Source: Eledone cirrhosa (taxonomy: Eukaryota). Taken from it: a stretch of DNA of 64,000 nt. The translations under genes and the position numbers were made by a program. Below the pieces are notes generated by a model. It was not told where the DNA came from and did no database searches. It was given only the letters and a program-made list of their open reading frames with translations. Within the stretch, counting starts at the first letter, position 1. Every line of letters begins with the position of its first letter. Positions 1 to 64,000 of the stretch are shown here, piece after piece. The DNA lies in assembly GCA_964016885.1 (NCBI GenBank), contig OZ024741.1, forward strand, positions 124,372,001 to 124,436,000, given 5' to 3'.

Positions 1-704
1 AACAATTTTAAAGGTACCAGAGGAGTGAAACTTACCTTGTGAGATTCACCGTTGACCCCTTAATATTACCCCTTAATATCCTGCACTCCATGAAACCAAA
101 TTAGCGAGACATTATTAAAAGGTAAAACAAAAACAAAAACTATGACTGCATCACGTACGAACTATAAGTCATTCTTTTAATTCATTTTACATTTTCAAGT
201 AGTAAATATTCTAAGAAAATGTGTATGCATTAATAAACCACATTAGACACAAATTAAAATAAACAGTTCAATTATCAAACGTCTTTTTTAGATATTTTCT
301 GCTAAATCATTAAAAGATGTTTAGAGTTAATATTATTCCGCATTCTCTCTATCATTCTCCTTCGCACACATGCATATGTATGATTTACCTCTCTTTGTGT
401 GTATACGTATGTGTTTTTGATTGCAAGCAAATTTCAATGTGTATAATTGTATTTCTCTGTTGACTTTATTATTTGGCAACACACAGTAAATTGGCGTGAA
501 AAGGCCTCGAGTTATCGTTTAGATAATATTAATTCGTGTCATTTCGGATTTTCCGTTCACCTCACATAACAACGATGATGCTTAAAAATAAACATTTAAT
601 ATTCGTTGCAATTTTCGAAATAATGAAATTTTAGTGTAGAATTTTCTGGTTTGAATTATGTTAGATATAGGCTGAGGCAACGAATTAAAAGAGCAGTTAT
701 CACG

Positions 705-840
705 TCAGATTGACTGATTGGTAGGATTAACTTCAGCTCTTACACCTTTGATTTCAAATCCTGGCGCGGTCATCCTTGCTTTTCATTATTCTGGTGTCTA
801 TAAAATAAAGAACTAGTCGGTTACTGAGGTCACATTCCAG
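705..840 (+). mobile_element. Degenerate tRNA-derived SINE (family S1)
   Basis: B-box-like 'gatttcaaatcc' followed by 'ttgcttttcat...ataaaataaagaactagt...actgaggtc', shared with copies at ~12.1, 22.9, 28.6 and 33.2 kb. Confidence 0.5.
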
Positions 841-1965
841 AATTATTAGGATTTACACAAGTCTCCTCTCCTTTGTGCTTTTACATATACAGTGATTCCT
901 CCTTGCTTCTTATAATTGCTTTGAGATCTGCTCATGATGGCAATATGCTACTTCTCGTATATATATATATATATATATAAAAGGGGAAGCTTAGTAAAAT
1001 CGAAGCAAAGTCGACCTACAATAAGGAATGAGTAGCAAAGCACTCAATCCTTAGAGTAATAACATACGTTTAAATAGCTTGACAAATTGAAAATTGTGGT
1101 AAGCAAAACCCATCCATAAAATACCAAAGTAACGAAAGAACTAATCAGGTTAAAAACAGACCTGGACAGATCGGACGATACTTTGCAATACGTCCGATAT
1201 GTTTCTATGAATCCGAAATCATCTCTCCAATTTACGTAACACGTAAGCTTGTGATATTGCATGATCGAACCAGGGATTCATTTAATCAACAGGCATTCCG
1301 TTCTATTGCTTCAAACTGAAATATATATATATATATATATATATAAATGAAAATAGAGAAATTAATGTGAGCAAGAAGCCAACAGTATTTCATAATATAT
1401 AAGTGACTATAACGTCAAGATGGAAAATATTTAACGTAAGATATGGGAAAATAATTCAAACTCAATTCAAAAATGTCAAGACAGATATTTTATCCACAAA
1501 TTTTGTGAAAACCAGGGAAAAAACCAATAGAGTCTTAACACAGAATAAAATTAAGGTTAAATACTTATCCTTCAATTTGGAAAAACAACAAATGCTCTAT
1601 ATAGTCTTAAAAAGACTATTTCACGAAACTTTTCAGGGGGGTTAGTCATGGTTGGAGTGGTTCATCAGTAGAGATCAAACACGATAACCAAAAATCCTGC
1701 TAAAATATGCCAGAAAGGGAATTTAAAAGCAGGCTAGTACACCTCGTGTGGAATTATGAAAATAAACACACATGGAGAACAAGGCTAATGACGTCAGAAT
1801 GAGACAAATGTCTGTTTACAAGAAACAGCAGTCAAAACATTCCGAAAAAAACTCAACAAAAGGTATGGAGTTCAGCATATAGAAATATTATCGCGGTTTT
1901 TATTTTTAAAAATACCGGGATTAGTAAAATAATTTTCACCACACTAGGAAAAATTCCGAGTATAA

Positions 1966-2009
<44 letters not shown>

Positions 2010-2020
<11 letters not shown>

Positions 2021-3230
2021 TAAAGCTGAGTGTCGTGTGTATGTATTATGTATGTATCCTACACACCTCCCTATAGTTTCTTAGCTTTACTCTCTCCGTC
2101 GCTCTTCCCTCTCTTTATAATAGATAATTCCCTCTATCTATAATTTAACTGCTTTACTCTCTCTCTGTCGCTTTTCACTCTCAAATATTATAAAGCTGAG
2201 CGTCGTCTCTCTCTCTCTCTTTCACCCGCTCTATAATTTAACTGCTTTATTCTCTGTCTCTCTTCACTCTCTATATGACAACACTCTTTTACTTTCCGTT
2301 GAGATGAGCGTCGTATGTAAATTCGGTCAACACATGTATCGTACACACCTCCCTATAATTTCTTAGCTTTACTCTCTCCGTCGCTCTTCCCTCTCTCTAT
2401 AATAGATCATTCCCCCTCTCTATAATTCAACTGATTTACTCTCTCTGTCGCTCTTCACTCTCTAATATTATAAAGCTGAGCGTCGTCTCTCTCTCTCTCT
2501 CCCTCTTTCACCCTCTCTATAATTTAACTGCTTTACTCTCTGTCTCTCTTCACTCTCTCTATATTACAATACTCTTTTATTTTCCGTATCTACCTTCAAT
2601 ATATCAATATATACCCAGGTTCTGCTGCACGTCGGGCTGAGGGGGCCAAACTCCTCAAATACCGATCGGTCTCCGACAGGTTTGTGGTCGTACCCCTGGC
2701 AGTGTAGACTGCTGGTGTCCTCAGCCCCAGGGCTACCTCCTTACTCACCACCATAGGCGCTGAGCTGGTCAGCCGCAGGTGTGAGCCCCGCCAGTTGGTG
2801 TGATTTTCCAGCGCTTCTCCTTTGCCGTCCTCCGGGGAAACGCCTTTTCCATTCTGTCCACCGGGGCTGTGTGTGGGCCCCTCACATACCGTTGTAGTTG
2901 TTGTATACAGATTTTAACTCATCAATCCCATTATTTATATCATATATCAACATAGAGATGTATGTTTATTATATAGCGTCGTATGTATGTTTATTTCAAA
3001 AGGATAACCTCCTTCAAATTCGGTCAACACTCAAGCAGGTAATACATACATCAAAAGGCAACCCTCTTAAAGAGACAGAGAGTGAAAGAGACAGATTAGG
3101 AAAACTACACAGACACACATACACACACACACACACACATTTAAAGAGAGAGAGAGGAGAGAGAAAGAGAGAATGATTGTCTGAGAGAGCCACCACAAAC
3201 AATAGTGGCGCCATGACAGTTCCCTGTATA
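2010..3230 (+). mobile_element. Probable non-autonomous Helitron-like element with internal tandem duplications
   Basis: Starts in (TA)n with 'aatattataaagctgag.gtcgt', repeated at ~2014, 2184 and 2464; ~280-bp CT-rich internal repeats; 'aaattcggtcaacac' twice; possible 3' hairpin gccac/gtggc but no clear CTRR end. Confidence 0.35.
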
Positions 3231-3259
3231 TTTATATATATGTATACATATATATATAT

Positions 3260-3460
3260 AACAAATTTAATATAGGAATGGCTACAACAGGACTAGAATG
3301 GTTTCATTCGAAGGAAATCATCAGGAAAGCCCAGGCTTTCAATAAAACAGTTCTAGTCCTGTAGAAGCCACTTCTATATTAAATTTGTTGTATACAATCT
3401 ACTAATCTATTGGGTACCTTACTTACTGCGGTTATCCCCGATTGAACCTGGGTCGCACGT
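3260..3460. mobile_element. Fold-back PLE-terminus remnant, HHR family F1 (degenerate HHR on minus strand ~3280-3330)
   Basis: Inverted arms 3260-3305 and 3344-3390; minus-strand CTGATGA...GAAA; tail 'taccttacttactgcggttatccccga' shared with copies at 30610 and 63761. Confidence 0.7.
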
Positions 3461-4166
3461 ACACACACACACACACATATATATATACATATATATTTAT
3501 ATATATATATATATATACGACGGGCTTTAGCATGTGGATCTCAACCATTTTTCCCTCAGAAGGGTTTGGTTGGTCCAAAGCTAAATTGGATGTAACACAA
3601 ATTACTGGGAAGCAAATGTCTTTACGAAACAAACAGCCATAAAACCGTGTGAGATAGCACACATTATAACACAGCTTAATATGATATATTTCAAAGATAA
3701 CTAGCAAAACATTAACTCCACTAAAGTGATAGCTGCGCTCAAATGTAACTTCATAAATATTATCTGTCATGGTAATTTTTCAAAAGTGTCTATTTTTGCT
3801 CCTTCCTATGGGCTATCATAGAAAACCAAAACATTTTAAATCAAATTGAATTATATGTGTAATTAAATTTTCAGATCTAACAGCAACACAACTTGGCGAT
3901 GCATGCTGATACCATCTCTTAGACTTTAATTGTAGATATCTTTCTGGTGGAAGCAAGCACTAAAATCTCGTTAATGTTCTGTAGATTCTGTATATTTTGT
4001 GTTGGGCAAGTACTGGTTAGACTATCTGATGCGTCATCTGTCGGATTCAACGATGATCATACATTTTCTTCAAGTCTCTTACTTATATCATAGATCTCAT
4101 TTTTTATCGACCTGGAAGGACGCATGCGAGAAACACGAAAACACAAACATAAACGCAGACATGGAC

Positions 4167-4282
<116 letters not shown>

Positions 4283-4475
4283 AATATACGTACAGATACA
4301 ATATATATATATATATATTATAAATATACGTATAGATATAATATATATATACATATATATATATTATATAAATACACGTATAGATATAGTATATATATAT
4401 ATTATATATATATATATATAAGTATATATATATATATTATATATATATATAATTATACATATAGATATAAGTACA

Positions 4476-4540
<65 letters not shown>

Positions 4541-4679
4541 TATACATATATATATAATATATATATATACAGTATATTATATATATATAAGTATACATAT
4601 AGATATTATATCTATACATAATATTTATATATATATTATATTTATAAGTATACATATAGATATGATATATATATATATA

Positions 4680-4870
4680 GTAATAATAATAATAATAATT
4701 GTGAAGACTAAAATCCAAAGTGGGCTGAATAAGATTAAATATTTATCACATATATAAGAACACTAGAGCAAATATTTATTAAAATAACAGATTAAAGCTT
4801 AAGCAAAGAATCGCTACTTTCACCATTATCGTCTTCCTGTTTTCCTTCGGTTGCAACGTTTTTCGAAATA
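4680..4870 (-). mobile_element. Naiad-1 PLE 3' terminus fragment
   Basis: Matches 60975-61200 and the reverse complement of 44980-45215. Confidence 0.75.
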
Positions 4871-5203
4871 TTTTTGCCTTTGTCACCTTCATTTCAGCCT
4901 TAAAGAATTAGCTTCTAAAGAATTTCTCTTTTCTTTAAACCATTGAACCCCACCCATCCTGTACGCACCTGTCCTACAGGAATTGTTAGTCTAAGTGATA
5001 CACAACGATAGGTATTCCAATTTTGAACTTGCTTACTGTATTCTTTCTGCCTTTGTTAATGTTATAGCTTTAAAGTATTAGCTTTTAATAAACTCCCTTT
5101 TCTTTAATCACTTCAACCAATGACTTACACCCATCCCCATCCCCATTCTCTCCTACCACCAGATAAGGAAAGATATAAATACTACCATTTTACTTGTACA
5201 GCC

Positions 5204-5254
5204 AGCTTCCTGATGATTTCTCACGAATGAAACAGTTCTAGTCCTGTAGAAGCT
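5204..5254 (+). ncRNA. Type I hammerhead ribozyme (F1)
   Basis: agcttc-CTGATGA-t.ttc/tcac/gaa.t-GAAA-cag/ttctagtc/ctg-TA-gaagct; 6-bp stem I; predicted cleavage after GUA at 5248. Confidence 0.85.
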
Positions 5255-5339
5255 CCACTATATTAAAACTTTATATATATATATATATATATATAAGTAT
5301 GCATATAGATATCTACTACGGACTCCTATATTCAAATTT

Positions 5340-5468
5340 ACTTACAGAGCATTGGTCTCCACAAAACTATATTAAAGAACATTTGCCTAATGTGTCGCAC
5401 AGTGATGCTGAACCCAAACCCAAGTAGTTTCAAATCAAACTTCTTAACCACACAGCCAGGCCTGCACC
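5340..5468 (-). mobile_element. tRNA-derived SINE head (family S2)
   Basis: Minus strand reads 'ggctgtgtggttaagaagtttg...gggttcag...ggcaaatgt' (A/B-box-like); similar copy at ~32760. Confidence 0.55.
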
Positions 5469-6061
5469 TAAATATGATTTTATTATTTACGGATACTTCG
5501 TTAATATGTAAATTTAGTTGAAATTCATCCGGCTTTTACTGGAATATCGCTGCTATAACACTCTAGTTATAAATATGTCCTATATATGTTTGAATGTAAT
5601 AGAAATATCCAAAAAAGTAAATTTATCCTGACAGTGGTATGTTTCCTGAAAGACAGACATTTTCCTGCTTACCTCTCTAGAGATAGGTTCTATTTTCAGG
5701 TAAAACAGTTTTAGAACATTGATTAATATGAAAGTGTTATCTTCTTCCAAGTGACTGCATCGTTTATATGGCCTGTTCCTTACGAATTGGTAATAAATAG
5801 TTAAATTCGTATCTTTACTTTCTAAAAGCAGCCATAGGCACGATATATTTTGACGATGTATGTATGAGATATATTTAAGATATACGCTTTGTATTAGGGA
5901 CGTAAGAAACGAAAATATCTTATGGACATATGTCGCCATCGATCATTACCTAAATTAATTTATCAATGCAACATATTGTTCATGGATAAATAAATTAAAA
6001 GAGTAGTATAGTTTTGCGGAGAGATAAATGAATGATGATATATTTAAAAACGAAAATTACT

Positions 6062-6358
<297 letters not shown>

Positions 6359-6360
<2 letters not shown>

Positions 6361-7165
6361 AAGTATGTACACGTACATACATATATATATACAGACGTAC
6401 AGAAGTATGTATATATATCTACATACATGCACACATATATATGTGTACGTATGGATTCACCGAACATTTATTATAATGCTCGGTGTGTTTGTAAGCAAAC
6501 ATCCCGTATTAAGACGTAGTGTCTAGCAACCATCGTTGCTCGTTTGTTCAACACTGAAAAAGGAACGCTGTACTAGTTTCAAGCTTATTAGCCATCGTCA
6601 GCAACGTATACCTTCCTGCCAGATTGTTGAACGTATATACTTACCTTATGCATATTAACGCTGAGTAGCCCAATTTGCATATCGAGTGGGCCAATCGGCC
6701 GGGTGCACCGAAAACGACAAACGGAAAAAATGAAACGAAATTTCATTTCCCACTCTTAGTACGGCTGTTACTTAAATATAAGTATGTACACGTACATACA
6801 TATATATATACAGACGTACAGTAGTATGTATATATATATACATACATGCACACATATATATATGTACGTATGGATTCACCGAACATTTATTATAATGCTC
6901 GGTGTGTTTGTAAACAAACATCCCGTATTAAGCCGTAGTGTCTAGCAACCATCGTTGCTCGTTTGTTCAACACTGACAAAGGAACGCTGTACTAGTTTCA
7001 AGCTTATTAGCCGTTAGCCATTAGCCGTTTTTTTTGTTTGTTTTTTTCCGTTTGTCGTTTTCGGTACACCCGGCCGATTGGCCCACTCATATGTGTACAT
7101 ACTTATATTTAAGTAACAGCCGTACTAAGAGTGGGAAATGAAATTTCGTTTCATTTTTTCCGTTT
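6359..7165 (-). mobile_element. Rearranged HHR-bearing PLE-like terminus with direct and inverted duplications
   Basis: Direct repeat 6359-6593 / 6779-7012; 7043-7088 and 7092-7163 are inverted copies of 6683-6728 and 6718-6790; flanked by (TA)n; the same end motif recurs at 41571. Confidence 0.7.
6565..6607 (-). ncRNA. Minimal type I hammerhead ribozyme (F2)
   Basis: Minus strand: acgttg-CTGACGA-t.ggct/aata/agct.t-GAAA-CTAG-TA-cagcgt; 1-bp stem III with palindromic loop CTAG. Confidence 0.85.
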
Positions 7166-7198
7166 ATATATATATACATATATGTATATATATGTATG

Positions 7199-7253
<55 letters not shown>

Positions 7254-7339
7254 GCATGACAAGAGCTGAAGTAGGGTTTTTTGAGGGTATTTTTTTATGA
7301 AAACACCACAGTAATAAAATTTGCTCCAAACGAAATACC

Positions 7340-7430
7340 CGTGTCTGAAAGAACCTGCCGAAGTAGAATCAGCCAGATCCATACAAGGACCATGTCCCGA
7401 GCTACCTGTCGGCGAAACAATTGTAACACG
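7340..7430 (+). ncRNA. Hammerhead-like ribozyme with core insertion (F3)
   Basis: cgtgt-CTGAAAGAacct-gccga...tcggc-GAAA-C/AATT/G-TA-acacg; perfect stem I; palindromic loop III. Confidence 0.65.
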
Positions 7431-7475
7431 CAATAAATTATGTTCAGATGAATCACTGATTTTTCGTTTTATTTA

Positions 7476-7524
<49 letters not shown>

Positions 7525-7877
7525 TAGAAGGAATATTTAATTTGTTGGTAATTCAACAAATGTAAATGTTTATAACTGATTCAGAGCACTCGACTGCTTT
7601 TCTGGAGTAAATATTCAATGAATATATTCATATTCAATGAATATATTCATATTCAATGAATATATTCATATTCATTGAATATATACATATTCAATATATA
7701 CATATTCACCATATATATACACACATATATGTATGTATGTATATATATATATATACATACATATATGTATGTATATATGTATGTATGTATGTATATGTAT
7801 GTATATATGTATGTATATATGTATGTATGTATATATGTACATGTATGTATATACATACATATATGTATGTATATATA

Positions 7878-8490
7878 TGGTGGCTGCCAACTCGTTTTCG
7901 AGTACGGCCACTACTTTATATCCATGTAGGAGAACCCCTACCGATGGGCTGAACGAGTGTGACTTTTTAGCCCAGCCAGCGACTTGAAAACTCTGGTACA
8001 AACACTACACTTGTGACAATTATTGACACATAGTACTGGGCCCATGGTACCATGTGATGACAAGTGCAGAGAGATCTCCAGATATAAAGTAATGCCTGTG
8101 CCGTGAAGCTTTTATAGTGAACAAAGGCACTGCACAAAGCCAGTCCCACTATCTTAACCAAGATGATATTTACCAAAAAGAAAATCAAGTCAACATCATT
8201 GGATACCATCAGGGTTGCAGGTGTTATATCAGAGTTTTCCTTCTCCTAGAATTCTGCCTTGACAAAGGCTAAGGGGTCATCTCTCCCGGTGATTTTGGAT
8301 GGCCATTGACACTTAAGAGCTCCTTTGCCCTTTGACAGGTTTTGTTTTTAGTCCTGCAGGATGTCCAAAGTCACCCTCCTCACCAAGAAACCTTGGTGGG
8401 GTTGCCAGTTTAGTCGCCAACGACCCGACCATGAGACAGGTTGTACTGGGATACATGTTACCAGTAGCACCAGCTGGTGACCTGACAAAA
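7878..8490 (+). mobile_element. ~610-bp non-coding interspersed repeat (family X), copy 1
   Basis: Near-identical copies at 10895-11440 (+) and 35308-35908 (-) with shared ends in TA tracts; 'gagttttccttctcctag' segment is reminiscent of RTE-clade UTRs. Confidence 0.75.
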
Positions 8491-8580
8491 ATATATATAT
8501 ATACATACATACATACATATATACATACATACATACATATATTTATATACATACATACATACACACATACATACATATAT

Positions 8581-8613
<33 letters not shown>

Positions 8614-8764
8614 CATACATACATACATACATACAAATATATATATACATATATACATACATATATACACATATATACATACATACATACATATATATAC
8701 ACATACATACATATATATATATATACATATACATACATATATATATATATATGTATGTATATGT

Positions 8765-8805
<41 letters not shown>

Positions 8806-9018
8806 TATGTGTACGTATGTATGTATATATATGTATGTATGTATGTATATATATATATGTATGTATGTATGTATGTGTATATATATATATGTATATATAT
8901 ATATACATACATACATACATATACATATATACATACATATACATACATACATATATATACATATATACATACATATACGTGCATAATATACATATATATA
9001 TATGCATATATATACAAT

Positions 9019-9053
<35 letters not shown>

Positions 9054-9054
9054 G

Positions 9055-9085
<31 letters not shown>

Positions 9086-9254
9086 GTATATGTATATGGA
9101 TGTATGTATGTATATATATGTATATATATATACCAATGTTGTGCAAACCAGTCTCTTTCATATACCCAGTTGAGAAAAATGTACATTTAATATTATCATT
9201 ATATACATATCATTATACATATCCCGCCGAGGGTTATGTATGTATATATATGTG

Positions 9255-9343
<89 letters not shown>

Positions 9344-9432
9344 ATAAATACATATATATTTGTATATATATGTATATATATATGTTATATGTATATATAT
9401 ATGTGTATATATATATGTATATATATATATAT
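8490..9432. repeat. Compound (TA)/(TACA)/(TATG) microsatellite containing a ~110-bp mini-repeat at 9132-9240
   Basis: Directly visible; the mini-repeat recurs at 11645-11752 (-) and 12031-12105 (+). Confidence 0.9.
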
Positions 9433-10660
9433 TTAGCTCCAACTAGTTGAGCGCTCTATGATGTAACCGATATGGTGGAGAAGAGAGGAACCAACCATGA
9501 GCTACCCCTGGAATTTCCCTCTACCATGGGGATGGAAACCCCTGACACTAGACGGACATAATAGTAACTTTCGGCAGGATAAATACGCGCAAACAAAAAC
9601 TAAGATAACCCATATTTTCCTGCACCAAATCGCTTTTGAACAGAACCCCCCTCAATTCAATCTATACATTGACAAATTTACAATCATATGGATCATTTTA
9701 CATATATGCACTCTGTGTTTTTGCATTTATTCATTATTGGTTCTTTTCTTTTGTGTACTTTATATCTGTTTTTCTATGGTTTTGTTCCGTGTGATGGAAA
9801 TTATGACTGTGTACCAGATTGACTACTGTAGTTTCCCCTCTGTTCTAATGTACGGCACTATCGTTCAATATGTGGATAGTGTAACTCTGACATTGGAACC
9901 CCTCTCAGAACTTCTTACTTAAACATCTCTCGCCATATTATTTACTCACTTCAATCTATATGTTTTTCACTCACGTCAATCTGGATGCTCACTTGAAAAT
10001 GTTTTTAAATTCTAATTGTTAATTTTTTAATTGTTTAATTTATAATTTTTTAAATTGTTTAATTTATAATTTTTGATTTAGGATTTTTAATTTTTATTTC
10101 CAACTCTCACTCATAACTTCCAATGTAAAACCATGATACCTAGAATTAAGTATATTTTCTCTTGGAAGTTGATGGTCAGTCGTACTGTCCATGCTTGGTG
10201 AGAGGTAGTATTGTGAACTGTAAAAACTAACACTCTCCCATCCCCTCTGGCTTTCGGCTGACTGGCACAGACAGGACGGGTAGCAGTAAACTATGGTACA
10301 GGCCTAGATGGCTCATTGTTTGGCTGAGAGGGTGAACTGACTAAGCGAATTTCGTTGATATCTGCAGTAGCTAATGGTCAACTTCCTTCGGACATGCGCC
10401 TGCGCAGACCAGTGGGGGTGAATTGGTACTCACGGGGGAACGGATGAAGAACCCAAAAGCACACACTTCGTCCGTTCCCATGTCGATTCAACTTGGATTG
10501 CCTCGGAAACATAACCTTATTATGTAACAAGCTGTCTGATGATGTCACGACACTCGCACACAGAACAGTGTGGCCAGTGTTGTCGTTGAAATATATATCA
10601 CAGCATTATTATTAAAGAACTTGAACATCTGAAACTACTTCGCTTTTATTTATTCGATAT
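9433..10660 (+). mobile_element. Probable PLE 3' region ending in HHR plus tail
   Basis: TA-flanked; ends in HHR F4 and tail 'attaaagaacttgaacatctgaaactacttcg', which recurs at ~30965-31022; no reliable ORF. Confidence 0.5.
10531..10604 (+). ncRNA. Type I hammerhead ribozyme (F4)
   Basis: gctgt-CTGATGA-long stem II (acgacac...gtgttgtcgt)-GAAA-T/ATAT/A-TC-acagc; predicted cleavage after AUC at 10599. Confidence 0.85.
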
Positions 10661-10861
10661 GTATATATATATATATATAAATGTATATATGTATATAAAT
10701 GTATATATATATATATATATATATAAATACATTTATACATATATATAAATATATATATATATACGTATATATATACATATAACATATATATATACATATA
10801 TATACATATATATTCATATATATACATATATATATATACATATATATATATTTGTGTTTGT

Positions 10862-10894
<33 letters not shown>

Positions 10895-10895
<1 letters not shown>

Positions 10896-11440
10896 GGTGG
10901 CTGCCAACTCGTTTTCGAGTACGGCCAATACTTTATATCCATCTAGGAGAACCCCTACCGATGCGCTGAACGAATATGACTTTTTAGTCCAGCCAGCGAC
11001 TTGAAAACTCTGGTACAAACACTACACCTGTGACAATTATTGACACATAGTGCTGGGCCCATGGTACCATGTAACGACAAGTGCAGAAAGATAGCCAGAT
11101 ATAAAGCAATGCCTGTGCCGTGAAGCTTTTATAGTGAGCAAAGTCACTGCACAAAGCCAGTCCCACTCTCTTAACCAAGATGATATTTACCATAAAGAAG
11201 AACAAGTCAACATCATTGGATACCATCAAGGTTGCAGGTGTTATATCAGAGTTTTCCTTCTCCTAGAATTCTGCCTTGACAAAGGCTAAGGGGTCATCTC
11301 TCCCGGTGATTTTGGATGGCCATTGACTCTTAAGAGCTCCTTTGCCCTTTGACAGGTTTTGTTTTTAGTCTTGCAGGATGTCCAAAGTCACCCTCCTCAC
11401 CAAGAAACCTTGCCAGTTTAGTCGCCAACGACCAGACCAT
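10895..11440 (+). mobile_element. Family X repeat, copy 2, 3'-truncated and fused to a PLE-P1 ORF-end fragment (11441-11480)
   Basis: Matches 7878-8432; the following 'agactagaactcaacacccaatttata' matches 14171-14197. Confidence 0.75.
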
Positions 11441-11526
11441 AGACTAGAACTCAACACCCAATTTATACATATAACTTGATATGTATATATGTATGTATGT
11501 ATATTTATGTATATGTGTGTGTGTAT

Positions 11527-11644
<118 letters not shown>

Positions 11645-11769
11645 CATATCCCTCGGCGGGTTATGTATAATGATATGTATATAATGATAATAATAAATGT
11701 ACATGTTTCTCAACTAGATATATGAAAGAGGCTGTTCTGTACATCGTTGGTGTATATATATATATATAA

Positions 11770-11841
11770 AAACCAACCAAACAGTGAGTGTGTTCTTAAT
11801 TCTTACAATATCATTACACAAATATGACCCTCCCCAAGTAT

Positions 11842-11850
<9 letters not shown>
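11770..11850 (+). mobile_element. PLE-P3 extreme 3' tail fragment
   Basis: Matches 26463-26542 and the reverse complement of 54105-54185. Confidence 0.7.
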
Positions 11851-11902
<52 letters not shown>

Positions 11903-12104
11903 TATACATAAATATACATACATATATATACTTACATACATACATATATACATATGTATGTATAAGTATGTATGTATATATGTATATATATGTATGTATA
12001 TGTATGTATATGTGCGTGTATATATATATATACCAAAGGTGTACAAAACAGTCTCTTTAATATATCTAGTTGAGAAACATGTACATTTATTATTATCATT
12101 ATAT

Positions 12105-12210
12105 ATCCGGCTGAGGTTAACTTTGCCTTTCACCATAAAATAAAGTAACAGTCATGCACTAGGGTCGATTTAATCGACTTTCCCCTCCCCCAAAATGCAT
12201 GGCCTTGTAC
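12105..12210 (+). mobile_element. SINE S1 3' fragment
   Basis: 'gaggttaactttgcctttcaccataaaataaagtaacagtcatgcactagggtcgatttaatcgact'. Confidence 0.55.
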
Positions 12211-12260
12211 CTATATAGGAAACCATTATTATTACTATATATATATATATATATATATGC

Positions 12261-12328
<68 letters not shown>

Positions 12329-12442
12329 GTTTGTATATGTATAATAAAGCCAAAACAATGCAGGTATGGACATAGAATAAAGAATGTAAATGCAAAAGAT
12401 ATTGTTGACAATTAGTCTTTTACCTTAGATTTATTTAAATGT

Positions 12443-12477
12443 CCTTAATTTTCGAGATAATGTCTCTTCTTCAGAGG
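12443..12477 (-). ncRNA. Candidate ultra-minimal hammerhead (F5)
   Basis: cct-CTGAAGA-a.gaga/catta/tctc-GAAA-AT-TA-agg; more degenerate copies at ~14632, 39390 and 41460; stem III is nearly absent. Confidence 0.5.
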
Positions 12478-13349
12478 GAAGTAAAGCTGTTAAACCAGTG
12501 TTCTAAATAGCTTGCCAAGTCATGCTGACAGGAAATGGTATAGAGTATCTGTTCTATCTCTAATGTCAAAGAGTTAAAATTAGGTGGATAAAGAGTAGTC
12601 TCCCTTTAAAAGGGTTTTTTTTGTTGTTTTTTTGTATAATGCCTGTTTAAGTGTGTGGGAGAATGCATGAAGGTGTAAGTATGTGAGTGTGTGTGTGTGA
12701 GTGTGAGACGATATGTCTATACGTAAATGTGGGGGATAGATGTTATCTCGTGTTAGAACTGGTTTTGTGTGTGTATGTGTGAGAGAGAATAAGTGGAGGT
12801 GTAAGCGTGTGTGTGTGCGTGCGTGTGTGCGTGTGTGTGTGGGGTGTGTGTGTGTAAATTTGGGGCTAGAAGCTCTATCAAGTTATAAATTGGGTGTTGA
12901 GTTCTAGTCTATTATTGATTGGTAGTTGTGTTTTGTCTATACTTAGTGCTTCCTTACTTCTAAGATTGCCGAAATTTCTTTCCTTAGTTTCTATCCTAAC
13001 TGTTATGGTTTTGTCGGTGTTTTGGCATTTAACTAGGTGTTTCTTAATGAGGAAGCGTTAGTATTGAGGTGTTCTTTGATTCTTATGTGGAGTGGTCTGG
13101 TGGGGCTAGCTACGTAGAAGTTGTTGCATTTGTCACACTCTAGTCTGTATACGACGTAAGCCTGGTGGCATAGGTCTGTGTCGTTGATGGAGCAGTTGGC
13201 TAGTCTGCAGCAGTTGTCATGTCTGGTGGAGTGTCTTTTGGTTAGCTGTCCGCGTAGAGAAGGACCTGAGAGGGCCAGTTGGATATCTAGTCCCTCTCGT
13301 CTGATAGCTCTGCTACATACGCATCCTTGCATCATCTCGTGAGGAGCAA

Positions 13350-14203
13350 ATATACACAACATTCTCCAGCATGGATGTCAGTATAAAGTTCAGCATGGAA
13401 CACCCCGATGACCGCGGATCCCTATCCCTACTGGACTTCCAACTCAGGGTAACAGAGGAAGCAACATCCACACCTGCTTCTATAAAAAAGCCGCCAGCAA
13501 GGACCTGTTCGTACATTTCAGATCGGCCCTCCCAACCGGCGCTAAGTTCGGATACATAAGGAACGAACTAACACGTATCCGGAACAAATGCACACACGCT
13601 AATGACCGAGACACACACACCACACATTTCCTGGAAGTACTCAAACTGAACGGATACACGACATCCACCACAAACCGTGCCAGAAAGAACAGAGGACACC
13701 ACACCCGAGGCACTAACACTTGCTTCCTGAAGCTCCCACACTTCAGTGAAGAAACAACAGCCATCCGCAGAGCTATCAGACGAGAGGGACTAGATATCCA
13801 ACTGGCCCACTCAGGTCCTTCTCTACGCGGACAGCTAACCAAAAGACACTCCACCAGACATGACAACTGCTGCAGACTAGCCAACTGCCCCATCAACGAC
13901 ACAGACCTATGCCACCAGGCTTACGTCGTATACAGACTAGAGTGTGACAAATGCAACAACTTCTACGTAGGTAGCACCACCAGACCACTCCACATAAGAA
14001 TAAAAGAACACCTCAATACTAACGCTTCCTCATTTAAGAAACACCTAGTTAAATCCCAAAACACCGACAAAACCATAACAGTTAGGATAGAAACTAAGGA
14101 AAGAAACCTCGGCAATCTTAGAATTAAGGAAGCACTAATTATAGACAAAACACAACCACCAATCAATAATAGACTAGAACTCAACACCCAATTTATAACT
14201 TGA
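13350..14203 (+). pseudogene. PLE-P1 RT C-terminus plus GIY-YIG endonuclease (frameshifted)
   Basis: SIKFSMEH...LSLLDF, FYKKA, LKLNGY, VVYRLECDKCNNFYVGSTTRPLHIRIKEH, RIKEALII...PPIN; stop at 14201-14203. Confidence 0.9.
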
Positions 14204-14221
14204 TAGAGCTTCTAGCCCCAT

Positions 14222-14307
<86 letters not shown>

Positions 14308-14819
14308 GCGCGCACACACGCACGTACACACATACACACACAAAACCAGTTCTAACTCGAGATAACATCTATCCCCCACATTTACGTACAGACATATCTT
14401 CTTACACTCACACACACATACTAACATACTTACACCTTCATGCATTCTCCAACACACTTTAAACAGGCATTATACAAAAAAACAACAAAAAAAAACCTTT
14501 TAAAGGGAGACTACTCTTTATCCACCTAATCTTAACTCTTTTACATTAGAGATAGAACAGATACTCTATACCATTTCCTGTCAGCATGACTTGGCAAGCT
14601 ATTTAGAACACTGGCTTAACAGCTTTACTTCCCTCTGAAGAAGAGATATTATCTCGAAGATTAAGGACATTTAAATAAATCTAAGGTAAAAGACTAATTG
14701 TCAACAACATCTTTTGCATTTGCATTCTTTATTCTATGTCCATACCTGCATTGTTTTGGCTTTATTATACATATACAAACGTTTATACACAATGGTTCAA
14801 GTGAACTATAACCTCCTCC

Positions 14820-17800
14820 TATATATATATATATATATATATAAATTCAAGTTTACGATTCTGGGTGTCCGCCTAAAACTAGCAAACCACCGGACCAACT
14901 CCTCAAAATTACATGTACATATTCAATATACACTTGGACAGGTAACGGTCGAAAAAGTTGTACTTTGCAAAGCAAGGAATTCATTTAAATTCAATTTATC
15001 TTATTTTCTAATGAATATGAAAAGAAATCATCCATTTTGTTTTTTTATGTTCTCCAGATAAGAAAGTGAGGGATGGGAAATAGAAAGAGAGAGAGAGTAA
15101 TGGATGAGAGAGAAAGACGATGAAAGAGAGAGAGGGAAAGTAACCAGCGTTCTTAACTTTTATTTATTTATTATTTTTACACACTTTTTAACTTTCCCGC
15201 TTCCTTAACGTTATTTATCTTTTCTTTATTTTTTATCTCTATTCCGTAGAGAGAGGGGGGATGTGAGAGAGAAATAAAAAGAGAGAGAGTAATGGGATGG
15301 GAGAGAGAGAGGGGGGGGGGAAGTGGTTAGCGTTCATTAAGTTTTATTTATTTATTATTTTTACACACTTCTTAACTCTCCCAATGTTATTTATCTTTTA
15401 TTTATTTTTTGTTTGCTATTGTGTAAGGATGAGAGAGAGAAAGAAAGAGGGGAGATGAGAAAGAGAAAGGGAGTGAGGCAGATGGGGAGAAAAAGACAGT
15501 AAGAAAAAAAAGTTTGGAGAGAGAAAAAAAAGTAAAGAGGCAGGAGAGAGGGATTCTTTAACTAACGTGTGTCCGCGTTTATATGTATATTTACACACAA
15601 ATGTGTGTGTGTTAAGGGAGGAAGGGAGGGAGGGGACGTTCGTTAGCAGACGATATATGTTACCATCAAAGCTTATTTTCTACATATGTCTAAAGAAATC
15701 ACAGCAGCTTTTATAGTAGTTGTATATATGTATGTATTTAACAGACGAAAAAAAAAAGGTATTTTTAAAAGATATTATTTGAATATATTATTTTTCGCTG
15801 TTATTTGAATTAACACAGACAATATTTTTTTTGTAGTGTTTGTCGTTTTTGGGGATACAATCTGAAATCCCAATATTTTCTACATAGGTCTAAAATTAAT
15901 TACACCTAATATACATTCATATAAAGAGATCATTTAAAACAACTTCACTGAGTGAACAATACATTCTATAGTTGTTTCTATTTCGGAAAGAGTGTGGTGT
16001 GTAATAATTGTTTCGACGTTTGGCACAAGGCCAGCAATTATTCCAGTGCATTACTGGTACTTTATTTTATCGTGTGGTGTGTAATAATATCACTTCAAAT
16101 GCCTAGAAAACGTTCCAGATCATTATATGGAAGGTCATCTTCAGAGGCTAAGAGAAAGTAAACACAGCGATCTGAAGAAAGTGAAGTTCGGCATGCCCGT
16201 CTAGCTGCTAACAGAGCCCAAACAGCTTTAGCACGAGCAAACCGTTTGGATGAAAGGGAACGAAGGACTGTTGCTACACGAGAACAACAAATTAAGGAAC
16301 AGCAGCAAATCAGACGAAATGCTAATCAAGCACATCGTTCTACTGCCCGACAGGAGAACAAGCCACAAGTAAAATGAACTGGCTGATGGGTGCTTTTTCT
16401 TATGACCCCCAAAAGGACTACAGCAGTAATCCACAAATCAACATTGGCAAAATGAACAAATGCTGTCAGTATTGTGGTTCCAAGAAGTGTGCAGCAAAAA
16501 TACCAAGTTTATGCTGCTCAAAAGGCAAAGTGAGCCTTAAAACAATACAAGAACCTCCTGAATTTCTGAGGAATCTGCTCCTTCAGCATACACCAGAAGC
16601 ATGACACTTCAATAAATACATCATAAAATATAATTCTGCCTTTCAAATGACATCTTTTGGGGCTGACAGGAATGTGACTGACTTTAGATTCTGTACAAAT
16701 AAAATTCAGGGACAGTGTTACCACTTAATGGGTGGCCTTCTGCCACTTTCACAGGAGCCTAACAGATTTGTGCAGGTTAAATTCATGGGTGGAATGAAAC
16801 ACAGGCACAACAAAGATGTACCAATGTCCATGGTGGATTGCAGTTCTACATAGTCATAAAGTTACAAGAAATGCTTCACCAACATCACATGTACGCCATG
16901 TATTTAAATATGCACTGGAGCATATGAACAACACCAGAGATCGTAAAATAATCATTAGGGCAGAGAAACGCCCAGCTTCAGAACATGAACGCAGATTCAA
17001 TGCACCTCTCACTGATGAAATTGCATTCATAATGGTTGATGAACAGCATGAACGGCGTGACATAGTTTTGCAAAAACGAAGTGGACATTTGGAGCGAATT
17101 TGTGAAACTCAGAGCCTATGATTCACTCCAATTAACCGCTCATCTTTTGGAATGGTCAAGATGAATATCATTTTCAGCTATGGTAGATCAGCCCAGGAAC
17201 AGGACAAGAGACTGGCCGATCAATCAGCTGCAAATAATTCTATGCTTATCATTTCATGGTTCGTGACCACTTCAAACAAATTCTGCGATTCAAAGAAGTA
17301 ACCAGCTAGTTCATGGTGGACATGTATGACAAAATTGAAACAGAAAGATTGGGTTTTCTGCGAAGGAATCAAACTAAGTTGAGGGCAGATAACTACATCC
17401 ACCTTAGAGATGCCATCAATTCTGATGTTGACCCAAGAAATATTGGCCATCACGCTTCACGGGAGGACCACGTTACATGCATGAATACATGCATGAACTT
17501 ACGCAAGATGCAATGGCCTATGTCAGAAAATTTGGTCGGCCAGATATCTTCATTACATTTACATGCAATTCAAACTGGTCAGAAATATCAAATGAATTAT
17601 TTCAAAATCAAAAACCAAAGGATCGACATGTCCTTATTGCTCGGGTTTTACATGAAAAGCCAAAAAAAAAAACTCATCTGGCTCCTAAAAGAAGGAAGAC
17701 CACTATTGAGTGACAGAAGAGAGGTCTTCCTCACTCTCACACACTAATCTGGTGCAAGGAGAAGGTAATACTAGATGATGTTGATAAGATCATTTCAGAA

Positions 17801-20800
17801 GAGTTGCCTGATAAAGGTGGTGATCCAGAGCTCTTCGAAACCATCAAGTCCAAACTCATTCATGGTACATGCGGAGTCATCAATCCAGCCTCTCCCTGCA
17901 TGAAAGATCAAAAATGCAGCAAACATTATCCTAGAGCTTTTATTCGGGAAACTCGGACTGACAATAATGGATACCCCCTTTATCGTAGGCGTAGACCAGA
18001 ACATGGAGGCAATACTGCAAGCTTAATAGTTCGAAGAGCGGAGCTGACCATAAACAATCAGTGGGTCGTCCCACACAACAAATTGTTGTGTAAACTTTTA
18101 AAAGCTCATATCATATGTTGAGTATTGCAGCTCCGTGAAGGCAATCCTATATGTCATAAAATATATCAACAAGGGCAGTGACATGGCTACGTTTATAACT
18201 GACAAAGAACTCAATGATGGTGGGCTGGATGATACATCTCCAGCAATGAAGCTATCTGGCGAATCTTTGGATTTGATATCCACCAATGCCATCCAAAAGT
18301 GGTCAACCTCTCAGTCCATCTGGAAAATGGACAGAGAGTCTACTTCACTGAGATCACTCTTCATCAGTTGGCACAAGTATCACATGACACTACACTAACT
18401 GCTTTTTTTAAACTCTGCCAGAATGATGAATTTGCTCGATCCCTCCTATATGCTGAAGTCCCAACATACTATACCTGGACCAATGCAAGACCTGCAATCG
18501 AAGAAAGCAGGGTCATTTAGTGGAAGGTCATGAAGTCAAGTCAAGTGATGCTATTGGCGTGTTTACAATGTTCATCCCAACAACAGAGAATGTTTTTGTT
18601 TACGGCTACTTCTGCATACTGTTCGAGGACCAACGTCATTTGAGGATCTTAGGTGCTTCAGAGGAAGGGAGTGCGCAACATACCAAGAAGCATGTAAACA
18701 GCATGGACTCATGCATGACAATGGACACTGGAGGAAGGGCCTAGAAGAAGCAGCAATCACTCAAGTAGCCAGTCAAATAAGACAATTATTTGCTATTATG
18801 CTCACATCATGTAGAATTGATGAAGGCCATCTACTCTGGCAGGAGTACAAAAAAAATATGTCGGACGACTATCTACACCTAGCCCGAAGACATCATGGCA
18901 ATATGTATATGGAATATACCGCCAGAATTTACAATCAAGCTCTCTGTGACCTGTCCCATTGAATTCAGGCAATGAATAGCACATTAGGTAACTGCTGGAT
19001 GCCAGAGCCAGATGGAGAAATGGAGGTAGCACAAGACATTTTTCAGGAGACAAACTACGATATTCAAGCATTGCGTAAGTTTGTGGATGAAAATGAACCT
19101 CGATTGATGGATGACCAGAAATACGTCTACCACAACATCATCGAAAACATTCAAAATGACAGGGGAGGACTTTTCTTCATCGATGCTCCGGGTGGCACAG
19201 GAAAGACATTCCTAATAAACCTCCTGCTTACAAAAGTTCGCCAAAAGCAACATATTGCCTTTGCTGTGGCTTCAAGTGGCATTGCAGCAACACTTCTGGA
19301 TGGAGGAAGAACTGCACACTCCATGTTTAAGCTGCCCATAGATCTCACACGGTATGAACAATCTTTTTGCAACATCAAGATCTCACCCAAGGGAAAGCTT
19401 CTGCAAACATGCAAGATGATAATTTGGGATGAAGCTACTATGAGCCATAAAGGAGAAATTGAAGCTTTGGACCGGACGATAATGGATCTGAGAGAAAGTA
19501 GTTGGATAATGGGAGGAGTGACAATGGTTCTTGCTGGTGATTTCAGATAAACTCTGCCTGTAATTCTTCGAGGGACTCGAGCTGATCAGGTCAATGCCTG
19601 TCTGAAAACATCCTATCTCTGGCCCCACTTTCAGCTGCTGAGCCTTACAACCAACATGCGAGTGCACTTAACTGGTGACGAAGGTGTCAGTGTGTTTGCC
19701 ATAAAACTACTTAAATTGGGAAATGGACTTCTTGAAAAGGACTCCAATGACCATATTCAGTTGTCATTTGGCCATATCCTTGACACAGAACAAGAACTGA
19801 TTGCCAGGGTGTTTCCAAAGATTCAGACCAGGCAATGTTATCCGAAATGGCTCCTCTGTGAACGAGCAATCTTAGCACCTAAAAATGTTGCTGTGAAAGA
19901 AATCAACAGAAGGCTGCTGGAGATGTTACCAGGAGAGAAAATATGCTACAAATCAGTTGACACAATCACTTCTCAAGACCAGGTTGTAAACTATCCAACT
20001 GAATTTTTGAACAGTCTTGAACAAGCGGGAATTCCTCCACACAACCCCTGATACTGAAGCTTGGAGCATCGGTTATGCTACTTCGCAATCTGGATCCTCC
20101 AAAACTTTATAATGGCACAAGACTCATCATCAAAAATATGATGTCCAATGTTCTAGAAGTTGCAATCATGTCAGGAAAATTTGCTGATGACAACTGTTTC
20201 ATTCCCAGAATACCTCTGAAGCCAACTGATTTTCCATTTGAATTTCAAAGAGTTCAATTTCCGATCAGGCTCAGTTTTGCCATGACGATTGATAAATCCC
20301 AAGAGCAATCATTGAAAGTCGTTGGGTTGAATCTGGCAGATCCTGTCTTTTCGCATGGTCAAACCTATGTTGGCACAACAAATGTTGGGAACCATGATTG
20401 TCTTTTCATTGTGGCACCACAGGGCAAAACCAAGAATGTTGTTTATCCAGAGGCTTTGGAATGAGCAATGTCGTAATTCCTTATTCAATGACAATACACA
20501 CAGATCCTAATTCCTCAGTCATGTAGTTTACAAGGAATTCTGAAGCGGCAAATTTACTGCATGGTGTTACTTTGGAAGAATATGCAGGCATTCCCGAGCA
20601 CTTCTGCTATATAAAGTAGTATAAGTGAGGACTTTGTTGGGTAGAAATAGCAGCCAAATCTCCTTCAAATCCCACCTTACTTTCTCAGGTATGTATATAT
20701 GTATGAAGCAAAACGGAATGGTTCTATGTGATAACTCGATCTACTAGAAATATTAGCAAAGTCCATTTCAAATTACAAACAACTGTCTTACACACATACA

Positions 20801-21421
20801 TGTGTGTGTATGTATCTATGTATGTCATGTGAGCCACTATAACTGTTGCTAATAGAACTAGAAAACAAATCTCCCCCAAACAAGATCCTACTGCCATAGA
20901 GGCAAGGATTGGTGAAAGCTACAGTGTACAAATTTAAATACACTTTCCCCGAATTACAGAAATGTGTAAGTAAATGCTTCATTCAATCATAAACCAATGC
21001 TAAATTTATTTTCTTATTTTATTTATGGTTTTTAAAATAGTCTTTGCATGTTGTTTGAATTTCAGAGGTTCAGATTGAGCAAAAAAAAAAAAGAAAGAAA
21101 GAAAAGGATAAATAAAAAAATATAAATGTATTGTTTTGGTCATGCCCTTTTCACTGACAACACACTTAATGATTCACCTATGAGTAAAGCATTATATATG
21201 CTGACTGTAATAGGGAGCAGTATTAAAAAAAAAACACTGGAAAAAAATAATATTTTTATCTAGATGATTTACTTTGACCAAACGGCAATAAATATTCTGC
21301 TATAATTCCTACTTTGGTTAAAATTCAGCAATCATATTTGAATGGTCAAATATTTTGTAATATGTGCCAAATATATTGTAACTTTCATAAAATATCCGGG
21401 TATCACCGGATACTGAGCTAG
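14820..21421 (+). mobile_element. Decayed autonomous Helitron
   Basis: RepHel pseudogene inside; 3' hairpin tatccgg/ccggata (21393-21412) followed by CTAG (21418-21421) and T; 5' end approximate, within a TA tract. Confidence 0.9.
16099..20464 (+). pseudogene. Helitron Rep/Pif1-helicase (RepHel) with multiple stops and frameshifts
   Basis: CQYC...CCSKGKV zinc finger; FGRPDIFITFTCN; KRGLPHSH (HUH); YVIKYINKG (Y2); DAPGGTGKTF; IWDE; GDFR; QFPIRLSFAMTIDKSQ; VFSHGQ; TKNVVYPEAL. Confidence 0.95.
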
Positions 21422-21429
21422 TATATATA

Positions 21430-22330
<901 letters not shown>

Positions 22331-22869
22331 AAAACCGCGTACACACACAAACAACAAATATTTGTGAAATTATCATATTTGCCGTTAAAATACACACTAT
22401 CTCTTATTGTCACGTTACGTTTACCATTTATTACACGATATCAACGTTTTGTCTTATTGATGCTTTTTTTCTTATTTAGAGGCATTATCTTTAAGCGGGA
22501 ATGTTATATTGTGTATATATGTATACGGCTTGGGATTTAAGAATTTTAATCATTTGAATAACGTAATGCTAGAAAAAGAACAGTAATGATATATTGCTTT
22601 TTATTAGTTGAGAAACAAGACATTCGTGCTATGTCACTTATCAGACTAAACACACACTCTTAAAATGGGAATTGTATATATGCATTAGAATTCCCATAAC
22701 GAGTTAGAAATGTTAATATCGTTAAAAGCATATAATTGAAATTGTTTAAATTCAATCTGCTGATATTAGAGACAGTGAAATATTTGTAGTATCTACGGAT
22801 ATATAATTTTAACACATCTCTGGCTAAACCAGAAAATAGAAATATTTGGTATTTTATGACAACTAATTC

Positions 22870-23075
22870 AGACGGTGATTTGTCAGAGTCAGTAGATCGT
22901 CGTAGAACACGCCTCATGCCATAGTTACGGGCCTTTACATTCTGAGTTCAAATCCCGTCGAGGTAGCTTTGTCTTTCAACCGATAAAATATCGATAAAAT
23001 AAAGTACCAGTAACTCACTGGGTCGATCTCATCGACATTCCCCTCCCGCAATATTGTTGTCTATGTGCCAAAATC
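22870..23075 (+). mobile_element. tRNA-derived SINE S1
   Basis: 'ggtgatttgtcagagtcagtaga' A-box-like, 'gagttcaaatccc' B-box, 'gataaaataaagtaccagt...actgggtcgat'. Confidence 0.65.
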
Positions 23076-23394
23076 AAAAACCATTTTACGACAACAGAAT
23101 GTGCAGTGAAGAGACGTGTCTTGATGGCTACCATGAAGTTCGAATCCCAGACGGAACGAAGTGTTATGTCTTTGAAAAAACATTTTATTTCACGTTGCTC
23201 TTTCTGCCAATAATTGCCACAGGTAGATAGTATCAGCAATAGAAAGACCAATGGAAGCATTGTTTCTTGTGTCCGATTGATGAGTTCAAGTTCAATCGGT
23301 AAGCGATGTGGCATCTTGATGATCAATTAAAAACTGAATGTGTATGGGGTTTTTTCCGTCGATTACGACTAGTGTTTCATTTACTTGATCAACT

Positions 23395-23660
23395 AAAGAA
23401 CCCGTTTGTGAAATTAACGTAGAAGTGACTGAGCATTCCATAGACACCTGTATCTATAACACATTTCTCAAGTAAACTGAACGCGATGGTGAGTGGCTTA
23501 GTTGACAGTTTGATGAACAGGTACAACTCATTTTTCCAGCTATATGGATTGCAACAACGTGAAATCGTGTCTTGCTCAAGGACGCTACGCCCAGCCCGTT
23601 CCTCGAATCGAACTCACTAATTTGCGATCCGAAGCCCAATACTTTAACCACAGACACACG
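23395..23660 (-). mobile_element. tRNA-derived SINE S3
   Basis: Minus strand 'gtggttaaagtattggg...gagttcgattc...tccttgagcaagacac...ttcacgttg'; homologous to 33890-34032. Confidence 0.65.
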
Positions 23661-24325
23661 TCTTCAGTACTAAATACCGAATACATATATAAATACAAAA
23701 TATAAATGCTTATGCCATTGCAACCAATATTTGAGCATGAGAATACAAAAAATTGATATCCTAAAATTGCATATTTTAAACGTGTATTTAATGCTTATTC
23801 AGATACGTAAGCTCATTGCCCTTGACCTTTTCAGACAATCTGATACTACTGGGAATGAGGACGATATTCATCCCTACACGGCAAAGTTTGTAACTGAGTA
23901 GTCACTATTAAGAGAATTCTAGGACCATGTGTTGGTGTTGTTATACCGGGCGAAGGATTATTCCTATCGTACAAATAGACCAAAGAAGTATTTTATACCC
24001 AGAATCTAAAGCCGGAGCACTAAGGAAACCGGTGGTGGAAAATGGTTTGACAATGTAATAAATCAGGACAATGACTTCATTTTATCAACAGCGAAAGTTT
24101 GAAAACAAATCTGAAATCAAAGCTCAATTAGTATTAGTTTGTTATTTATATATCTATAAAACTATATCTCAACATATATTAGGATTAGCAAGTCCAATAT
24201 TGAAAGTAGTTTTCAGACATTATCATAGAATATAATGATTGTCAGTCTAGCTTAAACTGCTTCTAAACATCGGGCATACATCCTATATACATATGTATGT
24301 ATGTGTGTCCACATACACACACACA

Positions 24326-24422
<97 letters not shown>

Positions 24423-24523
24423 CGACACACACACACACAAACATACATACATACATACATACATACATACATACATACATACATACATACATACATACAT
24501 ACATACATACATACATACATACA

Positions 24524-24554
<31 letters not shown>

Positions 24555-24848
24555 GTATATAGGATGATAATGTCTGTAAACTACTTTCAATAATAAACTT
24601 GCTGATCCTAATATATAGTTATTAATATTGAGATTTAGATTTATAGATATATAAATAACAAACTATTACTCTGAACCTCAATTCTTCTTTATGTCTTCCT
24701 TTATAACATTGCTGATAACATTATGTAATAAACGTGTAGGAGTTGATCTCTCTTAAAGTGACATAATGGTTTTCCAAATGTATGTGTGTATGTCCACATA
24801 TATACATGTATGTATATATATATATATTTGTGTGTGTGTGTATATATA

Positions 24849-24898
<50 letters not shown>

Positions 24899-24916
24899 TA
24901 TATACATATATATATT

Positions 24917-25074
<158 letters not shown>

Positions 25075-25359
25075 ACGGCGATAAATTAGTTTTGCGAGGT
25101 TTTTAATATGAAATTGTGTGTCGAAACAAATATTGTTATACTTGGGGAGGGTCATATTTGTGTAATATTGCCAGAATTAATAACAGAACACACTCACTGT
25201 TTGGTTTGTTTTCGCTTTTCGCTACTGTATCTTTTATATCGGTAATCTAATTTATTCGGTCCTCAATGTTGCCATTGACTGACCAACCGTCAAAAATACA
25301 GATACAATATACAAACACATATATTGTACCGATACAATATACAAACACATATATAGTTT

Positions 25360-25401
25360 ATCAAAGTTCTTTCGTTGCACATCTGCAACATCGTCAGTGA
25401 T
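25360..25401 (-). ncRNA. Minimal hammerhead ribozyme (F6)
   Basis: atca-CTGACGA-t-gttgca/gatg/tgcaac-GAAA-GAAC-TT-tgat. Confidence 0.75.
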
Positions 25402-26296
25402 GCTATTGTTTCCTCCCGTTACATTGTATTTTCTACGCCATCTTTATTTAGTCTGTTTATATATTTATTTATTTGTTTACTTTATTTTGTCTTCGTTGCG
25501 CATGCGTTTGCGTGTGTGTATAGTGTTTTGTTTGATGTGTGTTTGTGATTGGGTGACTGTGTATTGGTTAATGTATTCTATCTTTACTAGTGTGTGTTTA
25601 TGTGTTTATTGTTATTGTGCTTGTGTATGTATTTATTTATTTATTTATCTATTTATTTATTTATACTTCTCTTAGGTCAGTGTTGTTTGTTTGGGTGTTG
25701 TTGTTATTCCATTCATTTTTCCTGTTTAGCCTTGGTCTTCTAAGTTCTATTTCACTGGCCTCTCTGATTTGCCTATCTGCTGGGTCATTTCCATGTTTAG
25801 ATATTATTCTAATTTCTATGTTGTCTATGTTACCGTCGTGTTGTTGTCTGGCATGTTCGTATAGCACTGAACCGATTTTTCGCCCTTTTAGTTCCCCCCA
25901 GTGTTGGTCTATCCTTTCACACCTATGCTACGAGCTGTCTCGCCTATGTATGTTGTTGTCATGTTTCTGAAATTACGCTCTGTACATCTTATGCTGAGCT
26001 AAGAGAAGTATAAGACTGACCTAAGAGAAGTTAATAAATAAATAAATAGATAAATAAATAAATAAATACATACACAAGCAGAATAACAACAAACATATAA
26101 ACACACACTAGTAAAGATAGAATACATTAACCAATACACAGTCACCTAATCACGAACACACATCAAATAAAACACTATACACACACGCAAACGCACGCGC
26201 AAAGAAGACAAAATAAAATAAACAAATAAATAAATATATGAACAGACTGAATAAAGATGGCGTAGAAAATACAATGCAACGGGAGGAAACGATAGC

Positions 26297-26338
26297 ACCA
26301 CTGACGATTTTGCAGATGTGCAACGAAAGAACTTTGAT
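26297..26338 (+). ncRNA. Hammerhead F6, inverted copy
   Basis: CTGACGA 26301-26307, GAAA 26325-26328; stem mismatches. Confidence 0.6.
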
Positions 26339-26554
26339 AGACTATATATATGTGTTTGTGTCTATATTGTATCTGTATTGTTGACCGTTGGTCAGTCAAT
26401 GGCAACATTGAGGACCGAATAAATTAGATTACCGATATAAAAGATACAGAAGCGAAAAGCGAAACCAACCAAACAGTGAGTGTGTTCTGTTATTAATTCT
26501 GGCAATATTACACAAACATGACCCTCCCCAAGCATAACAATATATATATATACA

Positions 26555-26697
26555 TATAACGAAGGAAATGTGGTAAGGAACCAGGTGGACCATAACGCAC
26601 CAAAGTACTCAATACTTGAGGTAGTAGAGTGGATAATAGGAACCAGTAAGACCCCGACAGCTGAGCTCAAGCCGTTTCGACGGCTAATTCTGGACTC
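26555..26697 (-). mobile_element. ~140-bp Naiad-3 tail remnant carrying the 3' half of HHR F12
   Basis: Homologous to the reverse complement of 59325-59465; same boundaries as 38997-39135 and 43073-43212; last 30 bp repeated at 26869-26897. Confidence 0.8.
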
Positions 26698-26706
26698 TAT
26701 ATATAC

Positions 26707-26871
<165 letters not shown>

Positions 26872-26897
26872 CCGTTTCGACGGCTAATTCTGGACTC

Positions 26898-26964
<67 letters not shown>

Positions 26965-27079
26965 ATAATAATAAATTTGAAGACTAAAATCCAAAGAGAG
27001 CTCGATAAGGATAAATATATATCAAATATATAAGAACCGTAGAGCAAATATATATATATATATATAACCAACCTATACT

Positions 27080-27136
<57 letters not shown>

Positions 27137-27213
27137 CATATATATATTTATATATACATATATATACATATATATATACATATATATACATATATATATA
27201 CATATATATATAC

Positions 27214-27304
<91 letters not shown>

Positions 27305-27448
27305 AATATTGAGTATAGGTTGGTTGTTTACCGACAACTCAGTATGCAGAAGAATAACAACACAACCAGGAGCTGGACATATCGATGTATTGACGGAATA
27401 AAACACACTTCAACAACACGTGTACCTGTCTTTCCCACACCAATTCGG

Positions 27449-27503
27449 ACTACCTGAAGAGGTCACAGCCAATGATGGCTGTCACCGAAATATATATAGC
27501 AGT
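27449..27503 (+). ncRNA. Type I hammerhead ribozyme (F7)
   Basis: actac-CTGAAGA-ggt.c.acagcca/atga/tggctgt.c.acc-GAAA-T/ATAT/A-TA-gcagt, within the TA-flanked remnant 27305-27565. Confidence 0.8.
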
Positions 27504-27582
27504 ATATCTATAATTTATAATAAACGAAGCCAAATTTTACATATTTGATATAATTATTTTATTTTATATATATATATATATA

Positions 27583-27650
<68 letters not shown>

Positions 27651-29136
27651 GAGAGAGACAGAGAGAGAGAAAGGAGGGGGAAATAAATATATATATAAAT
27701 AAATAAATAAGAAAGAAAGAAAGAAATTTAGATATGGGTAGTTCTAGTTTGCGAACTTTCATTTTCATGCTGATGTTTTTCTTTTCATGATGAAGTTGAT
27801 GAAATTTCTAAGATTTCTGTTATATAAAGCCATCTGTTGTCTTGATTAGTGTAATTGAATTAAACAATTTTCATCCATTATACAATTTATGAACCTCAAT
27901 TCTTCGTTATGTCTTCCTTTATAACATTGCCTATAAAATTATGTTATAAACGTCTAGGGGTTGATCTCTCTTAAAGTGAGATAATGGTTTTCCAAAGCAT
28001 CCCGATTGAATCTCGGATCTTTTGATGTTTTCATTTTTATTCGTTTCGAAACCAATATCTGTACACTAACCGGTTCATCGAAGCGTTAGGAAGTATGCCA
28101 ATTAGCATTTGTAAATTCAGATTCCGGAAATCATGATGTATGTTCGGCAATATTAAAGAGTGTATTTAAAGTATCCAAAGTTCCACACCTTAACATATAT
28201 GATTATTATTAACTGCATTTAGTACCTCGATAAATTATATTACACGACCATTCGCTGAATAACGAAACTGCTCAGGCATGAATATGAAGTTGCACATAAA
28301 TATTTATAAGAATACTAAGCCAGTTGGTGGAAAAGGGGTTTATACCAATGAATAGGTTTAAAGGTGATACTGTGTATGATCCATACTCATCTAACCTTTT
28401 ATGAAATTTGCCTTCTTTTATATAAATGTCTGATTGATATTTGGAGAAAGGAATAACACTGTAGATACAAAGCCGTTATTACCTATATAAGACTGATATG
28501 TGTTATGAAGTAGTTTATAATGGCAATTTGAATATTTTGTTGAACCTTTTCGAGGGATGGATTGCGAAAATTAGTACAGCATTGAATAAAGTGATGTTGC
28601 GTATTTGTTATTGATCTTTACATTCTGATTTCAACTCTCGCGAGGATCAACTTTACATTTTGTCCTTCCAGGATCGATAAAATGACGCATCAGTTAAGTA
28701 CAGTTTTACATATAAATTAGCAGTTGTGTATATGTCTGGTCCAGTCCTATTAATGTCTAACATTATCTTCGATATTCTCAGAACCTAAGAATATGAATTG
28801 AACAATTTGTGTTTAAAATATAGTCCTTGAAATGTCGCAAGAACAGCTTTGCATGATTGTAGGTTAATGCTTTAATCAATATATAACACCTCATGTTTCA
28901 CTTTACTGAAAAGCAAGCATTAATGTCGTAATCTTCCATGATGCTTCTGGAGATTGAGTAACGTATGTGGAGATAAACATTCATCAACTTAGAAACAAGT
29001 AGGTCATGAAATCTATGATCCATTTTGTCAATCATTTTACGTGATCGCGTTGGTATAACTCTATCTTCCTATCTCTCTATCTTTATATATAACATGTTAT
29101 CCATGTGCAACCAGCAGTATTCTTCTCCCCCATATT

Positions 29137-29175
<39 letters not shown>

Positions 29176-29288
29176 AAAAGAGTCAGGACCCCGACGGCTA
29201 AGTATCGAGTATATGTGCGTTATGATCAACCTGGTTCCTTACCACACTTTCTTTGTTTATATATATATATATAATATATATACATATA

Positions 29289-29375
<87 letters not shown>

Positions 29376-30288
29376 ATAAATTATCGATATTCGGATTTCG
29401 GCCCACGAAATAACGAAAAACAACCTCCGAGATGTGCGGCAAGTGCTCAATGATTCAGATGAACCAGAGCTATAACAAACGTTAAAGGCCAAACACACTG
29501 AGACGATGGTTAAGTAATCATTCGCATAGCCAAAAGAGGTGATCAAGTAATTAAGGTATTGAAAATTTACCCGGACCCATGGAAGGTTGGTAAAATCCAT
29601 TATATGGGTTTCTGCGGCTCCTAAATCAAGTACCGTCCGCTTACATAAATAATGTCAGGCTTCTGGTAAGATGATTGAACAAGGAAGCCACTTTCTCAAC
29701 AGGTTTTAGTTCAATGTTAATACAAGGACTGACTATTGCTGACCCCACGTGGGGATCGGCAAGGGAGGCAACCCCTATATCAGGCGAATGAATTCAGTTG
29801 TGTATATTTTTGCAAGAATGCAAAAACATCACAAATCGAATAGAGTTCTCAACAGAAGGGGTAAAATTAACATAAGCTATTCAGCAGTCAATAATCTTAT
29901 ATATATATATATATACGATATTAAATAAATGGAAATTATATTTATAAAACCATATTTATTTCATTATATATATTTCAGGGATATCATATTAAAAATATGT
30001 TATGCCTTCTTCAGACAAAATACAATATAAACAGTCTCATAAATAAATAGATTCGACATACCTTTCAACTTCGACTTGCATTTGAAAAGTTGATTTGGTA
30101 GTGAAAAATATTATGGACAGTTATAAAAAGAAAGAAAGAAAGAAAGAAAGAAAGACGAAGAAAAAGAAGAAATGCATGCAACTAAATAGAGAGAGATAGA
30201 TATATAGAGATAGATAGAGAGAAGAAATTCATGTAAAGAAACAGAGAGAGATATATAGAGAGAGGAAAAAACGCAGAGGGAGATAGAT

Positions 30289-30360
<72 letters not shown>

Positions 30361-30609
30361 ATAGAGAGATAGATATAGATAGAGATAGAGAGAAAGAAAA
30401 TAGGTAGTTGGGCACCAGTTGGATGACGTATCAATGATATATTTATTTATTTATTTATTTATTTAGCTCTAGTATTAATGTAGAGAGAGATATATGTGGT
30501 TAGGAGAGAAAACAGCCGTTACATAGAGAGAGAAAAGAAAAATATCCAGACATAAACGATGTTTCATCAATGTAAAAATATCAATTCGTATAAATCAGGC
30601 ATTAAGATT

Positions 30610-30788
30610 ATCCCGGGTTCAATCGGGGGTAACCACAGTAAGTAAGGTACTCAATACATAGCAGAGTACAAATATTTAATATAGAAATGGCTTCTACAGG
30701 AGTAGAAATGTTTCGTGCGGGAGAAATCATCACAGGCCTCCTGATGATTTCTCACGAATGAAACTGTTCTAATCCTGCAGAAGCCATT

Positions 30789-30800
<12 letters not shown>
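30610..30800. mobile_element. Fold-back F1 remnant with two opposed degenerate HHRs
   Basis: Arms 30677-30732 and 30742-30796; plus-strand HHR 30735-30785 has a mutated cleavage triplet. Confidence 0.7.
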
Positions 30801-30860
<60 letters not shown>

Positions 30861-31029
30861 ATATATATATATACATACTTAAGGTAAATATTGATGCAGT
30901 TCCATTCAAGCATCAACGTACTTTTTCCACATAAAAGTGACGAAGCATGTGGCCACTGTCGTCATTGAAATATGTATCACAGCATTATCATTAAAGGACT
31001 TTAACATCTGAAACTACTTCGTTTTTTCT

Positions 31030-31108
<79 letters not shown>

Positions 31109-33154
31109 TACGGCAGCTACAACATTCAGTTGAGGCCCAATATAAATATATATATATATATGCGTGTGTAAGTTATACACCTTTATTGAGATAATCACTG
31201 TATTAAGTACACACAGGGAGGCGAACTAAGTTTATTATCAAAAAACTAAATCAACAAGTAATTAATGGGGTTGATTACTGTATGTGTGCGTATTTTAGAC
31301 ACTTAGCGCATTTTGTGGATAACACATCGATCGCTCGTTTTTGTTTTGAACCATTCTCGTTTTACATTTAATAAGGGAGCTTTAGCCGTGAAATATATTA
31401 AGATATACTGGGTAAAAGATTAATTTGTTTTGTTTTATTTGTCATCTTTGCACTTATTTCTATCTCATTTCACTAGCTTTCTGAAAATTAATCAGTTATA
31501 TATTGTGAATGGGTTTATATACGCCGTTACATGTGTATATATTCAGCAGTGATAATTTACATATTGAGATATTTCGGCATGAAAGCAATGCTAAATAGTA
31601 TATATGCTACCTGTTATAATAAACTTCCATGGCTTTATATCGAGATTAATCTACATTGCCATGCGTATTTGTGGCACAGCATACAAGTATCGTACCTTTC
31701 ATACACTAGAGAAGCTATATAATTTTACAGGTTATATACGGATTTATATAAATGTGTGTGTGACGGTAATCTATGTTTTAGAATTCTAGCCAATAACGTG
31801 GATATTCGCAAACGAAAACAGGTAATCAGATACAATTTATGCAGGTAATCCCTACTGATATTAGTATGTGGAACATTCCCAATAGTTTTACTTTAATCTT
31901 CTAGATAATATTCGAAGATTTATATTACTTATATTACGATTGAAGGCATACCAAAACACAATAAAGACAAGTTTATTGGTGAGATATATGTAACGGACAC
32001 ACGCTTCCAGAATATTGGAAACGTTATTGTACAATATATGTATCTTCTTAAATTCATTAAAAAAAATTGCGTCTGAAGTAAAGGTCTGAATGCCTAGAGA
32101 TTGGACGCTTGCAATCCGTTTAACAAGGTCGAGGTTTCAATTCCTGTACCATCCAACATTTGTTTTATTATATGGCATTAAGCATCTGAGTACACCCCAA
32201 TTCCTGGAATGAGACGGCAGGATGTTGCCATCGTAACCCCCAGCGGTTACTTATTTTAAAGTTGAAATCAGCAACGTGAAAAGAAACTCAATGCTCAAAG
32301 CCACAACAAATTCCCTTATGACCAACACACTATCCACTAAGCCCATACTGTGCTCAATCAAAATAAATCAATATATTTTCTCATGTTTTAATAAGCGGTG
32401 CAGATATTTCAACAGCCCGGCTAAAGAAGAAACTTCAAAATATCTGTTTTCCCCTTGGCTCCTCAAATGCAAGATACCATTCCCCTTCATAAAGCTATTG
32501 ATCAAATTTGCAAACGCAGGTGAGATTTCCCATAGCTAATCTTTCCTAAGATTACTTTGTCTGCATTTGAGGCATTTTACGTACCATAAGATGTGTTTAT
32601 TTCTATTCGTAATGACAATAAGCATGGTAAAGGAAATTGTAATTGCTTTAAAGTTACTGGCCACCTGTGTGTATTGAAATGTAACGTCCAACAAACATAT
32701 TTCGCTTTTATTTCATCATATTAACACTGTACATAATATTTCTAAGATGCGGACATTGACATGTCTGATTAACAAGTTTGCTTCACAATCATGAGGTCCA
32801 TGATTCGATTCCATGGCCTGGAATCTCAGGCAAGTGTCCTGTACAATATATTTAGGTTGACATATACCCTGCGGCTGGAATTGGGCAGAAGGGAAAAAGG
32901 AAGGAATCCAGTTGGATAAATGTTGATTGCAATTCTAAGGATCAAGTCCTTTTCACATATACCATTAACATTATTCCGCGTACGAATTACACTACCCTTA
33001 CAAATGTATGTTTAATATTCAACCACATAGAATGTCAAATGTAGGATAGAGGATTGTTTTTCGCAGAGTTCCTCTTGTCTAATACTTTAACATAGAAGCT
33101 TTAAATGCCGTCCTGCAGAATTGAACTTTTCCTTTTATTATTCCCTTAGCTACG

Positions 33155-33365
33155 GGCAGTGGATTGGCTGTATCACTAGAGTGTAGGACAACATGCTTTG
33201 TGACATATAGTTATGGCCCTTTACGTTCAATGTTCAAATCCCACCGTGGTTAGCTTTGCCTTACAACCTTACGGGGTAGATACTAGAAAGTACCAGTGGC
33301 GCACTGGAGACGATGTAATCAACTTACTTTCTCCTACCCTTTAAATTGCTAGTCTTGTGCCTAGA
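33155..33365 (+). mobile_element. tRNA-derived SINE S1
   Basis: 'gttcaaatcccacc' B-box, 'agctttgcctt...aagtaccagt...cactggagacgatgtaatcaactt'. Confidence 0.65.
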
Positions 33366-33729
33366 GCATAACACACTATTACTGTAGCTATAAAACAAAG
33401 TTCCAGTCGTCAAACACTTCAGAATATTTTATCGACTTAGATATCCCCCTCAATCTCTAACATTTTATATAGAAATCGCCAGTTTCACATGTTCTACGGT
33501 CAATATAAGCAAATATCCGAGTACTGTGATATGCTGGCCTTGTGCCTAAATTCAAATCAATAATTGATGATTCCGTTTCTACAAGCGAGTCAGCAAAGAG
33601 GCTACATGTCTTGCAGATGTTCTTACTCTTTTTCAATAATTGTCCTCGGAATACAAGCTAGTACTAATATTGGTATGTACATGCAAGCAAACGAGACTGA
33701 GCTAGTGGGAAAGTGATAGAGTATATTGG

Positions 33730-34032
33730 TGATATATAGGGTTTGCACCTAGAAAGTTCCCTCTCCGAGGCACAAGTGCGGCAAAGGTTGTTTGTGAAAG
33801 ACCAGCAGGCACCCATGCATACCAGTCCCTCCTCTCCACGCCAGTAATGTTGTCCATGGTAAAGGCAAAGACCGATACAGCTTAGCATTAGTGATCACAA
33901 CTCATTTTTACAGCTGAGTGAACTGGAGCAACGTGAAATGAAGTGTCTTGCTCAAGAATACAACGCATATTCCGTTCCGAGAATCGAACTCAAGATCATA
34001 AGCTCAACGCTTTAAACACTAAGCTGAGGGCC
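33730..34032 (-). mobile_element. tRNA-derived SINE S3
   Basis: Minus strand 'ctcagcttagtgtttaaagcg...gagttcgattc...ttgagcaagacacttcatttcacgttgctccagttcactcagctgtaaaaatgagt'. Confidence 0.7.
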
Positions 34033-34033
34033 T

Positions 34034-35305
<1,272 letters not shown>

Positions 35306-35307
35306 AA

Positions 35308-35908
35308 TCAGGTCACCAGTTGGTGCTACTGGTAACATGTATCCCAGTATACAACCTGTCTCATGGTCGGGTCGTTGGCGACTAAACTGGCAAGGTTTCT
35401 TGGTGAGGAGAGTGACTTTGGACATCCTGCGGGACTAAAAACAAAACCCGTCAAAGGGCAAAGGAGCTCTTAAGAGTCAATGGCCATCCAAAATCACCGG
35501 GAGAGATGACCCCTTAGCCTTTGTCAAGGCAGAATTCTAGGAGAAGGAAAACTCTGATATAACACCTGCAGCTCTGATGGTATCCAATGATGTTGACTTG
35601 TTCTTCTTTTTGGTAAATATCATCTTGGTTAAGAGAGTGGGACTGGCTTTGTGCAGTGCCTTTACTCACTATAAAAGCTTCACGCCACAGGCATTGCATT
35701 ATATCTGGAAATCTCTCTGCACTTGTCGTCACGTGGTACCACGGGCCCAGCACTATGTGTCAATAATTGTCACAAGTGTAGTGTTTGTACCAGAGTTTTC
35801 AAGTCGCTGGCTGGACTAAAAAGTCACACTTGTTTAGCGCATCGGTAGGGGTTCTCCTACATGGATATAAAGTAGTGGCCGTACTCGAAAACGAGTTGGC
35901 AGCCACCA
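35308..35908 (-). mobile_element. Family X repeat, copy 3
   Basis: Reverse complement of 7878-8485 with the same termini. Confidence 0.8.
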
Positions 35909-37214
<1,306 letters not shown>

Positions 37215-37377
37215 TAGTATATCTACTAACATATATATACAGATGCATACTTATGCCAGCAAATATATAGGTTTTGTCTTCGTAACTTTGTGGTTCAATG
37301 CATGTGGATGCAGAACAATAATATGAAAGACGTAAAATAAGAAGATTATAAAAATTAACTTACTTACTAAAATTTCA

Positions 37378-37456
37378 CTCCAACTAATTAGTTTCTGAAA
37401 GCGAATAAACATAGTTTCCGAAGAAACGTACGGAGAAGCATTTCGTTATCAGGGAA
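37378..37456 (-). ncRNA. Degenerate hammerhead (F8)
   Basis: Minus strand: ttcc-CTGATAA-long stem II-GAAA-CT/AATT/AG-TT-ggag; G8A without a compensating change. Confidence 0.55.
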
Positions 37457-37479
37457 GTCTATTCTCAGCTAAGTTTCCA

Positions 37480-38040
37480 GGCGATGCGTGGCCACAGGAA
37501 ACTTATACAAAAATAATTCAGTGGATGGAAAAAATTGTGTTTTACTATAAAACGTTGTCCTTCTTTGAAATAGAATGAACCAAATCCTACGAACACACGA
37601 TATCATAAAGAGCAAAAGACAATCTAAGTCAATGGAAAACATCCTAACACATGCCAAAGTACTGCCAACCACAACAACGAAACCCACAGTAAAAAAAATG
37701 CGATAGACCCAACTGTGGCATATGCATCAACCTAATAGAGGGTTCGGAATTCTATTTCAAAAAGGACAACGTTTTATTATAAACCACAATTTCACATGCG
37801 CATCAGAAAATCTAATATATGTATTACCTCGCTCAGGTTGTCGAGAACAATACATAGGCCAGACCAAAAATAGCCTCCGCCAACGCATGACTGTCCATAG
37901 ATCCCAAATTAAAATACGGGAATACAGAAAAATACCACTGAGTGAACACATTGATACATGTGCCACCCAAAATCATCCCAACTTCAGAATCTTTCCCCTC
38001 TACAAATTTAAAGATAATGCCACCCACACCCAGCGCATCA
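37480..38040 (+). pseudogene. PLE (Neptune-like) zinc-knuckle plus GIY-YIG fragment
   Basis: KCDRPNCGIC in an adjacent frame, then FTCASENLIYVL...GCREQYIGQTKNSLRQRMTVHR. Confidence 0.85.
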
Positions 38041-38636
38041 TTGGTAGTGTTGTTAGTGTTGTGGTCAGCTTATATCATATACATGGAAGAACCCCCCCCC
38101 CCCCACCAGCACCACCACTACTATGATGATGGCAAGAGGGAGGAAGAAAAAACACACACTGGATACTTCTAAATTGTTAGCAGCAGCAAGATATAAGCTG
38201 ACCACAACACCAACAACACTACCAAAATAATGGTAGAGGTCAAATGTACTGAACAATAGCTAGCAAAAACACTACAGGGAGCCTCACCCCAGAAATAATT
38301 CTATAGGCTTCTGACTGAGGAATGCTCTCAGAACTGACCAATGGGAAGTTTGACACTTTCTTTGTTATTTTGTTCCTTTAACACCTTGTCCCTTCTACCA
38401 TTTTATCAATTTTTTAAGCTAACTCCAACAATAACAACACTTAGAATGAGGAATGTTCTAATAACTTACCAATGAGAGGAGAAGAGGACCTTTGACACTG
38501 AAATTCGTTTGTTTGAATTTATATGACTCCAGTTCCTCATTGAAATAACAACCCAACAAGGAACTGGGCATATCAGAGTATTGACAATATTATACACTAA
38601 ACAACATATGTACTTGTCTATACCATACTAATTCAA

Positions 38637-38691
38637 ACTGCCTGAAGAGGTCACAGCCAAAGATGGCTGTCACTGAAATATATATAGCAGT
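38637..38691 (+). ncRNA. Type I hammerhead ribozyme (F7, second copy)
   Basis: actgc-CTGAAGA-stem II-GAAA-TATATA-TA-gcagt; perfect stem I. Confidence 0.85.
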
Positions 38692-38763
38692 AATAAACGA
38701 AGCTAAATTTTAATCATTTGACTTTTATTTAACTTTATTTTATATATTTATATATATATATAT

Positions 38764-38846
<83 letters not shown>

Positions 38847-38847
38847 G

Positions 38848-38880
<33 letters not shown>

Positions 38881-38887
38881 TGATATA

Positions 38888-38938
<51 letters not shown>

Positions 38939-38952
38939 GATATATATCTATA

Positions 38953-38996
<44 letters not shown>

Positions 38997-38997
<1 letters not shown>

Positions 38998-39135
38998 CGA
39001 AGGAAATGTGGTAAGGAACCAGGTGGACCATAACGCACCAAAGTACTCAATACTTGAGGTAGTAGATTGGGTAATAGGAACCAGTAAGACCCCGACAGCT
39101 GAGCTCAAGCCGTTTCGACGGCTAATTCTGGACTG
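38997..39135 (-). mobile_element. Naiad-3 tail remnant
   Basis: Near-identical to 26555-26697. Confidence 0.8.
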
Positions 39136-39150
39136 CTAATACATGATATA

Positions 39151-39218
<68 letters not shown>

Positions 39219-39230
39219 TATATATATATA

Positions 39231-41548
39231 GGAGGAAGTTATAGTTCACTTGAAGCATTCTTTAATGAGGTATAAACGTTTGTATATGTATAATAAGCCA
39301 AAACAATGCAGGTATGGACATAGAATAAAGAATGCAAATGCAAAAGATATTGTTGACAATTAGTCTTTTACCTTAGATTTATTTAAATGTACTTAATTTT
39401 AGAGATAATATCTCTTCTTCGGAGGGAAGTAAAGCGGTTAAACCAGTGTTCTAAATAGCTTGCCAAGACAGGAAATGGTATAGAGTATCTGTTCTACCTC
39501 TAATGTCAAAGAGTTAAGGTTAGGTGGATAAAGAGTAGTCTCGCTTTAAAATATTTTTTTTGTACATGCCTGTTTAAGTGTGAGAGAATGTGGGAGGTGT
39601 AGGTATGTGTGTGTGTGAGAGTGTGAGAAGATATGTCTATACGTATATATGGGGGATAGATGTTATCTCTTGTTAGAACTGGTCTTTGTGTGTGTATGTG
39701 TGTGTGTGAGAGAGAATAAGTGGAGGTGTAAGCGTGTGTGGGGGGTCGTGTGTGGGGGGGGGGGGCGAGGGGGTGTAAATATGGGGCTAGATGCTATATC
39801 AAGTCATACGTAGACTACACCAACTCAAGCCAGAACAACTTACACTAAATAGATACGCCTTTAGCCTCGACGCTGTCTCCCTCTACATTACAGTCCCCGC
39901 TCATCCAGCTGTCAACTTATTGACGGAATGCGTGGTCGCAGAGGACATTCACGGATACGGCCTCCTTCCGACGGACATACACCAGTTTTTGTCCTTCACA
40001 GTGGACAACACGTACTTCACCTTCCACCACCACACATTCAGACAGACAACAGTATTACCCATGGGATCCAGCCTATCGGGCCTGCTGGCCATCACCTATA
40101 TGAACCAGCTAGAATGCCGAGCCCTCAACATCTACCATTCCTATACCTTCTTCACCCTATATGTAGATGACATACTCATCCTTACATCATGCCGTGAGGA
40201 GGCGGATAAAATATACACAACATTCTCCAGCATGGATGCCAGTATAAAGTTCAGCATGGAACACCCCGATGACCGCGGATCCCTATCCCTACTGGACTTC
40301 CAACTCAGGGTAACAGAGGAAGGCAATATCCACACTTGCTTCTATAAAAAAGCCGCCAGCAGGGACCTGTTCGTACATTTCAGATCGGCCCTCCCAGCCA
40401 GCGCTAAGTTCGGATACATAAGGAACGAACTAACACGTATCCGGAACAAATGGACACACGCTAGAGACCGAGACACACACACCACACATTTCCTGGAAGT
40501 ACTCAAACTGAACGGATACACGACATCCACCACAAACCGTGCCAGAAAGAACAGAGGACACTAAACCCGAGGCACTAACACTTGCTTCCTGAAGCTCCCA
40601 CACTTCAGAGACGAAACAACAACAGCCATCTGCAGAACTATCAGACGAGAGGGACTAGATATCCAACTGGCCCACTCAGGTCCTTCTCTGCGCGGACAGC
40701 TAAGCAAAAGACACTCCACCAGACATGACATCTGCTGCAGCTAGCCAACTGCCCCATCAACGACACAGACCTATGCTACCAGGCTTACGTCGTATACAGA
40801 CTAGAGTGCGACAATTGCAGCAACTTCTACGTAGGTAGCACCACCAGACCACTCCACATAAGAATACAAGAAGACCTCAATACAAACTTTTCCTCATTTA
40901 AGAAACACCTAGTTAAATGCAAAAACACCGAAAAAACCATCACAGTTAGGATAGAAACTAAGGAAAGAAACCTCGGCAATCTTAGAATTAAGGAAGCACT
41001 AATTATAGACAAAACACAACCACTAATCAATAATAGACTAGAACTCAACACCCAATTTATAACTTGATATAGCATCTAGCCTCATATTTACACCCCCTCC
41101 CACACACGCGCACACACACACGCACACACACACACACTCCCTCCACTTATTCTCTCTCCCACACACACATACACACACAAAGACCAGTTCTAGCACGAGA
41201 TAACATCTATCCCCCACATATACGTATAGACATATCTTCTCACACTCACACACAAACACACACACACATACTTACACCTCACACATTCTCCCACACACTT
41301 AAACAGGCATGTACAAAAAAAAACCCTTTTAAAGGGAGACTACTCTTTATCCACCTAACATTAACTCTTTGACATTAGAGATAGAACAGATACTCTATAC
41401 TATTTCCTGTCAGCATGACTTGGCAAGCTATTTAGAGCACTGGTTTAACCGCTTTACTTCCCTCCGAAAAAAATATATTATCTCTAAAATTAAGGACATT
41501 TATATAAATCTAAGGTAAAAGACTAATTGTCAACAATATCTTGTGCAT
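39231..41548 (+). mobile_element. Penelope-like element P1, second copy, with inverted 5' segment
   Basis: 39231-39803 is an inverted 3' UTR and tail; 39804-41548 is direct; homologous to 13350-14819. Confidence 0.9.
39804..41067 (+). pseudogene. PLE-P1 reverse transcriptase plus GIY-YIG (disrupted)
   Basis: SLDAVSLY, LPMGSSLSGLLA, YVDD, KFSMEH, FYVGSTTRPLHIRI. Confidence 0.92.
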
Positions 41549-41607
41549 CATATATATATATATATATATAAACGGAAAAAATGAAACGAAAAAAAAAAAC
41601 ATACTTA

Positions 41608-41661
<54 letters not shown>

Positions 41662-41663
41662 CA

Positions 41664-41705
<42 letters not shown>

Positions 41706-42761
41706 ATTGAGCTGTTATACATATTTCAATGACGATTGTTATCGTGATTTCTTCAGACAGCAAAAATTGATTAAAAGGTAACATTTCCGAGGCAATCTTC
41801 GGTGGGAGGGAGCGGACTAAAAAGAGTGTGTTTTGCTTGGAGCGCCCGCTGGCTTCTAATTTTCAGAACATCCCGACAGCCCTGCTAAGTCACAGGGGTG
41901 TGGGTGGCTGACCACTCGACAAAAACCCAGAATACCACCAACATTATGTGTTCTCTCTATTTACCAGTCCCCCACCTCGGCCGGCAACTCTTACGGGAGT
42001 CAGAACAAGTTAATATCCAGCTGTGGAACAAATCCCCAATAAGAATATACACTTTGCCAGTTAGATTTTTTTTCTTAGCATAATGACTGTTGTATAGCTT
42101 TCCGGACTTAACGTGTGAATTCTAGAATTTGCGGGTTACTTTCTATAATTTATATTAACCATAGGAATTGATGGTCTGTATATTATCCCGCCATAAACGG
42201 GCAGCGGATACGAACGCACTAAAACTTACAGGACATCAAAGCTAGCAGTAAATAAATTTCGGCTGGTCTGAAATCCAACTGACCGTATAGAGACCGTATA
42301 CAGTGGTCGGCCCAATATATAACTGACCAGGAATACTTTTTGTGAAAATTAGTCATATGGAAATATTGTCATCTTGTCTGACGGTTTGAACTTTACAACA
42401 CCACCTGCCTCTCTGAGGTCAAATACCAACCCCACTTAAGCAGGTAATCAAGAGTGTTAAGAGGGTTGATCTGGTAATGAATTCTTTATATGATTGTTAT
42501 AGCCTGTGTGTGGAGAAATAATATAAGTATTAAAAATAATGTAAGCATTAAAAATATTGGAAATGCGTAGCGAAGCGATGATATGGATTTCATGCACTGC
42601 GACATTTTCATAGTCTGGGGAGCGTACTTTTCAGATTATATTGCCCTCACATAATCCACGACGATTCGATATTGGGCGTTTGACAATCCAGTTAGAGAAT
42701 CGTAGTCTGATGTTCTTTAGCTCAATACAGGAAGATGTTACGTTGTATATATATATATATA

Positions 42762-43050
42762 TTAGAAAGTTAGGTTTTTTTTACAAAATGAAAAAAAAAC
42801 GAGGTGTCCTACACGAGTGAAAGTATAAGGAAAAACGATGAAATCGATAATACAACTGGAATCTTTTATTTTTAAACATATATTTATTTGGTTCCTTTAC
42901 CAGTTTCGCAGTTCTTCAGCTTTTCAAAAGTAGAATTGAGATGGAGGGTTTGTGGCCAATTTGCCGGGTTTCTTGGAGAGGCATCAACAAACAAGAACCA
43001 GGCAGACTACCAACACTGCCAATATCAAAGACTAAATATAGGTATATAGG
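42762..43050 (-). mobile_element. F13-family terminus remnant with degenerate HHR at 42894-42931
   Basis: Homologous to 59481-59675. Confidence 0.75.
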
Positions 43051-43072
43051 AATAAATATATATATTATATAT

Positions 43073-43225
43073 AACGCAGGAGGTCTTGTAAGGAACCAGT
43101 TGTACCATAACGCACCAGAGTACTCAATTCTTAGGGTAGAAGAGTGGGTAATAGGAAAATGTTTGACCCCGACGGCAGAGCTCAAGCCGTTTCGACGGCT
43201 ATTTCTGGACTCCAGAAATAGCCGT
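43073..43225 (-). mobile_element. Naiad-3 tail remnant with terminal snap-back palindrome
   Basis: Homologous to 26555-26697; ends in 'acggctatttctgga-c-tccagaaatagccgt'. Confidence 0.8.
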
Positions 43226-43243
43226 ATATATATATTATATATT

Positions 43244-43282
<39 letters not shown>

Positions 43283-43894
43283 TAATTAAAATAACAGATT
43301 AAAGTTTAAGCAAAGAATTGCTGCTTTCACCCTTAACGGGATCTTCTGAGACTAATAAAGTCCTCTGCGCTGCTGAGGTCCTGGAAATACTCTACGCCAA
43401 AGACCACAACTTAAACAAAAAGTCTGAGGCAATTTCGGCTTGTAAACATAAATTGCACAAAACTTTCCTGTATTACAGCCCCACATTATACTCTAACGGA
43501 TGGTACGAACTATACGCGGATATTTTACGTCTTGATGTGGTAGCTAAGTATATGTTATGTTTATACCATTACTTATTTGTATAGGTAAGTATATATTACC
43601 TGTATGATTTGTGAAGGTACGTATACTTCCTCGTACCTATATTTGATTGTATATGTTATGGCGTATATATTATATATTCTGGTACATATGCTTTTGGTTA
43701 TGTGTATACGTGAGTTTTGCGTTTGTGTGAGTATGCGGGTTCGTACGTATGTACGGTGTGTGTATATGTGTACTTCGTGTTTTGGTTGACGTTCGTCTCC
43801 GAACATATGTGTATTTACATGTAGGCATGTGTGTGCTTTTGTTATATACGTATTTATTTACTTATATACGTTTATTTAATTATATGTATACACG

Positions 43895-44042
<148 letters not shown>

Positions 44043-44311
44043 TGTGTGTGTCTGTGTGTGTCTGTGTGTGTGTGTGCGTGTATAATCATATCTCATTTTG
44101 TTTGACCCCTTTAGCTTTTTCGCTTTTTTGGCTATGGTGGCTATGTCTTCACCACCGTCTCAGCGTGTATGACCATTTTACATTATGTGTAGAGCTCTGC
44201 TATTCCCTCCATATGCATGGAGCGCTTGTCTGCTTATTATTGAAGTTGCGTTTCGCTAATTTCTACCCGCCGAAATACGATTCTCGCTAAATTCTCCCCC
44301 TCTCTCTCTCT

Positions 44312-44429
<118 letters not shown>

Positions 44430-45050
44430 ATATACATTTATATATATATATAATTGTATGTGTATTTGGTGTATACATTCATATGCGTGCGGGTCAGGCG
44501 TTGCGTGGGTTCTGTATGTGCGTGGGGGTTTTTTTGGGGGGAGGGGGGTTTGTGTACGTGCGTGTATTTGTATACATATGGCGAGTGTTTTCGCGTGTGC
44601 TTGTGTATGTACGTATATGGATGCGTGTATGTATTTATTTAATTTCAATTACCTCTGTATTTTATTTACTTTATTCTTAACTCTGAAGCCGAGAATCATT
44701 CGGTTTCCTAGTTAGAATTTTACTCTACCACTTCAGTTAAACCATTTACGTGGTTTTGTCTTTGCGTGCAATTGTTCTCCCGCTCCACTTATGACGTATT
44801 ATACTTGTTTTTTCCGTTCATTGCCAGAGAACGTCTCTATGAACCACCTACGACTTCATTTATACCATAAACGTGGTTTTGCCTTTGCGTGTAATTGTTT
44901 TTCACCACTCCAAATAATGATGTATTATATTCGTTTTTTCCCGTTCTTTGCCAGCGAACGTTTCCACGAACCAAAGTATCGTCTTCCTGTCTTCTTCCGG
45001 TTGCAACGTTTTTGAAATTTTCACTTCTGCGTTCACAGATTGACTTTGTT

Positions 45051-45101
45051 AGTTTCAGAAGATCCCGTAAAAGTGGAAAGCAGCGATTCTTTGTTTAAAC
45101 T
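45051..45101 (+). ncRNA. Hammerhead-like F9 (U4A core), upstream pLTR
   Basis: agttt-CAGAAGA-...-GAAA-gca...-aaact; partly degenerate. Confidence 0.55.
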
Positions 45102-45255
45102 TTAATCTGTTATTTTAATAAATATTTGCTCAACGGTTCTTATATATTTTATATATATTTATCCTTATCGAGCCCTCTTTGGATTTTAGTCTTCAAATTT
45201 ATTATTATTACTATTTGGCTCCCTCGGTTGAGCACTCTATTGACTTATATTCATC

Positions 45256-47360
45256 ATGAAGAAACAACATCTGAATATTTCTACAAAGAACATACCCGTA
45301 TCAAGCAGGAAAACATACCTAAAACTCCTGATACAGAAAACAGACGCGTTCATTAAATGGTTGCGTTGGCGTGCCTTTTATTTCGATAATCAGGGAAAAG
45401 CAGACGATAAACAGGATAAATTTGGGTTTAAAACCTATAATCCGAGTAACCCAGCATTGCTACCCTTCGAAAATGATGTCTTGGAACTCATACGGAGTAT
45501 CAAATTTTGGAATAGAAGCAATTCCTTCAAGCAGGACCTGAAGAATAGAATTCGTTCTATTAAGGATTCTAATGCCGTGCACGTCCATTCCGACAAAACT
45601 GGCAATCTATATCAAGTGGAGCGCAGTACTTACCATCAACTGCTACATAATGCTGTAACTAAGGATTACCGTAAAACTAATCGGAGCGTCATTAATGAAA
45701 TCAACGATGCTGGGTTTAAAATCACCTCTGATCTCAACATCCTGGACCGGCTGTACCTCTGGACCCTATTTCTCCCCACTTTACCCTGATGGATCACAAA
45801 TCCAATTTTCCGAACAACCCTTCTATTCGGCTTATTAACCCTACGAAGTCCGATTTAGGTAGACTTAGTAAAAGGATTCTTGATAGAATTATACCTGAAA
45901 ATAGAAGTGTGGCCTCTCGCACTGTGGAACAATTCTGTCGCGGTGATTGATTGGTTCAACGGCATATGCAACAAGGAACATTGCCGTTTTATCCAATTCG
46001 ACATCAGTAATTACTACTCCTCCATCATTTTACCACTTCTCCTTAGAGCTATGAATTTCGCTAAAACACTCACATTGCTTAAGGATTTCGAAGTTGATGT
46101 CATCCTCAATGCCCGTAAGTCGGTGATTAATTTCGACGACTCTATTTGGATTAAAAAATCTAATAGTACCCCATTCGACGTGAGTATGGGCGCCAGCGTT
46201 CTGCGGAGGTTACTGATCTTATCGGCCCTTTCCTGCTTTTCTCTATCAAGGACGAATTCCCCAACGTGGGCGGTGGTTTGTACCGTGATGATGGTCTTTT
46301 GACCATGACTAAGTGCGGCCCACGTGCTTGCGACAGGTTCAGAAAAGAACTCACAGCCTTCTTTAAAGGCTTCAACCTCTCCATACAGATTGAGGCCAAC
46401 CTCTCTGTCGTTAATTACCTCGATGTTACCCTCAATTTATCGAATGGCTTGCATTACCAGTATAGAAAGATGAATGATACGCTTAATTACATAAATAAGC
46501 ATTCTAACCATCCTGCCAGCATAACTAAGAACCTGATAAGAAACGTTTCTTTGGGGCTTTCCCCTCTATCTACTCACGAGCATATTTTCAACGACCATTC
46601 CACATATTACAATGAAGCTCTTGCTCGGAGTGGATTTGTCGATAAGGTAGCATATACAGAGTACGAGAATAGACCTAGAAGAAATATATCCCGAAGCATT
46701 ATATGGTATAACCCACCATATAATATGGAGGTGGCCACACCATTAGCTAAGATCTTTCTCTCCCTTATTATGAAGCATTTTACCCCTACACATAAATTTA
46801 GTAACATTTTTAATAGAAATACTATTAAAATGTCTTACTCTACGACTCCTAACCTTGCACATAACATCACAGCTTCAAATTTAGCTAAACTACCTAGCCG
46901 TAGGAACACGTGCAACCCTGTAGTTAGTACTAACTGAAATTGTAGGAATCGGGTTTACTGCCCCCTATCCGGGAAATGCCTCTCTAGTAACATTGTCTAC
47001 AAATGTATGGTTCAAACACCCACGTCCCGTAGGGCCTACATAGGGTTAACCGTCAATAGATTCAAGCAGCGTCTTTACATGCATACACATTCTTTTCGTT
47101 ACCCTTTAAGAAGGAATATGACGTCACTTTCAGCTTATAACTGGGGTCTAAAAGACAACCATACCCAATATAAGTTGCACTGGGAGATCCTAGCTGGGGC
47201 TAGATCGTATAACGGAAATAAAATACCAAGTGACCTCTGCGCCACTGAGGCCCTGGAAATACTCTACGCCAAAGACCACAACTTAAACAAAAAGTCTGAG
47301 GCAATTTCGGCTTGTAAACATAAATTGCACAAAACTTTCCTGTATTACAGCCCAACATAA
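45256..47360 (+). pseudogene. Naiad-1 RT plus GIY-YIG polyprotein (frameshifts and one TGA)
   Basis: STKNIP, LRWRAFYF, SDKTGNLY, QFDISNYYSSI, FDVSMG, GLYRDDGL, WYNPPY, (x)NCRNR..CP, AYIGLT, LNKKSE..CKH. Confidence 0.93.
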
Positions 47361-48393
47361 TATCCTACCGGATAGTACGAACTATACGCGGATATTTTAC
47401 GTCTTGGTGTGGTAGCTAAGAATATGTTATGTTTATACCATTACTTATTTGTATAGGTAAGTATATATTACCTGTATGTTTTGTGAAGGTACGTATACTT
47501 CCTCGTACGTATATTTGATTGTATATGTTATGGCGTATATATTATATATTCTGGTACATATGCTTTTGGTTATGTGTATACGTGAGTTTTGCGTATGTGT
47601 GAGTATGCGGGTTCGTACGTATGTAGGGTGTGTGTATATGTGTACTTCGTGTTTTGGTTGACGTTCGTCTCCGAACATATGTGTATTTACATGTAGGTAT
47701 GTGTGTGCGCTTGTTATATACGTATTTATTTATTTATATATGTTTATTTAATTATATGTATACACGCACACACATATATATATTTTTTTTATAGATATAT
47801 TTATGTGTATTTGGTGTATACATTCGTATGCGTGCGGGTACAGGCGTTGCGTGGAGTCTGTATGTGCGTGCGGTTTTTTTTTTGGTTTTTTGTACGTGCG
47901 TGTATTTGTATACCTATGGCTATTAATTTCGCGTATGCTTCTGTATGTACTTATATGGATGCGTGTATGTATTTATTTAATTTCAATTACCTCTGTATTT
48001 TATTTACTTTATTCTTAACTCTGAAGCCGAGAATCATTCGGTTTCCTAGTTAGAATTTTAGTCTACGACGTCAGTTATACCATTTACGTGGTTTTGTCTT
48101 TGCGTGCAATTGTTCTCCCGCTCCACATATGACGTATATCTTCGTTTTTTCCGTTCATTTCCAGAGTACGTCTCTATGAACCACCTAATAGTATATTAGT
48201 CTACGAATTCGTTTATTCCATAAACGTGGTTTTGTCTTTGCATGTAATTGTTTTTCACCGCTCTAAATAATGACGTATTATATTCGTTTTTTCCCGTTCT
48301 TTGCCAGGGAACCAAAGTATCGTCTTGCTGTCTTCCTCCAGGTGCAACGTTTTTTTGAAATATTCACTTCTGCGTTCACAGATTGACTTTGTT

Positions 48394-48444
48394 AGTTTCA
48401 GAAGACCCTGTTAAGGGTGAAAGCAGCGATTATTTGCTTAAACT
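48394..48444 (+). ncRNA. Hammerhead-like F9, 3' pLTR
   Basis: agttt-CAGAAGA-ccct/gtta/aggg.t-GAAA-gca/.../tgc-TT-aaact. Confidence 0.6.
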
Positions 48445-48480
48445 TTAATCTGTTATTTTTATATATATATATACATATAT

Positions 48481-48839
48481 AAAAGAAATAGGATTTCGCT
48501 TCAAGCATAGCTTTATATAATTTGTATAAATATTTCATATCTCCAAAGAAATACAGTTTTAGGAAGCTTAGCTATGCAAACACCGGGGAGACAACCATCT
48601 AAGCATTTCAGGCTTAAATGAACTTCGTCAGGACGGTCCCTACCACCGCTTGCGACTGCTGGACTAGAAGACAGCTGAGAATATATACTTTTCTCGTCTG
48701 TGTAAATGAGGCGATTAATCTCATTTGCATACGAAGCTGCATAAGTTGGCTCAACTTCTAACAAAAAATAAATAGGATTTCGCTTCAACCATAGCGTTAT
48801 ACAATATGTGTTAATATTTTGTATCTCCAAAGAAATACA

Positions 48840-48845
<6 letters not shown>
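48481..48845 (-). mobile_element. ~365-bp non-coding element with ~80-bp terminal direct repeats and an HHR
   Basis: Direct repeats 48487-48560 / 48770-48844; TA-flanked. Confidence 0.7.
48594..48637 (-). ncRNA. Minimal hammerhead (F10)
   Basis: accgtc-CTGACGA-ag...ct-GAAA-TGCT-TA-gatggt; 6-bp stem I, weak stem II. Confidence 0.7.
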
Positions 48846-48938
<93 letters not shown>

Positions 48939-48978
48939 ATATAATATAAGATTAAAATATGGTTAAAAGAGTTCCAAG

Positions 48979-49049
48979 TATTCTATTATGCGCATTTCAA
49001 AAACAAATATCATCATGGGATGATATTTGCGTTCTCATCAGATAAAATA
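48979..49049 (-). ncRNA. Hammerhead F11, inverted copy
   Basis: Reverse complement of 50096-50166 with one stem I mismatch. Confidence 0.85.
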
Positions 49050-50095
49050 GGGAGACATGATATGAATCTTAAAAAACACTTGCGAGCAGTGAAGTGTTAA
49101 CTCAACATATGAAAAATAAAGTAAGATGGATATATGAGATTGGGGAAAAGAAGGGGAGGGGTAGGAGTATAAGAAGGAAGGATGAGAGAGGAGGTGAAAT
49201 GAGTGATAGAGAGAGAGAGAAATAGCCTTTAAAACAGAGAAAACATTGTCTCACAGAGAGAAATTAAAAAACTGTTGAAAGATAATAGATAATTTAAAAA
49301 GATTTTGAAATTAAAAGTTAATGGGGTTTATGAATGGTGATGTTTATGTTTAAAGAAAAAGGAATTAAGAATAGTATTTATTTAAGGTTTATTGAAGGGT
49401 TTAATAATATGTGCGAAAAAAGAATTTATTAATATGTATTATTAAAATTATAATATTAAGGATATAATGTGAGTGATGGAGAGATTAAATAAATTATGAA
49501 TTTAGAGGAATTAGTTAGGGTTTAAGTTTGTTTTAATGTATTGTAATATGTAAAAGTAGATAATAGGTTTAATACGAGTACGGAAGGAGAGAAGAAAGAA
49601 GAAAGTTTAAGGGAGAAAAAATATATAACGTAAAAAAATATATATGTTTACCAAATTTACTAATGGTAATATTAGTATATATTTAAAAAAATATAGTTTG
49701 TATGGCCAAGAATATAAGGAAAAATGAAAAATGCTATAGTGAGTAGTAATATGAATTAAGAAGTAATTGAGAAGTAAAAGTTACAGATTAAAGATTAGAA
49801 ATTAAAAAAGAAAAAAGGAAGAAATGAAAAAGGATAAAAAGAAAAAGGATAGGGGATCACTAACGACAGAATGAGTAAATGTTATAATATAATACTGAAA
49901 TAAGTTAGAAAAATGGGTATATTTGTAAAAGATATAAAAGCGTTTGAGAAAAGAAGATTTTAAAACTAAGGTATTACGTATTGAGATATTAGCTGTATAC
50001 TTTATGGAAAGTTCTATGGGATTTATAGAAGCAGAGAGTTGATTTAACACTTCACTGCTCGCAAGTGTTTTTTTAAGTTTCATATCATGTCTCCC

Positions 50096-50166
50096 TATTT
50101 TATCTGATGAGAACGCAAATATCATCCCATGATGATATTTGTTTTTGAAATGCGCATAATAAAATA
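50096..50166 (+). ncRNA. Type I hammerhead ribozyme (F11), 5' pLTR
   Basis: tattttat-CTGATGA-caaatatcatc/ccat/gatgatatttg-GAAA-T/GCGC/A-TA-ataaaata. Confidence 0.9.
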
Positions 50167-50371
50167 CTTGGAACTCTTTTAACCATCTTTTGATCTTATA
50201 TTATTTTTATACTCCAGTCCTATAAACTGTGGAGTGCTACTTATCCGATATTTGTATTGCTTTATTGTGCTACAATAAAACTCACCTCCTACATTAACTT
50301 GCTCCTTGATTGTTTGAGCGCTAACTCTTATATCGGATACCTTTGATGGTCTCTAATTTTTCTTCTATAAC

Positions 50372-52740
50372 ATGGATTATTACAACATAACGACTTCAAT
50401 TAAAGACATTCCTATACCTGGTAAATCTGAGTTCACTAAACTTCTGACTGAAAAAATTGACTCTTTTGTGAGAAGTCGTAGATGGATCGCTTTTTTCCAC
50501 GACCAGCGCTTAAAAGGAAATTTCTATACTAAGGAACATAAGAATTTTGATCATTTATTTATCTCTAGAATAAAAAATCTAGCGCAGTTTGAGGAAGAAT
50601 TAACTAATATTATAAGAGGTCTTAAAGAGAAACCCTTATAGAGGACAGGAGCACCTTATAAATCTCAGGAATACGATTTCGAATCTTAATTCCTCTAAAA
50701 AGGTTTTAGTCCATTCCGACAAAACTAATAATTTATATGGTGTATCTAAAGATAAGTATAATAACCTTATCATTAAGTAACTAAGGAAGAATTATCGTAA
50801 AGCTAACCACGACAATTTGGAATCTATAAACCTGGAAGCTTCTAAGATTATGTCTAAACTTGGCATCGAGAAAAAGACCGAACCATTCTTCCCATGAACT
50901 CCGAGGATAAATCTCAAGGATCATAAAAGTAACTTTCGAACGGAACTGCCTGTTAGACTAATCACCCCCTCTAAATCAGATCTGGGGGTTGTTAGTAAAT
51001 CCATCTTGGATAGAATTATCCCACAGGTTCGTTCTAATTGCTCTATTTCTAACTTAAATTTATGGATTGGTACATCTGAAGTAATTAACTGGTTCAATGA
51101 CCTGAATAATAAAAACAAAAATATTGTATTCAGTTTGACATTGCCAGTTACTATTCTTCTATTTCGCCTTCACTCCTCAACAACGCTCTATCTTTCGCAT
51201 TTAAATATTCTGACATTACCACAGATGAACTTTACATCATTCTCACCGCAATAAAAACTATCTTGGAATTCAACAACGAATATTGGACTAGAGCTGATAC
51301 TTCCAACAATTTTGATATCACAAATGGTGCGTACGATTCATCGCAACTGACGGACTTGATTGGTATCTTTATTTTGAATTCTTTAAATCGGAAAGTTCCT
51401 CAACTTCGCGGTTGAATTTATCGTGACGATGCCCTTTTTACTGTCTTAATCTGTAACTTAGTTAACCTTAATATTATTAAGAACAATATACTTGATATAT
51501 TTAAGCACCATAACCTTAAAATTTAATTTGATGACAACGTTAAACTAGCTAACTTCCTGGATATATCCCTTAATCTTGACACCGGCCTATATTACCCTTA
51601 CCATAAAGACAATGAGAATCTAAATTATGTTAATTTAAATCTAACCACCCCACTAACGTTAAAAATGCTATAGTCAGTAATGTTGAAAAATGAATCTCAA
51701 ATCTATCCACTAATATAGTTATCTTCAACGCTAATGCCAACTATTATAATAATGCGCTTTCCAAAGCCGGTTATCCTGATAAAATTAAATACAGTACAGA
51801 AACCAATCATCGAAGGATTATAGTAAAATAGTTAGTTATGAACATTCCAATAACTTAAATAAAAGACCTAGATACAAAAATATAATTTGGTATAATGCTC
51901 CTTTTTCTCTATCTATTACTAGTAATATTCCTAAACTATTTTTAGGGCCTTAGGTAAATGCTTCCCTCCCTCGCATATCTATAGTAAGATCTTTAACAAA
52001 CATACATCAAATTCTCTTATTCCTCAGCTTCCAACATCTCTAACATTATCTCTAAACGCAATGATAAAATATTAAATAATAAATGATATCCATCCAACAC
52101 TGAACGTCATAATAATAGCAATAGTAAACCCGACGTCAATGTTACTCTAGGCTAGATTCAGTAAATTTAAATACGACGTCAAACGTAACTTCGTTGAATG
52201 TTCATAACACCAATTTAAATCAGGAAACTATAGTTCCTATCGTAAATAACTTCTCCAATTCAATTCCTTATATAAATAATACCAGATCACTTGTTAATAA
52301 CTCTGGTAATTTCTCTAATCGTAATGGTAATTGCCCTGTTAGAACTAAATGTCTTCTTAATAACCAATGTCTTGATAAAAACTTAGTGTATGAATGTAAG
52401 GTTATAACTGGTACTAATTCTTTTACCTATTTCGGTTCCACTTCCACTTCCTTTAAAGCAAGATTTTATAATCACAATTCGTGTTTTAAATACCAACTTA
52501 AAATAATAAGACAGCACTCTCGGAACTCATATGGTCCTTAAAAGACAAAAAATATTAACTATAAATCTCTTGGAGGAAGGTTTGCAACGCCTTTCCTTAC
52601 CGGAATTCTTCCCTATCCAGAACATGTAATCTCTGCCTAGCCGAGAAATTTACCATTATATCTAATTATAATTCTATAATAAATAGACGTACGGATTTAT
52701 TTTCGCTCTGCTTGTATAAATCCCATAGAACTTTCCATAA
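50372..52740 (+). pseudogene. Naiad-2 RT plus GIY-YIG (many stops and frameshifts)
   Basis: SIKDIP, RWIAFF, HSDKTNNLY, RLITPSKSDLG, QFDIASYYSSI, IYRDD, WYNAPFS, NCPVRTKC, LVYECKV...YFGSTSTSFKARFYNH. Confidence 0.9.
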
Positions 52741-53721
52741 AGTATACAGCTAATATCTCAATACCTAATTAGTTTTAAAATCTTTTCTCAAACGCTTTTA
52801 TATCTTTTACAAATATACCCATCTTTCTACCTTATTTCAGTATTATATTATAAAATTTACTCATTCTATGTCGTTAGTGATCCCCTATCTTTCTTCTTTT
52901 TATCCTTTTTCCTTTCTTCCTTTTTTCTTTTTTAATTTCTAATCTTTAATCTGTAACTTTTACTTCTCAATTATTTCTTAATTCATATTACTACTCACTA
53001 TAGCATTTTTCATTTTTCCTTATATTCTTGGCCATACAAACTATATTTTTTTTAATATATAATAATATAACCATTAGTAAATTTTGTAAACATATATATT
53101 TTTTTACGTTATATATTTTTTCTCCCTTAAACTTTCTTCTTTCTTCTCTCATTCCGTACTCCTATTAAACCTATTATCTACTTTTACATATTACAATACA
53201 TTAAAACAAACTTAAACCCTAACTAATTCCTCTAAATTCATAATTTATTTAATCGCTCCGTCACTCATATTATATCCTTAATATTTTAATTTTAATAATA
53301 CATATTAATAAATTCTTTTTTTCGCACATATTAAACCCTTCAATAAACCTTAAATAAATACTATTCTTAATTCCTTTTTCTTTAATCATAAACATCACCA
53401 TTCATAAACCTCATTAACTTTTAATTTCAAATCTTTTTAAATTATCTATTATCTTTCAACAGTTTTTTAATTTCTCTCTGTGAGACAATGTTTTCTCTGT
53501 TTTAAAGGCTATTTCTCTCTCTCTCACTCATTTCTCCTCCTCTCTCATCTTTCCTTCTTATACTCCTCGCCCGTCATCCCTTTCTTTCTTCCTCTTCCTT
53601 ATCTTTTCCTACCCCCCTCCCTTATTCCCAATCTCATATATCTATCTTACTTTATTTTTCATATGTTGATTTAACACTTCACTGCTCGCAAGTTGTTTTT
53701 AAGCTTCATATCATGTCTCCC

Positions 53722-53792
53722 TATTTTATCTGATGAGAACGCAAATATCATCGCATGATGATATTTGTTTTTGAAATGCGCATAATAAAATA
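53722..53792 (+). ncRNA. Type I hammerhead ribozyme (F11), 3' pLTR
   Basis: Same fold as 50096-50166. Confidence 0.9.
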
Positions 53793-53969
53793 CTTGGAAC
53801 ACGTTTAACCTTCTTTTGATCTTATATTATTTTTATACTCCAGCCCTATAAACTGTGGAGTGCTACTTATCCGATATTTGCATAGCTTTATTGTGCTACA
53901 ATAAAACTCACCTCCTACATTATATTATATATATATATATATAAATTATATATATATTATATATATAAT

Positions 53970-54101
<132 letters not shown>

Positions 54102-54104
54102 TAT

Positions 54105-56610
54105 ATTGTTATACTTGGGGAGGGTCATATTTGTGTAATAATATTGCCAGAATTAATAACAGAACACATTCATCACTGTTTGGTTGATTTACGCTTCTTT
54201 GTCTTTTATATCGTTTAATTTAATTTATTCTGTCCTCAATGTTATCATTGACTGACCAACGGTCAAAAATACAGATATAATATAGACACAAACACATATA
54301 TATAGTCTAACAAAGTTCTTTCGTTGCACATCTGCAACATCGTCAGTGGTGCTATTATGTTTCCTCCTGTTGTATTGTATGCCTACGCCATCTTTATTTA
54401 GTCTGTTTATTTATTTATTTATTTATTTTTCTGTCTGCTCTGCGCATACGTTTGCGTGTGTGTATAGTGTTTGATGTGTGTTCCTGTTTGGGTGACTGTG
54501 TATTAGTTATTGTATTCAATCTTAGTTTACTAGTGTGTGTTTATATGTGTTTGTTGTTATTGTGCTTGTGTATGTATTTATTTATTTATTTATACTTCTC
54601 TTAGGTCAGTATTGTTTGTTTGGGTGTTGTTATTCCATTCATTTTTTCTGTTTAGCCGTGGCCTTCTAAGTTCTATTTCGCTGGCTTCTCTGATTTGCTT
54701 ATCTGCTGGGTCATTTCTATGTTTAGATATTATTTCAATTTCTATGTTGTCTATGTTACCGTCGTGTTGTTGTCTGGCATGTTCGTACTGAACCGTATTT
54801 TCGCACTTTTCGCCCCCCCCCCCCCCCCAGTGTTGGTCTATCGTTTCACCTTTGCTACGAGCTGTCTCACCTATGTAAGTTGTTGTCATGTTTCTGCAAG
54901 TACCCTCTGTACATCCTATGCTATAAACTACGTTTCTAGTTTTACAGTTTATCCGGGGTTTACTTTACATATAATACATTTCCTATTAGTACAGTGGGTT
55001 TTCTTAAAAGGGTAGGTTTTGCTGATCAGGGATTTTATGGTCGTTCCTGGCTTTTCTACCACCTTAATCTTTAAGTGGGTCTTTCTAAGGGCCTTTCTAC
55101 ACTGGTTAGCTAATTTTCCTCCAGGGGTAGCGTCCACAAACATGACACTCTGGTATCTCTGGTTGTCGTACCATGAGGTGGCTTTCCCTATCTTATGTCT
55201 AGTCCTATCTAAGCTATTTCATTGTTTGCGCTCCTGTATAATTGGCAAATTCATTTAAAGGCCAGTTATATGAGGGTCGTATACTTCTCTGTGGCTCCTT
55301 AGTATACTCTGATTCTGTCTCTTTGGTTGTAGCCAGAGAACTGCATGCGGTTGATGAAGTGTTGGATGTGTCTTTCCAATTTCTGTTGGGTCGCACATGC
55401 GGGACACTTTCTTCACCACTCGTACCAAGTCTGCGATCAGAATATTAAACTTGGCCCTACTGGACATTGCTGAGCTTTTGAGTATCAGGTATTTGGAGGC
55501 CATGGGTTTAGCGTAGTGTGAGTGGAGAATTTGGGCTCTCTCGTCTATAGTGTTAATCCAGAATTCCGTGTCTAATACAGGTAGTCTATTGTTGGGGTGT
55601 TTGAAAGGGTAGTCGATAGTTACAGTTATACTTTGGTGTATGGAATTAGCTATCTGCTGGATGCTTTCCATTATGCTACGTTCTAAATCAAACTTGTTAG
55701 TGCTCTCTTGTGGGGATGTCCTTGTTACTATATTGATGTCGTCTACGTAACGAGAGTACATGAGATCTATGGAGCTCTCATCAAGGAGATCTTTGAGTCT
55801 CCTTTCCCACCATACCATAAAAAGGTTGGCAACGTCACCAGCTATGCGGACGCCAATGGCTGCTCCCTCATTTTGGATGTAGATCTTGTTGAATTTGAAT
55901 ATGTGGCCCTTTATGGTAGTTTTGATACTAACTCCTATTGTATGTGCGACCATTTTTCTTACCTGATCATTGTTTTTGGGGGGTCCGTATAGCTTTCGTC
56001 CACCCAATCCACCTTCCCATAGGAATCTTTTTTTGCCATTGAGGTTATGGTGGGGGGTCTACCTCTTATGGGTCTACTGGGGCAGAAACGTCTAAGGTCA
56101 TGGCTGTCTAGGTAGTCAGTGTCATAGGTAAGTCTAAGTAGGAGGCCCAGTTTGTATGTGTCGACGTCTCAGAACTCCACCTCACTCTCAATGATCATCT
56201 CCACATATTTTTCCACAGAAAAATCAATGTTAATGGATGGGTACAGTGATACCACATCAATACTGCTTATTATGCAGTTGGATAGGTTTTTGTTTTTGTT
56301 GCACTAACTGATTCTGCTGAGGAGGTCCTCAGTGATACTCAATTTATTGTGTGTTACAATTGTTTCGCCGGCAGACAGCTCGTGACACGATCATGGTATG
56401 GATCTGTCTGATTTTGGGACTGCAGGTTCGTCGGACACTTCGGAACAAATATTCTCACTGGGGTTTTAGCTTAAAAAAACATCTTCCTCGCTTTCCTGCT
56501 GTTGGGTGTTATTTTTTCTACGTCATCCTGAATTCTGGCTAATGTTTGCTGCCATACTGCCCATCAGCTACTCTCCGTCTGACACACTCCAATGAATTCA
56601 TGCTGGGTTT
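54105..56610 (-). mobile_element. Penelope-like element P3, 5'-truncated, HHR F6 at 54309-54350
   Basis: RT and GIY-YIG remnants on the minus strand; 3' end runs into (TA)n. Confidence 0.9.
54590..56340 (-). pseudogene. PLE-P3 RT plus GIY-YIG (frameshifted)
   Basis: SIDVVSLYPSI, QNEGAAIGVRIAGDVANLFM, YSRYVDD, LPVLD, HYAKPMAS, CTNRKCIIC, YIGETARS. Confidence 0.92.
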
Positions 56611-56943
56611 GGTATTTCACAAGTCACTCACACACTCATATACACACATATACACATACACATATATATATATATACACATACACACACACACGCCCATA
56701 TACATACATGCATGTATATATATGTACACACACACATACATACACACACATGTACATATACACACCCATATACATATACACACACGTGCTCTCACATACA
56801 CACACTCAGATCCCCCTATGTATATGTCTGTAGGTGTTTGTGTATATGAATAGATGTACGCGTACGCATTTGTGTGTCCATCTATGCGTGTGCGTGAGTG
56901 TGTGTGCGTGTATGTACGTGTGCGTGCGTGTGGGAGGTATGTT

Positions 56944-56975
<32 letters not shown>

Positions 56976-56977
56976 CA

Positions 56978-57020
<43 letters not shown>

Positions 57021-57021
57021 A

Positions 57022-57105
<84 letters not shown>

Positions 57106-57147
57106 ACTATATATATATATTATATATATATTATATATATATATATG

Positions 57148-57225
<78 letters not shown>

Positions 57226-57227
<2 letters not shown>

Positions 57228-57502
57228 TGACGTAAAATAAGAAAATTATAAAATTAACTTACTTACTAAAATATCACTTCCAAGTGGAAATTATAAAATT
57301 AACTTACTTACTAAAATATCACTTCCACTGGAAGTGATATTTTAGTAAGTAAGTTAATTTTATAATTTTCTTATTTTACGTCTCTTATATTATTGTTCTG
57401 CAACCCCATGCATTGAACCACACTGTTATTAAGACAAAACCTATATATTTGCTAGCATTGATATGCATCTGTATGTATATATATGTTACTAGATATGAAT
57501 TC
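57226..57502 (+). mobile_element. F8-family tail preceded by two inverted partial copies
   Basis: 57329-57502 matches the reverse complement of 37211-37381; 57229-57281 and 57288-57327 are inverted copies of its start. Confidence 0.8.
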
Positions 57503-58121
57503 TTTATATATATATATATATATATATATAAAAGCAAGTCGGTCTGTGTGTGTGTGTGTCTGTCTGGTTGTGTACAAATACTAGGCTTCTTTTAACTTTT
57601 GAAGTACTAGGCCGATTTCAACCAAATTTGGCACACGTATTGCTTATATGCCAGTGCAGGCTTTGGAAAAAAACGATATTGGGGCCAAAAAATCGATTTT
57701 GTGTGTGTATCTGGCTGTGTACAAATACTAGGCTCCTTTTAACTTTTGAAGTACTAGGCCGATTTGGCACGTACTATTGAGGCGACCTCTCATCGGCTCG
57801 CCAATTAGCTAACATAAGCTGACATGCACTCAGAAATTGCTAGCTAAGCCATACACAACCTTGAACAATTTGCCCGATTGAAGGTCGCGATTTCTAATTG
57901 GACTACGCAACTAACATTAGTCAACATAACTGAACATATACCGTGCATATTCCTGTGAGAAATACGTTTGATAGCACGACGTTCAATCATGTCACTGTAC
58001 ACCTATTTTGTTAAACTTTTTTTACAATTACATTTCAATTCTTTGCTCAACCTTTGGCTCTCTTTATACAGACAAACAGGCTGTCATTCATTTCCCGAGC
58101 AACGCTGGGTGCATCTGCTGG
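57501..58121 (+). mobile_element. Non-autonomous Helitron
   Basis: TC...(TA)n start; GT-rich tract; 'ccgatttcaaccaaatttggcaca' subterminal motif; 3' hairpin ccc.agc/gctggg then CTGG-T. Confidence 0.7.
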
Positions 58122-58124
58122 TAT

Positions 58125-58156
<32 letters not shown>

Positions 58157-58200
58157 AATATATATACATATATATATATATTATATAGGAAAAAGTATGA

Positions 58201-58294
58201 CCCCGACGGCAGAGCTCAAGCCGTCTCGACGGCTATTTCTGGACTAAATTGGAATGTTTAGCCTGGTGAATAAATAGCCAAACTTTTCAAGGGG
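58201..58294 (-). ncRNA. Hammerhead F12, inverted copy (GAAA mutated to GAGA)
   Basis: cccc-TTGAAAA-...-GAGA-cggc/ttgagctct/gccg-TC-gggg. Confidence 0.6.
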
Positions 58295-59275
58295 GTACTT
58301 CCTTATATGGGAAAATTGTAGTTGTCAAAATGATTGGTTAAAATTTGTTGTAAACACAAATAAGTCTATCATGGCATTTGACCTACAATCTCACTTGGAG
58401 CTTACTGTCCAGAGCTAACTCTTACACGGGAGGACGCCGTCCGAGTAACTTATACTCGGAGGAAACATTACAAATGCTGTTTTCGAAGGACCAACTCCTA
58501 AACAAGAAAGATGAATTGGTAACCGCATGCAAACACAGATTGCGTAGGACTTACCTCGCCTTCAAACCCTATAACGACCCGGGAGGGTAGACAGGTGCAC
58601 CCCCACCCCTACACTTGCCGAAGAAATTAGGGGAAACCCCAGCTTACATAGGTAAATGTATCTCATTTCTTTTCCTCTTTGTCTCCATCTTCCCCCTGTC
58701 TCATCCTATCACTTCCTTCCACCTCCTATTTTCTTCCTCGTCTGCTTTCCCCTTTCGCCTACCCCGATGCAGCCCATTGGGCCTTGTAGCATCAGTTCCC
58801 CCACCCCTATTATTTTAAGATAGAATTGGCCGAATACGCTTTAGTAACTATTTATAGCAGATGTGTTAAAAACCCCTTAAGTTTGTATCTGTTTTAAGTT
58901 TTTTCTATTCTCAACTTATTAACCTGTAGATAGCATTGTAAGATAGCATCGTGATTTATTTATTCGTTTCTCACTATCTAATTTTATATATTTTTTTTAT
59001 TTTTTTTATTTCTTTCTAGTATCTTTTATTGTCTCCTACTCTCTTTCGATTTACCTATTCTGTAACCTCCCTCCCCCACTTCATACACTATCCTTAGAAT
59101 CTGATGTATACATATCACTTTCAACGCTTGACAGCTCCACTCACTCCCCTATTGTTCTACAGGTAAGTTCAACCACCCCTACCTCCCACCAAATGCCATG
59201 ATAGACTTATTTGTGTTTACAACAAATTGTAACCAAACATCTTGACAACTACAATCTTCCCATATAAGGAAGTAC

Positions 59276-59369
59276 CCCTTTGAAAAGTTCGGCTATTTAT
59301 TCACCAGGCTAAAAAGTATAATTTAGTCCAGAAATAGCCGTCGAAACGGCTTGAGCTCTGCCGTCAGGG
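59276..59369 (+). ncRNA. Hammerhead with U3:A8 core (F12)
   Basis: ccct-TTGAAAA-g..cggctattt...aaatagccg.c-GAAA-cggc/ttgagctct/gccg-TC-aggg; predicted cleavage after 59365. Confidence 0.75.
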
Positions 59370-59619
59370 TCATACTTTTTCCTATTTCCCACTCTACTAC
59401 CCTAAGTATTGAGTACTCTGGTGCGTTATGGTCCATTTGGTTCCTTACTACAATTCCTTTGTTATATATATTATATATATATTAGAAAGTGAGGGTCTTT
59501 TTAGAAATTGAAAAATAACCGAGGTGTCCTACACGAGTGAAAGAATAAAGAAAAAGAGATGAAATCGAAAATGCAACTGGAGTCTTATTTTTTAAAAAGA
59601 TATATATATTTATTTGGTT

Positions 59620-59657
59620 CCTTTACCGGTTTCGCAGTTCTTCTGCTTTTCAAAAGG
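59620..59657 (-). ncRNA. Minimal hammerhead with U3:A8 core (F13), minus copy
   Basis: Exact reverse complement of 59733-59770. Confidence 0.8.
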
Positions 59658-59732
59658 TGAGTTGAGATGGCGGGTCTATGGTTTTTCTCACATCAGATGT
59701 GAGAAAAACCGCAGATCCTCCATCTCAACTCA

Positions 59733-59770
59733 CCTTTTGAAAAGCAGAAGAACTGCGAAACCGGTAAAGG
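59733..59770 (+). ncRNA. Minimal hammerhead with U3:A8 core (F13)
   Basis: cctt-TTGAAAA-gcag/aagaa/ctgc-GAAA-CCGG-TA-aagg. Confidence 0.8.
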
Positions 59771-60555
59771 AACCAAATAAATATATATATTTTTTTTAAA
59801 AATAAGACTCCAGTTGCATTTTCAATTTCATCTCTTTTTCTTCATATATATATATATAATATATATATATATATAATATTAAGGATACTATTTATGGTTA
59901 TGTATATACTAAAACTTATTATAGTTATATATATTTTAAACCCTAAACATCGTTAATTATGTGAAGGAAGTATAAACTATATATTACGTTTCTTGAATGT
60001 GAAAATGGTTGTGGATACAAAAACCATAACTTTCTTTTGCTTCTCCTTTATACTACTTTTCTGCACGCATACTTCTGTATCATATACAAAAAATACCTTA
60101 CCACTACAACCTCCATAATACACTTACTTACCCGCTTTAAGTGCTTCTATTACATGTAACACCCTGCCGCACAATAATCATATATAAATGAGACACACGT
60201 GCATGCCCCACGTGTAACTAACGCATAAAATAACTAAAATAACTACTACATCTGACTAACAAACTATCCTCTTGCATTATCTATGTTAACTGCCGATTGT
60301 ATTTTGATTTTGCTTTGATTTTGTTTTAATGTGATTTTGATTTTGTATTTGAATTGCTATACAGAAATATAATATAATATATGTCACTCCACAGTACGTC
60401 AATATATACATATGTATCTGTATGTCTCTAGATTTGGAAAGGAGGTCAATCATGTGTACAAACATTGAAAACTGCTCCGAAGACTCGAAGCCTAGGTTTG
60501 GATGAAACAATTGTAAGTGAATAAATGCTTTGAACACAGCTTTGATTCTTGTGAA

Positions 60556-60975
<420 letters not shown>

Positions 60976-61393
60976 AGTAATAATAATAAAATTGAAGACT
61001 AAAATCCAGAGAGGGCTCGATAAGGAAAATATATATCAAATATATAAGAACCGAAGAGCAAATATTTATTAAAATAACAGATTAAAGTTTAAGCAAAGAA
61101 TCGCTGCTTTCACCCTTAACGGGATCTTCTGAAACTAACAAAGTCAATCTGTAAACGCAGAACTGGATATTTCAAAAAACGTTGCAACCGGAGGAAGACA
61201 GGAAGACGATACTTTGGTTCATGCTGACGTTCGCTGGCAAAGAACGGGAAAAAACGAATAATACGTCATTAATAGGAGCGGTGAAAAACAATTACGTGCA
61301 AGGACAGAACCACGTTTATGGTATAAAAGAGGTCGTAGACTAATGTTCTCTAAGTGGTGCATAGAGACGTTCTCTGGCAATGAACGAAAAAAC

Positions 61394-62503
61394 GCGGGCG
61401 GTGGTTTGTACCGTGACGATGGCCTTTTGACCATGACTAAGTGCGGACCTCGTGCTTGCGACAGATTCAGAAAAGAACTCACAGCCTTCTTTAAAGGCTT
61501 CAACCTCACTATACAGGTTGGGGCCAATCTCTCGGTCGTTAATTACCTCGACGTTACCCTCAATTTATTGAATGGGTTGCATTACCCGTATAGAAAGCCG
61601 AATGATACGCTTAATTACATAAGTAAGCATTCCAACCATCCTGCCAGCATAACCAAGAACCTGGTAAAAAACGTTTCGTTGAGGCTTTCCCGTCTTTCCA
61701 CCAACGAGCGCATTTTCAACGACCATTCCACTTATTACAATGAAGCATTTGCTCGAAGTGGATTTGTCGATAAGGTAGCATATACAGAGTACGAGAATAG
61801 ACCTAGAAGAAATAGATCCCGTCGCATTTGTTGGTTTAACCCACCATATAATATGGAGGTGGCCACACCATTAGCTAAGATCTTTCTTTCCCTTATTACG
61901 AAGCATTTTCCCCCTACACATAAAGATAGTAAAATTTTTAATAGAAGCACTATTAAAATTTCTTACTCAACGACTCCTAACCTTGCACATAACATCACAG
62001 CTTCAAATTTAGCTAAAATACCTAGCCGTAGGAACACGTGCAACCCTGTAGTTAGTACTAACTGTAATTGTAGGAATCGGGCTGATTGTCCCCTATCCGG
62101 GAAATGCCTCTCTAGTAACATTGTCTACAAATGTAAGGTTGTAACACCCACGTCCCGTAGGGCCTACATAGGGTTAACCGCCAATAGTTTCAAGCAGCGT
62201 CTTTACATGCATACCCATTCTTTTCGTTACCCTCTAAGAAGGAATATGACGTCACTTTCAGCTTATATCTGGAGTCTAAAAGACAACCACACCCAATATA
62301 AGTTACACTGGGAGATCCTAGCTAGGGCTAGATCGTATAACGGAAATAAAAGACCATGTGACCTCTGCGCCGCTGAGGCCCTGGAAATACTCTACGCCAC
62401 AGACCACATCTTAAACAAAAAATCTGAGGCAATTTCGGCTTGTAAACATAAATTGCACAAAACTTTCCTGTATTACAGCCCTACGTTATACCCTAACGGA
62501 TAG
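61394..62503 (+). pseudogene. Naiad-1 RT C-terminal half plus GIY-YIG (open frame, 5'-truncated)
   Basis: GGGLYRDDGL, NYLDVTL, HSNHP, WFNPPY, CNCRNRADCP (CxCx5C), IVYKC...AYIGLT, CDLC. Confidence 0.93.
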
Positions 62504-63428
62504 CACGATCTATACGTGGATATTTACGTCTTGATGTGGGAGCTAAGTATATGTTTTGTTTATTCCTTTACTTTTTGCATAGGTAAGTATATATTACCCG
62601 TATGTTTTGTGCAGGTATGTATACCTTCTCGTACGTATATTTGACTGTTTTGCCGTATAATTTTTACATATTCTGGTATTTAGGGCTTGGTTATGTGTGT
62701 ATGGGAGTTTTGCGTCTGCGTGAGTATGCAGGTTCGTACGTATGGTAGGTGTGTGTATATGTGTACTTCTTGTTTTAGTTGACTTACGTCTCCGAACCTT
62801 CATGTATTTATTTGTAGGTATGTGTGTGCGCTTGTTATATACGTATTTATTTACTTATATACGTTTATATAATTATTTATTTATTTGTACACAAGCATAC
62901 ACACATGCACATATTTATATGTGCGTGATTTTGTATACCTATGGTAAGGTTTTGCGTATGCTTGTGTATGTACGTATCTGTTTGCGTGTATGTATTTATT
63001 TGTTCCTATTACTTTTGTATTGTATTTATTTACTTTGTTCTTAACTCTGTAGCGGAGATTCATTCGGTCTCCTAGTTAGAATTTTAGTCTACGACTTCTG
63101 CTATACCATTTACGTGGTTTTGTCTTTGCACGCTATTGTTCTCCACGGTCCACATATGACTTATTATCTTCGTTTTTTCGTTCATTGCCAGAGAATGTCT
63201 CTATGCACCACTTAGAGAACATTAGTCTACGACCTCTTTTATACCATAAACGTGGTTCTGTCCTTGCACGTAATTGTTTTTCACCGCTCCTATTAATGAC
63301 GTATTATTCGTTTTTTCCCGTTCTTTGCCAGCGAACGTCAGCATGAACCAAAGTATCGTCTTCCTGTCTTCCTCCGGTTGCAACGTTTTTTGAAATATCC
63401 AGTTCTGCGTTTACAGATTGACTTTGTT

Positions 63429-63479
63429 AGTTTCAGAAGATCCCGTTAAGGGTGAAAGCAGCGATTCTTTGCTTAAATT
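63429..63479 (+). ncRNA. Hammerhead-like F9 (U4A core)
   Basis: agttt-CAGAAGA-t.ccc/gttaa/ggg.t-GAAA-gca/gcgattctt/tgc-TT-aaatt. Confidence 0.65.
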
Positions 63480-63616
63480 TTAATCTGTTATTTTAATAAA
63501 TATAAATATCTATATATATATATATATATATATACATATACACACACACACATATATATATTTATATATATATATATATACACTCACACACACTCACATA
63601 TATATATATATATATA

Positions 63617-63913
<297 letters not shown>

Positions 63914-63926
63914 CATATATATATAT

Positions 63927-64000
<74 letters not shown>

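What the first reader, a model, noticed from the sequence alone, without database searches (positions are those of the whole stretch)
57226..57502. Insertion whose 5' junction coincides with the ribozyme cleavage site (strong-stop-like product)
Seen: in the F8 copy (37378-37456, minus strand) the predicted 3' cleavage product starts 'ggagtgaaattttagtaagtaag'. The insert here starts 'ggaagtgatattttagtaagtaag', and both inverted partial copies preceding it stop at the same point ('cacttcca'). Inference: reverse transcription ran from the element tail to the ribozyme-cut RNA 5' end and then snapped back or re-primed repeatedly. This would be a genomic fossil of in vivo cleavage and of the template-jump step that builds pLTRs.
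Basis: partly seen in the sequence, partly recalled or inferred. Interest (0 to 1): 0.75.

Follow-up and report, generated by a model that had tools for sequence, protein, structure and literature searches.

The report
Ribozyme-cut footprint in retrozyme hairpin insertion
This 280-base insertion consists of two back-to-back end pieces of a young, protein-free repeat carrying a hammerhead-ribozyme motif, joined within two bases of the predicted self-cut site; almost all copies run straight through that site, but back-to-back joins pile up just after it and nearly vanish before it, so a small share of copies, likely including this one, were probably copied from RNA that had been cut there.

Summary
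Window 57226-57505 sits in (TA)n and holds a short inverted arm, a 46-nt middle piece and a 176-nt forward arm. It belongs to a young 522-bp hammerhead-bearing tandem element, a non-LTR retrozyme with Penelope-type ends. The arms stop 1-2 nt beyond the predicted GUU/GGAAG cut. The middle piece contains an inverted copy of the neighbouring junction, so it is not an independent stop.

Only 21 of 1762 copies lose the family bases just upstream of the cut. The biggest hotspot is an ATAT at +8, and ordinary asymmetric inversions are flat across the site. Symmetric hairpin joins, however, are about ten times denser at +18..-2 than at -3..-36 (post-hoc test). Two unrelated loci repeat this linker.

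Best reading: a few percent of insertions came from RNA ending at the cut, were copied from both target ends, and were repaired with templated patches. A folded-ribozyme block is not excluded. The pLTR template-jump claim is unsupported. The scan noted similar junctions in other genomes, with mixed verdicts.

The parts
56940..57225 (.). Left target: long (TA)n microsatellite; no target-site duplication can be read
57226..57281 (-). Arm A: inverted copy of unit positions +56..+1, starting at the family's inner 3' end (site 2); one substitution at +54
   Evidence: site 2 is a fixed family end
57282..57287 (.). Junction 1: aa (matches family -1/-2) plus gtgg; 57283-57289 agtggaa is the reverse complement of 57323-57329
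57288..57326 (-). Piece B: second inverted copy, +39..+1; likely a DNA-templated patch made during joining
   Evidence: origin inferred
57327..57329 (.). Junction 2: a-c-t centre of a perfect 40-bp-arm hairpin (57288-57368); the same linker occurs at an unrelated C12 locus, and a-c-t-t at a C6 locus
57330..57505 (+). Arm C: forward copy +1..+176, from the predicted hammerhead cut to the outer 3' end (site 1); identical to a young unit
57506..57530 (.). Right target: (TA)n
37205..37535 (-). Older-subfamily copy ('F8'), approximate limits: hammerhead motif at about 37375-37460 with a G-to-A change in the core, predicted cut 37382|37381, ends at site 1 in (TA)n

Best explanation
The insertion is a head-to-head pair of 3' end pieces of a 522-bp hammerhead-bearing non-coding repeat, likely made by a Penelope-type enzyme that primed reverse transcription from both ends of a (TA)n break on RNA whose 5' end was probably the ribozyme cut, after which the two DNA ends were likely joined with templated patches. 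Shown: the anatomy, two fixed 3' ends (+56 and about +176), the hammerhead fold with covariation, read-through in the great majority of copies, and the step in hairpin density at the cut. Inferred: (1) both cDNAs ran off at +1 and gained an A; (2) lacking complementarity there, one end slipped on the CA repeat in CACTTC-CA to add CT(T), and iterative copying made piece B and the agtggaa linker; (3) in most such events the ends are instead trimmed to the nearest microhomology (ATAT/AATT at +8..+14, or the TA target), which gives the pile-up just downstream; (4) most insertions come from uncut multimeric or circular RNA. The cut-template class is roughly 3-5% of young insertions (about 33 scaled hairpins plus 6 at the site, against an insertion number of about 1000 that I estimated, not counted).
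For: Hammerhead is real by covariation: 98.4% of 252 cells paired and 23 double changes, against 6.8 in shuffles (0 of 500 reached it). The 18 rows were picked by a motif search, and related rows inflate this. Two fixed 3' ends: 102 of 106 inverted pairs have one arm at each site, matching the two RT start sites and tail in PMC11167929. Hairpin density relative to a microhomology-weighted null: 0.084 at +3..+18, 0.093 at -2..+1 without this locus, 0.010 at -13..-3, 0 at -36..-20; 14 downstream against 2 upstream, p about 1e-7, or 6e-6 with three near-symmetric upstream cases added. Asymmetric inversions are flat (0.128, 0.156, 0.118, 0.127), as expected if the limit acts on both arms together. 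TA-joined solo ends also fall, from 0.195 and 0.087 to 0.028 and 0.029. No perfect hairpin uses the 12-nt palindrome at -12..-1 genome-wide (0 of 4 loci), against 5 at the 4-nt ATAT in 100 of 371 rows. The linker recurs at C12 and C6, and L209 ends at +1 on both arms. L394 and L400 pair a one-unit-longer site-2 arm with a short site-1 arm, both ending at +8..+13, which argues against a simple arm-length limit. R2 shows this logic of run-off, untemplated bases and microhomology (PMC3774820, passages).
Against: Over 95% of arms cross the site. In 164 arms from less biased sets the hazard at -2..+2 was 2 of 793, no peak (those sets exclude short hairpins). The peak is at +8, not +1. Arms end at -1/-2 more often than at +1 (23 rows against 8). 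Once hairpins are removed, partner arms cross the site equally often (7 of 26 against 17 of 52 not crossing, p=0.78). With weak microhomology weights, expects about 6 loci and shows 4, so the palindrome argument depends on that assumption. L214 has an arm that crosses the cut and still ends in a hairpin. The hairpin class was defined after seeing the data. The nine 'young' hairpins are my reading. Denominators 1925 and 1850 are scaled from local ratios, and the +3..+18 set mixes subfamilies. No cleavage or RNA data exist for this element. PMC11167929 found cleavage unnecessary in vitro and no RNA reads ending at the cut in Anolis. Rfam found no hammerhead, and the core has a GUU triplet and a C-A apposition at the base of helix II.
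Confidence: 0.55

Rival explanations
1. The RNA is uncut, but the folded or protein-bound hammerhead blocks both reverse transcriptases on the same molecule, so both arms stop at or just before the motif.
For: The peak at +8 lies at the 3' base of helix I (+1..+6). Many ends at -1/-2 match uncut sequence. PMC11167929 reports that uncut RNA is the dominant substrate in vitro.
Against: Independent stalling would also enrich asymmetric inversions, which are flat. Several arms end at +1/-1, after passing helix I (window, L077, L196, L209). +8 is also the first AT microhomology downstream of the cut.
Confidence: 0.2
2. Coincidence. Hairpins are a short-arm by-product concentrated between site 2 and about 60 nt upstream and steered by AT microhomology, and this locus merely falls at the edge of that range.
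For: Ends are elevated across +21..+32 too: about 59 true junctions in the first 100 of 425 rows by eye, with a guessed denominator. The main hotspot is a palindrome. Earlier scan notes on other genomes reached this verdict.
Against: Median arms are about 450 nt long. Hairpin density does not fall from +32 towards +1 but collapses within about 10 nt beyond it (6-8 hairpins by eye). There is no palindrome at the cut, yet the linker recurs at three loci. Long site-2 arms end in the same zone.
Confidence: 0.18
3. A single cDNA ended near the cut and repeatedly snapped back on itself, making all three pieces in one reaction.
For: The agtggaa/ttccact relation reads naturally as a snap-back on the lower strand. 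Palindromic junctions are common in Penelope elements (PMC3846280, passages).
Against: A 1-nt loop cannot fold back within one strand (established nucleic-acid geometry). Arm A ends at site 2, which in other copies starts arms longer than the partner, so it is an independent priming site.
Confidence: 0.05
4. Assembly or library artefact (fold-back chimera).
For: No public contig spanned the junction.
Against: Both outer ends sit at the family's two fixed sites. The same architecture occurs in over 100 loci, and the same linker occurs in different flanks.
Confidence: 0.02

Closest known systems
Insertion unit of endonuclease-bearing Penelope-like elements: inverted 5'-truncated copy, one-sided tail, palindromic junction (PMC8557442 and PMC3846280, passages; PMC11167929, parts 1-2 of 4 read)
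   Same: Head-to-head arms, two fixed 3' ends, (TA)n targets, microhomology joins, and a hammerhead just upstream of the RT start sites
   Different: No ORF in the unit (longest stop-free stretch 84 codons). The tail is about 120 nt rather than 30-40. In the passages I read, these papers do not tie junction position to the ribozyme cut.
Metazoan non-LTR retrozymes (PMC7229834, passages; bioRxiv 10.64898/2026.07.22.740005, part 1 of 5 read)
   Same: Non-coding head-to-tail repeats with one type I hammerhead per unit, dispersed and tandem copies, and a short palindromic helix III suited to dimers
   Different: The unit is 522 bp against about 170-400 nt. RNA, circles and cleavage are untested here. 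The hairpin class tied to the cut is not described in the passages read.
PLE hammerheads (PMC4209133, passages)
   Same: Type I, long helix II with an extra base at its 5' end, short helix I, small palindromic helix III
   Different: Additional A opposite the extra C, a long insert in helix II, and a GUU cleavage triplet
R2 retrotransposon 5' junctions set by an HDV-like ribozyme (PMC3774820, passages)
   Same: Ribozyme cut defines where the cDNA runs off; untemplated bases and microhomology finish the junction
   Different: In R2 the cut defines the full-length 5' end. Here it accounts for a small minority, the ribozyme is a hammerhead, and the join is cDNA to cDNA.

Membership tests
Type I hammerhead ribozyme (PLE/retrozyme kind) | Core CUGANGA...GAAA...NUH with three helices | tested here: met
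   Core intact in 248 of 255 motif-selected copies; helices I-III covary; triplet GUU; C-A apposition at the base of helix II is non-canonical; no Rfam hit
Type I hammerhead ribozyme (PLE/retrozyme kind) | Self-cleavage at the predicted site | not testable with these tools
   Needs an in vitro or 5'-OH RNA assay
Non-LTR retrozyme | Tandem repeats with a hammerhead in consecutive units | tested here: met
   Arrays with period 521-522, e.g. 8 listed matches at C1:170798353-170802174
Non-LTR retrozyme | No protein coding | tested here: met
   Longest stop-free stretch 84 codons
Non-LTR retrozyme | Expressed as linear and circular monomer RNA | not testable with these tools
   No RNA holder listed
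Penelope-type insertion | Inverted 5'-truncated partner with a one-sided tail (two RT start sites) | tested here: met
   102 of 106 inverted pairs have one arm at each of two fixed ends; the window conforms
Penelope-type insertion | AT-rich or (TA)n target | tested here: met
   Window flanks; most 3' flanks
Autonomous Penelope-like element | RT + GIY-YIG ORF between pLTRs of this family | tested here: inconclusive
   32 of the 40 longest ORFs in held loci were scanned. GIY-YIG hits occur in L362, L319 and window 13412-14200, but I did not link them to this unit, and no genome-wide partner search was made.

The most novel reading that the evidence does not exclude
Hammerhead cleavage happens in germ-line cells, and the cut RNA is itself a substrate for Penelope-type integration. 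Both cDNAs of one insertion are limited by the same RNA end, so hairpin insertions are a genome-readable assay of in vivo ribozyme activity and of two-ended priming. The CACTTC-CACT(T) linker would record the telomerase-related RT re-copying a few bases at the template boundary.
Probability: 0.4. Interest if true: 0.62.

Novelty: new variant of a known kind. Interest (0 to 1): 0.42.

Why it matters
The role of hammerheads in Penelope-type elements is described as unclear (PMC8557442, passage), lacked in vivo evidence in PMC4209133, and was dispensable in vitro in PMC11167929. A step in junction density at the cut would show that cut RNA is used for a small share of insertions while uncut or circular RNA makes the rest. 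It can be tested on any genome with a repeat library. The element and its layout are ordinary.

Tried and rejected
Rfam scans of the window and of one unit gave no hammerhead hit, and free folding did not give the hammerhead, so the fold rests on motif and covariation.

(window -2..+13) was swamped by an older subfamily (2314 matches), and (+25..+37) by sister families (6503). Neither was used for rates.

An apparent coupling of partner arms (11 of 14 against 7 of 19) vanished when hairpins were removed and was rejected.

The 12-nt palindrome test alone is assumption-dependent.

An extra T at the cut as a template-jump scar (2 of 1762) was rejected as within background.

No RNA holder was listed. 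Contigs of four runs neither spanned the junction nor gave strand-change joints on a unit.

An AT-rich control at +107..+121 gave 99 rows, about 70 true by eye. Its denominator was only estimated, so it is supporting colour.

Literature searches listed no paper whose title or abstract start links PLE or retrozyme junctions to the hammerhead cut. Subscription journals and all supplements were not seen, and figure S2 of PMC11167929 may bear on this.

Full report
What is there. Between two (TA)n runs the window holds, in order: arm A (57226-57281, inverted, unit +56..+1), aagtgg, piece B (57288-57326, inverted, +39..+1), act, and arm C (57330-57505, forward, +1..+176). Position +1 is the G after the predicted cut. 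Arm C is identical to a young unit. A search of the own genome gave 40 full-length 100% matches among 40 scored of 1115 candidates, including a tandem array with period 521. The unit is 522 bp and has no long ORF.

The ribozyme. Young units read ACUUUC-CUGACGA-C-GGAAUG...CAUUCC-A-GAAA-CUAAUUAG-UU|GGAAGU. Across 18 copies from several subfamilies, chosen by motif search, 98.4% of 252 cells pair and 23 show double changes, against 6.8 in shuffles. Related rows inflate that control, but sliding the partners destroys the pairing. Helix III is a palindrome with a 2-nt loop, the dimer-type design described in PMC4209133 (passages). Rfam does not recognise the motif. The F8 copy is an older one with a G-to-A change in the core.

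The insertion unit. In 102 of 106 inverted pairs one arm ends at about +56 and the other at about +176, both next to (TA)n. This is the inverted copy plus one-sided tail of Penelope-like elements (PMC8557442, PMC3846280, passages). PMC11167929 (parts 1-2 of 4 read) explains the tail by two RT start sites. The outer ends of this insertion are therefore ordinary.

The junction. A ends cacttcc-aa, B ends cacttcc-a, and C is preceded by t. These bases match family positions -1/-2, so the stops are 1-2 nt beyond the cut, or at it with added A. The linker agtggaa is the reverse complement of ttccact at the other junction, so B is best read as a templated patch. The independent stops are A and C.

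The histogram. The 24-mer at +1..+24 has 1762 exact matches. Only 21 have non-family bases at -3 and -4, and three of those are indels or a TA replacement. Wider patterns gave 79 rows for -13..0, 75 for -36..-20, and 371 of 3814 for +3..+18 (mixed subfamilies). Of 78 distinct rows held for -13..0, 31 fall at -2..+1 and 47 at -13..-3. After merging duplicates by hand this is about 23 of 63, against a simulated share near 0.21 (p about 0.004). The largest apparent hotspot is +8, the start of ATAT (29 of the first 100 rows, my tally). In 83 arm records from C1 0-128 Mb (two of them merging artefacts), 5' ends spread over the whole unit, with two near the cut. In 164 arms from four sets the hazard was flat at 0.09-0.34 per 100 passes per nt; those sets exclude short hairpins by construction. 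So there is no dominant peak, and most templates were uncut multimers or circles (inference).

Splitting by junction type. I fetched loci for all 100 listed rows (100 of 371 matches), all 75, and 78 of 79. Per 100 arm passes per nt, for +3..+18, -2..+1, -13..-3 and -36..-20, the rates were: asymmetric inversions 0.128, 0.156, 0.118, 0.127; symmetric hairpins (ends within 12 nt) 0.103, 0.104, 0.009 and 0 of 75 events; TA-joined solos 0.195, 0.087, 0.028, 0.029. The denominators 1925 and 1850 are scaled from local ratios. A null that lets both arms pass freely, applies the same filters and weights microhomology gives 14 hairpins downstream against 2 upstream for the young subfamily without this locus, p about 1e-7. 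With three near-symmetric upstream cases added, p is about 6e-6. The class was defined after seeing the data, and the nine young hairpins are my reading.

Genome-wide, four loci have the two +1 ends within 13 nt, and none uses the perfect 12-nt palindrome just upstream. That test alone is not significant under weak microhomology weights (about 6 expected). At +21..+32 I judged about 59 of the first 100 of 425 rows true and 6-8 to be hairpins, by eye and with a guessed denominator; hairpins there are not denser than at +3..+18. Against the reading: with hairpins removed, partner arms cross the cut equally often (p=0.78), and L214 crosses the cut yet ends in a hairpin.

Recurrence. An unrelated C12 locus has the same a-c-t hairpin centre, a C6 locus has a-c-t-t, and an older-subfamily locus (L209) has both arms ending at +1 with one base between. 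No palindrome lies at the cut itself.

Mechanism. Most likely (0.55) two cDNAs primed from the two target ends ran off RNA ending at the cut. They gained an A, slipped on the CA of CACTTC-CA to make a joinable end, and here went through one further round of templated copying. Usually such ends would be trimmed to ATAT/AATT or to the TA target. The flat asymmetric class suggests the limit acts on both arms together. L394 and L400, where a one-unit-longer site-2 arm ends beside a short site-1 arm, fit a multimer cut only at its 5' ribozyme. A block by the folded ribozyme on a shared RNA (0.2) and a short-arm coincidence (0.18) remain. Nothing here shows a template jump building pLTRs: units are seamless, and the extra T at the cut (2 of 1762) is within background.

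Comparison and novelty. The element is a new member of the non-LTR retrozymes with Penelope-type ends (PMC7229834, passages; bioRxiv 10.64898/2026.07.22.740005, part 1 of 5). RNA-level criteria could not be tested, and no autonomous partner was identified. Ribozyme-defined 5' junctions are known for R2 (PMC3774820, passages). My searches listed nothing linking hammerhead cuts to PLE junctions; supplements and subscription papers were not seen. Earlier scan notes report this architecture many times in this genome and cut-site junctions in other genomes with opposite verdicts. They are unchecked and not counted as evidence.

Verdict: real, partly as interpreted, a minority footprint with moderate support; interest 0.42.

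Noticed in passing
window 12237-14849 and 39149-41703: Several related direct and inverted segments of another repeat; ORF 13412-14200 hits GIY-YIG (E 1e-6) and ORF 39791-40561 hits RVT_1 (E 1.5e-11), likely decayed Penelope-like elements of a different family.
   Followed up: partly
window 50104 (+), 53730 (+), 49041 (-): Three near-identical hammerhead-like motifs of another family.
   Followed up: no
L316-L345 (C1 2.5-29 Mb): Abundant sister families (6503 pattern matches, period about 540-560) share the site-2 motif and helix III but have variable A/T runs between the cut and site 2, which makes them natural controls for the step.
   Followed up: partly
L079, L080, L081 (C18, C1636): Copies in which the whole hammerhead 5' of the cut is deleted precisely up to +1; probably one event duplicated; the same join appears as a loose end in public contig set X2.
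   Followed up: partly
L063, L206, L194: Junctions with repeated restarts at or near the cut (two or more short copies beginning tggaagtgatatt).
   Followed up: no
alignment A1, columns 23 and 74: A C-A apposition closes helix II in all subfamilies aligned, instead of the usual G-C pair.
   Followed up: no
L066-L068 (C2 330.427-330.434 Mb): One hairpin insertion (+4/-2) appears three times about 3.5 kb apart with partly shared, noisy flanks: a local duplication or assembly redundancy; counted once.
   Followed up: partly
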